Below, in pieces: positions 1-64,000 of a stretch of 64,000 bases of DNA; position 1 is the first letter of the stretch, and each line of letters starts with the position of its first letter. The stretch comes from a virus. A program made the translations under genes and the position numbers. The DNA is taken from IMG/VR virus record IMGVR_UViG_3300017917_005108, positions 64,001 through 128,000 of that record, one strand, 5' to 3'. Under the pieces are notes generated by a model that did not search any database, had not been told where the DNA came from, and saw only the letters and a program-made list of their open reading frames with translations.

Positions 1-66
1 TGATTCTAAGCCTCTTGATAATTTATCAAGTTTTTCTAAAAGCTTCTCAAATAAAGCCTCATCCAT
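1..66 (-). CDS. 5' end of a late gene running off the window edge (MDEALFEKLLEKLDKLSRGLES...)
   Basis: Manual translation; TAAGTA late-box variant 5 nt upstream (72-77); follows the baseplate genes. Confidence 0.6.
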   Translation of the reverse strand, partial: MDEALFEKLLEKLDKLSRGLES

Positions 67-95
67 ATTAATACTTATAAAGAAGTATTAAGTTA

Positions 96-869
96 TTACT
101 CTTTAAAAAATAACCCTGAATCAATAACTAAATTAAAAGTATCTTCTCCATTAACAACTTCTAGAAGACGTTTTTCCTCATTGCGCACTATAGTAACAAC
201 ATCTACTAGCTTATTGTTAATTGACATGGGAAGTGTTTCAAAAGCTTTTGCTTTTTGTTCAAGCGTTAAATCATTAAAATCTATTTTATTTTCTTCTGTA
301 TCAACTTTAAAGCTAATACTTTTAATAAACTTTAAAAGCTCTACAACAAAAAGTTCACCTATAATTTCTCTTATTTTTTCTTCGTCTTTATACTTTTCAA
401 ACAGCTTTTTAACTTCAGTATTTATTTTTATATCGTCTTCTATAGTTGGTAGTTTAGTTGATACAGTAATATTGCCTTCAGTCAAATCAGTCTGACATGC
501 ATTTAAATCTATAGATGGCTTATAATTGTTTATTATATCTGTAATTGTTGTTTGAAATTTTTTATCTCCTTTTAAAAGTGTTATACTATCTCCAACACAG
601 CTTTTTCTTAGGTTTAATAGTATAAGAGACCTATCTATAACAAGAAAATTATGCTGTGCTGTAGAGTTATTTTTTATAATATTATTAGTAACTATAGAAA
701 AACTTATTGGAGACAGAATACCATCCATTGCTGTTTTAATTAATTCTTTCTGCTGCTTAATATTGATAGGAACAAAATTTACCTTATTATTTGTAGATAG
801 AACAAAGCTTTCAACTAAATTTCCAGTAGATGCTTTTTTAAGTTTTTCAAAAATGTTGGTTTCTACCAT
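96..869 (-). CDS. Baseplate hub subunit, T4 gp26-like
   Basis: N-terminal 'KVNFVPINIKQQKELIK' and 'DRSLILLNLRKSCVGD' resemble gp26 motifs; tail gene context; late box. Confidence 0.6.
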   Translation of the reverse strand: MVETNIFEKLKKASTGNLVESFVLSTNNKVNFVPINIKQQKELIKTAMDGILSPISFSIVTNNIIKNNSTAQHNFLVIDRSLILLNLRKSCVGDSITLLKGDKKFQTTITDIINNYKPSIDLNACQTDLTEGNITVSTKLPTIEDDIKINTEVKKLFEKYKDEEKIREIIGELFVVELLKFIKSISFKVDTEENKIDFNDLTLEQKAKAFETLPMSINNKLVDVVTIVRNEEKRLLEVVNGEDTFNLVIDSGLFFKE

Positions 870-874
870 AGAAG

Positions 875-880
875 TATTTA
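875..880 (-). promoter_or_regulatory. Representative gp55 late promoter box TAAATA, 5 nt before the start codon (one of more than 20)
   Basis: Same box at 1766, 2708, 3282, 5583, 8231, 8900, 11707, 11723, 13410, 14902, 22148, 37582, 38597, 42715, 44568, 45668, 48117, 49857, 50809, 62040, 63222. Confidence 0.85.
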
Positions 881-887
881 AACAGGG

Positions 888-1760
888 CTATTGTTTATCA
901 ACGTTTTTACCAATAGGTATATTTTTCTGTTCTGAAGCTTTCTTTATATCTTCTTGTTCTTTTAAATAAAAAGATAGTATTAAGGTTGATTCGGCTGGCG
1001 TAAGATTGAAATATTCGGATAAACTAATATTAAGCTTATTACAAAATATATAAATTAAGTTATAAAAATTTAGAAGATTGTCTTTATACAAGCTAGCTAA
1101 AAGTCCAAACCCTGTATTTTTTACTATGCTAAAAATAATTTTATTAATATTAAAGTTTTCATCATTTTCTATTAAAGTAATACTGTTTAAATCATTCTCT
1201 ATCTTATCTAAAAATTCTTTGGATTTTACAAACACGGTTCCTGGTAAGCTTTCTAATAATTTTTGTTGGTCGTATTCAGATTGAGAGTTTAATTCAATTA
1301 CTTCGTTGTTTATATAGATCTTATCAATACAAGATTGTATTAGCTCATCTACAGAAGAAAAATAAAGTTGTTTAGGTAGACAGAAGGTAATCTTTAACTC
1401 ATTATTAATATTAAAAAAATCTGTAGCAGATATATTTTCTAGTTGTTTGTATATCTTGCTAATTGGTATTTTTTTTGCATACTTAAATTGTTTTTTGTTT
1501 TCAAATTCAATATCAGGTGAAATACAAATACTTCTTATGTTTAAAAGGATAATGATTTTATCTATAATGTTAAGTTCATTTAAAATATTTTTATCTACAA
1601 TAATTTCATTTAATAAATTTTCAAAAAATAAATTTAATGTTTTAAAATCTTGATTTTGTATTATTTTTAAAAGATTAAAAAAATGTTTGTTTTTTAATTC
1701 ATAAAAATTTACGGTTCTATTGCCTGTAATTTGTATAGGTATAGAAAAAGCATCTATCAC
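888..1760 (-). CDS. Baseplate hub protein with a gp26-like N-terminus and a gp51-like C-terminus
   Basis: 'DKIIILLNIRSICISPDI' is gp26-like; 'NLLNFYNLIY...ISLSEYFNLTPAE' is gp51-like. Confidence 0.55.
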   Translation of the reverse strand: MIDAFSIPIQITGNRTVNFYELKNKHFFNLLKIIQNQDFKTLNLFFENLLNEIIVDKNILNELNIIDKIIILLNIRSICISPDIEFENKKQFKYAKKIPISKIYKQLENISATDFFNINNELKITFCLPKQLYFSSVDELIQSCIDKIYINNEVIELNSQSEYDQQKLLESLPGTVFVKSKEFLDKIENDLNSITLIENDENFNINKIIFSIVKNTGFGLLASLYKDNLLNFYNLIYIFCNKLNISLSEYFNLTPAESTLILSFYLKEQEDIKKASEQKNIPIGKNVDKQ

Positions 1761-1793
1761 AAATATATTTAAAAGTAAACTTTGATATTACAA

Positions 1794-2702
1794 TTATAAG
1801 AAGCCAAGCGGGTTTATACTTCCAATTCCATTTTGGAAGCTAGTAATTCTTGGTATTTCACCATTAGAAATTCTATTTACTATATCTGCTACAGGTAGAT
1901 ATAGACTATTTTCAATAGTATAATTACTGTAAGTCCAGTTTGTTGAAATAATCTGCTGTTTCTCTTCTGTATACTCTAATGATTGTGTATTAATTCTATA
2001 CGGTACGCAATTATAAAATGTATATACTTTTCTTGGTATCATAGAAATTGCATTTAAAGTTCTGGTATACTGTAAAAGTGTCATATTACATTTTATATTC
2101 ATTGGATCTTTTCTGTTGTTAATATCTCCAGGTCTTGCAGCAAATCCTAAATGTGAAGCTAGTATTGTCCAAGGCTTTAAAACAAAATCTATAAAAGAAG
2201 TATTTGTTTCGCGAAATTCAATTTGTAAATCATTGCTTGTATTAACTCTTGGCCCTGCTAATGTGCCAGGAAGGTATCCTCTATTATTAGGTACAGATAC
2301 TCTTTCAACTTCATATTCTTCAGAGGGTATAGTTGCACCATAAGCAAATAAACAACCTATTATTTTTTGTAATGGAAAACTAGCTAAAATAGTTTTAGCA
2401 GTAGATACATCAAAACCTTTCTTACCTCCATCAACTCTTTCTAATCCCTGCATAACTTGTGTTCTAATAGCAGCAGGGTAATTATCTATTACCACAATCC
2501 ATTGCGTAGACATGGGAATCGCAGTAAACCAAGATTCCATTTGTACTAAAAAATAATCTCTTGGACTTACTATAGGGACACCAGGAATATTAAATCCAAA
2601 TAAATTAGTAACTTGCGGAGCAAATAGCGGATTAGTACCGTTTCCAATACCTTGAAGGTTATTAGTAAATCCTTGGAGTGCTGAGGAGAACGGATCGTTC
2701 AC
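1794..2702 (-). CDS. Tail tube-fold protein (gp54/gp19-like tube initiator)
   Basis: 'LQIEFRET...PW', 'YTFYNCVP', 'WTYSNY' tube-fold pattern; directly downstream of the tube gene. Confidence 0.55.
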   Translation of the reverse strand: MNDPFSSALQGFTNNLQGIGNGTNPLFAPQVTNLFGFNIPGVPIVSPRDYFLVQMESWFTAIPMSTQWIVVIDNYPAAIRTQVMQGLERVDGGKKGFDVSTAKTILASFPLQKIIGCLFAYGATIPSEEYEVERVSVPNNRGYLPGTLAGPRVNTSNDLQIEFRETNTSFIDFVLKPWTILASHLGFAARPGDINNRKDPMNIKCNMTLLQYTRTLNAISMIPRKVYTFYNCVPYRINTQSLEYTEEKQQIISTNWTYSNYTIENSLYLPVADIVNRISNGEIPRITSFQNGIGSINPLGFL

Positions 2703-2726
2703 CTAATTATTTAATCCGTAACTATA

Positions 2727-3275
2727 TTATGTTGTGTTTCTCCAGTAATGATAGGAGATAGTAGCGGTAAATTCAACCGTATTACCTGTGCCTTCAGAAA
2801 TATTGAATGTCATAGGTCCAACACTTCTAACGGAAACGCCTACTAATTGATACTGTGCTACTCTGTTCATTTGATTGTCTAGCTGTACAAGATCAATAAC
2901 GGCAGTCTGCTTAGGAGCAAAATAATTACCTGTGCTAGTCCCGTCATTGAAAACAGCTTGTGACCATTGTTCAAATTTTTGACGAATTTGAGATTTTGAG
3001 TCAGCATAGAATGTTAATGTATATGCATCAGAACCAGGATATACAGCGTTACCTGGGACATTAAAATTTAATCCCATATATGGTACTGGAATATTTGTAA
3101 TAGCTCTTTCAGGGAGTGTAGCTGTCTTTACATATACTAAGTCATTATCATCAAATGTAATGTCGCTAACTCCTCCAGTATTAATAGATAATACTCTAAA
3201 GTTATAATCACGTGCAAATTCACGTGTCTGTGCTACTCTATAGAAGTCTTGAATAAGTTGATTTACGTCTGCCAT
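2727..3275 (-). CDS. 19: Tail tube protein (gp19)
   Basis: 'KTATLPER...VPYMG...PG...TLTFY...IRQKFEQW', 'VQLD', 'EFTATISYHYW'; follows the sheath gene. Confidence 0.85.
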   Translation of the reverse strand: MADVNQLIQDFYRVAQTREFARDYNFRVLSINTGGVSDITFDDNDLVYVKTATLPERAITNIPVPYMGLNFNVPGNAVYPGSDAYTLTFYADSKSQIRQKFEQWSQAVFNDGTSTGNYFAPKQTAVIDLVQLDNQMNRVAQYQLVGVSVRSVGPMTFNISEGTGNTVEFTATISYHYWRNTT

Positions 3276-3290
3276 ATAAATTATTTATTC

Positions 3291-5576
3291 TTATGAAACA
3301 ATCTCCTGGAAGTTTGTTCCTGTTCTTGTTGCATAGAAGTTAGCTAAGATATATTCAGCTGTTCTTACAGGCTTAATATAAATGTCAACTACTAATGAAT
3401 TGTCATCAATTACAGCAGCTGTATTATTACGTTCATCACATATGATGAGGTAATCATATATACCTTGTGTATTCTTAGCATTTTCAAACAAAGGTGTCAA
3501 TGTATTGACAACTTGTGTTCTTGTAAAGAGTGTATTTGGCTCAAAGACAAACAACTTAACAGTGTCGCGGGTAGCTGTCTCAAGATTTAAGAACAATCTA
3601 CGTACGTTAATTCTGTCAAATGCACTTGGTACTTTCTGTAATGTCTTTTGACCAAAGATTACAAATCCTTCAGCAGGGAAGAATGCAATAGGATTAATAT
3701 TAATCTTGTAAAGATCATCTCTTTGCTTTTGCTTAGGATAATAAGCTGTATCTGTTACACCTTGAATAAGACCGCGTGTAAACCCTGCGGGTGCGTACCA
3801 TGGTTGATAATTTGTATCTGTATTAGCCATTGCAGCTGCTACAAATCCAGAAGATGGTACCCATACCGGTAGGTTAGAAGCAATATCAGTTACTCTTACG
3901 CAAGAACCAAATGTGCAAGCATAGCTTGTATCAATACCTGTAAATTGATTCTTTAATGGCCAGTATATATCAGTAGAGAATGATTTTGTAGGTTCATCAA
4001 TTGTCTTAATACCACCAGATACTAATATATTGGTAAGAGGATCTAGTATAGCAAGATTATCTTTACGCTTTACACCTGCAAAGGATACAAATTCACTTGC
4101 TACTGCAAGATAATTGCTTGCTGCAGCAGGAAGAGAAGTTGCTCTCTGTGCTGTTAGTGCATTAAAGGCAGAATCATAAGTTACCGTATCATCAAAGTAA
4201 CCTGATGTGGCGGGGTTAAATGAGTTTACATAAACTGTACCAAGACCAGCTTCAACAACAAGATTAATTGGATAAATGTCAACATTTTCAACTTTATCAA
4301 ATAGCTTGCTAACCTTAGTAGGTACACTGCCAATTATCTTTGTGGATAGATCAGCATTAGAATAATCACCAATTGCAAACAATGCATCGGTATCACCATA
4401 CTGCGTACGCATTTCATTAACAACGGCTTGTGGTGCACCTACTCTTGCTGTATAGTCTGAACCAGATTCACCGGCAAGAGGAGCTCCTAAGCGAGGTGTT
4501 AGGAAGCGAACCTTCTTTGTTGGTACCCCATCAATGTTAAGCCATGTGTTAGCTCCCTTATTGGAAATATAAGGATTAATTAAAGTAACTACCTGCAAGG
4601 AGCTATCATCCAATGTTTCAATAGAGAAGCTTTGTGCAGGGCCTCCGTTGGTAGAATTTCTTTGTCTATTAGCATCAAAGGAACCAACATAGCTTTCATC
4701 AAGAACATAACCTAATGCAATTGTATCAGGTGAAAATACTGATTGACGTAATTTAAACACTGTTAATATTGCAGTGTCGTCATAATCATTTCCGGAAATA
4801 TCAAAAGAAGGAACATCTTCAATTACTTGAGATATGCTATTACCTGGCCCTGTAGAAGAAGCAGATAGAGTGAAATCTAATCTTGCATCAGGAAGTGTAA
4901 TATAATTTGTAATTGATGCATTAGTAGAATTAATTGATAGTACTCTATTTACATCGTCATATTCTGTAGCAGGATTTAAGTTAGTATTATCAGAAAATCC
5001 TAGATAATACCCTTCATATCTGGTATTAATTGTGGATTGAGATTTGTTTAGAACAATAACGCCTGCAGCACTTAATGAAGTAACACCACTAAATACTTTA
5101 GTTCCAGATGTATTGTTGGACCATGTAAATCCGTCGCCCTTGAGAATACTAATATACTGCTCTTGTGTGAGCTTTAAGTGTGTTGGTTTACCGAAGAAAT
5201 AATTTGCAGAAGGTGCAACTAGGCTTGTTGAAGAAAGCCCGTTGATATAGGAAACAACAGGATAGACTAATGCACTGTAACTATCGGATGTATCTGCCCC
5301 AGCACCAACGCCATATGGTAGTCTATATACTAAAACGTCTGCAGGGCTTTGAAAAGAGGCTTTAACAGAATGATAAAAATATCTTTCAGCGGCATTTGTT
5401 GGTTGGCCGTAAATTTGTTCAAATTCTGATAAGCTGCTAACTTTAATTGGTTCGGAAACAGGACCTTTTGGAGCAAAACCGGGTACTAATATTGTAGTTA
5501 CTGGGTTAGCTGCTGCTCGCAATGAAAGATCTACTTCACTAATTTGTACACCTGGACTTTGTATTTGACGGGCCAT
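3291..5576 (-). CDS. 18: Contractile tail sheath protein (gp18)
   Basis: 'SPGVQISEVDLS', 'PWYAPAGFTRG', 'FGQKTLQ', 'SAFDRINVRRLF', 'FEPN', 'IYIKPVRTAEYI'. Confidence 0.95.
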   Translation of the reverse strand: MARQIQSPGVQISEVDLSLRAAANPVTTILVPGFAPKGPVSEPIKVSSLSEFEQIYGQPTNAAERYFYHSVKASFQSPADVLVYRLPYGVGAGADTSDSYSALVYPVVSYINGLSSTSLVAPSANYFFGKPTHLKLTQEQYISILKGDGFTWSNNTSGTKVFSGVTSLSAAGVIVLNKSQSTINTRYEGYYLGFSDNTNLNPATEYDDVNRVLSINSTNASITNYITLPDARLDFTLSASSTGPGNSISQVIEDVPSFDISGNDYDDTAILTVFKLRQSVFSPDTIALGYVLDESYVGSFDANRQRNSTNGGPAQSFSIETLDDSSLQVVTLINPYISNKGANTWLNIDGVPTKKVRFLTPRLGAPLAGESGSDYTARVGAPQAVVNEMRTQYGDTDALFAIGDYSNADLSTKIIGSVPTKVSKLFDKVENVDIYPINLVVEAGLGTVYVNSFNPATSGYFDDTVTYDSAFNALTAQRATSLPAAASNYLAVASEFVSFAGVKRKDNLAILDPLTNILVSGGIKTIDEPTKSFSTDIYWPLKNQFTGIDTSYACTFGSCVRVTDIASNLPVWVPSSGFVAAAMANTDTNYQPWYAPAGFTRGLIQGVTDTAYYPKQKQRDDLYKININPIAFFPAEGFVIFGQKTLQKVPSAFDRINVRRLFLNLETATRDTVKLFVFEPNTLFTRTQVVNTLTPLFENAKNTQGIYDYLIICDERNNTAAVIDDNSLVVDIYIKPVRTAEYILANFYATRTGTNFQEIVS

Positions 5577-5619
5577 ATAAAATATTTATTGAAATCAAGA
5601 TAAAGTTTTTGAAAAAAAA

Positions 5620-6255
5620 TTATAAGCTTTCAACGTTTTCCTGTAAATTTACAACTAATTGTGCAAAAGCAAAGGTAAAAGATGTCTCAACTTCATCGGG
5701 AGTCCTGTAATTAAATGAAATACCGCCTAAAGAAACAGGAAAAGCTTGAATATATTTAAATTCAGCAACTCTCTTATTATATTCATCTAGTGCAAAAATA
5801 GATATATTAGATTTGTATTCAGCATTAAAATCGGTTGTTATTAATTTTCTTTTAGCAGGATCTCTAGTTAATCCATCTTTATCATACATACCAGTCTTTG
5901 CATCGTTAAGTAAATTTAACCAGGAATATATGACCCAGTAATTATTAAATCTGTTGTCTACAGTAAAATTAACTGTAACAGGGTCATAAGGTGGTCTGGT
6001 AAGACTAGATGTAGTAAGTGTTTGACCGGAGTAAGATATGTCTAGTTTAGGAATATTAATATCTGGTACAATGCTTCCAAAAACAGAAAATTGTAGTGTA
6101 TCGGGGTTTACTGTTGAATCTGCCCTTACAAATTTTTTTGAGATAGATTTTAAAGCATCGGGCAAATTTAAAATTAATAAAAATTTATCTTTACGCTGCT
6201 TATTAAAAGGACTTTGAATGTACGGTTCTACATTAGGCATTATATTTTTCTCCAT
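5620..6255 (-). CDS. Tail tube terminator/completion protein (gp3-like); real start may be 6240
   Basis: 'YDPVTVNFTVDNRFNNYWVIYSW', 'AFPVSLGGISF'. Confidence 0.7.
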   Translation of the reverse strand: MEKNIMPNVEPYIQSPFNKQRKDKFLLILNLPDALKSISKKFVRADSTVNPDTLQFSVFGSIVPDINIPKLDISYSGQTLTTSSLTRPPYDPVTVNFTVDNRFNNYWVIYSWLNLLNDAKTGMYDKDGLTRDPAKRKLITTDFNAEYKSNISIFALDEYNKRVAEFKYIQAFPVSLGGISFNYRTPDEVETSFTFAFAQLVVNLQENVESL

Positions 6256-7940
6256 CCCTGTGATTCAAGGTCAGCAATGTCATTGAAATCTTGGTTATTA
6301 TTTCCCTGCATAATAATAGGCAGGGGAGTGTATGCTGTTTTATTTCTTTCATTGTTATATATGCTTGCAGGGTTCACATAATATTTAATACCATAATCTA
6401 ATTGTTTTATTTTAAGAGGTTTTTTATTTTCGTCAAATTCTACTACTTCAAAATATTTTTCAGACAGCTCATTTTCAAGTATGATTAAGCTCCATACTAA
6501 ACTCATTACTCTGTCATCCCAGTTATCAGCTCCTGGCTTTGCACCCCATGTGCCATTTGCATAACGTATAAAATTTTTAAGCTCTATTAAAGTGTTTATA
6601 TCATGGAGCTTGACTGCTCTAATTTCATTAATCCAATATCTCATATTAGTAACACCTTTATATTTGGTGTTAGTATGTGCTTGTACACCTATCTTATTAG
6701 CATTAACAGTATTCTTTATGCCATATGAAACAATATTCTCGTAATGATAAGTGTTTTTAAGCTGGTCAACAACTTGCGCACCGCAATTATTTCTTTCTAT
6801 TAATGCTAGTGGTGATCCCCAATGCTGCAGAATATCATTTAATTTAGCAGTAAAATTGTAAGGTGAAATATTTCTATCATGGTAAGTAGCTACCTGCTCA
6901 ATACTTCTTAAATTTGTTATGTCTAATATTTGTACAACGCTTGCAGCTTCACCGACGCCCTCACTTATGTCTACGCCTGCTACATATATATGATCTTGTT
7001 TGTATGAATCCCAAAGTAGATACTTTCCATCTTCGTATACAAAATCAGGATCTCTCACTTCAGTTTTTAATTCTTCAAAAAGTTTTTCATTTATTGAACT
7101 CTCACCTGTCTGTAAAAACTCATTACAAAATTCTTGTTGAAATGCTTCTACGCTGCCAAGTGTTCTAATTGTCTTCTCTTTCCAGTCTTCATCTCTTCCA
7201 GGAACTTCCCACCAATCAACTCTTTCAGGATGCCAGCCATTTTTACCTTCAATAGCTCCTGTATATAACTCATGAAACAAATTTCCTGTACCATTAGGGG
7301 TACTTGCAATAAAAATTTTTGATTTTTTAGAAGATGAAATAATTGGATAAACAGATTTCCAAAACTGCTCTACCAAATGATTATCAATAAATGCCAACTC
7401 GTCCAATATTAAGCAATTAACAGAACTGCCTCTACCTGCATCAGAGGATGTGGTCGAAATACCTATTGAGCTTCCATTACCAAGAGTCATTGATGTCTTA
7501 CCATATTCCACTGCTCCGGGTTTTAGATAATTTGGTAATTGCTCATAAGCTAATCTTATTCTTTTAAAAATATTAATTGCTGTACTCTCTTTATTTGCTA
7601 CAACTAAAATATTTTGATCTTCATTAAAGCATGCAATCCATAATGCATATATGGTCATCATTGTACTTTTACCGCTTTGTCTAGATGATAGTAAAACAAC
7701 AAATCTATTATCTCTTAATGCTCTTAAAATTTTTCTTTGATAATTATGCAGTTTGATCTTTATTCTTCCTTGATCGAGGTTTACAATATAGAAAAAGTTT
7801 TCTGCAAAATATAGAATGTTTTTTCTACATTTATCTATATCTTTTACCCATTGAGGGTTTTCGGCATAATTAAAAGCAGCATCAGGTCTTGGTAGGTTTT
7901 GATTACCTAGATAAAATTGTTTGCTGTTCTTCTCACTCAT
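6240..7940 (-). CDS. 17: Terminase large subunit (gp17)
   Basis: 'YLGNQNLP', Walker A 'SRQSGKST', 'LILDELAF', 'STPNG', 'FQQEF', 'GVDISEG', 'DDRVMS'. Confidence 0.95.
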   Translation of the reverse strand: MSEKNSKQFYLGNQNLPRPDAAFNYAENPQWVKDIDKCRKNILYFAENFFYIVNLDQGRIKIKLHNYQRKILRALRDNRFVVLLSSRQSGKSTMMTIYALWIACFNEDQNILVVANKESTAINIFKRIRLAYEQLPNYLKPGAVEYGKTSMTLGNGSSIGISTTSSDAGRGSSVNCLILDELAFIDNHLVEQFWKSVYPIISSSKKSKIFIASTPNGTGNLFHELYTGAIEGKNGWHPERVDWWEVPGRDEDWKEKTIRTLGSVEAFQQEFCNEFLQTGESSINEKLFEELKTEVRDPDFVYEDGKYLLWDSYKQDHIYVAGVDISEGVGEAASVVQILDITNLRSIEQVATYHDRNISPYNFTAKLNDILQHWGSPLALIERNNCGAQVVDQLKNTYHYENIVSYGIKNTVNANKIGVQAHTNTKYKGVTNMRYWINEIRAVKLHDINTLIELKNFIRYANGTWGAKPGADNWDDRVMSLVWSLIILENELSEKYFEVVEFDENKKPLKIKQLDYGIKYYVNPASIYNNERNKTAYTPLPIIMQGNNNQDFNDIADLESQGWRKI

Positions 7941-7943
7941 TAC

Positions 7944-7955
7944 TATAAATATTTA
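7944..7955. promoter_or_regulatory. Overlapping divergent late promoters (palindrome TAAATATTTA) for the terminase and the 7957 gene
   Basis: TATAAATA at 7944-7951 (+) and TAAATA at 7955-7950 (-) in a 16-nt intergenic gap. Confidence 0.7.
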
Positions 7956-7956
7956 C

Positions 7957-8847
7957 ATGAATAAATCACGTGAGCTAGTAGAAATGGGAAATCTTTATAC
8001 TGAAAAGGTTACGTTTCCTCCAAAAGGAACGTTTGAACTCGCATCAGATACTAAAGAAAAAAAGAAACCATTTGTTGGTAAAACTTCAGGTCCAGAAGCA
8101 GCTGACGGGTTTAAAAAAGAAGCAGTTACAGATCCTAAGGTTACAAAAAATAAAGAAACCTTTCAAGATGTAAAAAACTTTTCTTCAGAAAAATTTAATG
8201 AAAATGTTGGAAAAAGTGAAACGAAGAATATAAATAATTACATGAGCAACATATTTGATAAACTTTTTGAAGATGTAATGGGTCTATCCCAGGATGATCA
8301 GGATGCAAAAGATCTAGGTCTAACTCCTGAAGTAGGTGGCGAAGTAGCCCCTGAGGTAGGCGGTGAAGAAGTAACTATTACACTTGATAAAGCTACAGCT
8401 CAAAAGCTTCATGATTTGTTAATGGCTGCTATCGGTGGTGAAGAAGAAAAGAAAGAAGATGAAGGTTCTGATGAAGGTGAAGCTTCTGATGAATCAGAAG
8501 ACGCCGAAGAAAATGCCGAAGAAAAGAAGAAACACGGTGAAGATGAAGAAGAAGAAGAGGATGCCGAAGAGATTGCTGGTGAAGCAACTGAATTAAAGGA
8601 AGTTCCTGCCTCTGCTGGTCATTCTTTACAGAGCAAGAATAACAAGGTTGGCGATGTAACAGCTGGTCTTGTTGCTAAAGGTGGCGGTGATGGTAAAGTT
8701 ACCGATAAGGTAGGTAATGACGGTGATAAAGGACATGCACTAGTAGGTGCAGGTGTAAAAGGTGGCGCTCCTACATCACCAAAGGGTAAGGCAAACGTTG
8801 TACCCGGTAAGGCTTCCAACGTTGGTCAGTACATCACACAGAAATAA
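7957..8847 (+). CDS. Acidic, low-complexity late protein (possible prohead core/internal protein); second in-frame start at 8242
   Basis: TATAAATA 5 nt before ATG 7957 and again before ATG 8242; Glu-rich middle, Gly/Lys-rich tail. Confidence 0.6.
   Translation: MNKSRELVEMGNLYTEKVTFPPKGTFELASDTKEKKKPFVGKTSGPEAADGFKKEAVTDPKVTKNKETFQDVKNFSSEKFNENVGKSETKNINNYMSNIFDKLFEDVMGLSQDDQDAKDLGLTPEVGGEVAPEVGGEEVTITLDKATAQKLHDLLMAAIGGEEEKKEDEGSDEGEASDESEDAEENAEEKKKHGEDEEEEEDAEEIAGEATELKEVPASAGHSLQSKNNKVGDVTAGLVAKGGGDGKVTDKVGNDGDKGHALVGAGVKGGAPTSPKGKANVVPGKASNVGQYITQK
8326..8367 (+). repeat. Short coding tandem repeat (PEVGGEVA-PEVGGE)
   Basis: cctgaagtaggtggcgaa / cctgaggtaggcggtgaa. Confidence 0.6.
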
Positions 8848-8864
8848 TTAAATATTTCTAAATT

Positions 8865-8896
8865 AAAAAGCCTAACGAAAGTTAGGCTTTTTTTTT
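8865..8896. terminator. Rho-independent terminator, probably bidirectional
   Basis: aaaaagcctaac-gaaa-gttaggcttttttttt: perfect stem, GAAA loop, T-tract. Confidence 0.9.
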
Positions 8897-8910
8897 GATT
8901 AAATAATGTT

Positions 8911-9219
8911 ATGGACTCTTTTAATAAATTTTTCAATATAAATCTCGGTCCTAAGAAGAGATATATGCATCCAACATTAGATACAAAGAGACCGCATGAA
9001 ACTGTACCTGTTATGCATAGAACTAAACACGACGTATATAAGTTTAAGATATTGAAAGGTAGAAATAAAGGCAAATTTAATATAACAGATAGAGAAGCTT
9101 CTGAATTAATGAAGAAATTTAATGTAAGGTTTTCACAGTCTGAAAGAGCTACTTTAGGTAATACTGGTATTATGCTTTACAAAAACCTTGATGGCGGGGG
9201 TTATATTATACAAAAATGA
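8911..9219 (+). CDS. Hypothetical basic late protein
   Basis: ORF; TAAATA at 8900-8905; starts MDSFNKFF. Confidence 0.65.
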   Translation: MDSFNKFFNINLGPKKRYMHPTLDTKRPHETVPVMHRTKHDVYKFKILKGRNKGKFNITDREASELMKKFNVRFSQSERATLGNTGIMLYKNLDGGGYIIQK

Positions 9220-9956
9220 CAAACGAAGATTGTACGAATTATTATAAAGGCAATATTGAGATATTAACATATCCTGCTGCTAATGGTAATACTAATGAAT
9301 GTTTTTCTTTTGTTGATAAAAATCAAAATTCTAGCAATATAACGCTATACGACAATTATTGGAAAGAACAAATTAATCTTTACGGTCAAACGGTTGGTTA
9401 TATTGTTAATAATACAACTACTTTAAGTGCTGATATGTTATATGGTGAACAACCTACACAGGCATATTCACCTCCGGTTTATATTAAGATGTTAGTTGAG
9501 TTAAATGATAATGCATTAATGCTTTCTAAATATGGACTTCAATCTGATGATGAAGTTACTGCCTTCATTCATATATCATCTTTTTATGAAGTTTTTGGTT
9601 ATCCAAACGAACCAAAGTCAGGAGACTTATTTCAATTAACTGAATTTGGTAATGATAGACCAGGCGGTAGAACCGGTAAGATATTTGAAATTACAGAAAG
9701 ATTAGATGAAGATTCAGCTAGAATAAACCAATTGATGGGTCATTATGTATGGTTAGTAAAAGCAAAGAGATTTGAATATAGCTTTGAACCGGGTTTATCT
9801 GGTGGTGAAACAGTAAATCAACAAGTATATGATGATACTAAAAGCCCTGGTGTATCGGGTGCTGATAAGCCATATAATTATGATGTTAACAATGCAGGTA
9901 AGAAAGTGTTTGACTATAGTAAAACTGACTACGGTGGTGTATACGGTGGCTATTAA
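9216..9956 (+). CDS. 14: Neck/head-closure protein (gp14-like)
   Basis: 'EQINLYGQTVGY', 'DMLYGE', 'SKYGLQSDDEVTAFI', 'PKSGDL', 'IFEIT', 'FEYS'. Confidence 0.75.
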   Translation: MTNEDCTNYYKGNIEILTYPAANGNTNECFSFVDKNQNSSNITLYDNYWKEQINLYGQTVGYIVNNTTTLSADMLYGEQPTQAYSPPVYIKMLVELNDNALMLSKYGLQSDDEVTAFIHISSFYEVFGYPNEPKSGDLFQLTEFGNDRPGGRTGKIFEITERLDEDSARINQLMGHYVWLVKAKRFEYSFEPGLSGGETVNQQVYDDTKSPGVSGADKPYNYDVNNAGKKVFDYSKTDYGGVYGGY

Positions 9957-10207
9957 TCTAAATTAGAAGTATATACAGGCAGTTTCTCATTTCTAATAGA
10001 AGAGATAAAATTATCTGCTTCTTTACAGCTAGTAAATGTTAATACAACTTTACTACCTATCTGATGAAGAAAATGATATTCAAATTTATTATCTACAGGT
10101 TTAATATAGATAAGCTTGTATATACCTTCCTTTAATGGATGATATTTTTTGGTTAACTTAAAATTAGTCTGATCTATTTTAAAATAGGTTCCGATGATGT
10201 AGTGCAT
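9953..10207 (-). CDS. Hypothetical protein
   Basis: ORF within an overlapping minus-strand operon. Confidence 0.55.
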   Translation of the reverse strand: MHYIIGTYFKIDQTNFKLTKKYHPLKEGIYKLIYIKPVDNKFEYHFLHQIGSKVVLTFTSCKEADNFISSIRNEKLPVYTSNLD

Positions 10208-10491
10208 GTTGTAATTTGAGTAAGACCTGTAGTGGTAGGAATATCTTTTTCGTGCATTTCAACTTCATCAACCATAGATTCAAATCGTTCTGTAATATAT
10301 TTTTGAAATGCTAGAGGTTTAATCCAATCAAAATCTTTACTATTATCAAGCTTCATTTGTTGAGCTTTTTTTGTTACTAATTCTATACCTTCAATAAGGC
10401 TTAACCATCTTGCATACTCCTGCAAAGACAGACTATGCTCTTTTGTTTTGGACTTAATGTTAATTACTTTTTTGGACATTTGAGATTGCAT
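10174..10491 (-). CDS. Hypothetical protein
   Basis: ORF within the operon. Confidence 0.6.
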   Translation of the reverse strand: MQSQMSKKVINIKSKTKEHSLSLQEYARWLSLIEGIELVTKKAQQMKLDNSKDFDWIKPLAFQKYITERFESMVDEVEMHEKDIPTTTGLTQITTCTTSSEPILK

Positions 10492-10903
10492 ATCCTATTA
10501 TTATCAGGAAAAGCTTACGGGCGTCAAATACTTTCTTATTTATTTTCAAGATAGTTAGAAAATTATCATAAAGCTTCATGCTACTCTCAAAGCTCTTGCA
10601 AATGTTGTCTAAATTTTCATTAATAATGTCTTGTTTCTCCACTTCAACATATGACTCTTTGAGAGTATTCTTTATAAAGGTGGTATAAAGGTAGAATACA
10701 TTTTTTATAAATGTAGCATCATCATTATTAGACGATTTATAAAAATTAAAGCCAAGATCAAAATACTTCTTGAGATCTGATGGTACTGCATCAGAAACAG
10801 TGTCAAGTAGTTTTGCTGTGTCTAGTACTGGCGGTTTTTGAGGGTTGAGAGGAGATGAAGCAACCTCTGTTGTAATTGCTTCAATACTGTTGTTTGATTG
10901 CAT
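10460..10903 (-). CDS. Hypothetical protein
   Basis: ORF within the operon. Confidence 0.6.
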   Translation of the reverse strand: MQSNNSIEAITTEVASSPLNPQKPPVLDTAKLLDTVSDAVPSDLKKYFDLGFNFYKSSNNDDATFIKNVFYLYTTFIKNTLKESYVEVEKQDIINENLDNICKSFESSMKLYDNFLTILKINKKVFDARKLFLIIIGYAISNVQKSN

Positions 10904-11309
10904 TTGTTAAAATATCTGGCTTAGTTGTATCGGTATCAAGAATTGGTTCTGTTGCTATAGCTGTATAAGCATCAGCAAAAACGGATACTGTCTTGTTGCA
11001 TTCTCTACATTTATATTTGTTCTCTGTATTAAATCTAAAGGGTATAATATCTCTAATCTTCTCATGACAAGGGCACTCCACTACAACACCTTGGTAGGAA
11101 AATTCTTTTATCCTTTCGTTTTCTAGCTTTTTGTTTTGAAGGTTTATATATGCATTTACAAACTGTGATATTGCATAACTAAAGATAAATTGAAATGAAG
11201 CACCAAACGCTAATCCAAAAATAAAGTTTAACCCAAAATGGCTGAAAATACAACCAAAGGCAATTGTAAGAAATACAAATAAACTGGCTCTAAATATAAC
11301 TGACCCCAT
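10881..11309 (-). CDS. Membrane protein with two N-terminal TM segments and a C-terminal Zn-ribbon
   Basis: Hydrophobic residues ~5-52; 'CPCH...CRECNK'. Confidence 0.6.
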   Translation of the reverse strand: MGSVIFRASLFVFLTIAFGCIFSHFGLNFIFGLAFGASFQFIFSYAISQFVNAYINLQNKKLENERIKEFSYQGVVVECPCHEKIRDIIPFRFNTENKYKCRECNKTVSVFADAYTAIATEPILDTDTTKPDILTNAIKQQY

Positions 11310-11701
11310 TAACTAATATTAACGGTAATTTTTAAATTATCAAGGCTATTTACTGCTTTAGTTATTGATTTGGAAGCATCTTCTAAACTTTTCAAAGCTT
11401 CTTGTAGGTTTTGAGCATTATTGTCTTCACTAAAAATAGGAAAAGAGTTGGAGTTTTTAACCAAACTTAAAGCTATACTTAAATTAGCAATTACTGTTCC
11501 TAAAGAAGGAATTAGATTGGGTAATGGATATGGTAATGCATTATTGTTAACTACTTTATTAGGATACTGATCAGATTCATTTGGTCTTCCTAGCAAATCC
11601 CTTAAAAAAACCTTTTGGGCATTAAATTCTCTTGAAGCTATACCTTGTACCCATTTATTATAATTCATTACAGAATCTTCGTTAATAACGGTATTATTCA
11701 C
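11309..11701 (-). CDS. Hypothetical late protein
   Basis: GTG start 5 nt after TAAATA (11712-11707). Confidence 0.65.
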   Translation of the reverse strand: MNNTVINEDSVMNYNKWVQGIASREFNAQKVFLRDLLGRPNESDQYPNKVVNNNALPYPLPNLIPSLGTVIANLSIALSLVKNSNSFPIFSEDNNAQNLQEALKSLEDASKSITKAVNSLDNLKITVNIS

Positions 11702-11733
11702 AGAAATATTTAATCAAACAAATAAATAATTGT

Positions 11734-12156
11734 ATGGAATTGTTTAAAAAGGCGTTTAGCCTATCTTTAGAAGCTGTTGATAATGATGTAGAAGATATTG
11801 AAGCTGCTGGTAAAGCAGCAGCACCTTCTAGTGATAAAGAAGCTATGGCACAAAAGCTAGATACAGCAAAGCCAAATGATTTTGATGTAAAAGGAACTAC
11901 AGTTACAAATGTAGATGCTATTAAGAGAGAGCAGCAAGTAAAGCTTAAGAATTGGATAGGAAAGATAGATGAATTTATAGAATACTTGAATGGTACTAAT
12001 AATGATTCTATTCAAACTCAATTGCATTCCGCTGTATGTGAAACAATGTTTCAAGATATAGCTAGAAGTGAGAAAAAGAAAATAGCTAGATTAGCAGCAG
12101 AATTAAGCTCTTTAAGTGAGTCATTAAAGGGCTATCTTATCTCTTCCAACGATTAA
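11734..12156 (+). CDS. Hypothetical late protein (possible virion internal protein)
   Basis: TAAATA at 11723-11728; starts MELFKKAFSLSLE. Confidence 0.65.
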   Translation: MELFKKAFSLSLEAVDNDVEDIEAAGKAAAPSSDKEAMAQKLDTAKPNDFDVKGTTVTNVDAIKREQQVKLKNWIGKIDEFIEYLNGTNNDSIQTQLHSAVCETMFQDIARSEKKKIARLAAELSSLSESLKGYLISSND

Positions 12157-13180
12157 TATCTACCATTAGAAGGTCAGCCTTCAAACCAGAGTAGGAATTC
12201 TCTTTTATAAAGTCTGGTGAAATACTATCTAGGTTTTTTGCTATACAGTATTCATTAATATCCTTAAATGTCTTACCCATTTTTTCTGGCCATATAAAAA
12301 CAGTACACCCTTTATCTATAAGTTTTTTTGTCTTCTTTCTACTAGCACTATCATTCCACTGACTGTCGAGTACCCATATTTTTTTATATAGTTTAAAGTC
12401 ATTAATCTGCTCTTCTTGTATCTTAGTAAAGGTATTAGAACTATTTTCTTGAACACCTGCAACTGCAGTACCATTTTTAATAAAAAATGAATCAATTGGA
12501 CCTTCAAATATAAAAATAGAATCTAAATTTGAACTAATATTGTTGATATTATAGAGAGATTTATCACTATTTACTTTTGAGAGATATTTGGGATAAAGAC
12601 GTGTATCGTCATTTAGTATTGTACGTGATTGATAAAATACAATATTATTATTTTTATCATAGAAAGGTATTACTAGTCTGTTTTTATGAACTCTATCAGT
12701 GAGAGAAATCCAAAGGGTTTTAGGTTTGTTTATAGCAGTATCGAGTCTTCTTTTTTTAATTAGTTTGATAGCTTCACTGACAATAGAGTTATCTTTATAA
12801 TAATTTACTTGCTGTTCATCAAAAAGATTAATTGAGTCTTTAGGAAGGGTATCTGTAATAATTTTCTTTTGGGTATCAGGTTTTTCTAGAAGTAGATCTA
12901 ACGGTAATATATCATAGTTTTTAGATTCTTCATATATTTCTTTTGGTGTTAACCCTGCAACAGTTTCAATCCATTTAGATGGGTTACTATGCCAGCCACA
13001 ATTATGACAGCATATATAATTTTTCTCTATAATAAAATAGCATCTGCGCTTTCTACCCCATGACTTGCCTTCTCTACAGATAGGGCAGCCAGCTTCGTAT
13101 ACATTGGTTATCTTTTTAAATTTTGGATAGCCAGCGTATTGATAGAACTTTTGAACTACATAGTCCTTAGGTAGAATCAC
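12137..13180 (-). CDS. 61: DNA primase (gp61)
   Basis: Zn finger 'CPIC...CHNCG', 'RLVIPFY', 'YQSR', TOPRIM 'FEGPIDS', 'KDINE'. Confidence 0.92.
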   Translation of the reverse strand: MILPKDYVVQKFYQYAGYPKFKKITNVYEAGCPICREGKSWGRKRRCYFIIEKNYICCHNCGWHSNPSKWIETVAGLTPKEIYEESKNYDILPLDLLLEKPDTQKKIITDTLPKDSINLFDEQQVNYYKDNSIVSEAIKLIKKRRLDTAINKPKTLWISLTDRVHKNRLVIPFYDKNNNIVFYQSRTILNDDTRLYPKYLSKVNSDKSLYNINNISSNLDSIFIFEGPIDSFFIKNGTAVAGVQENSSNTFTKIQEEQINDFKLYKKIWVLDSQWNDSASRKKTKKLIDKGCTVFIWPEKMGKTFKDINEYCIAKNLDSISPDFIKENSYSGLKADLLMVDINRWKR

Positions 13181-13215
13181 ACTTCTATTATACTAGAAAT
13201 TACAACAAAGTAAAC

Positions 13216-13404
13216 TTATTTCTTTTCTGGAGGAGGCAAATCTCTCACAGAGACAACGCCTTTTTGAATAAAAGCACCACTTGCTGGATCAATCCATTCA
13301 GCTTCTGTAATTTCCTTCTGTCCGCGAATGTAAGTACGTAGTCTAGGTTTTACAGGCTGACCGCTAATCGGTGAATTTATGATTTTTGGCTGAACCATAT
13401 TCAT
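13216..13404 (-). CDS. Small hypothetical late protein
   Basis: TAAATA (13415-13410) 5 nt before ATG. Confidence 0.65.
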   Translation of the reverse strand: MNMVQPKIINSPISGQPVKPRLRTYIRGQKEITEAEWIDPASGAFIQKGVVSVRDLPPPEKK

Positions 13405-13408
13405 ATAA

Positions 13409-13699
13409 CTATTTACTCTCTAATGCAGGAATTCTATACTCAGAAATGTTTTTATTATATTGTAATTTGCAGATATTATAGACTTTTTTAGGCAATCTTT
13501 CAACTATGTCAATTATTTTGCTATCTAGACCAAGCTTAAATTTGTCTGTAGGTACCGTTCTAATTTTCATATCTGGAAGAGATAGAAAGTAATACATATC
13601 TCCTTTTTTTTCAATATGCACAAAAAGTTCACCTAGGTACGTGCCTTTTGTAATAGCGTACACAGTGCCTTCTTTAGGATGTTTTTTTGAAAAAATCAT
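13409..13699 (-). CDS. Hypothetical protein
   Basis: ORF coupled to the upstream gene. Confidence 0.6.
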   Translation of the reverse strand: MIFSKKHPKEGTVYAITKGTYLGELFVHIEKKGDMYYFLSLPDMKIRTVPTDKFKLGLDSKIIDIVERLPKKVYNICKLQYNKNISEYRIPALESK

Positions 13700-14544
13700 A
13701 AATTAGCTTTAAGCTGTTTTACTGCTTGTTCTACTGAACTAAATGTATCAGATAAACTATAACCTATGTTAGAAATTTTAGTTGAAGATAGTACGCAGTT
13801 TGATCTGCCAGCTATAATATTAAGGTCTTTTATTTCCACAAATCTCCAATTAGGGTTAACAAGATTATTCTTTTTAAATATTTCAATAATTTGTTGAGCA
13901 TTAATTTTCTGTGAATTAACTACATTAAAGATACCTGGATAAAACTTGTTAATCATTTTGTATATAAAGTTGCAAAGATCATTGACATTAGTCAAGCTAT
14001 TATCAAAACTAATTAGATCGTTATACTTATATAATTTATAGAGATAGTTTTTATTCTCAGGGTTACCGTCAAAAGGCATTCTAATTCTAAGTATAGAAGA
14101 GTTTGTGAAGTCAAATATGGTTTCAAGAATATGCTTTGTCTTTGAATAAAAACTTGAATCGGGATTAAAGAGGCCAAAATTAGGAATGTCATTTTCTGTA
14201 AACTGTTTCTCGTACCCAGTATATATACACCCACTAGATACACATATATGATTAATCTTATACTCTGTACAGAGCTTGTTAATTAATAGACCTATTTTTA
14301 CGTTATAATAATAACACAATTCTTTATTTGACTCACATCCATCTACATTAGGCGATCCTGTATATCCACTGCAATTAACTACACAGTCAAAAACACCATT
14401 AGAAAGTATTCTTCTCAATTCAGATTCAGAAGTATAATCTAAGATTTTTTGTGAATATGCTGTTACTACAACATTCTTTTCTTCTAGAAATGTCTTAAGT
14501 TTTGAGCCTATATAGCCAAGGCCTAAAATAAGTACTCGAGGCAT
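13696..14544 (-). CDS. NDP-4-keto-6-deoxyglucose epimerase/reductase (RmlD-like, NRS/ER-type; rhamnose synthesis)
   Basis: 'GLGYIG', 'GYTGSPNVDGCE', 'SSGCIY', 'SFYSKTK' (YxxxK), 'LRIRMP', 'RSNCVLS'. Confidence 0.8.
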   Translation of the reverse strand: MPRVLILGLGYIGSKLKTFLEEKNVVVTAYSQKILDYTSESELRRILSNGVFDCVVNCSGYTGSPNVDGCESNKELCYYYNVKIGLLINKLCTEYKINHICVSSGCIYTGYEKQFTENDIPNFGLFNPDSSFYSKTKHILETIFDFTNSSILRIRMPFDGNPENKNYLYKLYKYNDLISFDNSLTNVNDLCNFIYKMINKFYPGIFNVVNSQKINAQQIIEIFKKNNLVNPNWRFVEIKDLNIIAGRSNCVLSSTKISNIGYSLSDTFSSVEQAVKQLKANL

Positions 14545-14574
14545 TAGAATAGTTTAAAGTATAAAAAAACTATA

Positions 14575-14895
14575 TCAACTATCTTCTCTATTATTACAAT
14601 GTATAAAGAATTTATTAACTAACGTAGCAAGAGAATCGGCTTCTTGCTGATTGTGTGCAGATATAATATTGATTGGCTCACCGTTTTCAGTATAACCTAA
14701 AATAATAAAACAGTTTAAAAACTCTTGAATAGTGTTAGTTAATGCTTCTAGATCTTTACGCTTCTCAACCTTTTCTTTAAGCTTTCCAGATAGAAAATTA
14801 TAAATCGCTTTGTTTGTAAGTTCTTTTACTTCTTCGTGTTTTGAAGGGTCAAAGTCGTTTAAATCACTTTGCGAGTTCTTTTGGTTCTTCTTCAT
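14575..14895 (-). CDS. Hypothetical protein
   Basis: ORF; TAAATA 6 nt upstream. Confidence 0.65.
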   Translation of the reverse strand: MKKNQKNSQSDLNDFDPSKHEEVKELTNKAIYNFLSGKLKEKVEKRKDLEALTNTIQEFLNCFIILGYTENGEPINIISAHNQQEADSLATLVNKFFIHCNNREDS

Positions 14896-15247
14896 TTAAA
14901 GTATTTAATGATCTATTACTGCTATATCTGTTTTTTCCAGGGTAGTCAGAATTACAAATACCATGTTTTATAAGAAAATCTACAACTACTTGCATACTGT
15001 CAGTCTTTAGGTAGAAGTTCTTTGGTATATTAACACCACCGTCATCTAATTCAAAAAGCGTTTCACCAATTTCTGTTTTATTTGTATAACAAGTACAAAT
15101 AACAGAGTTAAAGCTAGGATTTATCATTACTGTCCATCTTCTAGGATCTGCCTTGCTATATACAGAGAATAATCTTATTACAACAAAACCATTATCTCTA
15201 AGTCTTTTGATAAAATACCCTGGTGTTCTTAATTTATTTTTTGACAT
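14864..15247 (-). CDS. Hypothetical protein
   Basis: ORF immediately downstream of the clamp gene. Confidence 0.65.
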   Translation of the reverse strand: MSKNKLRTPGYFIKRLRDNGFVVIRLFSVYSKADPRRWTVMINPSFNSVICTCYTNKTEIGETLFELDDGGVNIPKNFYLKTDSMQVVVDFLIKHGICNSDYPGKNRYSSNRSLNTLNEEEPKELAK

Positions 15248-15248
15248 A

Positions 15249-15980
15249 TTAATTAGCTAATGCTGAAACAATAAACTTAATATCTGTATTAGGTAGGTTT
15301 GTTTCAAACACATATACTCCTATTTTTGTAGAAAATGAACATTTTAAGTCTTTGAATCTCATAGAAGAAATTATTCTAAAAATTTCAAAGTTCAACGGCG
15401 TGGGTATGGCTAGCTGTGGCCCAGTATAATCAGAAGAAATCTGTAGACCATATGAGTCTACATTTGGCCTTGTCTTGTCTGTTAATTCACCAGTAACAAA
15501 ATTATCCTTAAAGCTAAGATATATCTTATTAGTATCTGTGGCTATAGAACTTCCTTTAATTAACTTAATCAAATCTGCATACGTAAGAGTGAATTTACCG
15601 TCAAACTGCAGGTTATTAAGTTTATCCATGCTAAGTTTTGGTACAGTAATAATGCCGTTCTCAAACAAATGGTATTTAAATCTGACATCTGCAGATTTGT
15701 AAGATAGAGAATTATTATCAAGCGTTAACTCAATACTATCTTTATCAATAACTGAAATAATACGTGTAAGCTTTGATAGGTCAGGTATATTAAGCGTTGT
15801 ATCGACTAGCTCGTCTTCTGTGGTATACTGTGCATTTAATATAATTGTATTATCTGAGGTTGAGATAAGTGTTGAGATTTTTTTATCTTTTAGCTTAAAG
15901 ACAGCGCTATTAGTAACCTTGCTTACTGGTATTAGAAAGTTATTTAAAAACCCGTTTCTATCTTTAACTGAAACAATCAT
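15249..15980 (-). CDS. 45: Sliding clamp (gp45-like)
   Basis: 243 aa with a two-repeat beta-rich pattern; 'LNIPDLSKL', 'RFKYHL', 'DKT'; replication gene context. Confidence 0.65.
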   Translation of the reverse strand: MIVSVKDRNGFLNNFLIPVSKVTNSAVFKLKDKKISTLISTSDNTIILNAQYTTEDELVDTTLNIPDLSKLTRIISVIDKDSIELTLDNNSLSYKSADVRFKYHLFENGIITVPKLSMDKLNNLQFDGKFTLTYADLIKLIKGSSIATDTNKIYLSFKDNFVTGELTDKTRPNVDSYGLQISSDYTGPQLAIPTPLNFEIFRIISSMRFKDLKCSFSTKIGVYVFETNLPNTDIKFIVSALAN

Positions 15981-16011
15981 TTAAACTATTCTAAAATAAA
16001 ATTTTAGAAGA

Positions 16012-16464
16012 TCAACTGTCTTGATTGCTCAGAATCTTATCCAGCTTGTTCTCTAATGATTCTACTTTAACTAAAAGTTTGTCGACAATATTATAAATTT
16101 TCTGCGCTGTTGCACTGTTATCAAAATCAAACTCCAATTGATTACTATCTACTCCTGGTTGTTGATATGTAATATTAGCGCTTTGTTCTATAATATTATT
16201 ATTTGGTTGTTGATAGATTGTTGCAGCAGGTTGAACGTAAGCTGAGGGTTGAGATTGCTGTCTAGGTACAGAAATCTGTACACTTTGACGGGGTACAGGA
16301 ATAGACTTAACAACCTCTACCGGGTTCATAGTTAACCCTTGTAATGTTGGGTTTTTGTCTATAACTCTACTATCAAGATCTTTAAGAGCACCTAAGTTTT
16401 GACCAATAAATTGAATAGTGGCCAATCTTACTTCTTCAGCTGTAGGTTCTCTAAATGCTGTCAT
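16012..16464 (-). CDS. Hypothetical protein with a Gln/Pro-rich linker and C-terminal coiled coil
   Basis: ORF; 'QLEFDF' motif. Confidence 0.65.
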   Translation of the reverse strand: MTAFREPTAEEVRLATIQFIGQNLGALKDLDSRVIDKNPTLQGLTMNPVEVVKSIPVPRQSVQISVPRQQSQPSAYVQPAATIYQQPNNNIIEQSANITYQQPGVDSNQLEFDFDNSATAQKIYNIVDKLLVKVESLENKLDKILSNQDS

Positions 16465-16466
16465 TA

Positions 16467-17333
16467 TTATAGATCTTCAAGCAGTTTCTGTAAAGATTCA
16501 TCTTCTGCAGTTGAAGTGCTAGATGGCTTAGTAGTCTCAACCTTTACAGCTTCTGTCTTCGGTGTAGGAAGACTAGCATTTTTAGTCTTTGCTGATTCGT
16601 CTTTTTCAACTACATCAACATCTACGTTGCAATGATAATGCTTGCTGAGTAGATCTTTTAATTCATCATACGACTTAACAGTAAGGTATGATTCAAGATC
16701 AAATACACTGTTATAAATCTTGCTATATGAATCTTCATCTAGACCTTCAACTTCTTTAGGGGAGGTAAACTTAGAGGAAACATATGTAGGATAGTCACCC
16801 TGCTTTTCTACCTTAATCTTAAAGTTTACGCCTTTAGGGCTTAAATCAAAAATACGAGGGCCAAGTTCTTCTGCTTCTTCACCCTGCATTGCATCCATAA
16901 TAATCTTATGAAGCTGGCGACCAAAACGAAGAATTTTAACTTTATTGTTATTCTCTTCGTTCACTGGGTCATTGATAACATAACAGTTAACAAGCCAACG
17001 CTCTGTACGTACAATGCCTTTTGCCTTTTCCTTCTCCTTATCAGTACCGTTTCTTAAGATTCTATAACGCTCCTCAGCAATAGGATCACGCTGATTCCAG
17101 GTGGTAGGGCTTACTGCAGTAATAAGCTGACCAGTAGAAAAGCTATTCCAGCCATAGGAATAGTAGTGCAAAAAGGTTTTAGTAGGATCCTTGGTAAAGG
17201 GTAGAAGTCTAACCGTATAAGTATTGCCTACCTCAGTGCGTAAAAAGTCCTTAATCTTATTTGAACTATTGCTAGTTTCTTTAGTGAGAGCCGATCTAAT
17301 GCTTTCAAACATCGAGTTGGTAATGGAATTCAT
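16467..17333 (-). CDS. 32: Single-stranded DNA-binding protein (gp32-like)
   Basis: 'VRLLP', 'NCYVINDPVNEENNNKVKILRFG', 'FDL...GVNFKIK', 'Y..SKF', 'KSYDELK', acidic tail. Confidence 0.88.
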   Translation of the reverse strand: MNSITNSMFESIRSALTKETSNSSNKIKDFLRTEVGNTYTVRLLPFTKDPTKTFLHYYSYGWNSFSTGQLITAVSPTTWNQRDPIAEERYRILRNGTDKEKEKAKGIVRTERWLVNCYVINDPVNEENNNKVKILRFGRQLHKIIMDAMQGEEAEELGPRIFDLSPKGVNFKIKVEKQGDYPTYVSSKFTSPKEVEGLDEDSYSKIYNSVFDLESYLTVKSYDELKDLLSKHYHCNVDVDVVEKDESAKTKNASLPTPKTEAVKVETTKPSSTSTAEDESLQKLLEDL

Positions 17334-17363
17334 ATTAAAATAATAGTATATAGAGAGATAATA

Positions 17364-18005
17364 TCAAGCATTTTCTTTAATTTTTTTTATACCTTGTTCT
17401 ACAAAAACTTTACACTTTTTAGAATTTAGAAACTTTACCTTAAAAGTGTCAAAATTATTAACAAAATCCTCACCAAGCATAAATCTAACTACTTCTAAAT
17501 CTGATTTTTTAAAATTTTTTTCAAATGTATTAAAACCAAATAATGAATAAATGTTAATTTTTCTTTCTTTTAAGTGTATTAAGAAATAATGTAAATTGTT
17601 AGATACTTTATCAGTATATAGTTCTAATGGAATGTTTTCTTTACTGCAAAACTCTCTTATAAAAAGAAGAGAATTTTTTGTAAAAGCTAACTGTTCATCT
17701 GAATCGGGGTCAAGCTTTTCTCTTTGTTTTTGTACAATTGTATATGCTTTAGTAGCTTTTAATGTAGAGAAGTGTTTAAGATCTAAAAACGGCGAATCTT
17801 TATACACAATAAATGATGCACTAAAAAAATCTTCAGGCTTAACTTCTTTATTTCTATTGAAGAAATTAACTATCTTTTTCAAATATACAAATGCTTCGTC
17901 GTTTAAAGTAGAAAAATCTTTTCTAAGCTTATAAGGCTTATTATTATTTGATCTTAAGACTTTTAGATATGTGTTGTATATGTACTTGTCGAAATCTGTT
18001 ACCAT
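17364..18005 (-). CDS. Hypothetical protein, possibly a gp59-like helicase loader
   Basis: Size, basic helical composition and position next to gp32; sequence support is weak. Confidence 0.35.
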   Translation of the reverse strand: MVTDFDKYIYNTYLKVLRSNNNKPYKLRKDFSTLNDEAFVYLKKIVNFFNRNKEVKPEDFFSASFIVYKDSPFLDLKHFSTLKATKAYTIVQKQREKLDPDSDEQLAFTKNSLLFIREFCSKENIPLELYTDKVSNNLHYFLIHLKERKINIYSLFGFNTFEKNFKKSDLEVVRFMLGEDFVNNFDTFKVKFLNSKKCKVFVEQGIKKIKENA

Positions 18006-18208
18006 TTATAATACTTCCACTTGTTCCTAAGAACTTGTGGCTTTATCTTTTTCAGCATGCTTGGTTTGAGGTATGTACGTTTAAGGCGAAGCTCTTCCAT
18101 AATAAAAGATCTGCTTACTTCGCTTGAAAACTTTTTTAACATTCTTTCAAAATATTCTTTATCAGAACATCTTTCTTTCTTTAATTTTACTTCGGCTTTT
18201 ATAATCAT
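17999..18208 (-). CDS. rpsU: Phage-encoded ribosomal protein bS21
   Basis: 'FERMLKKF...V....IMEELR....YLKPS' matches the bS21 pattern (E.ALRRFK..V...G...E.R....YEKPS); 69 aa, basic. Confidence 0.75.
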   Translation of the reverse strand: MIIKAEVKLKKERCSDKEYFERMLKKFSSEVSRSFIMEELRLKRTYLKPSMLKKIKPQVLRNKWKYYKW

Positions 18209-18480
18209 ATTGAGTTAAAGTTTTTGGAATTTATAAATTTCATTATATATTTACTCTTATACAATGTTGAATCAAATTGTAAAAAGTACTTAAGAGCATA
18301 GTAGTCATTTTTAAAGTCGCAATAATTCTTTAAAAGATCTCTGAATTTTTTATTTTTTAGTACAAGTAAGAATACATTAGCTAGATTCAATTTTTTTGTA
18401 TCAAGTAGTGTACAGAATGTACAGAAAGACAAGAAAAGATGATTTACTTCGTAGTGTGTTATTTTTTCTGATGGGTCCAT
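18205..18480 (-). CDS. Hypothetical protein
   Basis: ORF with ATGA overlap to bS21. Confidence 0.65.
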   Translation of the reverse strand: MDPSEKITHYEVNHLFLSFCTFCTLLDTKKLNLANVFLLVLKNKKFRDLLKNYCDFKNDYYALKYFLQFDSTLYKSKYIMKFINSKNFNSI

Positions 18481-18481
18481 T

Positions 18482-19384
18482 TTAGTTTACCGGATAAAGA
18501 AGTTTTGTAATGTTAAGGAAGTTATCATTAACAGTTCCACCTGCTACAAATGCATCACCACCTCCATTAAAAAGTTTTTTAGCAAAATTTCCTAAATGAA
18601 CATCTACGCTTTTCTTTTTTCTTATACTTAGATTATTTGTTTTTAAATTTACACTTATTACTATATCACAATTATACTTGTCAATCACCATTCTACATAT
18701 CTCTGAAGGGTGTAGCTCGTTAAATGTACTGCATACAGAATACTGCTTACCGCCAATTTTTAAATCGCCCTTAAAAATTTTCAAAGAATTAAAGTGTTCA
18801 TTTAGTTCATCGGTACATATTTTTACAAGAGACTGCTGACCTGTAGTAAATTTAGTAAAGCCATTACTAAACAAGTTATAAAAAGCTTTTGCTTTTTCAC
18901 CTACTAGTGTCCAATACAAGCAATTAAGCTGTAGTGTTTCAGGAAATTTTAGCTCATAGCTATCATAGTCGTCAATTAAAATTAATAACTTCTTTTGTTC
19001 GGGTGTGAGCGGTGTTTTAAATTTTTCTTTTAATTTTTTATAAATTAAGATAGTACAGCTTGAATATTCCTGTGATTCATTTTTAAGGTTTTTTGTGATT
19101 ATATCTTTTTCAGATGAAATAATTCTGTGGTTAATGTAGACTACATTAGGCAAATCTATAATATCTTTACAGCTTTCAATAACAGCTAAATCGCAAATAT
19201 AAATTTTTTTATATTCGTCTTTATTTTTTAACTGTGAAAATTCGTCTCTAAATTTTTTTTCTGTTGTTTGTATAACTTTAAAATCTTTACCAATAAAATT
19301 TCTAAACACATAGTACACACCTGCGCCATCTAAGTCTATATCTGTAAATAGAACTATACTAGGATTAGATGAGGTCTCCACCAT
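18482..19384 (-). CDS. DHH/DHHA1-family phosphoesterase with degenerate catalytic motifs
   Basis: 'DIDLDG', 'ICDL', 'NHR' in place of DHH, 'DDYD', 'SIR', 'GGGDAFVAGG'. Confidence 0.7.
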   Translation of the reverse strand: MVETSSNPSIVLFTDIDLDGAGVYYVFRNFIGKDFKVIQTTEKKFRDEFSQLKNKDEYKKIYICDLAVIESCKDIIDLPNVVYINHRIISSEKDIITKNLKNESQEYSSCTILIYKKLKEKFKTPLTPEQKKLLILIDDYDSYELKFPETLQLNCLYWTLVGEKAKAFYNLFSNGFTKFTTGQQSLVKICTDELNEHFNSLKIFKGDLKIGGKQYSVCSTFNELHPSEICRMVIDKYNCDIVISVNLKTNNLSIRKKKSVDVHLGNFAKKLFNGGGDAFVAGGTVNDNFLNITKLLYPVN

Positions 19385-19411
19385 CTTATCTTATATAAAG
19401 GAAGACCTAAA

Positions 19412-20737
19412 TCAACTCAAGGATAGATTTGTAAGTGTTGATATTGAAGATGTTGAAGCTTCCGTTTCATTATTGATTTCATCTTCAGTTAATGTAAGAG
19501 TTGAGTAGTCAATGCGCATATTAACAGAGCCAAAGTTTGCACCAAATCTATTCTTCATCATACCCATCTTTATTACACCTAATTCTTTATCTGTATCTTC
19601 TTGCCAAATGCTTAATATTACGTCAGCAGTAAAGCCTAATCCCATAGATTCGGATAATGTCTTTAATCCGGGATCACTAACTTCATAGCCTTCTCTATTG
19701 AGCTGTGTAGCAGATATGACAGGAAAATTAAAGACATAGCTCAAAGCTCTCAACTGTTCTGTGACGTATTTAACTCTTTCATATGTGTTATTACCGATAG
19801 TAGTATGAAGAAGATTAACGTAGTCAACAACAAGAGCATCTATTTTAATGCCTTTATTTACAATCTTCTTAATGAATGCTTTTAGGTTATTTGTTGTTAT
19901 AGTCGATGGGGGGAATTCTTTAATAATAATCTTTGATGATGGATTGGTGTTTCTATAGTCCTGTAATTGTTGAAATAGTGTAGTAGATTCACTCTTAAGA
20001 TGGCTAAAAGGTATTTTTGTAATATTAGTACAAAGTCTTTTTGCGTATATCATTTCAGGCATCTCAAGAGATACAAGTAATACTGTCTTACCCTGTGATG
20101 CAATGTTTACTGCAATATTACCTAAGAAGATTGACTTACCGATATTAGTTTCACCTGCAAAAATATAAATAGATCTTCCACTTTCTAGAAAACCACCGCC
20201 AATCTTATCATCAAGCCATTTCCATTTAGAAGATATATAATTCTCTTGCTTATTTAAATCATCAATAATTTGGTTGGTATCTTCAAGCAAATCAAGTCCA
20301 ATATTTGTTGTTAATGATACGTTACAGGCTTTTTCAAATTTATCTAAAACTGCGCTTGTATCTACGGAGTTTTTATTAATATCGTCAACAACCTCAAGCA
20401 TTGTATAGTATACAGATTTCTCTTTTAAGAATGTCTCAGTATTAGAGTTTAATTCATCAGCATTTAAATTTTTATCAAAATTATTAAAACTATTGATTAC
20501 ATTTTTAAAGCTTGTTTTTAATTCTTCTGTAGTAAGATATGTCTTTATTTCTGTTGGTGTAGGCTTCACGCCTCTCTTTTGATAAAATTCTTTTATTACT
20601 GTAAAGATATTCTTTATATCTACATTTTTAAAATAAAGAGGCTTAACATAATCAATAATAGAAGCAAGATAAGTCTCATCAGTAAGAGACTTATACATAA
20701 TGACGTTCTCAAAAAAATCTAAATCAAGCTTCTGCAT
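19412..20737 (-). CDS. 41: Replicative helicase (gp41/DnaB-like)
   Basis: 'GETNIGKS', 'SLEM', 'IKEFP', 'VDYVNL', 'SATQLNR', 'SES', 'KNRFG'. Confidence 0.93.
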   Translation of the reverse strand: MQKLDLDFFENVIMYKSLTDETYLASIIDYVKPLYFKNVDIKNIFTVIKEFYQKRGVKPTPTEIKTYLTTEELKTSFKNVINSFNNFDKNLNADELNSNTETFLKEKSVYYTMLEVVDDINKNSVDTSAVLDKFEKACNVSLTTNIGLDLLEDTNQIIDDLNKQENYISSKWKWLDDKIGGGFLESGRSIYIFAGETNIGKSIFLGNIAVNIASQGKTVLLVSLEMPEMIYAKRLCTNITKIPFSHLKSESTTLFQQLQDYRNTNPSSKIIIKEFPPSTITTNNLKAFIKKIVNKGIKIDALVVDYVNLLHTTIGNNTYERVKYVTEQLRALSYVFNFPVISATQLNREGYEVSDPGLKTLSESMGLGFTADVILSIWQEDTDKELGVIKMGMMKNRFGANFGSVNMRIDYSTLTLTEDEINNETEASTSSISTLTNLSLS

Positions 20738-20745
20738 TATCTTTA

Positions 20746-21441
20746 TTATATACCTAAACTAGAATATTCACTAAGAAATTTTTCCTGGCTCTGTGTAAAA
20801 GATGGGTCATTAGGATTTAATAAACCGGGTGATCTATGAATTACCCATATAGGATGAACACCAAGCTTTAATTTTTTGGAATTTGCATCTAAACTACTTG
20901 CAATATCGTAATGATGGAATTTATAATTTTCATTAAACTTCCATCCAGACTTTTTAATTTTTTTAGTATCAATACTTATAAACAGACCATCTAGAATTGC
21001 TACGCGTGAAGGAGTGGCGCCAAAAGTAGTCATAACTAACGATTCGTTATCTGCAAAATGGGCAACAGCTCCTCTAAGATTACCACTACCAAAGCCACCG
21101 CACATTAAATGCCATAAAGCTGGTCTTATTATTTTTGCATTCACACCGCCAGCAAGACCAACTATATCATATCTTGTATGAGCTGCTACAAGCTTATCTA
21201 CGACATTAAAGTCATCTATATAAACATCATCATGAACAAAAACTATATAATCATAATTTGAAATATTATCAAATAATTCTTTATTATATCTTACACTAAG
21301 GCCATCAGTGTTATTGCAAGCATAGTGTATATCAATATCGTGCTGTGTTTTTACTTTTTCTGTTATTTTAGATATACTGTTGTAGAAAAGAGTATTTTCT
21401 ATGCTTGGGCTTCTAGTAGCGCTAAAAAATGCTATCTTCAT
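20746..21441 (-). CDS. GT2-like glycosyltransferase
   Basis: 'YN', 'FVHDDVYI', 'IVGLAG', 'LDGLF', 'FHHYD', 'IHRS'. Confidence 0.75.
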   Translation of the reverse strand: MKIAFFSATRSPSIENTLFYNSISKITEKVKTQHDIDIHYACNNTDGLSVRYNKELFDNISNYDYIVFVHDDVYIDDFNVVDKLVAAHTRYDIVGLAGGVNAKIIRPALWHLMCGGFGSGNLRGAVAHFADNESLVMTTFGATPSRVAILDGLFISIDTKKIKKSGWKFNENYKFHHYDIASSLDANSKKLKLGVHPIWVIHRSPGLLNPNDPSFTQSQEKFLSEYSSLGI

Positions 21442-22124
21442 GCAGTAAAGAAAGGTGAATTTGGTTTAAATTCACCAACAGATGTGAGCCCTTCCACTGT
21501 TTGTAAAAAAAGTGTACCTTCTTCGAGAGGTTTGAATTTATCGTGCGGTATAGATGAGAAATCATTGCTAATATAATCTGCATATAGCGTGCTTCCAGAA
21601 CGAGCTAGATATACGTTACCGGTTTTGCTATTATATATCCAAAGTCCAAATGTTCCTTTTAAAAGTGATAATGCAGTACAAATACAGTCAACTTCTTTCT
21701 TCGACTTCTCGCAGACAGAATGTATCAGTGCAGGTATAACAGATGAATCTACTTCATTAATGCTTTTATATTTTTTAAGCTGCTTTTTAAGCTCATTATG
21801 ATTTGTAAGAACACCATTATGCGCTACATACCATTCCTTCTCATTAAATGGATGAGTTGTATCGTGTTTATAGTCTCTTTGAGATGAGGTCGGTGCTTGC
21901 GTATGGCCAAGGTAATTCTTAAAATCACTCAAAAGCATAGATTTTTTTCCCTTCAATTGAAGGGCTGGTTTTCCAGAAAAATTAAATGTTCCTTTTACTT
22001 TTACAACAGCGTGTAACTTATTGTCAATAAACACACCTCCATAAGAGAAATTACCTCGTTTCTTATTTTTCTTATATAAAGACACATATCTTTTATAATC
22101 CTTTGATCCGAAGATACCGCACAT
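21438..22124 (-). CDS. Stand-alone class II glutamine amidotransferase (Ntn-hydrolase)
   Basis: 'MCGIFG', 'RG', 'GHTQAPT', 'HPF', 'AHNGVLTN', 'VDS'. Confidence 0.85.
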   Translation of the reverse strand: MCGIFGSKDYKRYVSLYKKNKKRGNFSYGGVFIDNKLHAVVKVKGTFNFSGKPALQLKGKKSMLLSDFKNYLGHTQAPTSSQRDYKHDTTHPFNEKEWYVAHNGVLTNHNELKKQLKKYKSINEVDSSVIPALIHSVCEKSKKEVDCICTALSLLKGTFGLWIYNSKTGNVYLARSGSTLYADYISNDFSSIPHDKFKPLEEGTLFLQTVEGLTSVGEFKPNSPFFTA

Positions 22125-22160
22125 TCATATATTATATGCGATTAGCATAAATAATTCAAG

Positions 22161-23030
22161 ATGAATAATGATAGTAAGTTAATATTTGAAGCATATTTAC
22201 AGAAAAAAATGTTAAATGAAGCACCTCCTGCATATGCAATGGGGGATTTAGATATATCTGAACCTAGTCTTAAATCAGCTCCTGGCGGTGGCTATGGCCT
22301 TAAGAAAGCAGCTGCAAAATCAGGTAAATCTATGAAAGAAGTTTCTGATGAATTGGTTAAAAAGATTCAATCACAGCTCTTTAAGCCTGAATCTCACACA
22401 GTTGATGGTGTTGAATATACCCTCTTTTATCCTGGTAATGAAATGAAGCTCCGTAATGATCTACATAGCTTAATTCAAAAAGAACTTGGATTGGGTAAAA
22501 CAGAAGCGGGTTATACAGCTAGAATTGTAAGAAATATGTTAAACATAGTTGTAAAAGATGAAGTAACAGGTGGTATAGCTGTTGCTCCAGAGAAAGTTAA
22601 AGACGCAGTCAAAGCAGGTGCAGCTAAGCCAGTGAAAACAGAAACTGTTTATGAAATTGAAAAAAGTGTTAAAGTTCCAGATAAATCATTAAGAAAATTT
22701 ATTCTATCATTGCCTGACGAAGATGTACCTGAAAAAGAGATTCTAGGTGTTCTAAAAAATGCTATAAAAGAATATAATGATACACCTGGCTTATCAAAAG
22801 AAGATATGCTAAAAATGAGAAGCTTAGAGCTTGTTGATAAGCTTACAGAGCTGGGTGTTTTAAGGACAAAGCAAGTAGAAGCAAAGCAAAAAGAAGGTGA
22901 AGGTTCTGGAGAAGTTGAGACTATTGAAGATTATCCAGAAACTGATACCGCTGGTTCAGTAGCTAGAGAACTTGGTTACATTGGTCGTGGTAGAGGATTT
23001 GATGCTGGTGGCTTTAGTTATAACGACTAA
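22161..23030 (+). CDS. Hypothetical late protein (possible virion internal protein)
   Basis: TAAATA at 22148-22153; starts MNNDSKLIFEAY; opposite strand to its neighbours. Confidence 0.7.
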   Translation: MNNDSKLIFEAYLQKKMLNEAPPAYAMGDLDISEPSLKSAPGGGYGLKKAAAKSGKSMKEVSDELVKKIQSQLFKPESHTVDGVEYTLFYPGNEMKLRNDLHSLIQKELGLGKTEAGYTARIVRNMLNIVVKDEVTGGIAVAPEKVKDAVKAGAAKPVKTETVYEIEKSVKVPDKSLRKFILSLPDEDVPEKEILGVLKNAIKEYNDTPGLSKEDMLKMRSLELVDKLTELGVLRTKQVEAKQKEGEGSGEVETIEDYPETDTAGSVARELGYIGRGRGFDAGGFSYND

Positions 23031-23763
23031 TTGATTTACAATTATATTTTTTCCACGGAATTTCCTTACTATAGGGCACTGGATCAATAAAGCCTGCATC
23101 TATAAAACCTTTTATCCTCAAAGAGCATGCAGTACATTCACCGCAAGCTTGCTCTCTTCCTTCATAGCAAGTCCAGGTTTGACTGAAATCTACTCCAAGC
23201 TTAACACCTAATTTTATAATTTCTTCTTTAGATTTATCAATTAATGGTGCTTGAACTGTAATTCTGTTTCTTCTATTAAGAGCTGACACCTTATTAATTT
23301 GCTCAAGAAACTCATCACTCCCGTCCCAAAACCCTGCAACACTATCAGCTTGTGCAGCTCCATGAAAAACAGTACTAGCGCCATAGTTTTCTGCGATTGC
23401 GAGAGAGATACTAAGTAACATTAAGTTTCTGTATGGAACATAGTTTACTGTTTGCGGGTCACCCATTACGTCCTTAGCTTTTGCTACTGCAATCTTACTA
23501 TTAAGAAGTGAAGAGACTTGACATATATCTTTGAAAAACGGTAATTTTATGTGCAAACTGTCGACCGGCATATCAACTGATTCAATCTGAAATGACGCGC
23601 AGTTTATTTCTTTATCACGGTGTTTTTGACCGTAATCATAGTTAACCGTAATTATCTTATCATACCTACTTGCAGCCAAATGAAGTAGGACAGTACTATC
23701 CATGCCCCCAGAAATAGGGACTACTGCTTTACTCGTGTGGTTCTTCTTCTGTTTGCGCTTCAT
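23014..23763 (-). CDS. queC: QueC-family (7-cyano-7-deazaguanine synthase-like) protein
   Basis: 'SGGMDST', 'YGQKH', 'VPYRN', 'TWTCY', 'CGECTACSLR'. Confidence 0.88.
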   Translation of the reverse strand: MKRKQKKNHTSKAVVPISGGMDSTVLLHLAASRYDKIITVNYDYGQKHRDKEINCASFQIESVDMPVDSLHIKLPFFKDICQVSSLLNSKIAVAKAKDVMGDPQTVNYVPYRNLMLLSISLAIAENYGASTVFHGAAQADSVAGFWDGSDEFLEQINKVSALNRRNRITVQAPLIDKSKEEIIKLGVKLGVDFSQTWTCYEGREQACGECTACSLRIKGFIDAGFIDPVPYSKEIPWKKYNCKSISRYN

Positions 23764-24847
23764 TTGAATTATACTTGTATTCTTCGGTTAAGCGCTTGTC
23801 GAGTTCAGGTATAATGAATTCCTCGTAGAAAGCGGGGTCTTTTGCAAAACTCTTTGCATACCCTAGTTTATCACCTTTCTTATATTTTCCACTTGTAACA
23901 CCTACAGTATAAGTAGCACCATTTTGTTCAACAATACCTCTTGCTGCAGCCATTCCTAATAACCCACTATACTTGTTAAGTCCTGTCTTAAAGGACAGAT
24001 ACATTTCTGTCTCTAAGAATGGCGGTAAGAAGCGATTCTTTACAGTTAAAGCACGTAATGTTGTACCGCTGTATTTGTTAGCCTCTGCAATCTTTTTATC
24101 TTCTGCATCAATAGAATCACCTTCACCCTCTTTTTCATGACGCTTAGCAAGCTGTACAAGTATACTAGCCATGTATACTGGACCTGAGCCACCAGCTTGA
24201 TTCTTCACAAGACTAGGAAACATTGCAGCTGGGTCATCATATGTATGGTTAGTAAAGAGAATAGTTACACCAGCTTTTGCAGCTTTGAAAGTTAGAGTAC
24301 GGAATAAACTCTTAAGAGACTTTGCCCTAAGTCCCATATCAGCAGCTGATTTATCCTTTGCAACGTCGTCTAGCTCTTTTTGAGAAGCGAGATTACCTAA
24401 ACTATCAATACTAATAATAAATTTACCTTTAGCATTATTTTCTACTACACTATCAAGAAATGCTGCGATTTGGTTACGACACTGATCAATAGTATCTACA
24501 GGTACGTACTTAGTGTTTTCAGGATCTAAGCCAACACCTTTTGTACTATTTTCATCTATAGCAATTTCTGTGTCAAATATGACCGGTGTAATGCCTTTCT
24601 TTTGAGCATTAGCTAGAATCTTATTTACAATAAATGTTTTACCAGTTTGACTTGGTCCAGAGAATCCTGTTATTCTTCCCTTAGGGACACCACCACCGCG
24701 GCAACTGCCACCAAGTATAGCGTTAAGAGCATAACATCCTGTATCAAACCACTCATCAACTTTACTAAGTGCATTTTCGTTTAAAAAGGAAGCTTCGCTA
24801 TTTAGTTTATCTAGACTTGCAAATATTTTACTAAGGTCTTTGCTCAT
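23729..24847 (-). CDS. uvsX: RecA-like recombinase (UvsX)
   Basis: 'DTGCYALN', 'GPSQTGKT', 'FDTE', 'IDSLGNL', 'DMGLRAK', 'TNHTY', 'KNRF'. Confidence 0.92.
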   Translation of the reverse strand: MSKDLSKIFASLDKLNSEASFLNENALSKVDEWFDTGCYALNAILGGSCRGGGVPKGRITGFSGPSQTGKTFIVNKILANAQKKGITPVIFDTEIAIDENSTKGVGLDPENTKYVPVDTIDQCRNQIAAFLDSVVENNAKGKFIISIDSLGNLASQKELDDVAKDKSAADMGLRAKSLKSLFRTLTFKAAKAGVTILFTNHTYDDPAAMFPSLVKNQAGGSGPVYMASILVQLAKRHEKEGEGDSIDAEDKKIAEANKYSGTTLRALTVKNRFLPPFLETEMYLSFKTGLNKYSGLLGMAAARGIVEQNGATYTVGVTSGKYKKGDKLGYAKSFAKDPAFYEEFIIPELDKRLTEEYKYNSNEAQTEEEPHE

Positions 24848-24884
24848 AGTTCTAGTATATTATAATTTGATAATATATCAACTA

Positions 24885-25244
24885 TTATTCGTCAAAGAGC
24901 TTGATAACTTTTTCAGGCTGAGGGGCAGCTGCAGGTGCAGGCTGCGCAGTAAACAATCTCTTATACTGCTCTAGAAGACGTTCATCATTCTCAACATCAA
25001 CAGCTTCAACAATAGAAGCTCTGTTAAAATTCCAAGTAGAACCAGCTTCACGGTTCTTTTCTGAAATAAATTCTCTAAAATAGAGAGGGATAGTCTGGAC
25101 ATTAAGTTGTCCCTGGGGTGTAGGCTGTACATGAAGAATAGCAGGATTCTTTACCTTTAGCTTATCCTTTGTCTCATCAACAAGTTCAGCAATAATGGTA
25201 CGGCCAATGTGATCAATAAAAGTTACAATATTTTGGTTACTCAT
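24885..25244 (-). CDS. Conserved-looking small phage protein (possible Sm-like fold)
   Basis: 'GRTIIAEL...VKNPAIL', 'LLEQYKRLF'. Confidence 0.6.
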   Translation of the reverse strand: MSNQNIVTFIDHIGRTIIAELVDETKDKLKVKNPAILHVQPTPQGQLNVQTIPLYFREFISEKNREAGSTWNFNRASIVEAVDVENDERLLEQYKRLFTAQPAPAAAPQPEKVIKLFDE

Positions 25245-25263
25245 ACTACAATTTTATTATATT

Positions 25264-26247
25264 TTATCTAGAAATCAACTGTACAATTTCTTTCCAAGCA
25301 CTGTAAGTTTTTTCTTTATCTTTATTATTAACAACTAGGTTATTGTTTTTTAATAACTGCTTTAAATGTGAAAATGAATCAAAATAATTTACACTATACG
25401 TATTGTTATAGAAGTCACATAAACTTAGCCATTTTTCATTTAAAAAATTCTCTCTTTTTCTTCTATCGTCAAATCCTCTAAAAGTTAACTCTGAAAATAA
25501 AGGTATACCTCTATTTGGCCAATTTTGATTGATAAGTTCTAGTATAAACTTCAAACTAGGCATTAAAATAGGTACACCTGCTGTTGTTTGTTCAAACAAA
25601 GACATTGTAGAATTGTGATATGGAAAATGAACGATTGATTTGTAGGAATAAAGATCTTTATATGTATAGTCTCCTAATTTACTTTGATGTATTAGATTTT
25701 CATCCTCTATAAAATTTTTAGAAAAAACTATTGAACTGTTGTGTTTTGGTGTATATTTTTCTTTAGTGTAGTCACATAAGCTTGGTATTAGTTTTATATC
25801 TCTATTAAAAAATAATTTACTGTAGTGTATATCAAATTCATTGTTAGCTATTAAAATGAGATTTTTGTTGTTGTTTAATGACTCTTCTAACCATAATAGT
25901 CTTGATGGGTCATTGTGAAGTGGAAAATCATATCGTATAGGAATAACAACTATTATAGGTTTATTAAACTTTTCGTAGAGTTTTAAAAACGCTGTAGGGT
26001 ATGCTACTATAAATGCATCATATTTGTCTAGTTCATTTTTATGGTGTTTGTAGAAATCATCACACATTTTTTGGTCTATCTTAGACCAGTTGCCATCATT
26101 TATAACTGGAGAGGGGCAAGATGGGTAGTTAAAAATATGTCTATGACCAGAGATTGACCAATGATCAACTTCATGGCCTAAGTGTTCTAGTATATTTTTT
26201 ATATCAGCAATAACAGCAATATGACAATCAATATTAAAAAACTTCAT
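25264..26247 (-). CDS. Putative GT-B glycosyltransferase
   Basis: 'YKSIVHFPYHNSTMSLFEQTTAGVPILMPS'; sugar-gene context. Confidence 0.55.
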   Translation of the reverse strand: MKFFNIDCHIAVIADIKNILEHLGHEVDHWSISGHRHIFNYPSCPSPVINDGNWSKIDQKMCDDFYKHHKNELDKYDAFIVAYPTAFLKLYEKFNKPIIVVIPIRYDFPLHNDPSRLLWLEESLNNNKNLILIANNEFDIHYSKLFFNRDIKLIPSLCDYTKEKYTPKHNSSIVFSKNFIEDENLIHQSKLGDYTYKDLYSYKSIVHFPYHNSTMSLFEQTTAGVPILMPSLKFILELINQNWPNRGIPLFSELTFRGFDDRRKRENFLNEKWLSLCDFYNNTYSVNYFDSFSHLKQLLKNNNLVVNNKDKEKTYSAWKEIVQLISR

Positions 26248-27413
26248 AGATTTTCATTTACTATTTTAATTACATGATCTAAATCTTTTTTAGATAAACT
26301 ACAGTGATTAGGTACATATAATCCCTTTGTATGAATTACATCTGCATTTGGAAGCGATGTCTTACCGTATAGGTTATACCAAAAAGGTTGTTGACCTATA
26401 GATCCACATATTAGAGGTCTGCATTCAACACCGCTATTTCTAAGAGCTTTTACTAGCCTATCTTTATTAGGTGTAATTATTGGATAGCAAAAATTAGAAA
26501 CAAAATTTTCAGAAAGCGGATTAATTTTCCAGTAAGGGTTAGTAATATTCTTATGATAATATTCGTAATTTTTGTTTCTTGTTTCAATTATTTTATCTAG
26601 TTTATTGAGCTGTATTAAGCCTATTTTAGCTTGTAAGTCTGTAGATCTTATGTTGAATCCTGGATAATAAAACGTGTAGAGAGCATTAAAATCATTTATA
26701 TTATATTTTTTTCTAAGCTTTTGTTGTACGGATGGTTCAAGATCTCTATCCCAGCCATGGCTTCTTATACTTGTTATTAAATTATAAATCTCTCTATCAT
26801 TTGTACAAACCATACCCCCTTCAATAGTAGAAAAATGATGACCAAAAAAGAAAGAGAAGGTACTAAAATCACCAAATGTTCCTAGTTTTTTATTATTAAA
26901 GCTTGATCCAATAGACTCACAAGTATCTTCTATGAGTCTTATATTATTTTTTTTACACAATCTTTGAATATATTCAATATTATTGCATGAAAACCCTAAA
27001 ACATGTACTAGTATTAATAGAGAAGGTTGTTCTTTTTTAATAATTTTTTCTAAATGCTCTATGTCAAGACCGAGATCATTCATATTACAGTCACACATAA
27101 TAGGTTGTAAGCCTAGTTGAATAGCAGGTGCTACTGTAGTAGCCCAAGAAATTGCAGGTACAATAATTTTCTTATTTTTAAGTTTATTTGTTTGTATAAG
27201 ACTATACATTGCAGCAAGATTAGCTGATGATCCAGAATTGACAAATACTGCATATTTGGTACCTAACCATCTAGCAAAACTTTTTTCAAATTCTGCAGTT
27301 CTATCTTTTTTAGTAAGTATAGGCGTTGTTTTCAGCCACTTGATGAGAGTGTTAATATCATGCTTGCTGATAGTGTCTTCAGCTAGCTTTACTTTTAAAA
27401 TTTTTGATGTCAT
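26244..27413 (-). CDS. PLP-dependent DegT/DnrJ-family sugar 3-dehydratase (ColD/RfbH-like)
   Basis: 'VNSGSSANL', 'EDTCES', 'SFFFGHHFSTIEGG' (His at the usual Lys position), 'RSHGWDR'. Confidence 0.85.
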   Translation of the reverse strand: MTSKILKVKLAEDTISKHDINTLIKWLKTTPILTKKDRTAEFEKSFARWLGTKYAVFVNSGSSANLAAMYSLIQTNKLKNKKIIVPAISWATTVAPAIQLGLQPIMCDCNMNDLGLDIEHLEKIIKKEQPSLLILVHVLGFSCNNIEYIQRLCKKNNIRLIEDTCESIGSSFNNKKLGTFGDFSTFSFFFGHHFSTIEGGMVCTNDREIYNLITSIRSHGWDRDLEPSVQQKLRKKYNINDFNALYTFYYPGFNIRSTDLQAKIGLIQLNKLDKIIETRNKNYEYYHKNITNPYWKINPLSENFVSNFCYPIITPNKDRLVKALRNSGVECRPLICGSIGQQPFWYNLYGKTSLPNADVIHTKGLYVPNHCSLSKKDLDHVIKIVNENL

Positions 27414-28164
27414 TAATTGTATCCTGCAGTAGATTGTTGTATCTTATTTTTGTCTTGTGATAGAAGAAATTACTGTGTACAGGCTTTAAATTTTTATCTT
27501 CAAACAAATAATCATCCACATTCATATTAAAATGACTATATAGGTTTGTTATAAATTCTTTTAAATTTACAGGATTACCTGAGCCTACCATTGACATATT
27601 TCGTACAAATTGAGACCTAAAAATCACATACTTAGGATGTACTAGGTCTCTTTTAAAATTTAAATCACCTGTATTAATTTTTTGGCTATTAATAATACTA
27701 TTAAAAATTTTGCTAAATAAAAATCCTTCTTTTCTGTATGGTGTATTAAAGTTGAATGGATGTACGAGATGTATATTGTTTGCTTTTTTATTATCTATAA
27801 ATTCTAATACATTTTCAGTTAAAACATGTTTTGATTTAAGGTAGGGGGAGTATTTATAGTTTATTGGTGTATCTATGGTGACACCGCCTTCATAGTTATT
27901 CCATAAATCGCCAGTACCATATAAATAAAAATCTGTTTTATCGTTATAAAGTTTTTCTAAAATTTCAAAAGTTAAAGCCACGTTTACATTTAGATAATCT
28001 TTCTCTGGTAAATCTAGAAAAGTTCTTTGTTCACAAAAAAAGAAATAAATTTTGTTCGCTTTTTTAGCTATATTATAATCAATGTCATTGGTTGAACAAA
28101 AAACAGTGTTTTCTTTTTCTATATATTGAGCTAGCTGCGAGTTCTTACCTATTACTAAATTCAT
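27379..28164 (-). CDS. Extended SDR nucleotide-sugar dehydratase/reductase (GMD/RMD-like, divergent)
   Basis: 'SPYLKSK', 'FNFNTPYRKEGFLFSKI', 'GDLNFKRDLVH', 'VGSG'. Confidence 0.7.
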   Translation of the reverse strand: MNLVIGKNSQLAQYIEKENTVFCSTNDIDYNIAKKANKIYFFFCEQRTFLDLPEKDYLNVNVALTFEILEKLYNDKTDFYLYGTGDLWNNYEGGVTIDTPINYKYSPYLKSKHVLTENVLEFIDNKKANNIHLVHPFNFNTPYRKEGFLFSKIFNSIINSQKINTGDLNFKRDLVHPKYVIFRSQFVRNMSMVGSGNPVNLKEFITNLYSHFNMNVDDYLFEDKNLKPVHSNFFYHKTKIRYNNLLQDTINDIKNFKSKAS

Positions 28165-30746
28165 ACGCCTAATAACTCAAACAAGTCTGCCTGAACTTGG
28201 ACATTTGGTGCTTTGAGCTTCCAGTTAACTGATTCATAGAATCTTTCAATAACAGAGAAAATAATCTTTTCAAACATTTTTTCATGATCTGGTTCAAATA
28301 TGTCAATAAATTCTTTCGGGTAGTAATACTTATAACCTATAATACTAACTCCATATCTATTAGGTTGCTTTACATAAAAATAGCGAACCTTATCACCTGA
28401 TGCCATTTTCTCGTATTTTCTAGCTATTTTAAATTTATCCAAAAGTAAATTATGATAGTAGGCAGCTTTAACATGAATAGGCATATGTTTTGCAACATTA
28501 AAGTTATCACACTGTGCGGCGTATTTTTCGTATCCTTTAATACCCATTACAAAAGCAATATCTTCCACCCCAAGAGTCTTAAACGTTTCGTATGTTTCTT
28601 TAAAAATTTTATTAGTTTCTGCTTGACTCTGTGTCATTAACATTGTTTCTATAATTTTTTTAACATAGGGTTTAATTGGAGTAGGCATCGTAGTTCTAAC
28701 TACTTCTACACCGGTATATTTGAACTTATTACATGGTATTCCCTCCTCATCAAGAATATGTAAAACATATCTCTTTTTCTGTAAGAATAAACCTGTATCT
28801 GCTATTACTTCTCTTTTAAAGTTTAATCTGCAATCTTTAGAATTAAGAGATGAGGAGCCCCATTTTTTAATTTCTTCATTGAGATAATCTTCAATCTGTT
28901 GTACTTCTTTATAATATTCATTGGTTACTTTGCCATGTTTATCTAGCATTTTTAATCCAAGCTTTTTAACGAGATGTTTAATAGAAATATAACTTGAGTC
29001 TGTATCATTATAAATGATGGGTGTGCTCTCTTCAATTTCTTTATCTGTAAGAGCTGCTTTATTTTTGATATAATCTATAAGAAGTTTATTTGACTGCTTA
29101 ATTACAGCTTGACCAGTAAGAGTAATGGATTCAGCTAATTCATCATCACCTAATGGGCTATGCTTATTGCCAAAGTATCCATAAATTGTATTAATGAGAA
29201 TTTTAATGGTATGCTGTTGAATGTTTAAATTGTCTACATGGTGTTTAGTTTCATTGTATTCTGGTGAAGATTTTTCTAGCTGAGACAGTTTTCTTTTTGC
29301 ATTTTTAAGGTGCTTTTTTAATTCTACTCTTTTTGCATAATACCAATCTACTGTTTCAGGAATAATACCTTTCTCCTTCTGTGAGAACAACACCTTTGCT
29401 TTAGAGATAGCAATTTGCTCTTTTTCAACAAATTTTAAAAAATTATTAGTGGTTAGCTTGAATGTCTGTCCATTGACGTGTTTAAGTGTCACTTCATTTT
29501 CATCCTTATCAATAATTGTACCAACCTTAGTTTCAGGAGAGAGATTTAACGTAATCATCACGTTAGGGTACAGGCTGTTAGCATCAAAAGAAACAATATT
29601 TTCTTGAAACCCTTTTACAGGTTCACCTACATAAGCACCTGCATTTTGTTCATCATTTTCTTTACCCTTCTTAAAAGTAGGTATGCGTCTATTACGGTGT
29701 CTTGCTCTAATTGCACATAGTCCAGTAATAACAGATAAAGAACCTAATGCACCTTCAAATGTAGTAAGCCCTGCATATGCTATCATTCTTAACAGCTGTA
29801 GGTATTGTAGCTTTTTTTCCAAATTTACAAGCAAGTTAACGTCTTGAATATTATAATCTACAAACAACTCCCAATTATCATCAGCAAGACTAGTCAGATT
29901 TGTATCGCCATAATCAACTTTTCTCTCACCAAGCTCAGTCTCACCGATAGCGTCTAGTTTATAAGACTCGCGTAATACAGGGCAAAAGCGTTTATAGATA
30001 TCAAGATAATCAACACATGAAACACCCTCGATATGCCAATGGACCTGCTCTTTACCAAACTTACCAGTAAATACAACGGGTCTTATATGACCGACAGGTG
30101 AAAGTTTTTTAGTATAATCTTCACCGAGAATTTTTGTAATTCTATTTACAATATAAGGAATATCGAAAAACTCACTATTCCAGCCAGAAAGAATATCGGG
30201 ATAATCTGATTGAAAATAATTTAAAAACTTCTCTAACAACTCTCTTTCAGTCTTGCAGTGATAATAATATGCACCCTGAGACTTTTTAGTATATGGCTTT
30301 AAGCCCCAGGTAAGAAACTGTTGCTTTAAAGTATCATAAACAGTAATAATGTTTATAGGATGCTCTGGATTAGAGGGAGATGGAAAACTGTCAGGGCTAT
30401 ATGTCTCAATATCAATAAATAATACTTTTAAAGGGTGTTTATTAAAATCTTCATCTTCATTGTTTTTCCAGAAATTGTCTATAAGAAACTGCTGCTGTAC
30501 ATTTAAATTTTCAAATACTCTTGTTACACTATTATCTTTGAGATATCTTGCTCTTTCAGCTTGATTTTTAAACTTCTTCTTTTTTAGCTTTGTATTAAAG
30601 ATACTAAGTACATCTGTTTCAAAATTAGTTTCAAGAAAAATATAAGGCTCAAAAGTAGTATCATAACTAATACGGCTACCAGATTCATCCCAGGTAAAAA
30701 GACGTATTACCTGCTCTCTAGGAATATAGGCTACATTTCTAAACAC
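28161..30746 (-). CDS. 43: Family B DNA polymerase (gp43)
   Basis: 'DIET', 'GWNSEFFDIPY', 'YNIQDV', 'SFDANSLYP', 'KILINTIYG', 'YNDTDS', 'KKRY'. Confidence 0.96.
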   Translation of the reverse strand: MFRNVAYIPREQVIRLFTWDESGSRISYDTTFEPYIFLETNFETDVLSIFNTKLKKKKFKNQAERARYLKDNSVTRVFENLNVQQQFLIDNFWKNNEDEDFNKHPLKVLFIDIETYSPDSFPSPSNPEHPINIITVYDTLKQQFLTWGLKPYTKKSQGAYYYHCKTERELLEKFLNYFQSDYPDILSGWNSEFFDIPYIVNRITKILGEDYTKKLSPVGHIRPVVFTGKFGKEQVHWHIEGVSCVDYLDIYKRFCPVLRESYKLDAIGETELGERKVDYGDTNLTSLADDNWELFVDYNIQDVNLLVNLEKKLQYLQLLRMIAYAGLTTFEGALGSLSVITGLCAIRARHRNRRIPTFKKGKENDEQNAGAYVGEPVKGFQENIVSFDANSLYPNVMITLNLSPETKVGTIIDKDENEVTLKHVNGQTFKLTTNNFLKFVEKEQIAISKAKVLFSQKEKGIIPETVDWYYAKRVELKKHLKNAKRKLSQLEKSSPEYNETKHHVDNLNIQQHTIKILINTIYGYFGNKHSPLGDDELAESITLTGQAVIKQSNKLLIDYIKNKAALTDKEIEESTPIIYNDTDSSYISIKHLVKKLGLKMLDKHGKVTNEYYKEVQQIEDYLNEEIKKWGSSSLNSKDCRLNFKREVIADTGLFLQKKRYVLHILDEEGIPCNKFKYTGVEVVRTTMPTPIKPYVKKIIETMLMTQSQAETNKIFKETYETFKTLGVEDIAFVMGIKGYEKYAAQCDNFNVAKHMPIHVKAAYYHNLLLDKFKIARKYEKMASGDKVRYFYVKQPNRYGVSIIGYKYYYPKEFIDIFEPDHEKMFEKIIFSVIERFYESVNWKLKAPNVQVQADLFELLGV

Positions 30747-30775
30747 AAATAATTATAACTTTTTATATAAAGATA

Positions 30776-31987
30776 TCAATATGTATTAATAGAATTTAAA
30801 TACTTTCTCTCTGAACTATTAACAGGAAAATTATAAAGCTCAAAATATTTCTGAATATTTTCTTCATTTTCAAGCCATCTGCTTTCTGCAACTTTTCTAA
30901 ATTTGGCACACATGTTCATATACTTTCCTTTCTTTGAAAGGGTATCCTCAATACAACCAATCATTTCATCGCCAGTTTTAAACTTAATAGGAGCCTCGCT
31001 ATAGGTGACAAGATCTTGACAAGCAATGGGCAGCCCATAGCAGCAAGCTTCAATATACTTTAAATCACTCTTTGCTTTATTGAAAGTATTATCTTGTAGG
31101 GGAGCAACCATCATATTGACTTTTAGATTATAAATTTTTTCAGGGTATCTGTAAAGCTGTTCCCAAGGGTGAAACTCTACTTTGCGGTCTCTAACAAGAT
31201 GATGCAGGGGTAGAGGAAATGCACCTAGAAATACCCACTGATACTTTTCCCATGTCTTTGATATAACATCACATACATGATGGAAGTCATCATTCTGACC
31301 AACACGATTATCTACGTCAAAGTGAGCACCAGAGCCAGCATATAAAATGCGTGGTTTCTTTTCGCTGATATCATAATTTTCTGATATTCTCTTTTCATTA
31401 TAGAAGTTACCCATCCACCATTTTGGAGGATAATTGGGTATGACTGTTACGTTTTTATTACTTGTCTTTCCTTTATAATAATCGCGCATGAATTCACAAG
31501 TTACTGTTATTTCATCACATAATTCCATTATCTCCTGGCAGTATTTTCTAATACTAGGATCAGTGAATGCAGGCTTAAATTTATTGTAATCTGGAATGTC
31601 CTCACTAAAAACTAAATCATCAATTTCATAAACTATTTTAAAACCAACCTGTCTGCTTATTTCTTTTAAATGCTTAACAAACTTAAGCTGATGTTCTGTA
31701 GCTTGTCTCTGTATTCTTACAGTCTTTACACCTCTATAATAGTTTGGATCTAAAACCATTACCGTACTCCCATGGACTATCATTTTTTGATGTGCGTTTA
31801 AAAGATGTTCTGGCCATATCATTCTCCAAAAACCGCAACCACTATAATCAGCATAGTAGTTTAATGCACGATTTAAACTTAATTCCGGCGGTTGAGGCAA
31901 TTCAGGCTGTTGCTGCACAGGGGCAGGAGCCGGTTGCGCAAAAGGTGATACGAAGGGCGAAGGAAAAGGCAGAGTATTAGAGAACAT
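30776..31987 (-). CDS. GT-B (GT4-like) glycosyltransferase
   Basis: 'SGCGFWRMIWP', 'YEIDD', 'VIPN', 'APLQDNTFNKAKSDLKYIE'. Confidence 0.75.
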   Translation of the reverse strand: MFSNTLPFPSPFVSPFAQPAPAPVQQQPELPQPPELSLNRALNYYADYSGCGFWRMIWPEHLLNAHQKMIVHGSTVMVLDPNYYRGVKTVRIQRQATEHQLKFVKHLKEISRQVGFKIVYEIDDLVFSEDIPDYNKFKPAFTDPSIRKYCQEIMELCDEITVTCEFMRDYYKGKTSNKNVTVIPNYPPKWWMGNFYNEKRISENYDISEKKPRILYAGSGAHFDVDNRVGQNDDFHHVCDVISKTWEKYQWVFLGAFPLPLHHLVRDRKVEFHPWEQLYRYPEKIYNLKVNMMVAPLQDNTFNKAKSDLKYIEACCYGLPIACQDLVTYSEAPIKFKTGDEMIGCIEDTLSKKGKYMNMCAKFRKVAESRWLENEENIQKYFELYNFPVNSSERKYLNSINTY

Positions 31988-32007
31988 ATATAATATAAGA
32001 TTTTATT

Positions 32008-33825
32008 CTATTCTCCTTGATATTCAAGAAAATTTACCCTTTTAGTAATGCCATTTACTTTTTCTAAGAATATGATGTCGCCTGTTGCAGCTTTAATGCT
32101 TTCTTTTCTATGACTAATTACCATAGCGCATTCTTTATATTTTTCAACACGTTCTTTTAATATACCAATAACAAGCTCAACACCCTTTTCATCTAAACTA
32201 GAATCAAATAATTCGTCGTAAATTGAAAAGTTAAAGGATATATCACCTTGTAATCTACGTATATCCATAAATGTAAATAAACATGCTAAATCAATATTCT
32301 TTCTTTCTGCTCCTGAGAAATTAAAATAAGAACATTCCTTGCCTTTATCATCAATAATACTTTCTTCAAAATATTCATTAAATTTACATACACAGTTTGC
32401 ATCCATCTTCTTTAAATAGTAGGCAAGCTTTGTATTGAAAATTTGTAATATTTTCTTTACTATAAATGACTTTACACCTTCTTCTGATAGAACAAACTTA
32501 ACTGCATCTAGTTTTGACAGAGAGCTCTTAATAATCTCTATTTCTTCTAAAATCTTTTTTATCTTATCTTCATGTTCAGTAAGAGACGAATCTGATGTTA
32601 CATTACTAGTTTCTAGATCTTTTAGATCAATTTCCAATTCTTTTTGCCATTTGTTAAGCTGATCTATACGGTGTTTTATATTCTCTTGTTCTTTTTGCTT
32701 TAACTTAAAATCATGAACTCTATTGCGTAAGAGATCAATACCCTGTTGTACTTTCACTTCAAGAGAGTTTTGCTCTTTTTCTTTAGACTGGTTATCTTTT
32801 ATTTCTTTTTCAAATTGAGACATCTCTTCTTTTAATTTTAATTTTTCTGCCTTGATGTATTCTTTATCATGATCTGTAATCGCTTTCAAACAAACAGGGC
32901 ATTTATTTTTATCTGTACCGATTTTTGAAAGATCTTTTTCTTTTATAGTTATTTGTGTTTTAAGAGAGGAGATCTTATCTCTTAGAGATTTTATTTCTAT
33001 ATCAATTTTTTCTAGCTTTTTATTAAGTAATTTAATATCGCTTTCGTTTTTCTCGAAGTCAAATTCTTTGAACTCATTTACTAGCTTGGTGAGTTTTTCT
33101 AGCTCCTTAGTATTATCAGCTTGACGTGTTTGGTATTTCTTTTTCTTTAATTCTCTTTCTTGTCTTAAGTTATCTAATTGCTTCTTTAGAGTGTCTAGGC
33201 TTTTATTAGCTTCATCATATCTTGCAGTAAAAATTTCAAAGTTTTTCTTTTTTTCACTTATGTCATTCTTTACATCAGTTAACATGTCGCTAAAGACAGA
33301 AAGATTAAAAATGTCTTCAATAAATTTTCTTTTTTCTTGCTTCTTCTTTGCCATGAACGGTGTTGTGTTATTGATTGTCATAATAACACAGTTTTGAAAT
33401 ATTTCAGGTGTACAGTCAAACTTCGAAGCTATAAATGAATTGGTATTAGCAATGCTATCGCGTGTTTTATCTTCTTCATTTACGTAGACATAGCATTTAG
33501 AGGGATCGAGAGTTCTTATAATTTGAATATTTTCTTTTGTCTTATTATATCCTACAACTGTAGCGTCTAATATAATTTCACAGGTTTTTTTATTAACGTT
33601 GTTAATAACGTATTCTTTTTTAAGGTCTCTAAGTGTTTCTCCGAAAACAGCGAAATATATTGCATCTGCTATTGTAGATTTACCTACACCGTTGCGCCTG
33701 TCATCTTTATCACGATTTATGCCTGTAATAATATGTAATCCTGGCTTAAACTCTACTACTACTGGTTCATTACCAACAGATAAAAAGTTTTTAATTGTTA
33801 TTTTATTGAATAAAATATTTTTCAT
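32008..33825 (-). CDS. 46: Recombination endonuclease ATPase subunit (gp46, Rad50/SbcC-like)
   Basis: 'KNFLSVGN', 'NGVGKST', Zn hook 'CPVC', 'FSGAE', 'DELFDSSLD', 'ISH'. Confidence 0.93.
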   Translation of the reverse strand: MKNILFNKITIKNFLSVGNEPVVVEFKPGLHIITGINRDKDDRRNGVGKSTIADAIYFAVFGETLRDLKKEYVINNVNKKTCEIILDATVVGYNKTKENIQIIRTLDPSKCYVYVNEEDKTRDSIANTNSFIASKFDCTPEIFQNCVIMTINNTTPFMAKKKQEKRKFIEDIFNLSVFSDMLTDVKNDISEKKKNFEIFTARYDEANKSLDTLKKQLDNLRQERELKKKKYQTRQADNTKELEKLTKLVNEFKEFDFEKNESDIKLLNKKLEKIDIEIKSLRDKISSLKTQITIKEKDLSKIGTDKNKCPVCLKAITDHDKEYIKAEKLKLKEEMSQFEKEIKDNQSKEKEQNSLEVKVQQGIDLLRNRVHDFKLKQKEQENIKHRIDQLNKWQKELEIDLKDLETSNVTSDSSLTEHEDKIKKILEEIEIIKSSLSKLDAVKFVLSEEGVKSFIVKKILQIFNTKLAYYLKKMDANCVCKFNEYFEESIIDDKGKECSYFNFSGAERKNIDLACLFTFMDIRRLQGDISFNFSIYDELFDSSLDEKGVELVIGILKERVEKYKECAMVISHRKESIKAATGDIIFLEKVNGITKRVNFLEYQGE

Positions 33826-34937
33826 TTATGCTTTTTATATAGCTCTTGAGCATACTTGATTATATACTCTTTATCGTTGATATCTAGAAGGTTAACAAAC
33901 TCTTCAATGGCTTTTGTAATATCAACACCGGATGCATCAAAATTAACATCATCTGCAATTTGTATATCATTATTCACTAGAGAATAATCTACAGATATAG
34001 AAAACGGTTTATATACAGAAAGTTTTTTTAAGAGTGTGTCTACATGATCCGGGGCTACCTTCATATCAATAATAAGTTTTACAATATTATTCTCTATTTC
34101 AGTTTTTATTTGTTTTATATCTTTTTGGTCTTTTACTACTGCACCCTCTTTTGTATTAGCAATTAAATCTGTCAATAGTATTTTTTTATGTTTTGGTGAT
34201 ATACTATTTTCAAAAAATTCTAAATTGAGTGTGTTGAAATCAAGTATATAGTATCCTTTAGTTGAGCCTGTATCACTAAAATCCATCTCAAATGGGTTAC
34301 CTACGTATAGAATTCTTTTACCACTATAGTTTCTATCATCTCTTAAATGAAAATGACCTGTGAGGATAAGTGATCCCTTACTTAATAGCTCTTCAGTTTT
34401 TGTACCATGATCACAGGTCTTATAGCTGTTCATCTTAAAACTTTCAATTTCAAAATGGCCAAAGATAATATCTGATTCTTTTATATCTTCTAGTTTAAAC
34501 CCCCACGGTACAAAAGAGCATTTTTTTCCTAAAATAGTTGTATTAGTAACTTCTGAAATAATTGTAATGTTCTTCCAGCCGTCAAAAAGAGCTAATGAAT
34601 TTATATCAGCTCGGTCTTTATAGTAAGAATCGTGATTACCAACAATAATAACTATATTAAAATTTTTCCATATTTTGAATATTTCATTAACAACATGTAG
34701 TGTGTTTACAGCAATTTCATCTCTATAGTGAAAAACGTCTCCTAGTATAAAGATGTCTTTGATATCTTGCTTCTCTAAAGATGTCTTAAGCCATTTAGCC
34801 CAAGACAAAGCATTTTCATGCCAGAAAATACTATTCTGGTGAACGCCAATATGAAGGTCTGCAACACAGCAGACTTTATTGGTTTTAACTGTAAATTCTT
34901 TAGTTTCCTGCGGTGTTATAGTTGTCGTCATCTCCAT
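33822..34937 (-). CDS. 47: Recombination endonuclease subunit (gp47, Mre11/SbcD-like); start approximate
   Basis: 'DLHIG', 'LGDVFH', 'GNHD', 'GHFE', 'GHFH', 'YVGNP'. Confidence 0.92.
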   Translation of the reverse strand: MEMTTTITPQETKEFTVKTNKVCCVADLHIGVHQNSIFWHENALSWAKWLKTSLEKQDIKDIFILGDVFHYRDEIAVNTLHVVNEIFKIWKNFNIVIIVGNHDSYYKDRADINSLALFDGWKNITIISEVTNTTILGKKCSFVPWGFKLEDIKESDIIFGHFEIESFKMNSYKTCDHGTKTEELLSKGSLILTGHFHLRDDRNYSGKRILYVGNPFEMDFSDTGSTKGYYILDFNTLNLEFFENSISPKHKKILLTDLIANTKEGAVVKDQKDIKQIKTEIENNIVKLIIDMKVAPDHVDTLLKKLSVYKPFSISVDYSLVNNDIQIADDVNFDASGVDITKAIEEFVNLLDINDKEYIIKYAQELYKKHK

Positions 34938-35505
34938 TATTGGAAGGGTCAACGTACAGATGGTAGTTAGCATCTTCACTCTTACTCGTCATAATATCAG
35001 TATAAACCCTGTCCTTGTAGTTAGTGACAGTTTCATGATGCTTCTTTTCTTTCTTAATACGGTTAATAAACGCATGAAATGCAATTGTAGTAAAATATGA
35101 AAAAGGACTAAAACCTGAATCTAGCTTAAACTTTTTATTTTTTAATGCTGATACCATCTTTACAATTGCATCGCCGATCATTTCTTCTTTATAGGAGTAA
35201 TTAATAAAATTTGGTGCATAAGATAACCCATGAGCTATCTTAGTGATTGAATCTCCAAGCTTAAGTGAAATGTGATCTGTCTTATAAAAGGTTCTAATTT
35301 CATCTTCAAATTCTTTACCGTTTACATAATGTACTTTTTCTTTTCCTCTTGGTTTTTTACCTTCTTTTAAAAGTTTAGTAGGGTCGGCAACTTTAAGAGC
35401 TTCATCAACGGGAATGTCCTCTGTATCGGTATCTTCCAAGGGAAGATCTACCACATCCTTATTCTTGGACTTCTTTAACTTGGTACGAGATGTTTTCTTT
35501 TTCAT
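34900..35505 (-). CDS. 55: Late transcription sigma factor (gp55)
   Basis: 'HYVNGKEF', 'KIAHGLSYAPNFINYSYKEEMIGDA', 'PFSYFTTIAFHAFINRIKKEKK'. Confidence 0.92.
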   Translation of the reverse strand: MKKKTSRTKLKKSKNKDVVDLPLEDTDTEDIPVDEALKVADPTKLLKEGKKPRGKEKVHYVNGKEFEDEIRTFYKTDHISLKLGDSITKIAHGLSYAPNFINYSYKEEMIGDAIVKMVSALKNKKFKLDSGFSPFSYFTTIAFHAFINRIKKEKKHHETVTNYKDRVYTDIMTSKSEDANYHLYVDPSNNGDDDNYNTAGN

Positions 35506-36925
35506 AAAGTGCTTTTCTTTTTTGGAAATGCTGATAACCATATTGCAAGTTATCAGCAACGTCTACTATTATAAGCTTATCCTTATCCTTATGCAACCGT
35601 AAACCTCTTCCTATCGACTGTAATATCTTAATTTTTGCTTTTCCGCCGCCTGCAAAAACAATATAGTGAAGATTTTTAATATTAATACCTGTGGAAAATA
35701 TCTTTGAAATAGCTACCACAATAATATTATGATGCTCTTCCATAAGTTTTCTAACTTTTTCTCTCTCTTCTACTTCTACTTCTCCTCTTATATAAAACAC
35801 CTGCTTATCGTTACATTTTTCTTTTATGCTATTATAGAGAATTTCACCGTGTTCAATATAGTCAACAAGAATTAATGTATTTTTTACGGTGCCACAGGAA
35901 AATTTTGACAGTAAGTTATTTCTAAAATTATTTTTTATTAGAAAAGAAATCTCAGCTCTATATCTATCAGAAGCGTTTATTAGTTCCTTAGGATATTGCG
36001 GTAGTGTGGTATAATTTAACTGAAGAACTACAACACTAACATTACTAACATAGTTTTCTAATCTCAGTTGATAGCTAGATTTTTCATATAAAACCTGCCC
36101 AATCTTTCCTATTATATTCCATTGATCTAATAAACACTCAGGCATAGTACCTGTAAATCCAAACCTAACAGGCGTTTTTATTATTTTAAATAATTTGTTT
36201 ACCTCGTTACCTCTTCTTATTTTATGAACTTCATCTACTATCAATACATCTATATTTTCTAGCCAACTTAGGTCACTATTTTTGCTTTGTAAAATTCCAA
36301 GATTGGCAATAATAACGTTTGAGGTATCGTTTTTTCCATCTTCTAATGGATATGACCCCGTCCATCTGCGTGTAGAAAAGGGTACATTATAAGAACTAAA
36401 ATCAGTAAATGTTTGTGTTACTAACCCAAGATCGGGAACTATATACAAACATTTAAATTTTTGGCCATATAGTAAAAATAATTTTGTGAGAAGTGATGCA
36501 GCAGTTAGAGTTTTTCCGCCTGCAGTTGCAAGTACTATAGTACCTCTACCAGTATTATACGCGGTTTTAACTATCTCTTCTTGATAATCTCTTAGAGGTA
36601 GTGCTAATTGAACTATAGATGAATTAAACCTATGGTCTTTTTGCCAGATTCTTGATGGTTTAATAACATTTAAAAGTTCTTCCTCTACTTTGATTTCATC
36701 AGAATATTGATTAGTGATAAAGTATTTTTTAATTTCTACTGCTAAGCAGGGATCAAATCTACCGGTGGCTGTAATAGCATAAGTGCGCTGTGGTGCAAAT
36801 CTTCCATAGCCTCTTATAAACTTTGCTGCTTCATTTTTAATAGAAAAGTGTTCTCTAATTTCTTCTAATCTGTCACTAACAAGCAAACCTACGCCTTTTT
36901 TTGCATCGTATTTTAGTTCTGTCAT
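35459..36925 (-). CDS. uvsW: SF2 DNA helicase (UvsW)
   Basis: 'LRDYQ', 'ATAGGKT', 'DEVH', 'GFTGT', 'FSTGINIKNLH', 'QSIGRGLR'. Confidence 0.92.
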   Translation of the reverse strand: MTELKYDAKKGVGLLVSDRLEEIREHFSIKNEAAKFIRGYGRFAPQRTYAITATGRFDPCLAVEIKKYFITNQYSDEIKVEEELLNVIKPSRIWQKDHRFNSSIVQLALPLRDYQEEIVKTAYNTGRGTIVLATAGGKTLTAASLLTKLFLLYGQKFKCLYIVPDLGLVTQTFTDFSSYNVPFSTRRWTGSYPLEDGKNDTSNVIIANLGILQSKNSDLSWLENIDVLIVDEVHKIRRGNEVNKLFKIIKTPVRFGFTGTMPECLLDQWNIIGKIGQVLYEKSSYQLRLENYVSNVSVVVLQLNYTTLPQYPKELINASDRYRAEISFLIKNNFRNNLLSKFSCGTVKNTLILVDYIEHGEILYNSIKEKCNDKQVFYIRGEVEVEEREKVRKLMEEHHNIIVVAISKIFSTGINIKNLHYIVFAGGGKAKIKILQSIGRGLRLHKDKDKLIIVDVADNLQYGYQHFQKRKALYEKENISYQVKEVQE

Positions 36926-37311
36926 GTTGTCTCAAGCTTTATAATTTCTAAAACATTTTTTACATCAAAAGATGCACTGCTTAATGTCTTTTCAGCTTTC
37001 TCTAAAAGCTCTACTACTAGTTCTAATTCTTTTATTTTTATATCAAAATCTTTTATTTCATTAGCATTATCTACTGTTTTTTCTAGAACAGGCATTGAAA
37101 GCTTGACAGATGAAGTTTCATTTAATTTTTTTACCAAGTCTGATTTAAGCTTATCTTTATCTTTTTTTAATTTAGAAATTTCTAGCTTGTGTCTAATTAG
37201 TCGTCCTGCCCACTTATGCTTAATTCCAGGTAATTTTAATGCATAATCCTTAAGATAAAGTTCATCAATCTTAAGATCACTTTCTAATTCTTTTATATAA
37301 TTGTCTAGCAC
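36922..37311 (-). CDS. uvsY: Recombination mediator (UvsY-like)
   Basis: 'DLKIDE..L...ALKLP..KHKW', 'FDVKNVLE'; adjacent to uvsW. Confidence 0.7.
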   Translation of the reverse strand: MLDNYIKELESDLKIDELYLKDYALKLPGIKHKWAGRLIRHKLEISKLKKDKDKLKSDLVKKLNETSSVKLSMPVLEKTVDNANEIKDFDIKIKELELVVELLEKAEKTLSSASFDVKNVLEIIKLETT

Positions 37312-37344
37312 ACATAAATAATAGTATAAGTTTTTTAATTATCA

Positions 37345-37575
37345 ATGATAACGTTTAAACAATATTTTAATGAGCAAAACGTGGCAGGCGGAACAGGTAG
37401 TGTTTTTGGCCCTGGAAATGCAGCTCCAATAGGAAGTACCGGCGGGTCTTTTCCTGCTACAGGTGATACAGCTTTTGCACCAGGTGATTATAGGCTGCCA
37501 AAAATACTTGGAGCTAAAACATTAAAGAAAAAGAAGAAGTCTTATATTCAGAGAAGACCTTTTATTGGTGTATAG
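37345..37575 (+). CDS. Small Gly-rich protein with a CTS-like N-terminus
   Basis: Starts MITFKQYFNE; basic tail. Confidence 0.65.
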   Translation: MITFKQYFNEQNVAGGTGSVFGPGNAAPIGSTGGSFPATGDTAFAPGDYRLPKILGAKTLKKKKKSYIQRRPFIGV

Positions 37576-37592
37576 GTTGTCTAAATAGACTT

Positions 37593-38006
37593 GTGGATAC
37601 AGGTCATTGGTTACTAAGAGAAGGAGTTAAAATAGATGAGAATACTTTTGGCTTTATATATGAAATTATAAACAAAATAAATGGAAAGAAGTATATTGGA
37701 AAAAAGCAGTGTAAATCTAAGTTAAAAAGAAAGCCATTAAAGGGTAAGAAGAATAAGAGAATAGAAATAAAAGAATCTGATTGGAAGGATTATACTTCTT
37801 CATCTAAAGAATTAAATGAAGATATACAAAAATACGGAAAAGAAAATTTTGAATTTATTATTATAAGAGAATGCGGTTCAAAGTGGGAATTGGCTTATTT
37901 TGAAATAAAAGAACAGATTGAAAAAAATGTTTTAATGAAGGATGATTATTATAATGGTATAATAAATGTTCGAATTGGAAGGCCGCCGAAGAAATTTCTT
38001 GATTAG
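37593..38006 (+). CDS. GIY-YIG-family (Seg-like) endonuclease, catalytic domain only
   Basis: 'GFIYEI...KKYIGKK', 'ESDWKDYTSSS', 'E...Q', 'YYNG'. Confidence 0.8.
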   Translation: MDTGHWLLREGVKIDENTFGFIYEIINKINGKKYIGKKQCKSKLKRKPLKGKKNKRIEIKESDWKDYTSSSKELNEDIQKYGKENFEFIIIRECGSKWELAYFEIKEQIEKNVLMKDDYYNGIINVRIGRPPKKFLD

Positions 38007-38032
38007 GTTAAAGAGGTATTCCATAATACAAT

Positions 38033-38596
38033 ATGCTAAAAGATCTTTTGCTGAAAGAATATAACATTCATATTATAAATTTTAGCTACATTTTTAATAA
38101 CTATATAGAAAAAGATTTGTTAGATGATCTTTATAAGTATGAGCTGTTAGGTGAGAAAAAAGATAAAACTATAAAGCGTTTGTTTTTTCATCATACAATT
38201 TTTAACTTATGTAATTATTTGCTAAAAAATAGTGGTAGAGAAAAGATTGTTGTGTTTTTTGATAGTAATAATGTTTACGATAGTAATATAGCAAAATATA
38301 TGAGTGAAGAGAAGGTAAAAAAGTATTTAGAAATGGTAGTTAAGAAAATAAAAACTATATTGCCTATAAGACTGTTTCACTCAACTTTTACATTTGATTA
38401 TTTTGTATTTAAATTTCTTAAAAAAGATGGTATAGGTAAAGAAACCCTATTTAAAATAAAGAAAGTTATAGATATCAGTGATTTTAATAAGTTTACATTT
38501 GAAAAATGTAAGAAGTTTACTAAAAAAGAAGGTTTATTATTTTTAGATAAACATTATTTTAATACACTCAAATCTAAACAATTACTGCTTGTTTAA
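38033..38596 (+). CDS. Hypothetical protein
   Basis: ORF; TTGATT-N17-CATAAT upstream. Confidence 0.6.
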   Translation: MLKDLLLKEYNIHIINFSYIFNNYIEKDLLDDLYKYELLGEKKDKTIKRLFFHHTIFNLCNYLLKNSGREKIVVFFDSNNVYDSNIAKYMSEEKVKKYLEMVVKKIKTILPIRLFHSTFTFDYFVFKFLKKDGIGKETLFKIKKVIDISDFNKFTFEKCKKFTKKEGLLFLDKHYFNTLKSKQLLLV

Positions 38597-38607
38597 TAAA
38601 TACTTCT

Positions 38608-39078
38608 ATGGGATTTAAAGAAAAGCTTAACGAGTATGTTCTCTCTCTAGAACAAGATAATGCTCAACCAGTTGGACAGCCTCAACAGCAAGATGCTACA
38701 CAGCCTGTTACACAACAAATACCAGTTCCGATGCCAAAGAAAGGTGAAGAAAGTGGCACACAAAAAGTGGCACCCGAGGGATACGTTGAATTAGTGAGAT
38801 TACTAGCAAAAGCTCTTGTTATGAATGTTCCACCGGAGTCTATTGATCAACTTTTTTCAACTGATATAAGTAAAGAAAATGCAGAAGCTGTTGCACAAGG
38901 TCTCCAGGATCTTATAGCAACTACTGGTAATTTTAAAGATAATCCAGAAAGAACAGAAAATAAAAACTTTTTAAAATTCTATAATTCTATTAATGAAAAT
39001 AATTTTTATTCAAAAATGAAGACTATTATTTCTGCAATGAAGAAATATAGTAAAGATGTAGACATTAATTTAAAATGA
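38608..39078 (+). CDS. Hypothetical late protein, first gene of a late operon
   Basis: TAAATA at 38597-38602; Gln/Pro-rich N-terminus. Confidence 0.7.
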   Translation: MGFKEKLNEYVLSLEQDNAQPVGQPQQQDATQPVTQQIPVPMPKKGEESGTQKVAPEGYVELVRLLAKALVMNVPPESIDQLFSTDISKENAEAVAQGLQDLIATTGNFKDNPERTENKNFLKFYNSINENNFYSKMKTIISAMKKYSKDVDINLK

Positions 39079-40214
39079 ATAAAAAATATAAACGTTTAGA
39101 TGACGTTTACCTCAATAATACTTTTGGTAAAGTCGTGAAGCCAGTTGTTGGCATGCCTGAAAACTATATGGCTTTTTTTAAAGAATATGCAGAAGTTTTA
39201 ATTCAAAAAGATCCGCCTAAGGGTGAAGTTAAGGACTATAAGGTATCAGATGATACTGCAAAAAAGCTTTCACAAGCTTTAGATGTAAAGGAGCCCAATC
39301 AACAGGTTATAGTATCATACTTAAATCAAAAAGGATATTCAACTAATTCTTTTAAGGGAAAAGGGTTTGATGTAATAGTAGATACAGTTTTAGAAAATAA
39401 CGAACAAGATGTAGCTTCTTTTACTAATTTTATTAAAGGGACAGAAAAACCAAAACTTTTAAACAATTTATCCGGTAATTTAAAGGATATAGGTCAAAAG
39501 TATAATTTAAGTCCTAATATAATTCAGTCCTTAGCTACCTTAAGTTTATTAGATAATACAAGCAATGCAGTAGGTCCCGGTGAAATAGCTATTGGTGTAC
39601 TTTTTGAAGACATAAAAAATAGTTCAACTACAGGTGACTTAGAGCTTAATGGTAAGAAAGTAGAAGTTAAAGGTTCAGGTGGTAGAATGGGATTGCAGCC
39701 TGGTAGATCTCCACAAACAGTAGATTCACTTATTTTTGTTGAACCTTTTTTAAAAAATAAAGAAACTATAGATAATTATAAAAACATAGTACTTAATAGT
39801 AAGTACGGTCAAAGTGTTAGAGAGAAAGCGAATGATTTAATTTATAATTTGGTAGTAAGTTATAACTTTGTAAGTGATAAAAATGCTGTATATGAACACA
39901 TTGTAAAAAAACTTGATGAGCTTTATGGCTATGGTGCAAGGCATGCAAGAGAATATATTACAAAGCCGTTATTACAGAGTGCAGATTATAATGCAATAAA
40001 AAAAGCAATGTTTAAATTGTATGCTAGAGGTTATTTAGAAAAAAATAAAATTGATGGTTATCTTATTAATGTAAATAACAATTTAGATTATATTGTAATT
40101 ACTTTAGAGCAATTACTAGAGAGTGGTACAGGTTATATAGATACAGGTAAGCTAGTTGTTAGTAATTTTAGATTTAAAAATTTATATCCAAGTATTAATA
40201 TAGGAAAAATATAA
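39075..40214 (+). CDS. Putative PD-(D/E)xK nuclease-fold protein
   Basis: 'GPGEIA...GDLELNGKKVEVKG' (D-x8-ExK). Confidence 0.5.
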   Translation: MNKKYKRLDDVYLNNTFGKVVKPVVGMPENYMAFFKEYAEVLIQKDPPKGEVKDYKVSDDTAKKLSQALDVKEPNQQVIVSYLNQKGYSTNSFKGKGFDVIVDTVLENNEQDVASFTNFIKGTEKPKLLNNLSGNLKDIGQKYNLSPNIIQSLATLSLLDNTSNAVGPGEIAIGVLFEDIKNSSTTGDLELNGKKVEVKGSGGRMGLQPGRSPQTVDSLIFVEPFLKNKETIDNYKNIVLNSKYGQSVREKANDLIYNLVVSYNFVSDKNAVYEHIVKKLDELYGYGARHAREYITKPLLQSADYNAIKKAMFKLYARGYLEKNKIDGYLINVNNNLDYIVITLEQLLESGTGYIDTGKLVVSNFRFKNLYPSINIGKI

Positions 40215-41428
40215 TGCAAACGTTTGAAGAGTTTTTAATACTTGAAGGTGGGGCTGCTGGTCATATGGCTCATCCGTTTGACTTAAATAGTGTAAAAACT
40301 GGAAATGATTTAGTAAATTTTTTTAAAAAAGCACTATTGAGTGTTAAAAAACAAAAGACAAGTGTAAAGTTTGATGGTCTTAATATTAGTTTAAAGGTTG
40401 TAGAAGCTGATGGTAAGATGCAGTTTGCACTTGACAGGGGATCAAATAAACCTGCAGATATAAAAGGTATTACTATTGATAAATTAGAAGAAAGATTTGA
40501 TAAAGGTCATGGAATGATACCGGTGGGTAAATTTGTTTTAGGTGTAATGAATAGTTCTATAGAATTAATAATGCCTGAGCTAAAGAAATTAGGTCTATTA
40601 AGATCTAATAAATTTTTAAACACTGAATACGTTACAGGGCAAACTAATGTTACTGAGTATGATAGAAATATGATAGTATTTCATGGTGTTAATGAGTTTT
40701 TTGTAGAAAAGAGCAAACTTAGGGGTACATCTAAAAGAGTATCAAAAGAGGTTTCTTACAACAAGGCTTCTTTAAATGAGATGGTACAAAAATTAAAGCC
40801 AATATTTAAACAACATGAATTTGAAGTTTTTGGCCCTACACAGGCTTCACTAACAGGTGAAGTAGATTTTAGTGGTGCATTAAATTCAACACTAGGTATA
40901 GCTTTTACAAAAAGTGATACAGAAACTAAATCTTTAAAAAATTGGTTATTTCAAGCTAAAAATCCAAAAAGTTTGTTTGTAAGAAGTGCTCAAAATAAAA
41001 AAATACCTGCTATGTCAAAAGCAAATTATTTATATGTTTTATCTGGTAAGCCTATAGATGCTTTGGTAGGTGAGAATAAGCAATATCAAAAAGCAATTGC
41101 AGATGGAGCAATAATTTATCATGCAACAAGAATGCTCGGTAATGAGTTATTGAAAGCTATGGGGTCTGATGCAGGAGAGCTTGCTAAGCATGAAGGTGTT
41201 GTTTTAAGAGATATAAGTCTTGCTTCTGTACCGGTGAAGATAACCGGTGAATTTATTGTTAAAGGAATGGCTAGTCCTTTTCAAAAATCTGAAAATGAAG
41301 AGAATATTGGAGGTTATATAGGTGCAATAAATTATGCAAACACAACTGGAGACTATATGAATATAAAAGATTATGTCACTACTCCAGATTATGGCACCCC
41401 TCCTCGTGTAGGAGGATTTACTACATGA
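40214..41428 (+). CDS. RNA/DNA-ligase-fold nucleotidyltransferase with a CTS-like N-terminus
   Basis: 'GHMAHPFD', motif I 'VKFDG', 'NTEY', motif IV 'HEGVVLR', motif V 'VKITGEF'. Confidence 0.6.
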   Translation: MQTFEEFLILEGGAAGHMAHPFDLNSVKTGNDLVNFFKKALLSVKKQKTSVKFDGLNISLKVVEADGKMQFALDRGSNKPADIKGITIDKLEERFDKGHGMIPVGKFVLGVMNSSIELIMPELKKLGLLRSNKFLNTEYVTGQTNVTEYDRNMIVFHGVNEFFVEKSKLRGTSKRVSKEVSYNKASLNEMVQKLKPIFKQHEFEVFGPTQASLTGEVDFSGALNSTLGIAFTKSDTETKSLKNWLFQAKNPKSLFVRSAQNKKIPAMSKANYLYVLSGKPIDALVGENKQYQKAIADGAIIYHATRMLGNELLKAMGSDAGELAKHEGVVLRDISLASVPVKITGEFIVKGMASPFQKSENEENIGGYIGAINYANTTGDYMNIKDYVTTPDYGTPPRVGGFTT

Positions 41429-41982
41429 CATTTAGAAAATTTTTTTTAGAGCAAGTACATAACTCAATAGTAATACTACCTGGTGGATTTAAGCCACCGC
41501 ATAAAGGTCATTTTGAAGCATTAAAGTTTTTGCTTAAAAATTCAGATGCAAAAAAAGCTATTGTATTAGTAGGTGCAGCAGAAAGAGATGGCATTAACCA
41601 GGATCAATCTATAAAAATATGGAATATATATAAAAAATATATTCCTGCTGAAGTTGAAATTGTTCCGGTTGTTGGTGTAGATAAAGCAGGAAGACCAGCT
41701 ACACCTCTTAGTATGACATATGATTTTATAGAAGATAATCAAAACAGCTATAACAAATTTTATGTTGGTGCAGGTACAGAGGATTTAGCAAGATTTAAAG
41801 GGTTAGAAAAAGATAAAAACAAATATAAAGGTGCATTTATTGTATCCATACCACCACAATTTAGTAGAATATCAGGCACTGAAACTAGAAAACTATTATC
41901 AAAAAAAGATAAAACTGCCCTTAATTTTATACCAGCAGAAGTAAAAGAAAGAGAACAGATAGCTAAAATTTTAGGATTCTAA
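41425..41982 (+). CDS. HIGH-superfamily nucleotidyltransferase (cytidylyl/NMN-adenylyl-type) with a CTS-like N-terminus
   Basis: 'PGGFKPPHKGH', 'GTED', 'ISGTETR'. Confidence 0.8.
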   Translation: MTFRKFFLEQVHNSIVILPGGFKPPHKGHFEALKFLLKNSDAKKAIVLVGAAERDGINQDQSIKIWNIYKKYIPAEVEIVPVVGVDKAGRPATPLSMTYDFIEDNQNSYNKFYVGAGTEDLARFKGLEKDKNKYKGAFIVSIPPQFSRISGTETRKLLSKKDKTALNFIPAEVKEREQIAKILGF

Positions 41983-42678
41983 CTGTTTAATTATTTCTAT
42001 AAAAAGCTTTTCTTTTGTTTCTTTTGATTCCTTAGTGAGTACTTTCTTTAAGTTATCTATTAAAGAATCACCGCCTTTAGCAATAGCGTTATATAAATCA
42101 ATTTCCGTTTCTTCCTGCAGCCCACCAGCAGTTAATAATTGATTTTTAAATTGTTCAAAATCTTTATAGCCAAAAACAGAGTTTAAATTATCATGTGCTT
42201 TAGAAATTTTATCTAATACCCAAGCTTCAACTCCATCGCCACCCCTCATTAAAGGATAAAGCATAGAAGATAGTTTAAAGATTCTAAAAATTAACTGCTT
42301 TGCCATATAAGAATCGGAATCTGTATCTTCATGATCTACGCCACAGCTACCGCCGCACTCTTCACATCCTTCATCTTCTTCTGGAGTTTCTTCTGCTTGA
42401 CCGGGTACAGCGGCCTGGGGGCCAGTTGCTGGTTGTGTTGTTGTGGTTGTACTAGTTTGAGTAGAAGGGGCTAGTATTTGCGCAGTCACCATTCTTTTCA
42501 TAGGTTCAGTTGGTGCTTTTTGAACTACTCCATCTTTAACAATCTTCTTATCTACTTTAGATCTTTTTTCGGGAGATAGACCTTCACTTGGACCATCTTG
42601 AACCATTTGGCCCATATTAAGTTCCATTATGTTTTTTGCATATGCTTCATTAAGAAGCTCAAAATCTTTCTTAAACAT
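41971..42678 (-). CDS. Hypothetical late protein (possible virion internal protein)
   Basis: TAAATA at 42693-42688; 'DFELLNEAY'; 'EAWVLDKISKA'. Confidence 0.7.
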   Translation of the reverse strand: MFKKDFELLNEAYAKNIMELNMGQMVQDGPSEGLSPEKRSKVDKKIVKDGVVQKAPTEPMKRMVTAQILAPSTQTSTTTTTQPATGPQAAVPGQAEETPEEDEGCEECGGSCGVDHEDTDSDSYMAKQLIFRIFKLSSMLYPLMRGGDGVEAWVLDKISKAHDNLNSVFGYKDFEQFKNQLLTAGGLQEETEIDLYNAIAKGGDSLIDNLKKVLTKESKETKEKLFIEIIKQLES

Positions 42679-42726
42679 ATCTATTATTATTTATTAAAAT
42701 TTGAGTTAAACTTATAAATATTATTA

Positions 42727-43023
42727 ATGAAATCTTTTGAGACATTGTTTTTAGAATCTATTAATAATGATCTTGTTAGTGAGAAATCTAGCGCTAGATG
42801 CACAAAAGTTACTCAAAAGGCTTCATCCACAAGACCAGGTAAAAAATGGATGAAATGTGTTAAGTCTGGTTCTGGATATAAAAGAATACATTGGGGTCAA
42901 GCAGGAGTAAGAGTAACAGGAAAATCAGGAAATACTAAGCGTAAAAAGTCATTTAGAGCACGTCATAAATGCAGTTCAGCAAAACCAGGTACACCAAGAT
43001 ATCAAGCTTGTAAGGATTGGTAA
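42727..43023 (+). CDS. Small basic Cys/His protein ('RKKSFRARHKC' family of T4-like phages) with a CTS-like N-terminus
   Basis: TATAAATA at 42713-42720; 'IHWGQ..KRKKSFRARHKC...RYQACKDW'. Confidence 0.75.
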   Translation: MKSFETLFLESINNDLVSEKSSARCTKVTQKASSTRPGKKWMKCVKSGSGYKRIHWGQAGVRVTGKSGNTKRKKSFRARHKCSSAKPGTPRYQACKDW

Positions 43024-43024
43024 T

Positions 43025-43156
43025 ATGAAATCGTTTAAACAATATTTTTTAGAAAAAAAAGTTGCTCCACGTGGTGTATGTTGGAAGGGTTATAAGATGG
43101 TTGGTATGAAGAAAAAAGGTAATAAAGAAGTTCCTAATTGTGTACCAAAAAAATGA
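43025..43156 (+). CDS. 43-aa protein missing from the ORF track: MKSFKQYFLEKKVAPRGVCWKGYKMVGMKKKGNKEVPNCVPKK
   Basis: Manual translation; fills the gap exactly with an ATGA overlap to the next gene; CWxGY...VPNCVP motif. Confidence 0.8.
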   Translation: MKSFKQYFLEKKVAPRGVCWKGYKMVGMKKKGNKEVPNCVPKK

Positions 43157-43551
43157 AGACATTTAAAAATTTTTTTATAGAAAAAGTAGTACTGTCTGTT
43201 AAAGAGCCTATAGAAATTATAGGGGCAGGTAAGGCTGATGCTAAGGTAGATACAGGTAATGAAGCTTTCAACGTACTTCATGGTGTAGATATAAAAGAAG
43301 AAAATGGTGAAGCAATCTTTAAAACAATTAATAATAAAGTATTAAAGAAAAAAATAATTGATAGTGTTTCTATTAATATTGGTAGTGGTAATATAGAAAA
43401 AAGACCTGTTGTTGAAGTTGAATTTATCCTACACGGTAAAAACTATAAAAGGCCTTTTAGTTTAGCAGATAGAAGTACAAATGATGAGCCTATTTTATTG
43501 GGAGAAATTTTCTTAAAAGAAATAGATGCTGTTGTTGATGTTAACATCTAG
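43153..43551 (+). CDS. Retropepsin-like aspartic protease (RimB / 'ATP-dependent Zn protease' family) with a CTS-like N-terminus
   Basis: 'AKVDTGN', 'EKRPVV', 'SLADRS....ILLG..FL'. Confidence 0.78.
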   Translation: MKTFKNFFIEKVVLSVKEPIEIIGAGKADAKVDTGNEAFNVLHGVDIKEENGEAIFKTINNKVLKKKIIDSVSINIGSGNIEKRPVVEVEFILHGKNYKRPFSLADRSTNDEPILLGEIFLKEIDAVVDVNI

Positions 43552-43861
43552 TACTTGTAAAACCTATAGATGTTAATATTTTGTTGATATTGTAAGCAGT
43601 AATTCTATCTACAACACAGACTGTTGGTGCATAAACCATATCCTGATCTATTCTCATTCCAACTTCCTCACCTAATCTTACTATATCATCAACAAAGTCC
43701 ATAGCGCCTGCTCTTTTTAAAAAACGGTAATAAGGATCTTTTGGCTCAACCTCTATAAGAACGTTAAGTTTACAGAAAGTATGCGCAATAAGTGTTAAAT
43801 CTCTAAAGCATGAAATGCTAGAAGGCGGATTTACTAGCTCTCCTCTTATTATGAGGTTACA
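43541..43861 (-). CDS. 106-codon ORF lacking a canonical start at its 5' end (CNLIIRGELVNPPSSISCFRDL...)
   Basis: Stop-free frame fills the gap; TAAATA 5 nt upstream; GTG-TAA lies in the adjacent frame. Confidence 0.55.
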   Translation of the reverse strand, partial: CNLIIRGELVNPPSSISCFRDLTLIAHTFCKLNVLIEVEPKDPYYRFLKRAGAMDFVDDIVRLGEEVGMRIDQDMVYAPTVCVVDRITAYNINKILTSIGFTSTRC

Positions 43862-43874
43862 CTAAATATTTAGG

Positions 43875-44531
43875 CTAAATTAGTTTCCGATTTTGAGCAA
43901 ATTCAATAAACTTATAAAATTCATTTCTTGAATTATCTTTATCATCTAAAAATGCACCAGACATTCTAGCAGTACGCATTGTAGAATCGTGTCTAATACC
44001 ACGATTCGAACAACAAGTATGAGCAGCTTCAATCATAACAGCAACACCCTTATTCTTTTCACATACCTCATCAATATACTTGTGAATTTGCATAGTAAGA
44101 TTTTCTTGTACTTGAGGGCGTCTAGCAAACCAGTCTACAATACGATTCAACTTACTTAACCCAATAACTTTACCATCTTTAGAAGGAATGTAGGCAACAT
44201 GTGCAAATCCCATAAATGGTGCATGGTGATGTGAGCAGAGAGAAGTGACCTTAATATTAGTCTGTGCTACAATACCGTCATACTTATCAACATTATCAAA
44301 AGCTGTAACTTTAGGTGGTTCACTATAACATCCCCAGGCAAAATCTTCAACAAATGCTTTAGCTACTCTATGAGGTGTATTAGAGCTATTAGGGTCATTT
44401 CTCCAATCGTAACCTAGAGCATCCATATAGGCTTCATAAGCCTTAGCGGCCTTTTCTACTATAAGTTTACGTTCTTCCTCAGTATGAGGGTGATTATGAT
44501 TTGCAAAAGCTAGTTTTTTCTTATTAAACAT
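43875..44531 (-). CDS. folE: GTP cyclohydrolase I
   Basis: 'TPHRVAK', 'SLCSHH', 'AYIP', 'GLSKLNRIV...ARRPQVQE', 'HTCCSNRG'. Confidence 0.92.
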   Translation of the reverse strand: MFNKKKLAFANHNHPHTEEERKLIVEKAAKAYEAYMDALGYDWRNDPNSSNTPHRVAKAFVEDFAWGCYSEPPKVTAFDNVDKYDGIVAQTNIKVTSLCSHHHAPFMGFAHVAYIPSKDGKVIGLSKLNRIVDWFARRPQVQENLTMQIHKYIDEVCEKNKGVAVMIEAAHTCCSNRGIRHDSTMRTARMSGAFLDDKDNSRNEFYKFIEFAQNRKLI

Positions 44532-44578
44532 ATATTTTTATTATAATATATAAGAGTTCAATTTCAATAAATAATTGT

Positions 44579-45013
44579 ATGGCATTTCATTCTTTATTAA
44601 GCGAGTCTTTAAAAAGAACCAGTCTTAGAAGAGTAAGAATAAAGACTGATCCTGCATTAGTAGCTAGAAATGAAGATTTTAGAAAAATTGAAGGATATGA
44701 AGGTTATATTCTCGGTGAATCAAAATTAGGATTAAAAGTTTTAGTTTTAAACCCTGAAATGACAATAAGTGATGTACCAGAAGAAGTATTAGAAATAATA
44801 TCACATCAAGGTAATATTGATATGGTTAATGAATTTAAATGTTATGCAAAAAAATGCTTAAAAGAATTAAAGCAAAAAAGTGATAATGACCCTGTCTTTG
44901 CACAAATTGATTCAGCAAATTCTATAGAAGATATTGAATCTTTTATTAAACAGGGTGGTTTAACGGAAGGCGAGCTTAATAATCTTTATAGAGGATTTTT
45001 AAATGACGAATAA
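44579..45013 (+). CDS. Hypothetical late protein
   Basis: TAAATA at 44568-44573; 'RVRIKTDP...YEGYILGE'. Confidence 0.7.
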   Translation: MAFHSLLSESLKRTSLRRVRIKTDPALVARNEDFRKIEGYEGYILGESKLGLKVLVLNPEMTISDVPEEVLEIISHQGNIDMVNEFKCYAKKCLKELKQKSDNDPVFAQIDSANSIEDIESFIKQGGLTEGELNNLYRGFLNDE

Positions 45014-45674
45014 GTTTGATAGCTACGTAAATTCTATCCTAGAGGAGGGAATTATGGGAAATATTAAAGCTGCAGCAAAAACAGCAGTAAAACTTCCGTT
45101 TAAAGCCGCAGGTGGATTAACAAAGAAAATAGTTAACCCTGCAGCCTGGTTAAGAGGTGCTGCAAATGTTGTTGGAGGTGCAAATAAACTATTATCTGTA
45201 CCAGGTAAAGCTATAGATACTGCCCATCAAATAGTTCAATCAGGAGATGTGGTATCTCCTGTAGCAAATGCTTTGCAGTCAGGCTTACAGGGTGCAGCAA
45301 ATGTAGCTTCAAAAACAGGCCAAGCTATAGCTGGTTATTACCAGAAGCAAAAAACATCTGGTGGATCTAATGCATTAAAAGGTTTGAATTTAGGACTTAA
45401 GAATGCAGTGGGAACTGCTTCAGGAGCTGCAAAAAATGCTACATCTTATGCAAATAGTGTTCTATATAATGTAGGCGCTATGGCTAGGGCAGCAATTGGG
45501 CAAAATTCACCTTTTACATTCCCTAAAGGTATTAGTGATCCAAAAAGACTTAAAGTGGGAGATACTTTTACTCAAATTAACAAAAAAACCGGTCAAGCTA
45601 CAGCTTATACAGTAGTAGATAAGTCAAGAGATGGTCAGAATATAGTAGCAGCACCGGTAGAATTTTATAAATAG
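45003..45674 (+). CDS. Ala/Gly-rich basic late protein
   Basis: Starts MTNKFDSYVNSILEEG; amphipathic low-complexity body. Confidence 0.7.
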   Translation: MTNKFDSYVNSILEEGIMGNIKAAAKTAVKLPFKAAGGLTKKIVNPAAWLRGAANVVGGANKLLSVPGKAIDTAHQIVQSGDVVSPVANALQSGLQGAANVASKTGQAIAGYYQKQKTSGGSNALKGLNLGLKNAVGTASGAAKNATSYANSVLYNVGAMARAAIGQNSPFTFPKGISDPKRLKVGDTFTQINKKTGQATAYTVVDKSRDGQNIVAAPVEFYK

Positions 45675-45678
45675 TTAT

Positions 45679-45873
45679 ATGCCTGCTAAATCTGAAAAAC
45701 AACGTAAATTCTTTGGCGCAGTAATGGGCGCTAAAAAAGGTCAAAAAGGTGTAACTGGTGCTGCTAAAAAGACAGCTAAAGAAATGCCTAAAAAAGAGAT
45801 AAAGAAATTTCTTAAGAAAGAGTCTTTCGATGATGCAGTCAATAGAGTCTTAAAAGAAATCTCTGGCTTATAA
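45679..45873 (+). CDS. Small basic protein (DUF3008-like 'PAKSxxQ')
   Basis: 'MPAKSEKQRKFFGAV'; TATAAATA 5 nt upstream. Confidence 0.7.
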   Translation: MPAKSEKQRKFFGAVMGAKKGQKGVTGAAKKTAKEMPKKEIKKFLKKESFDDAVNRVLKEISGL

Positions 45874-45945
45874 AAAAATATCAGTTGATTTTTAAAAATT
45901 TTTGGTTATAATATTATAGGTAATAGAAAAGAAAACCTATAGAAC

Positions 45946-46509
45946 ATGGCATTTCATGGTGATACAAGACTAGCAGAGTTAATGTCAAACTTCATAAGAA
46001 GTAATAATGTAGAGTTAATAATAGAAACAGGTACAAGCGTAGGCTATACAACAGAATTCTTCGCAAGACATAATATACCGGTAATAGGTACTGAAATAGG
46101 AAGAGAAGTATTTGATGAAGCAGTAGAAAGATTAAAACAGTACAATAATGTTAAATTGTTATTTGGCGATTCAACTGATAGCTTAAAAGATATACTACCG
46201 CAATATAGAAACAAGAGAGTATTCTTTTTTCTAGATTCTCATTTTGGTGATGACTTATCATTAAATAGAGAATTAGATTTAATTGATGATTCTGGAATTA
46301 TTCCATACATTACAATACATGATTTTAAGGTACCTAATACAACTTTAGGTTACGATAAATGGGATAAAATGGAGTATGATTTTGAAACATTTAAACCGTA
46401 TTTTGACAAGGTATATAAAAAGTTTAAAGGCTATAGATATACATATAATGATGATTCAGCAGTAGGTGCTAGAAGAGGATGTATTTTCTTAAGACCTCTT
46501 GAAAATTAA
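45946..46509 (+). CDS. Class I SAM-dependent methyltransferase-like protein
   Basis: 'IETGTSVG', 'GTEI', 'GDS', 'FFLDSH', 'IHD'. Confidence 0.7.
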   Translation: MAFHGDTRLAELMSNFIRSNNVELIIETGTSVGYTTEFFARHNIPVIGTEIGREVFDEAVERLKQYNNVKLLFGDSTDSLKDILPQYRNKRVFFFLDSHFGDDLSLNRELDLIDDSGIIPYITIHDFKVPNTTLGYDKWDKMEYDFETFKPYFDKVYKKFKGYRYTYNDDSAVGARRGCIFLRPLEN

Positions 46510-46532
46510 AATATGGAGGTTACAATACAACT

Positions 46533-47219
46533 ATGAGTTATCAAAGTACAAAAGTTTTAGAATTAGGTAGCTGTGCGTTTAGACAATGGAGAGCTGATCA
46601 TAGTCATTGTCATTTTATTCATGGTTATAGATTAATTGCAAAGTTTTGGTTTGGTTGTTCTGAGCTTGACAATAAAAACTGGGTTGTAGATTTTGGCGGT
46701 CTTAAAGAATTAAAAAGGGAACTAGAAAAACAATTTGATCATACATTTTGTGTTGCTGCAGATGATCCTCTTCTAGAAAAATTTAAAGATCTACATAATG
46801 CTGGTGCTTGTGATTTGCGTATTATGGAGAAAGGTGTTGGTATAGAAAGAACTGCAGAATGGTGCTTTAATAAAGCAAGTGAAGTTGTTTCTAGGCTAAC
46901 AAATAATCGTTGTTGGGTAGAAAAAGTTGAAGTATGGGAGCATGAAAAAAACTCTGCAATTTATACATACACTCAGAAAAGTTCACCTTTTTGGAATGAT
47001 GTAGTAAATGTAAAGACAGAAACAACACCAGAAAGTAAGTTTAATGCAAAGCAATTTGAGTTTAATTTTAATCAACCGGTTGCAACTTCTGTAGCTGCAC
47101 CTGCCCCAGAAGTTACAGAAGCAGTAAATAAAGCTGAACAGAAAATACCTGCTAGAGTTGGCGGCAATGTTACACCAGGTTTTAGTAATCTATTTGGTGG
47201 GACATCTTGGGGTAAATGA
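46533..47219 (+). CDS. queD: 6-carboxytetrahydropterin synthase with a C-terminal extension
   Basis: 'FRQWRA.SHCHFIHGY', 'WVVDFGGLK', 'FDHT', 'VWEHEKNSA'. Confidence 0.88.
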   Translation: MSYQSTKVLELGSCAFRQWRADHSHCHFIHGYRLIAKFWFGCSELDNKNWVVDFGGLKELKRELEKQFDHTFCVAADDPLLEKFKDLHNAGACDLRIMEKGVGIERTAEWCFNKASEVVSRLTNNRCWVEKVEVWEHEKNSAIYTYTQKSSPFWNDVVNVKTETTPESKFNAKQFEFNFNQPVATSVAAPAPEVTEAVNKAEQKIPARVGGNVTPGFSNLFGGTSWGK

Positions 47220-47416
47220 TAGATAAAAACAAGCTATCACCTGAAGTAAGGCAACAGCTTTACGGTGGTGAAATATCTGATTATTATAGAGAAATTAAAC
47301 CTACAAACATTAGTGATAATAAAGCATTAGGTGACATCTATGATAGAATTAAGTCGAAAAATAACTTAAGACTTAGACTTAATTCCAGCGATAACCTTAA
47401 CAATAAACTTCAGTAA
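47216..47416 (+). CDS. Hypothetical protein
   Basis: ATGA-coupled to queD. Confidence 0.5.
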   Translation: MIDKNKLSPEVRQQLYGGEISDYYREIKPTNISDNKALGDIYDRIKSKNNLRLRLNSSDNLNNKLQ

Positions 47417-48109
47417 TTTACTTCTTGTAATATCATCTTCAGTGAAATGAAATGTATTAATACCGTGTTCAACACTATCTTTAGAATCAAAAGCATTCAT
47501 AATTTTTCCAAAACCTGACCTATCAAAAATATCTGATTGTCTTGTATCACCTATAATAAACAATTTACAATTTTTTCCAAACCTTGTTAAAATTGTTACC
47601 AATTCACTATGTTCTAAATTTTGTGCTTCATCTACAATTACAACACTATTTGTAAATGTACTTCCTCTTAAAAAATTAACAGGTATACATTTTAAATAAT
47701 CACTATCAAACAACATATTGGTAACTTGTTTACCTACTAATTCGTCGCATTTTTCAATTAAAGGTATACTCCATGGTTTAAATTTCTCATCTACTTCTCC
47801 AGGCAAGCTACCCAGTTTCTTATGTGCAGATTCTACAATACTTCTAATATAAACAACTTCATCAATTTTTTTATCTTTTAGCATAGATAACGCGACATAT
47901 GTAGCTAGATAGGTTTTAGATGTTCCTGCTGGACCGTCACAAAACATTATTAAAGAAGAGTCATCCATTGCCTTTTCAACAAAGGTTTTATGATGATCGT
48001 TAAGATGAAATTTCTGATCTATTTTAAAATTTAAAAGAATATCAGATCTTATTATCTTATTTTCATCATGCCGGGCAGCTTTCTTAAGCTGTCTCTCCTT
48101 CTTTGACAT
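47366..48109 (-). CDS. phoH: PhoH-family ATPase
   Basis: 'GPAGTSKT', 'LGSLPG', 'FLRGSTF', 'VDEAQN', 'LTRFG', 'GD..QSD'. Confidence 0.92.
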   Translation of the reverse strand: MSKKERQLKKAARHDENKIIRSDILLNFKIDQKFHLNDHHKTFVEKAMDDSSLIMFCDGPAGTSKTYLATYVALSMLKDKKIDEVVYIRSIVESAHKKLGSLPGEVDEKFKPWSIPLIEKCDELVGKQVTNMLFDSDYLKCIPVNFLRGSTFTNSVVIVDEAQNLEHSELVTILTRFGKNCKLFIIGDTRQSDIFDRSGFGKIMNAFDSKDSVEHGINTFHFTEDDITRSKLLKFIVKVIAGIKSKS

Positions 48110-48160
48110 CTGTAATTATTTATTCTGGAAAAGCTTAAATTACAATATATAATAACGAAA

Positions 48161-48364
48161 ATGAGTAAAAAAATTACAGTAGAACTAACTAATGAAGAGT
48201 TTAAAACACTACACTCTGTTTTAGGTGATTATAAGAGAATAACAAGAGACCAATATTATAGATTTGTAAAAACTAACTATGTTTATTCAGAATGTCCTCT
48301 TAATAAGATTCGTTTTGATGAAGCACAAAGTCTTTTAAAAAAACTAGTTGAAGATCAACAATAA
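48161..48364 (+). CDS. Hypothetical protein
   Basis: TATAAT 7 nt upstream. Confidence 0.6.
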   Translation: MSKKITVELTNEEFKTLHSVLGDYKRITRDQYYRFVKTNYVYSECPLNKIRFDEAQSLLKKLVEDQQ

Positions 48365-48383
48365 TATAATATCATCTTTAAAA

Positions 48384-49118
48384 ATGGAAAATACATTATT
48401 CTTAAGTGACGATAAAATCTTTCATACAATAGAAGGGGAGGGTGAGTATGTTGGAAAGCCTTCAGTTTTTATGCGTCTATCTATGTGTAATTTAACTTGT
48501 AAAGGGTTTATTAGTGCTGATGCTCCTTACGGCTGTGATAGTTTTATTAGCTGGTCAATTAAAAACAAAATGACGTTTGATGAGATTAATACTTTACTTG
48601 ATGAGTCGGGGTATGTAAGATGGCTAAATAGAGGCGATATTTTTAAAATTACCGGTGGTGAACCTCTTATACAGCAAAAAAATCTTCTACAATTCATTGA
48701 TTCATTTATATTTAAATTTAAATTTATTCCAAGAATTGATTTTGAAACTAATGCTACTATTATGCCAGATTATCAGTGGTCTGATTGGTGTGCAACGTTT
48801 ACAACATCTCCAAAGCTATCTAATAACGGTGATCCTGAAGAGAAAAGATACAAACCAGAAGTTTTAGCTTGGCATGCCAAAAATGGCTCAGGATTTAAAT
48901 TTGTTGTTTCATCAGAAAAAGATTTAGATGAAATATTTGAAAAATATATTAATAGGTTTAATATTAGAAAAAATAAAGTATGGCTAATGCCCTGCTGTGG
49001 CAGTAGAGAAGAACACAATAAAGTTGCTCCTGTTGTAGCAGAAATATGTAAGAATACAGGTATTAATTTTAGTCCAAGGCTACAACTGGTAATTTGGGAC
49101 AAAGCGCTTAAAGTATAA
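48384..49118 (+). CDS. queE: 7-carboxy-7-deazaguanine synthase (radical SAM)
   Basis: 'TIEGEG..GKPSVFMR..CNLTC...CDS', 'ITGGEP', 'ETN', 'SPKL', 'KFVV', 'SPRLQ'. Confidence 0.9.
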   Translation: MENTLFLSDDKIFHTIEGEGEYVGKPSVFMRLSMCNLTCKGFISADAPYGCDSFISWSIKNKMTFDEINTLLDESGYVRWLNRGDIFKITGGEPLIQQKNLLQFIDSFIFKFKFIPRIDFETNATIMPDYQWSDWCATFTTSPKLSNNGDPEEKRYKPEVLAWHAKNGSGFKFVVSSEKDLDEIFEKYINRFNIRKNKVWLMPCCGSREEHNKVAPVVAEICKNTGINFSPRLQLVIWDKALKV

Positions 49119-49119
49119 T

Positions 49120-49863
49120 ATGAGAATTGCCATATCTGGCACAGCTTGTCAAGGTAAGACAACATTAATAAATGATTTTTTAAAAACCTGGCCTTCTTAT
49201 ACACGTTCTAATGAAAGCTATAGAAAGGTTCTAAAGGAAGAGAAGCTAAAGATTAATAAAGAAGTAACAAAAGATGGGCAATGGAAAATACTAAACTGCC
49301 TGATTAATGATTTACAAAATACTACTAGAGAAGACAAAATTATATTTGATAGATGTCCTTTAGATAATCTAGTATACTCTATGTGGAGTTATGAAAGAGG
49401 TACATCAGACATAGACAAAGAGTTTTTAGATAAATGCATTCCTTTAGTTAGAGAGAGCATGAGAATGCTTGATATTATTTTCTTTTTACCCATAACAAAA
49501 TTTTCACCTATTAAGATTGAAAAGAAAGAAAATAGAGAAATAGATCAAAATTATATTAAAGAAATTGACAATATTTTTAAGGCTATTGGACAACAATACA
49601 ATATTAATGGTGGGTTTCCTTTTTTCGTACATGATGATAAACCAGCTTTAATTGAAATATTCGGCACTCCAGAAGAAAGAATTGAAATGGTTAAGCTTTA
49701 TTTAGATAAAGATGGTGATGTTGTTAGTGAAAAAGAAAGTGTACTTAGTAATGAAAATCTTGAATTAATGGAAACTTTACTAGGTGTTCAAAAGCAAATA
49801 GATAAGAAAGAAAAAGAAGATCAAAGACTTAGAAGTAAATTCATGCTTAAGAAGAATAAATAA
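49120..49863 (+). CDS. P-loop nucleotide kinase (AAA_28/dNMP kinase-like)
   Basis: 'ISGTACQGKTT', 'FDRCPLD'. Confidence 0.7.
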   Translation: MRIAISGTACQGKTTLINDFLKTWPSYTRSNESYRKVLKEEKLKINKEVTKDGQWKILNCLINDLQNTTREDKIIFDRCPLDNLVYSMWSYERGTSDIDKEFLDKCIPLVRESMRMLDIIFFLPITKFSPIKIEKKENREIDQNYIKEIDNIFKAIGQQYNINGGFPFFVHDDKPALIEIFGTPEERIEMVKLYLDKDGDVVSEKESVLSNENLELMETLLGVQKQIDKKEKEDQRLRSKFMLKKNK

Positions 49864-49867
49864 TTAG

Positions 49868-50083
49868 GTGAGTAAGTTTAATAGTAAGTTTGAAGAACTA
49901 ACAGAAAGCTTTAAATCAATTCTTTACAAGAAAAGAGAATTTTATCCTAAGAATTTTAATTTATCTGAAGAGTTTGTAATCTCTTTTAGAAAAGAATATA
50001 AAAGACTTATTGATGAAGGTATGGAGCCGAAGAAAGCTCTTCTTAAGCTTAACAAAGCATTATTGTTTCACACAAAGTTTTAA
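49868..50083 (+). CDS. Small late protein
   Basis: GTG 5 nt after TAAATA (49857-49862). Confidence 0.65.
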   Translation: MSKFNSKFEELTESFKSILYKKREFYPKNFNLSEEFVISFRKEYKRLIDEGMEPKKALLKLNKALLFHTKF

Positions 50084-50802
50084 TTACCTGGTGCGTCTGA
50101 GAATCCGTAGAAGTACAATAATCTCCAGTAAATGTAATTAACATCGTTCTGCACTTGTTTAGCATTTACCACAAAAGTAAGATTTCTAAAAGATGAATTA
50201 TATGTTAATCTATCTATTACAGGTACTGTAGATAATGAGGGTCTGTTTGTTGTAATGTTTAATGGTCCACCGAGACCTGCAGGCTGTAGGGTGAAATGAT
50301 GGGGTTTTAAGTTTGAACCAACATCAGATGGTACATCAGTAAGATAAATTAGCTGTGAAGATAGACCACCTAAAATTGTTGCGTAGCCCCATCGTTCATA
50401 AATGTTACCTATAGCAGAAACAGATTGAATGAGATTATATAAAGAAACATATTCTGGAGATCCTATAGCATAAGATGCAGATGTAGTTACTCCATTTGTA
50501 ACTTCTAATCTATTAGTATAATTTATAGATCTATTTGTACCTTTTACTCCATTAGAAAAAATAGAATCAGCACTTAAAATACTTGTTTGAATTGTACTAA
50601 ATAAACTATCATTACCAGTTAATGCTGCAGGAAGTGCAACATTTCCCTCTAAATCTGTTTTTACAACATTAAAATTATCAAAAGTAATTGTTTGAGTACC
50701 ATCTTGTGTTTGTAAAATCAGTAAATCTGTGCCTAAAGCAAATTGAGATTGCGGAAGACTCTGAATACTTACAAAATTACTGTTAGAGCTGTTATTTGCC
50801 AT
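50080..50802 (-). CDS. Ser/Thr-rich late protein, probably a virion structural/fibre component
   Basis: TATAAATA at 50816-50809; 'SIQSLP...DLLILQT..GTQTI' fibre-type N-terminus. Confidence 0.6.
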   Translation of the reverse strand: MANNSSNSNFVSIQSLPQSQFALGTDLLILQTQDGTQTITFDNFNVVKTDLEGNVALPAALTGNDSLFSTIQTSILSADSIFSNGVKGTNRSINYTNRLEVTNGVTTSASYAIGSPEYVSLYNLIQSVSAIGNIYERWGYATILGGLSSQLIYLTDVPSDVGSNLKPHHFTLQPAGLGGPLNITTNRPSLSTVPVIDRLTYNSSFRNLTFVVNAKQVQNDVNYIYWRLLYFYGFSDAPGN

Positions 50803-50835
50803 TAATGATATTTATACTAAAATATAAAAGTCAAT

Positions 50836-51651
50836 ATGGATAAAATAGGCGTAGGCATAGTTACATGTAATAGACCTAATTTTTTTATTAAATGCTTTAA
50901 TGCTATACCTAACGATTTAGAGCTAGTTGTTATTAATGATGGTGCTGATTTTGAAGATGTTAAAAAACTTCAAGATAAAAGAAGCTTTACTTACGTACAT
51001 AATAAAGTAAATTTAGGTGTAGGAAAAAGCAAGAATATATTACTAAAAACATTAATACAAAAAGAATGTAATCACTTATTTTTAATTGAGGATGATATTA
51101 TAGTAAAAGATAAGAATGTCTTTAATGAATATATAAAAGCAAGAAATGTAACTGGCATTCAGCATTTTAATTTCGGGTATCATGGACCGGCTAATAAAAA
51201 CGGTATTTCAGGAGGCAAGCCTACACCTCGCTACGTTATAGATTATGGGGAAATAAAAATAGCTATTAATTTTAATAGTGTAGGTGCTTTTTGTTATTAT
51301 ACAAAAGAAGCTCTTGATAAAGTAGGAATGATTGACGAAGAGTACACCAACGCATTTGAACACGTTGATCACGATTATAGACTTTTTAAGGCGGGGTTTT
51401 ATACACCTTACTGGAATTTTGCAGATATAGCTAACAGCTGTGATTATCTAGATGAAATAGAATGTTCTGAAAAAAGCAGTGCAATAAGACCTAGGTCTGA
51501 TTGGAGAGAGAATATACAAAAAGGTGCAGAAATTTTTAGAAAAAGACATGGCTATCTACCAGCTTGGAATGGTGCTGTACCTGATACAAGTGAATCAGAT
51601 TTAAGAAGTATATTAAAAGAGATTTTTAAAAAACATGCTAAACGAAACTGA
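50836..51651 (+). CDS. GT2 glycosyltransferase
   Basis: 'GIVTCNRP', 'VINDG', 'NLGVGKSKN', 'LIEDD', 'EHVDH'. Confidence 0.85.
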   Translation: MDKIGVGIVTCNRPNFFIKCFNAIPNDLELVVINDGADFEDVKKLQDKRSFTYVHNKVNLGVGKSKNILLKTLIQKECNHLFLIEDDIIVKDKNVFNEYIKARNVTGIQHFNFGYHGPANKNGISGGKPTPRYVIDYGEIKIAINFNSVGAFCYYTKEALDKVGMIDEEYTNAFEHVDHDYRLFKAGFYTPYWNFADIANSCDYLDEIECSEKSSAIRPRSDWRENIQKGAEIFRKRHGYLPAWNGAVPDTSESDLRSILKEIFKKHAKRN

Positions 51652-52390
51652 TTTTATTATTCCAGCTTTTATGGATCATGAAGATAGAAAGAGAAATCTT
51701 TCTATTGTTTTAGCCTATCTTAAAAAGATAGGAGCAAAAAATGTTTATGTACGTGAGTATTATAAAGAACAAAGTAAAATAAAAGATTTAACTGATAGCT
51801 ACCCAGAATTTCATTTCTCTTTTAAAGAAAACAATGAATTATATTTTAATAAAATGCTTTGTATAAATGAGATATTTCTACAATTTTCTAAAAGTAAAGT
51901 TGTTAGTTTCTACGATGTTGATGTTTTATTTTCAAAAAAAGATCTTGTTGAGGCTTCAAATTTAATCTTAAACAAAACATACGATGTTGTCTATCCTTAT
52001 AACGGATATTTTTACGACATACCTGCTAAAACTGTTAATCAACTTGTAACAGATTTTAATACACCTATTAATTTAAGTGAATGCACCTTATTTAATAAGG
52101 GCTCTCATGGCGGTGGCGCTCTCTTTAACAGAGAGGTTTTTTATGAAGGTGGAATGTGTAATCCTAATTTTAAAAATGTAGGGTATGACGACGATGAAAT
52201 AAAATGGAGATTTTCTAAATTAGGTTATAAAATAGGTAGAACATCCGGTGTGCTCTTACATCTAAATCACTTTAGAGGTAACACATCATTTAATTACAAC
52301 GATTTTACAACAAATAACGTTAATGAAGTAGAAAAAGTTAGTAAGATGCCTCCAGAAGAGTTACGTCAGTATATTAAGAGTTGGTTATGA
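51635..52390 (+). CDS. GT7-like (galactosyltransferase-type) glycosyltransferase
   Basis: 'RKRNL', 'FNK...N', 'YDVD', 'GG...FN...GGMCNPNF..GYDDDE', 'HLNH'. Confidence 0.75.
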   Translation: MLNETDFIIPAFMDHEDRKRNLSIVLAYLKKIGAKNVYVREYYKEQSKIKDLTDSYPEFHFSFKENNELYFNKMLCINEIFLQFSKSKVVSFYDVDVLFSKKDLVEASNLILNKTYDVVYPYNGYFYDIPAKTVNQLVTDFNTPINLSECTLFNKGSHGGGALFNREVFYEGGMCNPNFKNVGYDDDEIKWRFSKLGYKIGRTSGVLLHLNHFRGNTSFNYNDFTTNNVNEVEKVSKMPPEELRQYIKSWL

Positions 52391-53190
52391 ATGTTCCATT
52401 GCTTAAGGGCGGAGTATGTAATCAGATGTTTCAAATAGCTGCTGTGTATGCTAATTGCTTAAAATATAATAATCAATTAGGAATAAATTACAAACTAAGC
52501 TTTGCTGCACACCAAGGCTTTCATCCTTCAAGATATAGAGAAACACTTTATAGAAATATTCTAGCTACTGAAGAAGTGCCTGAAAAAGTTTTTAGAAATC
52601 TTGGCCATCAATTTGTCGCTATACCTAATGAAAAGGATTTACTTATAGATGGCTATTTTCAGAGTTATAGATTTTTTTCTGAATACAATGAACAAATAAA
52701 AGAATTGTTTTGCTTCCCACAAAGCATAAAAGAAAAAATTAATAAAGTAAAAGAAAAAATTAATAAGTCATTTTGTGTTATTCATATACGTAGAGGTGAT
52801 TACAAGGTATTAGTTCCACATCATTTTGTGTGTACTAAGGAATACTATTTAAAGTGCGTAGATTTAATTAAAAGAGAAGCTGATAATATTAATTTTATTG
52901 TTATAACAGATGATAAGTCTCACGTTTATTCAGAATTTGAACAGCAATTTAATACTGGTGAATTTATAATTTCTAATTCACAAAATGAAATTGAAGATTT
53001 ATACCTCTTAACACAAGCTGACTATATAATTGGTAGTAATAGTTCTTTTTCTTGGTGGGGATCCTTTTTAAATAAAAATAAAAATAAATGCCTATTTCCA
53101 GATGTATGGTTTGGAAAAGAGGGTATAAAAGAGTATGGCCATCCTGAACTATACCTTGATTATATGACTAAGGTTTCAGTGAATGAATAA
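52387..53190 (+). CDS. GT11 alpha-1,2-fucosyltransferase-like protein
   Basis: 'GGVCNQMFQ', 'GYFQS', 'HIRRGDY', 'TDD', 'NSSFSWWG'. Confidence 0.9.
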   Translation: MNVPLLKGGVCNQMFQIAAVYANCLKYNNQLGINYKLSFAAHQGFHPSRYRETLYRNILATEEVPEKVFRNLGHQFVAIPNEKDLLIDGYFQSYRFFSEYNEQIKELFCFPQSIKEKINKVKEKINKSFCVIHIRRGDYKVLVPHHFVCTKEYYLKCVDLIKREADNINFIVITDDKSHVYSEFEQQFNTGEFIISNSQNEIEDLYLLTQADYIIGSNSSFSWWGSFLNKNKNKCLFPDVWFGKEGIKEYGHPELYLDYMTKVSVNE

Positions 53191-54043
53191 ATTAGTTATA
53201 GTAAGGGATGATTCTGCTGTTGGCTTAGGATCAACAATATTAAGAGTTTTACATCATTTATACTATCTAAAGCCTAATACTATTGCTTATTATGAAATGC
53301 AAAACAAATTATATTCAAATTTTGGTAATACATGGAACAAATTTTTAATACAGCCTTTTGAAGATAAAAAAAATATAATAAAAGAAAAGTTTAATAATAA
53401 CGATTATGAGCTAACGACAAGCTGGGGCAATGGTGAAAAATTTTTCTTAAGTTACGGTAAAGATCAAAAAAAAGATCAATTTACTAATGTAGAATTAGTA
53501 ACACCGGTAAGAGATGTTTTTAAAAAATACATTAAGGTAAAACCGTTTATCTACGATATTGCAAAAACGTTTTATCAAAAAAATTTGAATGAAAAAAAAG
53601 TATTATCTGTTCATATAAGAGGTACAGATATGTTTAATAGCCATGCGTCCGGACAACTACATTTAATGGATTATAAAAAATATATTAAGCCTTCTGTAGA
53701 AGAAGCACTTAGTAAAGATAATTATGACTGTATTTTTTTGGCTACCGATAATGCAGAAACAGTTAATAATTTTAAATGTGATTTTGGTAAAATTTTGATT
53801 AAAAGAAATACAGATTTAGTCTCAAAAGATAACCCTTATGGTCTACATTATTCTAATATTAATAGCTCTGATGAACAAAAATTTAAACTTGGAGTTGATA
53901 TGCTGGTAGATGCTATTATTATGTCTATGTGTAAGTATAGTCTTTGCGTAAGAAGTAATGTATCTATACTCAATATATTAATGAGAGATAATTTTAACTA
54001 CAATTTTATTGACGATCATATAGATTATGGGAGAGCTGGATAA
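53183..54043 (+). CDS. NodZ/GT23-like fucosyltransferase-fold protein
   Basis: 'VHIRGTD', 'IFLATD', 'SNVS'. Confidence 0.75.
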   Translation: MNKLVIVRDDSAVGLGSTILRVLHHLYYLKPNTIAYYEMQNKLYSNFGNTWNKFLIQPFEDKKNIIKEKFNNNDYELTTSWGNGEKFFLSYGKDQKKDQFTNVELVTPVRDVFKKYIKVKPFIYDIAKTFYQKNLNEKKVLSVHIRGTDMFNSHASGQLHLMDYKKYIKPSVEEALSKDNYDCIFLATDNAETVNNFKCDFGKILIKRNTDLVSKDNPYGLHYSNINSSDEQKFKLGVDMLVDAIIMSMCKYSLCVRSNVSILNILMRDNFNYNFIDDHIDYGRAG

Positions 54044-54885
54044 TGATTGAAGTAAACTTATTTGACGGTACTTTTGCACATTCAAAAGGAGAAAATGGGT
54101 TTCTTACATCTACTAAAGATCGTAAACCATTAGAAATACAGTATACTGAAAGGTTGCTAGATTACGACGGTGTTACAGTCTTTTGTGATGATTTAATGTA
54201 TAGTGAGTTTCCTGATAAAGTAAAATCAAAATATAAAGTTGCTTGGTGTCTAGAGTCTCCAGCGGTAAAGCCATACATTTCTGCGAGTTTACATGGAATA
54301 GCAGATAAATTTGACTATATTATCACTTTTAGAGAAGATTTAATTAAACTAAACCCTAAAAAGTTTCTACCTGCTATTGTAGGTGGTACCTGGATACCAG
54401 AGAGAGATCATTCTCTTTATACAGATCAAAAAACAAAAAAGTGTTCATTACTGCTGTCTGGAAAATCTTTTACTTCAGGTCAATCATTAAGACACCAAAT
54501 TGCACATAGTGTTGCAGGTATTGATATTATGGGTGGCGGATCAAAAACAGGTCATATCAAAAACAAACTAGATTCCTTAAAAAATTACAAATATAGTTTT
54601 ATTATAGAAAATTGTCAACATTATAATTATTTTACTGAAAAATTAATAGACTGCTTAGTCACTGGTACAGTTCCTATTTATTTTGGTTGTCCTAATATTA
54701 GTGATCACTTTAATATAAACGGATTTGTAGTTATAAACAATTTTAGAGACCTAGAAAACATAAAATTAACTAATGCTAAATATGAAGAATATAAACCATA
54801 TATTAAAGAGAATTTTGAAAAAGCTAAAAATTATCTTTCATCTGATGATAGTTTAGCTAAAATAATACAGAAATATATTTTATGA
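54043..54885 (+). CDS. GT10 alpha-1,3-fucosyltransferase-like protein
   Basis: 'YKYSFIIEN...NYFTEKLIDC..GTVPIYFG'. Confidence 0.85.
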   Translation: MIEVNLFDGTFAHSKGENGFLTSTKDRKPLEIQYTERLLDYDGVTVFCDDLMYSEFPDKVKSKYKVAWCLESPAVKPYISASLHGIADKFDYIITFREDLIKLNPKKFLPAIVGGTWIPERDHSLYTDQKTKKCSLLLSGKSFTSGQSLRHQIAHSVAGIDIMGGGSKTGHIKNKLDSLKNYKYSFIIENCQHYNYFTEKLIDCLVTGTVPIYFGCPNISDHFNINGFVVINNFRDLENIKLTNAKYEEYKPYIKENFEKAKNYLSSDDSLAKIIQKYIL

Positions 54886-55754
54886 GCCAACTTTCAATAA
54901 TTATTGCCTGTAGAGATGATGATTATGGATATAATATTCTCCATAGATTAGAAAAAGGTATTGAAAGCAATATAAGATTCTTAGAAAAATATAATATTTT
55001 TTATGAATATGTTATTGTTGACTGGTGTCCTTTTGATAACAAGAAAAACCTATACCAATTAGACCTTTTTAATAAATTTAAAAATAAAAATATAAAACAT
55101 GTTATTGTTGATAAAAACATAATAGAAGCTGAAAAATTAAACCCAAAAGTTTTTTACGAATTTTTTGCTAAAAATGCAGGTATAGTAAACGCAACAGGTG
55201 AGTATCTTTTGTTGACCAATTGCGATATTGTTCTTTCTAATAGCTTAACAAAAGATATAAAAAATGTTATTGAAAGCAAAAATAAAACAAATTTTTATAG
55301 ACCTAAATTTAGATGGAATATGCAGTTTTTAGAAAACGATGAAGTAAGAGTATTGAGAGAATGGAATCTGCCAGAAAATAGTACTATGGATAGAGAAATA
55401 GTAGGTGCATATTCCGGTGATTTTGTACTCGTAGATAGAAATATTTTTATAGAGAAATGTCAAGGTTACGATGAAGTATTTTATGGTCACAGAGATTTTT
55501 TAAAGTGGCAGACAGGAATGGACAGTGAAGCTTGTTGGAATTTAAAAAATAACAATATAAAATGTATTGTTTTTGATAGCGGATATTATCATATAGATCA
55601 TTCGAATATAATACCTACATCTCCTCATGATATAAAGCTATTAGATGGACATTATAGGGTAGATGTCAAATATACTAATAAGCCAGATTGGGGTTATAAA
55701 AATTACAATTCTATTAAAATAAATGATAATGTTATAAAATACTTTTCAAAATGA
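54882..55754 (+). CDS. GT-A fold glycosyltransferase
   Basis: 'RDDDYG', 'VIVDW', 'AKNAGIVNATGEYLLLTNCDI', 'GDF', 'HIDH'. Confidence 0.7.
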   Translation: MSQLSIIIACRDDDYGYNILHRLEKGIESNIRFLEKYNIFYEYVIVDWCPFDNKKNLYQLDLFNKFKNKNIKHVIVDKNIIEAEKLNPKVFYEFFAKNAGIVNATGEYLLLTNCDIVLSNSLTKDIKNVIESKNKTNFYRPKFRWNMQFLENDEVRVLREWNLPENSTMDREIVGAYSGDFVLVDRNIFIEKCQGYDEVFYGHRDFLKWQTGMDSEACWNLKNNNIKCIVFDSGYYHIDHSNIIPTSPHDIKLLDGHYRVDVKYTNKPDWGYKNYNSIKINDNVIKYFSK

Positions 55755-56542
55755 AAAAAGTATTGAGTTTTTGTTTGTGGGGTGACAAGGAAAAATATAA
55801 AGTAGGTTTAAAAGAAAATTTAAAATTAAAAGAATTATTTTATCCGGAATGGGAGTTTTGGCTTTATGTCCCAGAAGCTTATGATCTTTCCTTTTTAGGA
55901 AATGATATTTCTCAAATAGTAGTAAAGAAAGTTGCAGATAAGGAATGTTTTTTCTTTTCAATTTATAGATTTTTACCACCAATAGATCAAAGTGTAGATA
56001 TTTTTCAGGTAAGAGATTTAGATAGTCGACTTACATTGCGAGAAAGGCTTGCAGTAGATCAGTGGATATATTCTGGAAAAGAGCTTCATATAATGAGAGA
56101 TCATCCTCATCATACATTTGTAATAAACGCAGGTATGTGGGGAGCTAAGAGTAATAAGTTACGTAATATTGATTCAATGATTAAGAAAATGAATAGAGTA
56201 GAAACTAATTTTTTTATTGATTCAGAGTTTTTGAAATACGATTTATACCCCATCTTTAACAAAGATGAAATTTTTATTCACGATGAAATTTTTGATGATG
56301 GCAACACTTTTCCAATTAAAAGAAAATATGATGAGTATATAGGGTCACAGTATGATGAAAATAATATTTCAAATCAACAGAATGCTAGCTTACTATTAGG
56401 CTATTGCGATGCAAAAGAAAATACAATAAGAAATAATTTATTGAACAACCAGCACTATATTGAAGGTATTAATACTTTTAGATCATACACAGGCATGCCT
56501 AATAAGAATATGCTTGTTTATAGAAGTATGGTAAGATCTTAA
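55751..56542 (+). CDS. Putative glycosyltransferase-associated protein
   Basis: 'SFCLWG..KY..G', 'RDLDSRL..RE', 'HIMRDHPHH', 'AGMWG'. Confidence 0.6.
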   Translation: MKKVLSFCLWGDKEKYKVGLKENLKLKELFYPEWEFWLYVPEAYDLSFLGNDISQIVVKKVADKECFFFSIYRFLPPIDQSVDIFQVRDLDSRLTLRERLAVDQWIYSGKELHIMRDHPHHTFVINAGMWGAKSNKLRNIDSMIKKMNRVETNFFIDSEFLKYDLYPIFNKDEIFIHDEIFDDGNTFPIKRKYDEYIGSQYDENNISNQQNASLLLGYCDAKENTIRNNLLNNQHYIEGINTFRSYTGMPNKNMLVYRSMVRS

Positions 56543-57195
56543 AGATAGCAAAATAACTGTGGCCAAGTAAACTCCATTCCACCGTCTTTTGTACTGCAAT
56601 TATCTACTTTATTTCTATCTTTAAAGTTTTCTATTAAATCCTTATAAACACTCCTAGGCCATTTTTTAATAATATCTTTATGAACACAAAACTGTGCGTT
56701 TATAAAAGCTTCATGGTTTCTCTTATCAATTTCTAACCCTGTAGCTTTCCTTATTACAGAGTTTGCATCTAACCCAGCAGCTTGATTAATATCATAACAA
56801 CCAAAAGGGTGCTGTCCATTTCTATAGACGTTATGAGCACTCTGTTCCTCAGGGAATCCTGAATAGCATATTTTACATTCAGTTAAAAACATTATCTCAG
56901 GTAAATATTTTGAATTTACAAATGATAAAAAGTCTTTAAAGTGTACAAAAGGATCACCATGCACAAAGATTTCAAACGGTCTTAAGTTATCATAATTTTT
57001 AATTATATGAAACAAATAGGTATGACCCTCTCTACCAACATTACATAAGTTTATCTCTTCTCCATTAACATTATAGGAATCATATTCTGCAATATTATTA
57101 TTTTTGTTATATACAATATATTCACATTGAAGCTCTTTTACCCAAGAAATATCTTCTTGATACTTGGAAACAACTACCCTTCTGTTTGCATACAT
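56539..57195 (-). CDS. DUF3431-like putative glycosyltransferase
   Basis: 'VVSKYQEDISW', 'YNK', 'NVGREGHTYLFHIIKNYDNL'. Confidence 0.7.
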   Translation of the reverse strand: MYANRRVVVSKYQEDISWVKELQCEYIVYNKNNNIAEYDSYNVNGEEINLCNVGREGHTYLFHIIKNYDNLRPFEIFVHGDPFVHFKDFLSFVNSKYLPEIMFLTECKICYSGFPEEQSAHNVYRNGQHPFGCYDINQAAGLDANSVIRKATGLEIDKRNHEAFINAQFCVHKDIIKKWPRSVYKDLIENFKDRNKVDNCSTKDGGMEFTWPQLFCYL

Positions 57196-57221
57196 AAAAT
57201 AATAATATAATATAATTCAAC

Positions 57222-58211
57222 ATGAAAGCAACAATTGTTGGATGCGGACTGTCTGGAATTACCGCAGCAATAATTTTAAAAAATAAAGGCTATAAAGTAG
57301 AAATTTTTGATACAAGAAATCATATAGGCGGTAATTGTTATGACAGTAATGTATGTGGCACTATAGTACACAATTACGGTCCTCATATTTTTCATACTGA
57401 CGATGAAGAGGTGTTTGCATTTCTCTCAAACTATACAGAGTTTTTTCCATTTGAGTATAAACCATTAGGTGATACAGAGCTTGGTCTTATTTCATTACCG
57501 TATAGTAAAAAAACTATTAATGAATTAGGCAGAGAACTTACACAGGATGAAATTGTAAAATATATTTTTAAAGACTATTCTGAGAAGCAGTGGGGAGTAC
57601 CTTTTGAAAAAATACCAAAATCAATTACAAATAGAATACCCAAAACTAAAGATGATTTAGACCCTACATGGTACGGTAATCAAAAATATCAATGTATGCC
57701 TAAATTTGGATATACTAAGATGATGGAAAATATGTTAACTGATATCAAAGTAAATTTAGGAGTAGAAGAAAACACATGGAAAAAATATAATTCAGATTTA
57801 GTAATTTTTACCGGTAAAATAGATCAATATTTTGATTATATTCACGGCTATCTCCCCTATAGATCACTAGAATTTAACCATCACATTACAGATAAAAAAT
57901 TAGAAAGAGTAGTAATAAATCAAAATAATATGCGAAACAAATATACAAGAGTTTATGATCATAGCTATTTTACATACAATCATAAAGGAATAACAGTTGT
58001 AACCAAAGAGTATCCTGTGCAACATAATAATACAAATATACCTTTCTATCCAATTCCTTTTGGAGAAGGTGACAGCATATATAATAATCTATATAAACCC
58101 CTTGGTGAAAAAGAAAAAAATGTAATATTTTTAGGAAGATTGGCAACTTACAAATATTTGGATATGTGGATGGCTATAAAACAAGTCTTTTTAAGACTAA
58201 AAAATATTTGA
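57222..58211 (+). CDS. glf: UDP-galactopyranose mutase
   Basis: 'GCGLSG', 'HIGGNCYD', 'YGPHIFHT', 'YSEKQWG', 'LPYRSL', 'GRLATYKYLDM'. Confidence 0.92.
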   Translation: MKATIVGCGLSGITAAIILKNKGYKVEIFDTRNHIGGNCYDSNVCGTIVHNYGPHIFHTDDEEVFAFLSNYTEFFPFEYKPLGDTELGLISLPYSKKTINELGRELTQDEIVKYIFKDYSEKQWGVPFEKIPKSITNRIPKTKDDLDPTWYGNQKYQCMPKFGYTKMMENMLTDIKVNLGVEENTWKKYNSDLVIFTGKIDQYFDYIHGYLPYRSLEFNHHITDKKLERVVINQNNMRNKYTRVYDHSYFTYNHKGITVVTKEYPVQHNNTNIPFYPIPFGEGDSIYNNLYKPLGEKEKNVIFLGRLATYKYLDMWMAIKQVFLRLKNI

Positions 58212-58235
58212 TATTTTTATTTTTCATTATATAAT
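58208..58235 (+). promoter_or_regulatory. Representative sigma70-type promoter TTGATA-N16-TATAAT, 6 nt before ATG
   Basis: Same architecture at 14551-14578(-), 15988-16015(-), 17340-17367(-), 24854-24881(-), 25251-25278(-), 30752-30779(-), 44540-44567(-), 45885-45912(+), 46499-46526(+). Confidence 0.8.
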
Positions 58236-58241
58236 ACACAC

Positions 58242-58826
58242 ATGATTATAGAGCAAAAAGTTTATGATGGTAAGCTAATACATAGTAGATTTGCATACAA
58301 ATTTTTTAAAGATAAGACTCTTCCTATTGGAAATATTGTAGCATTTAGAGCTCCGATGCACGTTGAATTGGATGGTATGATTGATTCTGAAGATTTAATT
58401 AATAATGATTTTATCTATAGCGACGATGCAATTAATTTTTGCTGGGAAATTCCTTACCTCGATGCATTTGGTGCTGTAGCTTGGCAAAGGCTATTCAATA
58501 CACAAATAGCGCATGTGTTAGGCAACAAATATCTAAAAGCTCCTATTGAAGTAGATGGTGATGATCTAATTGTACATAAAGAGCATGCACAGGGTGGTGT
58601 CACTCAAAAGAAAGGTAAGTGCAGTGTGAGTATTACATATTCAAAAAACAATGTAACGCTCGGTCATACAGGAATTAATATTAATGCTGGTAAAAAAGCT
58701 CCTGCTTTTGCTTACTCTACTAATTTAACAGAAGAGCAGGCAAAAGAATTTATGAAAGATATTATTGACATATTTTATACTCTTAACGATGATATTTTTA
58801 TTGCTACTTCAAAAGTAATTTGCTAA
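58242..58826 (+). CDS. DUF366-family protein (biotin/lipoate-ligase-like fold)
   Basis: 'YDGK..H..FAY', 'IVAFR', 'IDSED', 'QRL', 'GDDL', 'KCSVSI', 'HTGINI'. Confidence 0.7.
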   Translation: MIIEQKVYDGKLIHSRFAYKFFKDKTLPIGNIVAFRAPMHVELDGMIDSEDLINNDFIYSDDAINFCWEIPYLDAFGAVAWQRLFNTQIAHVLGNKYLKAPIEVDGDDLIVHKEHAQGGVTQKKGKCSVSITYSKNNVTLGHTGININAGKKAPAFAYSTNLTEEQAKEFMKDIIDIFYTLNDDIFIATSKVIC

Positions 58827-59194
58827 TGTCTATTTTTGACTTTTTAAAAGATCTTCTTTTTTTTAAGAGTAAAAGAAGTTTATCAAACATTGATAGTGAG
58901 AGCAGCTTCTCGCCATATATGGTTAATAGATGGGCAAGTATGTATTCAAATACTGTAGCGCTTTATAGTAATATATTAAACAAATATCTTATGTTTAGTC
59001 CAAATAAAGAAGATTTGTTTGGGCTTTTTCTTGCAGTTTTACCTAGAGTGCCGCAAAGAAAAATTACTTATTATAAAAAAAATAAAGAAGAAAAAAGTGA
59101 TAATGATGAAAATATAGTACTTTTAGCTAAATCGTTAGAGCTTTCTACAAAAGAAATAGAAAAGTATATTGATACGTTGAAATGTAATAAATAA
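58826..59194 (+). CDS. 62: Clamp loader small subunit (gp62-like)
   Basis: 'IFDFL', 'FSPYMVNRWASM', 'ITYYKK', 'ELSTKEIEKY'. Confidence 0.65.
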   Translation: MSIFDFLKDLLFFKSKRSLSNIDSESSFSPYMVNRWASMYSNTVALYSNILNKYLMFSPNKEDLFGLFLAVLPRVPQRKITYYKKNKEEKSDNDENIVLLAKSLELSTKEIEKYIDTLKCNK

Positions 59195-59209
59195 AAGCTA
59201 ATTATTATT

Positions 59210-59653
59210 ATGCCTGCTGATATAGACCTCCTACCTACACAAAAAAGTTTAATTGATTTATCTGAATTACCTAAGAATTCATTTAACTCTATGTTCACCG
59301 GATATAACCTTAAGAAGCTCTTAGATGATGTTATGCTTGTTAAGTTTGTTGATGAAACAGATGATGGTAAGTCTATCATGAGAAATGGTATTGTAGTACC
59401 AATTAATGCTGATACACGTGCATGGAGAATCGGTGAAGTTATTCTTGCAGGTCCAAATGTTAAACATACAGCGATTGGTGATTATGTTTGCTTTCCTAAT
59501 AATCTTGGCATACCTGTTGCTAATATAGATGTTGATGGATACGGTACTCTAATTAAGGGTATTTTTCTAAATGAGCAAAGAATATTTGGAATATGCTCTG
59601 TAAGTAAACAAAAAGAAACTATAGCTGCGAACGTCCTCAAGAAGAAAAAATAA
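59210..59653 (+). CDS. GroES-like co-chaperonin
   Basis: 'DDVMLVK', 'GIVVP', 'GEVILAGPNVK...GDYV', 'LNEQRIFG'. Confidence 0.75.
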   Translation: MPADIDLLPTQKSLIDLSELPKNSFNSMFTGYNLKKLLDDVMLVKFVDETDDGKSIMRNGIVVPINADTRAWRIGEVILAGPNVKHTAIGDYVCFPNNLGIPVANIDVDGYGTLIKGIFLNEQRIFGICSVSKQKETIAANVLKKKK

Positions 59654-59656
59654 TAA

Positions 59657-60034
59657 ATGAAGGTGTCTTTGTCTACTTTAAAGACAATTCTTCTTACTAA
59701 CGTAGCAGAAATAAAATTTTTTCGTAAACGCCCTAAACCTGGATTTCCCCCTACAAGACGAATGCTATGTACTAATAGTTTTCCTCTTCTTAATAGCCCT
59801 GAAGGTAGAATAGCACTAAACTTTAGACCAGCAAAATCTTTTCCAACCTTTAATACAGTAGAAAGAAATGTATTAATTGTGTGGGATATTTTTATGCAAA
59901 ATTTTAGGTGTGTCAATATGGCTGCTTGTAATTTAGTATCTGTAATACCTGCCAACAAAGAATTTTGGAAATACTTTAATCAAAAATTAGCTAGACTTTC
60001 AACAGCACAAAAAATAAATTTTATGAACAAATGA
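59657..60034 (+). CDS. SH3/WYL-like small phage protein
   Basis: 'EIKFFRKR...RRMLCT', 'VWDIF...FRCV'. Confidence 0.55.
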   Translation: MKVSLSTLKTILLTNVAEIKFFRKRPKPGFPPTRRMLCTNSFPLLNSPEGRIALNFRPAKSFPTFNTVERNVLIVWDIFMQNFRCVNMAACNLVSVIPANKEFWKYFNQKLARLSTAQKINFMNK

Positions 60035-60378
60035 TATCACCAGAAATAATAGAAAATGAAGTTTCAAAGAACCTTCAAAAAAAGGTAGACTTTGTTATTG
60101 AAAAAAAAGTCATTAAATCTGGCAAAATACTTTTATTTAGTATAAAAGATTTTTACTGTAACTTTCTTTTATATGTAGAGGAAAAAAAGAAAAAAGTTTT
60201 GTTTGAAATTCCTTATCCATATAGCTACCAGCAGACAGATTCTGGATTAATATTTGATTATACTATTGATACTTTTTTTAAGAATAACCCTCATATGCCT
60301 GAATGCATGAGTATGTTTAGAGGTACAAAGACTTCCAAACTTTTTAATAAAAAGCTTATATTAAAAATTTACATTTAA
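60031..60378 (+). CDS. Hypothetical protein
   Basis: ATGA-coupled ORF. Confidence 0.6.
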   Translation: MISPEIIENEVSKNLQKKVDFVIEKKVIKSGKILLFSIKDFYCNFLLYVEEKKKKVLFEIPYPYSYQQTDSGLIFDYTIDTFFKNNPHMPECMSMFRGTKTSKLFNKKLILKIYI

Positions 60379-60407
60379 AAGGTACAAATAGGTTATATAA
60401 TATATTT

Positions 60408-62039
60408 GTGTTTAGCCGTTATTTAAATCATTTTCCTAAAGACTATAGTCCCTCAGAACAGCAAACAAAACTAATCAAAAGTGTTGAAAGAGCTTTTAAT
60501 AGAGGAAAGAAATTTGTTATAGCTTGTGCACCAACAGGATCAGGAAAAAGCTTTCTATCAAAGACATTATCTGGACTAGGTCAAAAGCCATCAACAGAAT
60601 TTAAAACGCTTATTGAAACATATAAAGCATACAAGCAGGATTATACCGGAAATTATATAAATGAAGTCGACTGTTTAAAGCAACCTCCATTCGGGACATT
60701 TGCTCTTACTATAACCAAATCTTTACAAGACCAGTATCTATCACTCTTTCCAGATACAGACTTATTAAAAGGTAAAACAAATTATGTATGTAATGTAGAT
60801 CAAAATTTTGATGTAGAAACAGCTCCTTGTCTGTTTATAAGCTCTTTAAAAGATGAATGCTGCAGTCAAAAAAAATGCTTATACTATAATGCAAGAAATA
60901 CTGCACTCTTATCTCAATTTTCAGTTCTAAACTATAAGATGTTTCTTTCTCTCCCAAAGCATTTAAAAAGAAAAAATTTTATTATATGTGACGAAGCATC
61001 AGAATTAGAAGAAGAACTCGTTAAACAATTCTCAGCTGAAGTTAACTATGACAAGTTAAAAAATTATGGTATTGTTTGTAGACAGCTGACTACAGAAAGT
61101 TATGAAAAAATTAGAAACTGGATGTATGATCTTCTTCTCAGCATAGGCGAAAAAACAAACACACTTATAGTAAAAGCTAGTAAAAAACAAAATATGCTAT
61201 CACAACCAGATAGAATAAAATTATTATACCTTAAAAACCTATCTAATTCTCTAACCATGATAGATACATTGTGGAAAGAATGTGAATTTATAATTGATAA
61301 AGATTTAAAACGTGCAGTCTTTACTCCTTTAAAGGCAGATAAAATATCAAAACATATATTTGATTATGCTGATAATGTCTTACTAATGTCAGCAACTATT
61401 ATTGATCATAAAAACTTTGCAAAATCTCTTGGTATAACAGATTATGAATATGTTGAAGTTGAGAGTGAATTTAACCCAGAAAGATCTCCAATTTATGTTT
61501 CTTCAAAGCATAAACTAAATTATAAAAATTACAAAGTAATTTTACCAGAGATTGCTACACAAATAAAAAGCTTAACAGAAATGCATAAGAACGACAAAGG
61601 CATTATACATACACATAGTCAAGAGATTACAAATATACTTAAAGATAAGCTAAAGGGCAATAGAAGATTTTTATTTAGAGATGAAACATCTAATAATGAA
61701 GATATTTTAAAGGAGCATTATAACTCAGATTTTCCTACCATATTAGTTTCACCGTCATTATCATATGGTGTCGATCTTAAAGACGACTTAGCAAGATTTC
61801 AAATTATTGTAAAGCTCCCCTATCCACCTCTTTCTGTAAAGCGTGTTAAAAAGCTGTTTGATATTGATAAAGACTGGTATGAGAATAAAATGCTTAATAC
61901 ATTAGTACAAGCATGTGGGAGAGCAACAAGAAGTAAAAATGATTTTTCTACTACGTATATACTTGATGGAAATGTAGTAAACGTTTTAAAAAGAACAAAA
62001 AATAAGCTTCCTGCATCATTCATTGAAAGAATCGTTTAA
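60408..62039 (+). CDS. DinG/XPD-like SF2 helicase
   Basis: 'APTGSGKS', 'LQDQY', 'KGKTNYVC', 'DEA', 'MSAT', 'GVDL', 'KLPYP', 'QACGRATR'. Confidence 0.85.
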   Translation: MFSRYLNHFPKDYSPSEQQTKLIKSVERAFNRGKKFVIACAPTGSGKSFLSKTLSGLGQKPSTEFKTLIETYKAYKQDYTGNYINEVDCLKQPPFGTFALTITKSLQDQYLSLFPDTDLLKGKTNYVCNVDQNFDVETAPCLFISSLKDECCSQKKCLYYNARNTALLSQFSVLNYKMFLSLPKHLKRKNFIICDEASELEEELVKQFSAEVNYDKLKNYGIVCRQLTTESYEKIRNWMYDLLLSIGEKTNTLIVKASKKQNMLSQPDRIKLLYLKNLSNSLTMIDTLWKECEFIIDKDLKRAVFTPLKADKISKHIFDYADNVLLMSATIIDHKNFAKSLGITDYEYVEVESEFNPERSPIYVSSKHKLNYKNYKVILPEIATQIKSLTEMHKNDKGIIHTHSQEITNILKDKLKGNRRFLFRDETSNNEDILKEHYNSDFPTILVSPSLSYGVDLKDDLARFQIIVKLPYPPLSVKRVKKLFDIDKDWYENKMLNTLVQACGRATRSKNDFSTTYILDGNVVNVLKRTKNKLPASFIERIV

Positions 62040-62050
62040 TAAATAATAAA

Positions 62051-62857
62051 GTGAAGAACATTACTTTTCACTTTGAAGTAAAAGACCTGCTTACACAGTT
62101 TGTTGCCGCATTTGACAACATTATTATAAAGAGATATGACAGTAATAGGGTGCCACAAAACCTATTGCAAGTAAGATATGTGTACTCTCCAAAACAAAGA
62201 GTTATTTTTGATCTAGTAAACAAGGCTCAAAATATCACTGTACCAGTAGTAGCAGTCAGTATTTCAAATATTAGCAGAGATGAGTCAAGAGTTTTTAATA
62301 AAATTTCTGGCTATTACTATTCACAAGCAACATCAGATATTTCTGCTAAAACTAAGAGTACTCATTTTAATAGTCCAGTGCCTGTCAATATAACCGTTAA
62401 CATGTCAATTTTAGCTAAGTTTCAATCTGACATGGATCAAATTATTAGTAATTTTATCCCCTACAGCAATCCTTATATTATTCTTTCCTGGAAAGTACCT
62501 GAGGGTCTTTTTCCCGAAGGCTCTTCTTACCCGCAAGAAATAAGAAGTGAAGTTCTTTGGGATGGTAATATTGCTATGAGTTATCCTACAGATATTACAG
62601 CAAATGAAAAATATAGAATAGCTGGAGATACAACCTTTACAATAAAAGGATGGCTGTTTACTGCTGTTGATCAAAGCGCTGGAAATATATTTTATATAGA
62701 TAACAACTTTACAGCAGCCTCGGTTCTCTCTAATAGCTTAACACTATCTACATTTAGCCCCCCGCTGTCTACAGGCGTAATTAGTGATACAGAGTATGTA
62801 GGTGTATCTGGATTTCCTCAACTTACCAATGCTGACTATACGTTTCAACAGATATGA
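62051..62857 (+). CDS. 15: Tail sheath stabilizer/terminator (gp15)
   Basis: 'FVAAFDNIIIKR', 'YSPKQR', 'PVPVNI', 'DMDQIISN', 'FTIKGWLF'. Confidence 0.82.
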   Translation: MKNITFHFEVKDLLTQFVAAFDNIIIKRYDSNRVPQNLLQVRYVYSPKQRVIFDLVNKAQNITVPVVAVSISNISRDESRVFNKISGYYYSQATSDISAKTKSTHFNSPVPVNITVNMSILAKFQSDMDQIISNFIPYSNPYIILSWKVPEGLFPEGSSYPQEIRSEVLWDGNIAMSYPTDITANEKYRIAGDTTFTIKGWLFTAVDQSAGNIFYIDNNFTAASVLSNSLTLSTFSPPLSTGVISDTEYVGVSGFPQLTNADYTFQQI

Positions 62858-63189
62858 ACTATATAACACTTTCACCTGCTAATACCGCTTTTATATCTTT
62901 AGAAGGATATTTTTATGATAAAACAATATTTGTATATCTTAGCAGTGTAAACAATTCAATTTTTCCGTATGTATGTGCGGTAAATTTATTTCCTAATAAT
63001 TCAGAATTATATGCAAGCTTTCCAACTATAACAGGTTATCCCTATTATAACTATACAATTGTAAATTACAATTATCTTAAAATTGCTGTTTCAGATATAC
63101 CTCAACCTGGTATATATGATTTAATAGTAGGTAATAATGCAGGCTATACTACACTATCAATAAAGGGATTTCTACTATCAGCTACATAA
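62854..63189 (+). CDS. Small beta-rich (Ig-like?) structural protein
   Basis: ATGA-coupled to gp15; 'PGIYDLIVGNNAGY'. Confidence 0.55.
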   Translation: MNYITLSPANTAFISLEGYFYDKTIFVYLSSVNNSIFPYVCAVNLFPNNSELYASFPTITGYPYYNYTIVNYNYLKIAVSDIPQPGIYDLIVGNNAGYTTLSIKGFLLSAT

Positions 63190-63234
63190 AATGCTAGATA
63201 TTTAAATACTTTAATATATCATAAATAATACTAT

Positions 63235-64000
63235 ATGGCGGACTCTAATCGCGAATCTACATTTGGAAGAGATTTAATGAAGTTTGTTTCTTCTAAATTA
63301 CCGTACCAATCTGTAGATACTAATGCAAAAGTAAATCAGTTAAACCCAAAGTATGAATTGTTTTATAATCAAACTACAAAGTTTAATGATGCTTTAACAA
63401 GACAGTCTATCTCTAACTCTACTGTTTATTCTGATGACATGTTTGCAAATGTTATCAAGAATAAAGATTTTCATGAATTCATGTATGCTAATATACAACC
63501 TGATAAAGGTAGAAGGCTCATGGATTATAGAGTCATGGCTGCTTTTGCTGAAGTTGCAGATGCTTTAGATGAAATTTGCGATGAATTTATTAATAAAGAT
63601 GAAAATGGCGAAATTGTAAAAGTGCTTTTTAAAGATTCTGATTTATCTGAAACACAAAAAAATGAAGTAAGAAGAGAGTTTCAAAAATATATAGATCATT
63701 TTGATTTAGAGACTAAGGGATGGGAGTACTGTAGACACTTGCTTGTTGATGCAGAGTTGTATTGGGAGCATATAGTCCATAAGGACCATAAAGATAAAGG
63801 TGTATTAGGAGTACTACAAATTCCCTCTGACACAATTGATCCTATCTATCAAAATGTACAGAATATGGATGTAAAGGGATTCCTGCTCCGTAAGCCAATT
63901 TATGATTCTAAGAATCCAGGTAAGGTTGTAAAGACAGAATTAATTCCTCTCGATTTAAATCAAGTCTCATATGTAAATTCTGGTATATGGAATGAATCTA
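63235..64000 (+). CDS. 20: Portal protein (gp20), truncated by the window edge
   Basis: Manual translation MADSNRESTFGRDL...; 'YRVMAAFAEVADALDEICDE', 'LVDAELYWEHI'; TAAATA at 63222-63227. Confidence 0.88.
   Translation, partial: MADSNRESTFGRDLMKFVSSKLPYQSVDTNAKVNQLNPKYELFYNQTTKFNDALTRQSISNSTVYSDDMFANVIKNKDFHEFMYANIQPDKGRRLMDYRVMAAFAEVADALDEICDEFINKDENGEIVKVLFKDSDLSETQKNEVRREFQKYIDHFDLETKGWEYCRHLLVDAELYWEHIVHKDHKDKGVLGVLQIPSDTIDPIYQNVQNMDVKGFLLRKPIYDSKNPGKVVKTELIPLDLNQVSYVNSGIWNES

Follow-up and report, generated by a model that had tools for sequence, protein, structure and literature searches.

A strongly diverged bS21-like gene among the replication genes of an uncultured T4-like phage lineage with Shine-Dalgarno-free, putatively leaderless genes

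The bS21 locus and its neighbouring genes

The DNA analysed here (the window) is a stretch of 64,000 nucleotides covering bases 64001-128000 of the 162,497-bp IMG/VR virus record IMGVR_UViG_3300017917_005108, which is estimated by CheckV to be 77% complete and has a GC content of 31%. The genome is T4-like and has genes for gp32, gp41, gp55, the tail tube and the tail sheath; the phage belongs to a novel, uncultured T4-like lineage with genomes of approximately 160-185 kb and 31-35% GC. Genes were called crudely, as non-overlapping open reading frames (ORFs) of at least 50 codons with the first ATG taken as the start, and the windows upstream of these starts were then scored.

A gene for a 69-aa protein resembling ribosomal protein bS21 was found on the minus strand within a string of genes that occur in the order listed below, with four more ORFs following gp32.

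22131-22159, minus strand: candidate sigma-70-like promoter (TTGAAT-17-TATAAT), a consensus match only, ending 6 nt before the first ATG of the operon
21438-22124, minus strand: class-II glutamine amidotransferase-like gene, first in the operon (Pfam GATase_6/7 matches to orthologues; synteny)
20746-21441, minus strand: glycosyltransferase-like gene, second in the operon (Pfam Glyco_tranf_2_5 matches to orthologues; synteny)
19412-20737, minus strand: gp41/DnaB-type replicative helicase (DnaB_C, 97.4 bits; phrog_19, 244.8 bits)
18482-19384, minus strand: 300-aa ORF, weakly DHH/DHHA1-like and found in some relatives only (DHHA1, 14.4 bits, E 0.054, below the cut-off)
18205-18480, minus strand: 91-aa ORF with no assigned function, its stop overlapping the bS21 start (ATGA); kept in relatives with and without bS21
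17999-18208, minus strand: divergent phage bS21, 69 aa, ATG start (Pfam PF01165; clade profile against PDB chains; AlphaFold model; dN/dS)
17364-18005, minus strand: 213-aa ORF with no assigned function, its start overlapping the bS21 3' end by 7 nt; adjoins the 91-aa ORF in relatives lacking bS21
16467-17333, minus strand: gp32 single-strand DNA-binding protein (PF08804, 64.5 bits; phrog_224, 140.5 bits)

The string is tightly packed, as neighbouring genes either overlap or are separated by gaps of at most 31 nt. The original prediction had placed bS21 within a helicase-DHH-gp32 operon; the helicase and gp32 neighbours are borne out by profile matches, whereas the DHH identity is weak, its score lying below the cut-off. 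The 213-aa ORF has no match in Pfam or PHROG, and its assignment as a gp59-type helicase loader was rejected for want of detectable similarity to the helicase loader of Pelagibacter phage HTVC008M. No match was found by phmmer with T4 gp45, gp62 and RegA as queries. Sigma-70-like consensus matches are not enriched region-wide (60 against 50.4 +/- 6.3 in shuffled sequence). The bS21 gene most likely shares a transcript with the helicase and gp32 genes and is translationally coupled to them, and because of the operon packing and the promoter-like site at the operon head, we infer that the protein is probably made together with the replication proteins and ahead of the late genes.

Identity of the 69-aa protein

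The ORF reads exactly as originally described, and the confirmation by a Ribosomal_S21 HMM that the original prediction had called for was obtained in part. With Pfam PF01165 (Ribosomal_S21) the protein scores 31.1 bits (E 1.9e-7) and exceeds the gathering cut-off of 27, whereas with the NCBIfam equivalog TIGR00030 it scores 22.5 bits and misses the cut-off of 28.95. A search of PHROG with the protein matched no family. A profile built from the phage protein and six database homologues finds solved bS21 chains from Lactococcus, Staphylococcus, Pseudomonas, Bacillus, Flavobacterium and E. coli at E-values of 1e-6 to 2e-4, and in BLAST the protein is 40% identical over 43 aa to a Bacteroidota-type bS21.

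The alignment with the PDB chains places Phe35, in the segment SRSFIMEE, at the conserved glycine of the K-x-G motif between helices 1 and 2, in agreement with the reported loss of this residue. The rRNA-binding core is retained, namely the helix-1 Phe (RRFKR-type), the Arg/Lys run in the Arg-rich helix 2 and the Y-x-KPS motif. In an alignment of 51 sequences that includes canonical bS21s, F27 and S50 do not vary and the conservation of K48 and P49 is 90% or higher. The C-terminus is basic and reads RNKWKYYKW. The AlphaFold (AF2) model predicted from the 51-sequence alignment has a pLDDT of 86.4 and three helices at residues 17-34, 36-44 and 49-66. When this model was compared with the PDB by Foldseek, bS21 chains were the sole rows returned, with weak E-values of 4-6 of which none is significant, and VIA-align against bS21 chains likewise gave weak Z-scores of 6.0, 4.8 and 3.0.

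A small phage-only clade under purifying selection

A profile search run exhaustively over 1.84 billion representative proteins returned six clusters below 1e-10, and in this search a gap in E-value from 1e-13 to 1e-8 separates the phage clade from generic bS21s, which occur at 1e-8 and weaker. The nearest match outside the clade (P0015) sits on a contig of 673 bp. In IMG/VR, 34 loci carry this bS21 clade. When 185,579 species genomes of bacteria and archaea were scanned with the clade pattern, neither a carrier nor a close cellular donor was found, and megablast and tblastn searches of 50,697 phage records with the region and the protein gave no match, the sensitivity of these searches being low for a 69-aa query. 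As judged from these searches, the bS21 clade of this phage is small and phage-only.

Two features were found to be clade-wide, an N-terminal insertion (L-x-K-K-x-C/S-S/T-D-K-x-Y-F) and a basic C-terminal tail in which K-W-K/R is followed by aromatic residues; the aromatic C-terminus (KWKYYKW) pointed out in the original prediction is therefore an example of a conserved clade character. The replacement of Gly by Phe or Leu, on the other hand, is restricted to the subclade nearest this phage, and most other clade members keep Ser-Gly.

Over all the fetched loci we found 38 distinct intact, stop-free bS21 sequences with conserved position and length. The pairwise dN/dS of the clade bS21s is 0.06-0.08 (about 0.07), and one pair differs by synonymous changes alone, so strong purifying selection acts on the phage bS21. 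The ORF is not a chance one because it has 38 distinct stop-free relatives and a dN/dS of 0.06-0.08. On its sequence record, ORF 17999-18208 is a genuine, selectively maintained and strongly diverged paralogue of bacterial bS21.

Late-promoter-like boxes at the start codon and absence of Shine-Dalgarno signals

No Shine-Dalgarno (SD) signal above background was found in the phage genome. A four-base SD core was scored in 8.3% of the windows upstream of starts and in 6.9% of random windows, whereas the same script, applied to T4 and HTVC008M as positive controls, gave 41-60% and 41% respectively. Upstream of the called starts, positions -14 to -5 are depleted of G, not enriched in it, and the bS21 gene itself is not preceded by an SD.

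Instead, a sequence resembling the T4 late promoter is frequently found next to the start codon. T4-type late transcription is indicated by a gp55 homologue together with a TATAAATA-type box (TAAATA/ATAAATA) that is strongly enriched 5-7 nt before ATG. The features concerned are as follows.

34900-35541, minus strand: gp55-type late sigma factor (phmmer with T4 gp55, E 1e-10; phrog_234 'late sigma transcription factor', 93.2 bits)
14902-14907, minus strand: TAAATA box of late type, followed after 6 nt by the ATG (14895) of a 106-aa gene that stands distally, at the end of the bS21 gene string
5583-5588, minus strand: TAAATA box, an example from the tail sheath gene, whose ATG (5576) follows after 6 nt

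TAAATA lies 5-7 nt upstream of 40 of the 192 called starts, the tail tube and tail sheath genes being among those that bear the box. ATAAATA occurs at 75 sites in the genome, 24 of which sit 5-7 nt upstream of a called start, and an ORF-independent count of ATAAATA-N5-7-ATG gave 29 matches against three for the reversed control. An artefact of the in-frame TAA within the box was considered and rejected, as the dominant 5-nt spacing is out of frame and the reversed control is about ten-fold lower.

In T4, roughly one helical turn separates the late TATA box from the transcription start downstream of it (PMC2988020), and for this reason transcription from a box with a 5-nt spacer would start at or beside the A of the ATG; in T4 itself the late box lies 16-30 nt before the ATG. 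The leaderless genome design that had been proposed is thus supported by the sequence statistics. In the literature searched, we did not find a description of a design combining SD-free genes, a late box placed 5-7 nt ahead of the ATG and coupling of the genes that follow.

The absence of SD signals fits an SD-independent host, for example one of the Bacteroidota. Upstream of the phage genes, however, TATAAT is enriched and the Bacteroidota-type -7 promoter motif TAnnTTTG is not. The phage tmRNA is of the one-piece type, which argues only against an origin of the alphaproteobacterial two-piece type, and a search with it gave a match confined to the universally conserved 3' end, in mycobacteriophages. 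A phage tRNA(CAT) was considered as an initiator tRNA and rejected, given its G1-C72 pair and an anticodon stem without the three G-C pairs.

Presence and absence of bS21 in related phages

With the helicase as a marker, 80 related loci (57-85% helicase identity) were collected, and the replication module is syntenic in all of them. In these loci bS21 behaves as a single-gene presence/absence, always exactly between the 91-aa and 213-aa ORFs, and in all 61 loci that bear it the gene lies within the helicase-gp32 replication module. Nearly every relative with a helicase identity of 69% or more carries the gene, one locus (L043, 75%) being without it. The more distant relatives are almost all without it, although two short loci (L022 and L025, 58-63% helicase identity) carry the gene. 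Searches of the whole records of five relatives scored as lacking bS21 found none, while the control run detected the gene in four of four positive records including the genome of the window. The bS21 gene is an accessory single-gene insertion at a fixed site in the replication operon, and since relatives without it exist, it is dispensable for the life style of the lineage.

These relatives allow the proposed coupling between bS21 and leaderless genes to be compared directly within one lineage. G002, one of the five relatives lacking bS21 in the whole-record searches, has a genome of 184,542 bp with direct terminal repeats (DTR) and is 100% complete. Its box is found at 5-7 nt in 49 of 288 genes, with 30 pattern matches against four in the control, and its SD content is at background. 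Pooled over loci of at least 12 kb, box-ATG sites occur at 2.98 per 10 kb in the phages with bS21 and at 2.28 per 10 kb in those without. The original prediction had asked whether bS21 presence correlates with the leaderless fraction across related phages; within this lineage the coupling is not supported as stated, as the design is common to both groups. Because sister phages lacking bS21 have the same SD-free leaderless design, the design is independent of bS21; it belongs to the lineage as such, and probably to its host.

Comparison with known bS21 systems

The Flavobacterium johnsoniae protein (Jha et al. 2021, PMC7797042; McNutt et al. 2023, PMC9976891) resembles the phage protein in its family, in its 30S site beside the 16S 3' tail and in an SD-free coding context. 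In F. johnsoniae, Tyr54 of bS21, located 12 residues after the Ser of KPS, stacks on A1534, and this residue together with a less basic C-terminal domain is the Bacteroidota signature (PMC7797042). The Bacteroidota-type sequences among our bS21 matches show the same aromatic offset of +12. Neither feature is shared by the phage protein. In an ungapped BLAST alignment its Tyr54-equivalent is Asn62, with Trp64 two residues further on, and across the clade this position is occupied by N, F, Y, Q, K, L or D while the Trp at +14 is nearly invariant. For the C-terminal domain, the pI amounts to 10.5 in the phage bS21 and 10.5-11.2 in the clade, compared with 9.5 in a Bacteroidota-type sequence and 10.75 in HTVC008M. 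The analogy drawn by the original prediction with anti-SD sequestration by Flavobacterium bS21 therefore fails on both the residue and the charge.

Phage-borne bS21 genes were already known, as the prediction had stated (PMC6375957, PMC9723584), and one close comparison is with the pelagimyophages. The bS21 of HTVC008M enters E. coli 70S ribosomes, after which in vitro translation of a GFP template falls to about 5% (Mizuno et al. 2019, PMC6375957). For pelagimyophages, bS21 is reported to belong to the core genes and to set the group apart from cyanomyophages (Zaragoza-Solas et al. 2020, PMC7029224), and standard late-promoter prediction is reported to have failed in these phages (PMC7029224). 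We confirmed bS21 in all three pelagimyophages tested (HTVC008M, Mosig and Melnitz) and found ATAAATA 5-7 nt before ATG, at annotated late-gene starts, with pattern/control counts of 13/2, 9/1 and 7/3. Syn9, P-SSM3, S-CREM1 and T4 have neither bS21 nor the box-at-ATG arrangement (pattern/control counts of 2/3, 3/3, 5/0 and 3/2 respectively). Both HTVC008M and the phage studied here are aquatic T4-like myoviruses with a bS21 of about 67-69 aa under purifying selection and a late box 5-7 nt before many ATGs. They belong to different lineages because their helicases are less than 30% identical, and their bS21s differ considerably. The HTVC008M protein is canonical and host-like, scores 65.7 bits with PF01165 and keeps the Gly, whereas the protein described here, at 31 bits, adds a Phe at the Gly site, the N-terminal insertion and the KWK-aromatic tail, and has no detectable cellular donor. 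The two phages differ also in their SD content, an SD being found on about 41% of HTVC008M genes and on none in this phage.

In freshwater Bacteroidetes phages, bS21 is a late-expressed gene whose neighbours encode terminase, capsid and portal proteins (Chen et al. 2022, PMC9723584). These proteins, too, have been proposed to substitute into host ribosomes in favour of phage transcripts, and their C-terminus is conserved within a clade. Unlike them, the bS21 described here is not beside capsid, protease or terminase genes; the proteins of Chen et al. keep Tyr54 or another aromatic residue and resemble Flavobacteriia bS21, while the one here has Asn and no special Bacteroidota affinity.

Cellular systems provide evidence that bS21 can influence the choice of mRNA. 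In E. coli ribosomes without bS21 and uS2, the anti-SD is repositioned and the leaderless lambda cI mRNA is favoured (PMC10491246). Together with the bS21 paralogues of Francisella (PMC9578407), these ribosomes exemplify how a change in bS21 or its removal alters which mRNAs initiate, and they provide a mechanistic precedent for whatever selectivity a phage bS21 may have. They differ from it in being cellular, with no phage protein or leaderless late-gene design, and the benefit of bS21 loss to leaderless mRNA does not itself predict the effect of an added variant.

Explanations for the phage bS21

Substitution of host ribosomal bS21 by a phage bS21 has already been proposed (Mizuno 2019; Chen 2022; PMC9976891), and by analogy the most likely action of the present protein would be the mode put forward for those phage bS21s. 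The overall best explanation, towards which we lean modestly, is that of an optional phage bS21 which acts on the host 30S subunit and biases initiation to phage mRNAs. The gene would have been acquired on its own, as an accessory insertion that separates two small conserved genes of the replication operon, and its product would take the bS21 position on the platform of the host 30S subunit, beside the 16S rRNA 3' tail and the mRNA exit. There the N-terminal insertion and the basic KWK-aromatic tail may alter the 30S surface so that initiation is biased to phage mRNAs, and the messages favoured in this way would be SD-less and often leaderless. As sister phages have the SD-free leaderless design without bS21, the protein would be an optional enhancer and not the basis of that design. 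Against this explanation stand the missed TIGR00030 cut-off, the Gly to Phe replacement, the weak structure matches, the relatives lacking bS21 and a placement in the replication module that is unlike the structural-gene setting of the best-studied phage bS21 clades.

The original prediction went further and joined the parts into one takeover system, in which the phage bS21 replaces the host protein and occludes the anti-SD, turning SD-led host mRNAs off while leaderless phage mRNAs stay on. The leaderless-looking design on which it builds is real, E. coli ribosomes without bS21 and uS2 do favour leaderless lambda cI mRNA (PMC10491246), HTVC008M bS21 reduces in vitro translation in E. coli ribosomes to about 5%, and bS21 and the box-at-ATG arrangement are both present in pelagimyophages and both missing from cyanomyophages and T4, a hint that is seen between lineages. 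The results with HTVC008M bS21 and with lambda cI mRNA agree with the idea that a variant bS21 could tip initiation between SD-led and leaderless messages. We nevertheless consider this system improbable. The relatives lacking bS21, G002 included, show the same box-at-ATG frequency and no SD (2.28 against 2.98 sites per 10 kb in the bS21-bearing phages), and the sample holds two independent gains of bS21. A lineage that is SD-free with or without bS21 points to an SD-independent host, which removes the proposed discrimination against SD-led host mRNAs. A blanket occlusion of the anti-SD would also harm HTVC008M, given the SD on about 41% of its genes; in the present protein Asn62 rather than an aromatic residue stands at the Tyr54-equivalent, within a C-terminus of pI 10.5, and the bS21 gene is itself internal to a translationally coupled operon. 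The model of anti-SD occlusion coupled to leaderless genes is therefore not supported by the within-lineage comparison and survives as a low-probability hypothesis.

A simpler role would be supplementation without any mRNA selectivity, where the phage bS21 tops up the ribosome pool after host shut-off or completes the ribosomes of a bS21-poor host. The position of the gene among early and middle functions agrees with such a role, but we think it unlikely, since the distance of the clade from all cellular bS21s (the E-value gap, the N-terminal insertion and the KWK tail) suggests an altered function and no close cellular donor was found in 185,579 genomes. The same divergence, with the loss of Gly in the subclade and the very basic character of the protein, could be taken to suggest a basic helical protein that has left the ribosome and serves as an RNA-binding translational repressor or chaperone similar to T4 RegA, the more so as regA too is located in a replication operon in T4. 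However, the residues that the protein retains are those shared with ribosomal bS21, and the one phage bS21 tested, that of HTVC008M, does enter ribosomes; we regard a role off the ribosome as quite unlikely. Finally, marginal profile scores and the lack of the gene in some close relatives might be expected of a decaying, non-functional remnant of a captured rpsU, an explanation that is barely credible in view of the dN/dS of 0.06-0.08 and the 38 distinct intact copies with conserved position and length.

Implications

Phage bS21 is, to our knowledge, the most common virus-encoded ribosomal protein, with a function that has never been shown. The clade described here represents an extreme variant of it, as shown by the near-threshold family match, the missing cellular donor, the loss of Gly and the basic tail rich in Trp and Tyr. 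The design of the genome, in which SD-free genes, a late box at the ATG and coupled genes are combined, is clear and is common to the cultured pelagimyophages. Should the protein have no effect on the choice between SD-led and leaderless mRNAs, it would be one more accessory translation gene in aquatic phages.

The presence and absence of bS21 at one fixed locus makes this phage group a natural comparison. A broader and decidedly speculative possibility, to which we give little weight, is that T4-like phages with late promoters abutting the start codon recruited bS21 at least twice independently, in canonical form in the pelagimyophages and in highly diverged form in this freshwater or marine lineage, thereby re-tuning the region of the 16S 3' tail and mRNA exit for leaderless or SD-less phage messages. 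If true, such recruitment would amount to a phage-encoded specialised ribosome.

Translation start design

A Shine-Dalgarno signal is absent from the whole 162,497-bp record, window included (8.3% against 6.9% at random), and about 20% of its starts are preceded at 5-7 nt by a TAAATA box resembling the T4 late promoter. Genes are closely packed, with about 43% either overlapping the preceding gene or beginning within 10 nt of it. The same design was found in G002, a complete relative that lacks bS21. The distribution of the design and the gene for the late sigma factor were annotated as follows:

The record as a whole, with the window in it, and its relatives G002, G006 and G007: Shine-Dalgarno-free, box-at-start design
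Window 34900-35541 (-): gp55-type late sigma factor, 213 aa, with a PHROG match over residues 67-192

Approximately 65 N-terminal residues of this sigma factor lie beyond the PHROG match.

The longer box, ATAAATA, was also found 5-7 nt upstream of annotated late-gene starts in the Pelagibacter phages HTVC008M (NC_020484; 13 matches against 2 for the reversed pattern) and Mosig (MT647606; 9 against 1) and in Methylophilales phage Melnitz (MZ577097; 7 against 3). The same pattern comparison showed that this placement is not a feature of Syn9, P-SSM3, S-CREM1 or T4. Late-promoter prediction in pelagimyophages has been attempted unsuccessfully (PMC7029224), and their leaderless late genes appear to be undescribed in the literature.

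The bS21 clade and its insertion region

In the alignment of the bS21 clade, the N-terminal insertion often includes a Cys (K-K-x-C-S/T-D-K), and many members carry a second one in helix 2 (K-R-C-Y/F-Y-K-P-S), whereas canonical bS21s have no counterpart to either residue. The DHH-like ORF (window 18482-19384, -), located between the helicase gene and the conserved 91-aa ORF, is itself present in some related loci and missing from others, which marks the stretch between the helicase and the conserved 213-aa ORF as a hot spot of accessory gene insertion.

tmRNA and tRNA genes

Two RNA genes were annotated in the record:

G000:C1:282-688 (-): one-piece tmRNA (Rfam RF00023, 96 bits), outside the window
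G000:C1:159242-159316 (-): tRNA with anticodon CAT, elongator or Ile2 type

The tag reading frame of the tmRNA is unusually long at 33 codons, beginning with AEDNFDMA and containing an internal ILAAA with no stop directly after it. An initiator identity for the tRNA was ruled out, as the G1-C72 pair is present and the G29-G31 run is absent. G002 encodes 24 tRNAs and no tmRNA.

Possible early and middle promoters

Intergenic regions upstream of G002 genes are enriched in AAGGAAAG (AGGAAA, 27 occurrences against 3.8 expected), although not within -20 to -4, and this motif may act in G002 as a promoter element of the early or middle class. In the window's own phage, TATAAT is over-represented in upstream intergenic DNA (30 against 9.9 expected), and one sigma-70-like site stands at the head of the replication operon:

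Window 22131-22159 (-): TTGAAT-17-TATAAT, ending 6 nt upstream of the ATG that opens the first gene

Given this spacing, leaderless starts may occur in early or middle units as well.

Follow-up and report, generated by a model that had tools for sequence, protein, structure and literature searches.

In phage T4 the capsid-targeting sequence (CTS; given in PMC8442874) is read through a few positions, with residues 4 and 7 directing targeting while residues 8 and 10 direct processing (PMC9026906). Polyvalent, virion-embedded phage proteins come from the work of Iyer et al. 2017 (PMC5512222), here in the account given by PMC9503650. Cytidylyltransferases are often detected in proteomes of cyanophage virions, although the authors of that study allow that carry-over may lie behind virion detections (PMC10665884). 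In the cyanophage P-HM2 the gene for a DUF6267 protein (PHM2_162, T4-GC 71) and the gene for a "cytidyltransferase" (T4-GC 190, phrog_3041/395) form a two-gene arrangement in which stop and start codons overlap. A literature search found no paper naming DUF6267.

Here we describe a locus in which the same two-gene arrangement ends a chain of four genes. The window analysed is a stretch of 64,000 nucleotides (positions 64,001 to 128,000 of IMG/VR record IMGVR_UViG_3300017917_005108), and the source phage is an uncultured T4-like myovirus from water.

Layout and setting of the gene chain

Together the four genes make up a conserved late operon of this T4-like myovirus. Its open reading frames of 156, 379, 404 and 185 codons all lie on the plus strand with overlapping ends, the junctions reading ATGA, TAATG and ATGA in order. 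The earlier note had described four genes with stop/start overlaps behind one late box, and the reading-frame coordinates, the junction reads and the position of the box all agree with that description. The features are as follows.

38595..38602, plus strand: late-promoter-like box AATAAATA, 5 nt 5′ of the first ATG of the chain
38608..39078, plus strand: 156-residue conserved protein with a Gln/Pro-rich, acidic N-terminal half
39075..40214, plus strand: 379-residue PD-(D/E)xK-like putative nuclease (invariant residues, topology)
40214..41428, plus strand: 404-residue putative ligase-like covalent nucleotidyltransferase (motifs, AF2 model)
41425..41982, plus strand: 185-residue HIGH-motif, NMNAT-like nucleotidyltransferase (HxGH, ISGTxxR)

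The chain has a single copy of the NATAAATA-type box, and the next copy on the plus strand is at 42714. The box is not enriched across the window, with 16 and 10 copies on the two strands; what is notable is its placement directly before start codons. Boxes like it also sit against the starts of the genes at 42727, 44579 and, on the minus strand, 42678. Between positions 37200 and 43200 no sigma-70 promoters or terminators were found beyond those expected by chance, and searching at the DNA level gave no match for the region among 50,697 phage records.

The paired nucleotidyltransferases and their relatives

The 404-residue protein consists of a leader (residues 1-11, 40214-40246), a core (12-358) and a disordered tail (359-404). 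The KFDG, EGVV and terminal lysine motifs that had been noticed in this gene are present and invariant across 55 homologues: motif I is K52-F-D-G55, in which K52, D54, G55 and also N57 do not vary, and the same holds for E327 and G328 of E327-G-V-V and for K342, while at least 90% of the same sequences keep the motif III glutamate, E138. In classical ligases motif V is K-x-K. Here it holds a single lysine (K-I-T), and an insertion of about 150 residues separates motifs IIIa and IV, so the chemistry of the 404-residue protein may differ from ordinary sealing.

The suggestion of a ligase fold was borne out on the predicted structure (AF2; pLDDT 85, pTM 0.81). The first 13 matches of a wide PDB search are RNA or DNA ligases at Z 5.9-7.8, led by T4 Rnl1 (Z 7.8, rmsd 4.5, 184 residues aligned) and including the DNA ligase Pmar-Lig (Z 7.0), and the top Foldseek matches belong to the same ligase families. 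Z scores of up to 7.8 are middling on the scale of the tool itself, so the ligase assignment depends on how consistently such matches recur, together with the motifs. A search of BFVD returned members of the protein's own family and then viral RNA ligases. No ligase model of Pfam (PF09414, PF09511, PF01068), PHROG or NCBIfam matched the protein, and its family profile had no match among PDB sequences; in direct protein searches the sole match was one uncultured 462-kb phage. By its motifs and predicted fold the 404-residue protein would be a covalent nucleotidyltransferase of the ligase type.

ATP-dependent RNA ligases such as T4 Rnl1 and Rnl2, the ligase domain of fungal Trl1, archaeal Rnl3 and Naegleria NgrRnl have the nucleotidyltransferase fold in common with this family, as well as K-x-D-G-x-N, the glutamates of motifs III and IV, a motif V lysine and the lack of an OB domain, but sequence similarity between them is undetectable. 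Features that set the family apart from the RNA ligases are its invariant N-terminal G-G-A-A-G-H-M-x-H-P-F-D, the large insertion, the one-lysine motif V and a HIGH nucleotidyltransferase (NT) as constant partner.

That partner, the 185-residue protein, carries the HxGH and SxTxxR motifs read earlier in its gene, as H26-K-G-H29 and I-S-G-T-E-T-R; H29 and R155 do not vary. It resembles NadM-type NMN adenylyltransferases (M. jannaschii MJ0541 and NadM-Nudix) in HxGH, ISxTxxR and length, the family motif F-x-P-x-H-x-G-H is also similar to that of NadM, and the best PDB match of the family profile is an archaeal NMNAT (2.4e-9), with NadM-Nudix also near. The protein differs from the NadM type in failing every curated NMNAT model of NCBIfam by a wide margin (15.3 bits for TIGR01527, where the cut-off is 181, and 20.8 for NF002243, where it is 127), in its obligate link to the ligase-like enzyme and in its setting, as neither Nampt nor NAPRTase was found in the 162 kb of contig covered (77% complete). 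PF01467 matched under its cut-off (E 0.006), and phrog_3041 and phrog_395 matched weakly (E about 0.01-0.02). On these sequence comparisons the protein is a divergent, NMNAT-like member of the phage "cytidyltransferase" family. In direct protein searches its sole matches were in Flavobacterium phages. The N-terminal part of a 907-residue Flavobacterium "NadR" was considered as a relative of the ligase-like protein and ruled out (hhalign E 0.4); on visual inspection it resembles a Pol-beta-type GS...DxD transferase.

The two domains are closely tied. They are fused in 136 of the 267 proteins collected, 101 in the order ligase-NT and 35 in the order NT-ligase, and among 80 independent IMG/VR loci the NT is fused to the ligase-like protein in 53 and encoded by the next gene in 15 (68 in all). 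An NT gene likewise comes after the ligase-like one in loci L006-L008 and in the 462-kb phage, and the pair was found in 600 clusters at 50% identity. The earlier suspicion that this gene pair recurs in T4-like phages thus held, directly for many uncultured T4-like contigs and remotely for the cyanophage pair of DUF6267 and cytidyltransferase. Neighbours of the module include uvsW, uvsY, gp46/47 and primase genes, while those of the fused clade are mostly unknown proteins together with primase and gp47. No end-healing kinase or phosphoesterase stands beside the pair in the 80 loci.

DUF6267 and the 404-residue protein are no more than distantly related. The cyanophage link was found through the partner of a ligase orthologue, not by direct protein searches. 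The NT adjoining a ligase orthologue is phrog_3041 (1e-40). In the ESM Atlas, clusters shaped like the 404-residue protein carry DUF6267 on 21% of their members (TM 0.81), an S-PM2 protein matched it in BFVD (E 4e-6), and the motifs H-x-x-H-x-x-D, K-x-D-G, E-G-x-V and K run in parallel in the two families. The DUF6267 model matched neither the window protein nor its 55 relatives, A1 had no match to a single DUF6267 sequence, and profile comparison gave no better than E 0.021, across the KxDG region.

Leaders and the upstream proteins

The 404-, 185- and 156-residue proteins begin with leaders that resemble those for T4 capsid targeting and end in [LIV]-x-E. The window leaders parallel the T4 CTS in having an aromatic residue at position 4, F at 7, an aliphatic residue at 8 and then E; in the 404-residue protein these are F4, F7, L8 and E11, and the leader of the 185-residue protein (residues 1-9, 41425-41451) follows the same pattern, one residue shorter. 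These residues support the earlier proposal of CTS-like peptides on both enzymes. The leader of the 156-residue protein covers 15 residues (38608-38652) and ends L-S-L-E, and in its family leaders are conserved as M-x-F-...-[LI]-x-E. A second leader type, Y-K-S-L...P-R-Q...[LIV]-x-E, is unrelated to the CTS-like one and heads the 379-residue family, where in the window it takes up residues 1-37 (39075-39185), is disordered and ends F-K-E; about 20 ligase orthologues have this type in place of the CTS-like leader. Both types are disordered in the models.

Across the family members in which the ligase-like domain is not initial, the residue at -1 is E in 190 of 199 and that at -3 is L, I, V, M or F in all 199, against a background rate of 2.3% per residue. 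Twenty members start exactly at the predicted cut (M-GGAAGHM). The [LIV]-x-E before the ligase-like domain could be a fold element instead of a cut site. A gp21-type protease is encoded on the contig at 130677-131117 (Peptidase_S77, PF03420, E 1.5e-36). The P-HM2 DUF6267 and cytidyltransferase proteins lack such leaders. Judged from the leaders and from the proteomics of distant cyanophage relatives, the proteins of the chain are probably associated with the virion.

The 379-residue protein had been read as PD-(D/E)xK-like from a D-x8-ExK motif. The motif stands, as D188-x8-E197-V-K199 with E170, D188, E197 and K199 invariant in 11 sequences, and so does the order of predicted secondary structure, in which E170 lies in a helix (170-176), D188 comes before a strand (189-191) and E197 and K199 lie within another (194-199), fitting the helix-strand-strand-strand nuclease core. 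Fold comparison gave this reading little, as the restriction enzymes MspI, HhaI, HinP1I and PvuII matched only at Z 2.7-3.2 and Foldseek returned no clear match to the model. The invariant residues and topology tentatively suggest a PD-(D/E)xK-like nuclease. Its family lies directly upstream (-1) of the ligase-like gene in 23-26 of the 80 viral loci, and that of the 156-residue protein lies at -2 in 25 of the 80. The 156-residue protein matched no family model, and its homologues hold the same position in loci L006 and L003.

Possible roles and known counterparts

The reading that we favour, with about an even chance of being right, is that the chain encodes head-packaged, injected enzymes acting on nucleic-acid ends. 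Its products would be loaded into the prohead by their N-terminal propeptides, trimmed after [LIV]-x-E by the gp21-type protease and ejected into the host together with the DNA; since all four carry tags of the head-loading type, they are probably injected with it. The ligase-type enzyme would form a Lys52-AMP adduct and pass the AMP to a 5′-phosphate, and would make an obligate core pair with the NMNAT-like enzyme, which in its usual chemistry forms or splits a pyrophosphate bond of the same A5′pp5′N type. With the upstream PD-(D/E)xK-like nuclease the pair may be a ready kit to trim, reseal or cap broken nucleic-acid ends, working at the very start of infection in repair or counter-defence. 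We infer packaging, cleavage, action on nucleic acids and the way in which the two transferases share the work, and we know of no HIGH nucleotidyltransferase that acts on nucleic-acid ends. RNA repair, NAD+ replenishment and a modification relay, the three roles proposed in the earlier note, are candidates at most. A more specific version, which we regard as unlikely, would make the pair an injected system of a kind not described before, carried by the phage for capping, sealing or rescue of ends: the NMNAT-like enzyme would make or remove at nucleic-acid 5′ ends the A5′pp5′N adenylate that the ligase-like enzyme handles as well, and the two interchangeable propeptides would route the enzymes and the nuclease into the head. 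The ligase-like enzyme might then also be the missing DNA ligase of marine T4-like phages where gp30 is absent.

The closeness of the NT family to archaeal NMNAT and NadM-Nudix, together with its NadM-like motif, would also suit a cofactor module, in which the 185-residue protein would be a genuine NMNAT, restoring the NAD+ that defence systems deplete, and the ligase-like enzyme would consume or produce NAD+ or a similar dinucleotide (by transfer from Lys-AMP to NMN, for instance) and not act on nucleic acids. Two paired adenylyl-transferring enzymes would fit a cofactor relay, and certain members of the family carry a fusion to Tad3, an anti-Thoeris domain, Thoeris being a defence that depletes NAD+ (PMC13728456). 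Polyvalent proteins mix unrelated domains, however, so this fusion is not specific. The NMNAT equivalog models failed (15 bits against cut-offs of 112-181), PF01467 stayed under its cut-off, the search of the 162 kb for NAPRTase and Nampt came back empty, and NADases yield ADP-ribose and nicotinamide, not NMN. To our knowledge the ligase-like fold has no member that acts on small molecules only, which also counts against the cofactor module, and we consider it unlikely.

The 404-residue protein might otherwise be the phage's own replication and recombination DNA ligase, taking the place of T4 gp30, absent from marine-type T4-like phages, and working inside the infected cell, not travelling as cargo, which seems unlikely too. 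PF01068, PF01653 and PF09414 were not found in the 162 kb, nor PF01068 in the complete P-HM2 genome or the partial S-P4 record, the module lies amid the uvsW, uvsY, gp46/47 and primase genes, Pmar-Lig is among the fold matches, and cyanophage metagenomes abound in DUF6267 (at least 8000 clusters). As the contig is only 77% complete, gp30 could lie elsewhere; the genes follow a late promoter and are not in an early or middle setting, the OB domain is absent, RNA ligases rank top, and the removable leaders, polyvalent fusions and obligate NT partner are left without explanation. It is less probable still that the takeover is of the AMPylation type, both transferases attaching nucleotides to host proteins or to small molecules, with the nuclease-like protein as unrelated cargo. 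The pair is co-packaged in polyvalent proteins with takeover-type domains (GNAT, SET, MucR-like), and the odd motif V and large insertion could mean a non-canonical acceptor, but the conservation of the nuclease-like gene directly upstream (26 loci) argues for a shared nucleic-acid theme, and we know of no precedent for protein modification by the ligase-like fold or by HIGH nucleotidyltransferases.

Few uncharacterised enzyme pairs of T4-like phages from water are as widespread as the ligase-like/NT pair, and the cyanophage clusters of its remote DUF6267 branch number in the thousands. Injection of these enzymes, if it occurs, would mean that the head carries catalysts acting on nucleic acids as well as small inhibitors, widening the idea of the T4 internal proteins, and the recurring cytidylyltransferases of cyanophage virion proteomes would be accounted for. 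The leaders and the [LIV]-x-E cut rule make a simple predictor of head cargo for uncultured phages, and the obligate pairing raises a definite question for biochemistry, one open to assay with recombinant proteins.

Among known systems, the polyvalent phage proteins share the ligase-like domain itself, which occurs within proteins of 600-1600 residues beside Tad3, DUF5661, DUF192, GNAT or SET; two of these members sit on short contigs and added little context. The window differs from them in having separate, translationally coupled genes with one leader each. The chain is like T4 IPI-IPIII and Alt in its short leaders with aromatic residues at 4 and 7 followed by aliphatic-x-Glu, in the clustering of unrelated cargo genes after late promoters and in the presence of a gene for a gp21-type protease. 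It is unlike them in that its cargo would be different enzymes, in its second, longer leader type, and in that its packaging is a prediction.

Setting and conservation of the four-gene chain

The contig, an IMG/VR virus of 162,497 bases with a completeness rating of 77%, carries a T4-like myovirus gene set around the chain, and G+C in the window, bases 64001-128000 of the contig, is approximately 30%. The gene order gp46/gp47, uvsW, uvsY, folE is kept in related metagenomic contigs.

Features in and around the chain (window positions; CTS, capsid-targeting sequence, the T4 head-loading leader)
35459-36925, minus strand: UvsW helicase
36922-37311, minus strand: UvsY
37345: 76-aa Gly-rich protein, CTS-like leader
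37593-38006: SegE-type GIY-YIG protein
38608-41982, plus strand: four-gene chain, ORFs of 156, 379, 404 and 185 residues
42727: 98-aa very basic DUF5754-like protein, CTS-like leader
43025: 43-aa basic peptide, CTS-like leader
43153: 132-aa retropepsin-like PF05618 protein, CTS-like leader
43875-44531, minus strand: GTP cyclohydrolase I

The overlapping stop and start codons described in the earlier note were confirmed, the junctions being ATGA, TAATG and ATGA, as was its single late box, a AATAAATA copy ending 5 nt before the first ATG with no further plus-strand copy until 42714. The heptamer late box is not enriched across the window; five of its seven copies at 36-46 kb directly precede start codons in the correct orientation. 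Sigma-70-like sites and terminator-like hairpins showed no excess over chance around the chain. NATAAATA boxes lie at 38595-38602, 42713-42720, 44566-44573, 45666-45673 and, on the minus strand, 42694. Only 5-9 nt separate box end from start codon, with no Shine-Dalgarno sequence visible between them, so the late mRNAs would be leaderless or nearly so.

A first search found 9 homologues of the 379-aa protein, which seemed rare. A further 80 IMG/VR loci were then obtained by the ligase-like family pattern. In 23 of them a profile widened by diverged copies from two related phage contigs (L003 and L004) placed the family directly upstream of the ligase-like gene, and clustering did so in 26. The 156-aa family, for which no known relatives were found, lies two genes upstream in 25 of these loci. 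Because both families recur in this way the chain is, judged from sequence, one that this T4-like clade has conserved as a unit and no local accident.

The SegE-type GIY-YIG gene keeps its syntenic place across 29 related loci. Homing endonucleases are not usually so fixed in position, which hints that this one has been domesticated. Directly ahead of the chain, a 187-aa protein (38033-38596) without family match or late box of its own is kept in 27 related loci. At the other end of the chain, a 235-aa gene (41971-42678, minus strand) is convergent with the 185-aa gene, with which it shares the final 12 nt of the latter; the middle of its product is acidic and rich in Cys, no family matched it, and homologues occupy the same place in the related contigs L006 and L003 and in 26 of the 80 loci.

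The encoded enzymes and their pairing

The 404-aa protein has no match in Pfam, PHROG or NCBIfam, and its family is very large (918 matches by word-indexed search; 600 cluster representatives at 50% identity by exhaustive search). The conserved core spans residues 8-358. Covalent nucleotidyltransferase motifs had been proposed for it and are present: K52, D54, G55, N57, N136, N145, E327, G328, K342 and G345 do not vary among 55 aligned, diverse members, and an N-terminal G-G-A-A-G-H-M-x-H-P-F-D segment hardly does. The AlphaFold2 model is confident (pLDDT 85, pTM 0.81), with residues 1-15 and 359-404 disordered. Foldseek against the PDB, with weak E-values throughout, placed T4 Rnl1, T4 Rnl2 and the fungal tRNA ligase adenylyltransferase domain at the top, a trypanosome editing ligase at rank 9 and archaeal RNA ligases from rank 11. 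The expected ligase fold was also recovered by an independent wide structure search, where places 1-13 are all ligases, T4 Rnl1 being best (Z 7.8, rmsd 4.5 A, 184 residues) and DNA ligases and capping enzymes following it, while BFVD returned family members and then a long series of viral RNA ligases. From model and alignment we conclude that this is a putative ligase-type covalent nucleotidyltransferase. It lacks an OB domain, an insertion of ~150 residues separates its motifs IIIa and IV, and motif V has a single lysine, whereas ligases usually have two. Residues ~95-210, after motif I, match KH-like and RbfA-type RNA-binding folds and the RumA/TrmA central domain weakly (Z ~4), and may form a substrate-binding insert.

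The HxGH and SxTxxR-type motifs of the 185-aa protein are likewise present and conserved, as P-G-G-F-K-P-P-H-K-G-H and I-S-G-T-E-T-R. PF01467 stayed under its cut-off (E 0.006) and all curated NMNAT models missed by a wide margin. The family profile found archaeal NMNAT (MJ0541, 2.4e-9) and NadM-Nudix first, then PPAT; archaeal NMNATs were the sole, weak matches of the single sequence. The corresponding gene of L006, adjoining a ligase orthologue, is a clear member of the phage 'cytidyltransferase' PHROGs (1e-40); 559 phage records, most of them of cyanophages, contain relatives. The window protein matches these PHROGs at E 0.013 and 0.024 and is a divergent member. In Flavobacterium phage immuto, a 907-aa protein annotated NadR (L001:5119-7839) starts with a Pol-beta-like GS...DxD part, continues with this HIGH-motif domain and has two HExxH motifs in its C-terminal part, a further polyvalent arrangement without the ligase-like domain.

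For the 379-aa protein the suggested PD-(D/E)xK assignment is weakly supported. E170, D188, E197 and K199 never vary and, in the predicted structure, fall on one helix and three strands that follow each other in the canonical order, but similarity to solved folds is low: five restriction endonucleases come up in the top 36 rows, at Z 2.6-3.2, and Foldseek gave nothing clear.

HMMs built from our own alignments detected the HIGH-motif domain in 136 of the 267 ligase-like proteins collected, C-terminally in 101 and N-terminally in 35, some with other domains in between. In the 80 loci the two are fused in 53, the HIGH-motif gene comes directly after the ligase-like gene in 15, and it lies elsewhere in 2; 4 stop at the ligase-like gene, and just 6 lack the partner. 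Kinase, phosphoesterase or polymerase-X genes neighbouring the pair were not seen in any of these loci. Polyvalent fusion partners are Tad3, DUF5661, DUF192, GNAT and SET. That the two enzymes would work together is the strongest functional statement possible.

Leaders and proposed head cargo

The T4 CTS comprises ten residues (PMC8442874), with residues 4 and 7 serving targeting and 8 and 10 processing, and T4 propeptides are 10-19 residues long (PMC9026906). The earlier note's CTS-like peptides were found at both N-termini, M-Q-T-F-E-E-F-L-I-L-E (404-aa) and M-T-F-R-K-F-F-L-E (185-aa), and a genome-wide scan located the pattern almost only in neighbouring genes within 37345-43551. This island holds the small leader-bearing genes listed, whose leader-bearing homologues recur in related contigs. 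In 190 of 199 family proteins a Glu directly precedes the G-G-A-A-G-H-M segment, and all 199 have an aliphatic or aromatic residue at position -3, against a background of 2.3% per residue. Both features persist in polyproteins that carry the domain internally, and 20 members begin exactly M-G-G-A-A-G-H-M. Approximately 20 ligase orthologues carry, in place of the CTS-like leader, a second one (~33 residues; Y-K-S-L, P-R-Q, [LIV]-x-E), which also heads the nuclease-like family, including the 379-aa protein (leader end F-K-E37). Because two unrelated, interchangeable leaders precede one mature N-terminus, both would be hard to explain other than as removable address tags. Among the genes of the phage is one for a protease of the type of gp21, which cuts such leaders in T4.

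Proposed role and cyanophage counterparts

Ligase-type enzymes pass AMP via lysyl-AMP to a 5'-phosphate, and NMNAT-type enzymes transfer it directly and reversibly from ATP to a nucleotide 5'-phosphate; AMP transfer to a phosphate is the predicted chemistry common to both core enzymes. Their common substrate would be nucleic-acid ends, since the nuclease-like partner and the RNA-ligase-like shape point there, and they would act at the moment of injection, as suggested by the leaders, the late promoter and the fusions into polyvalent proteins. Taken together, these features lead us to favour, at roughly even odds, an injected set of end-processing and end-sealing enzymes. A module serving NAD+ or another cofactor is unlikely, as Nampt was not found in the 162-kb contig (77% complete) and NMNAT models fail on the 185-aa protein. 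That the 404-aa protein substitutes for gp30 would fit with no canonical ligase being seen in the same 77% complete contig, the complete P-HM2 record or the partial S-P4 record, but the late setting and the leaders speak against it and make it quite unlikely. We consider a relay that modifies host targets very improbable.

The gene pair has a remote counterpart in cyanophages. About one-fifth of the members of the ESM Atlas clusters closest to the 404-aa protein by features and shape carry Pfam DUF6267, a family of which our literature search found no mention. The DUF6267 model matched neither this protein nor 55 relatives, and profile comparison with cyanophage DUF6267 sequences aligned the KxDG region alone (E 0.021). 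Cytidylyltransferases are reported to be often detected in cyanophage virions, with one in the virion proteome of cyanophage S-CREM2, although the authors caution on possible carry-over (PMC10665884). Prochlorococcus phage P-HM2 encodes a DUF6267 protein, PHM2_162 (T4-GC 71, E 1e-124), whose gene runs into the beginning of that for the 'cytidyltransferase' PHM2_163 (T4-GC 190), so the same kind of pair is, with no function given, already annotated in cultured cyanophages.
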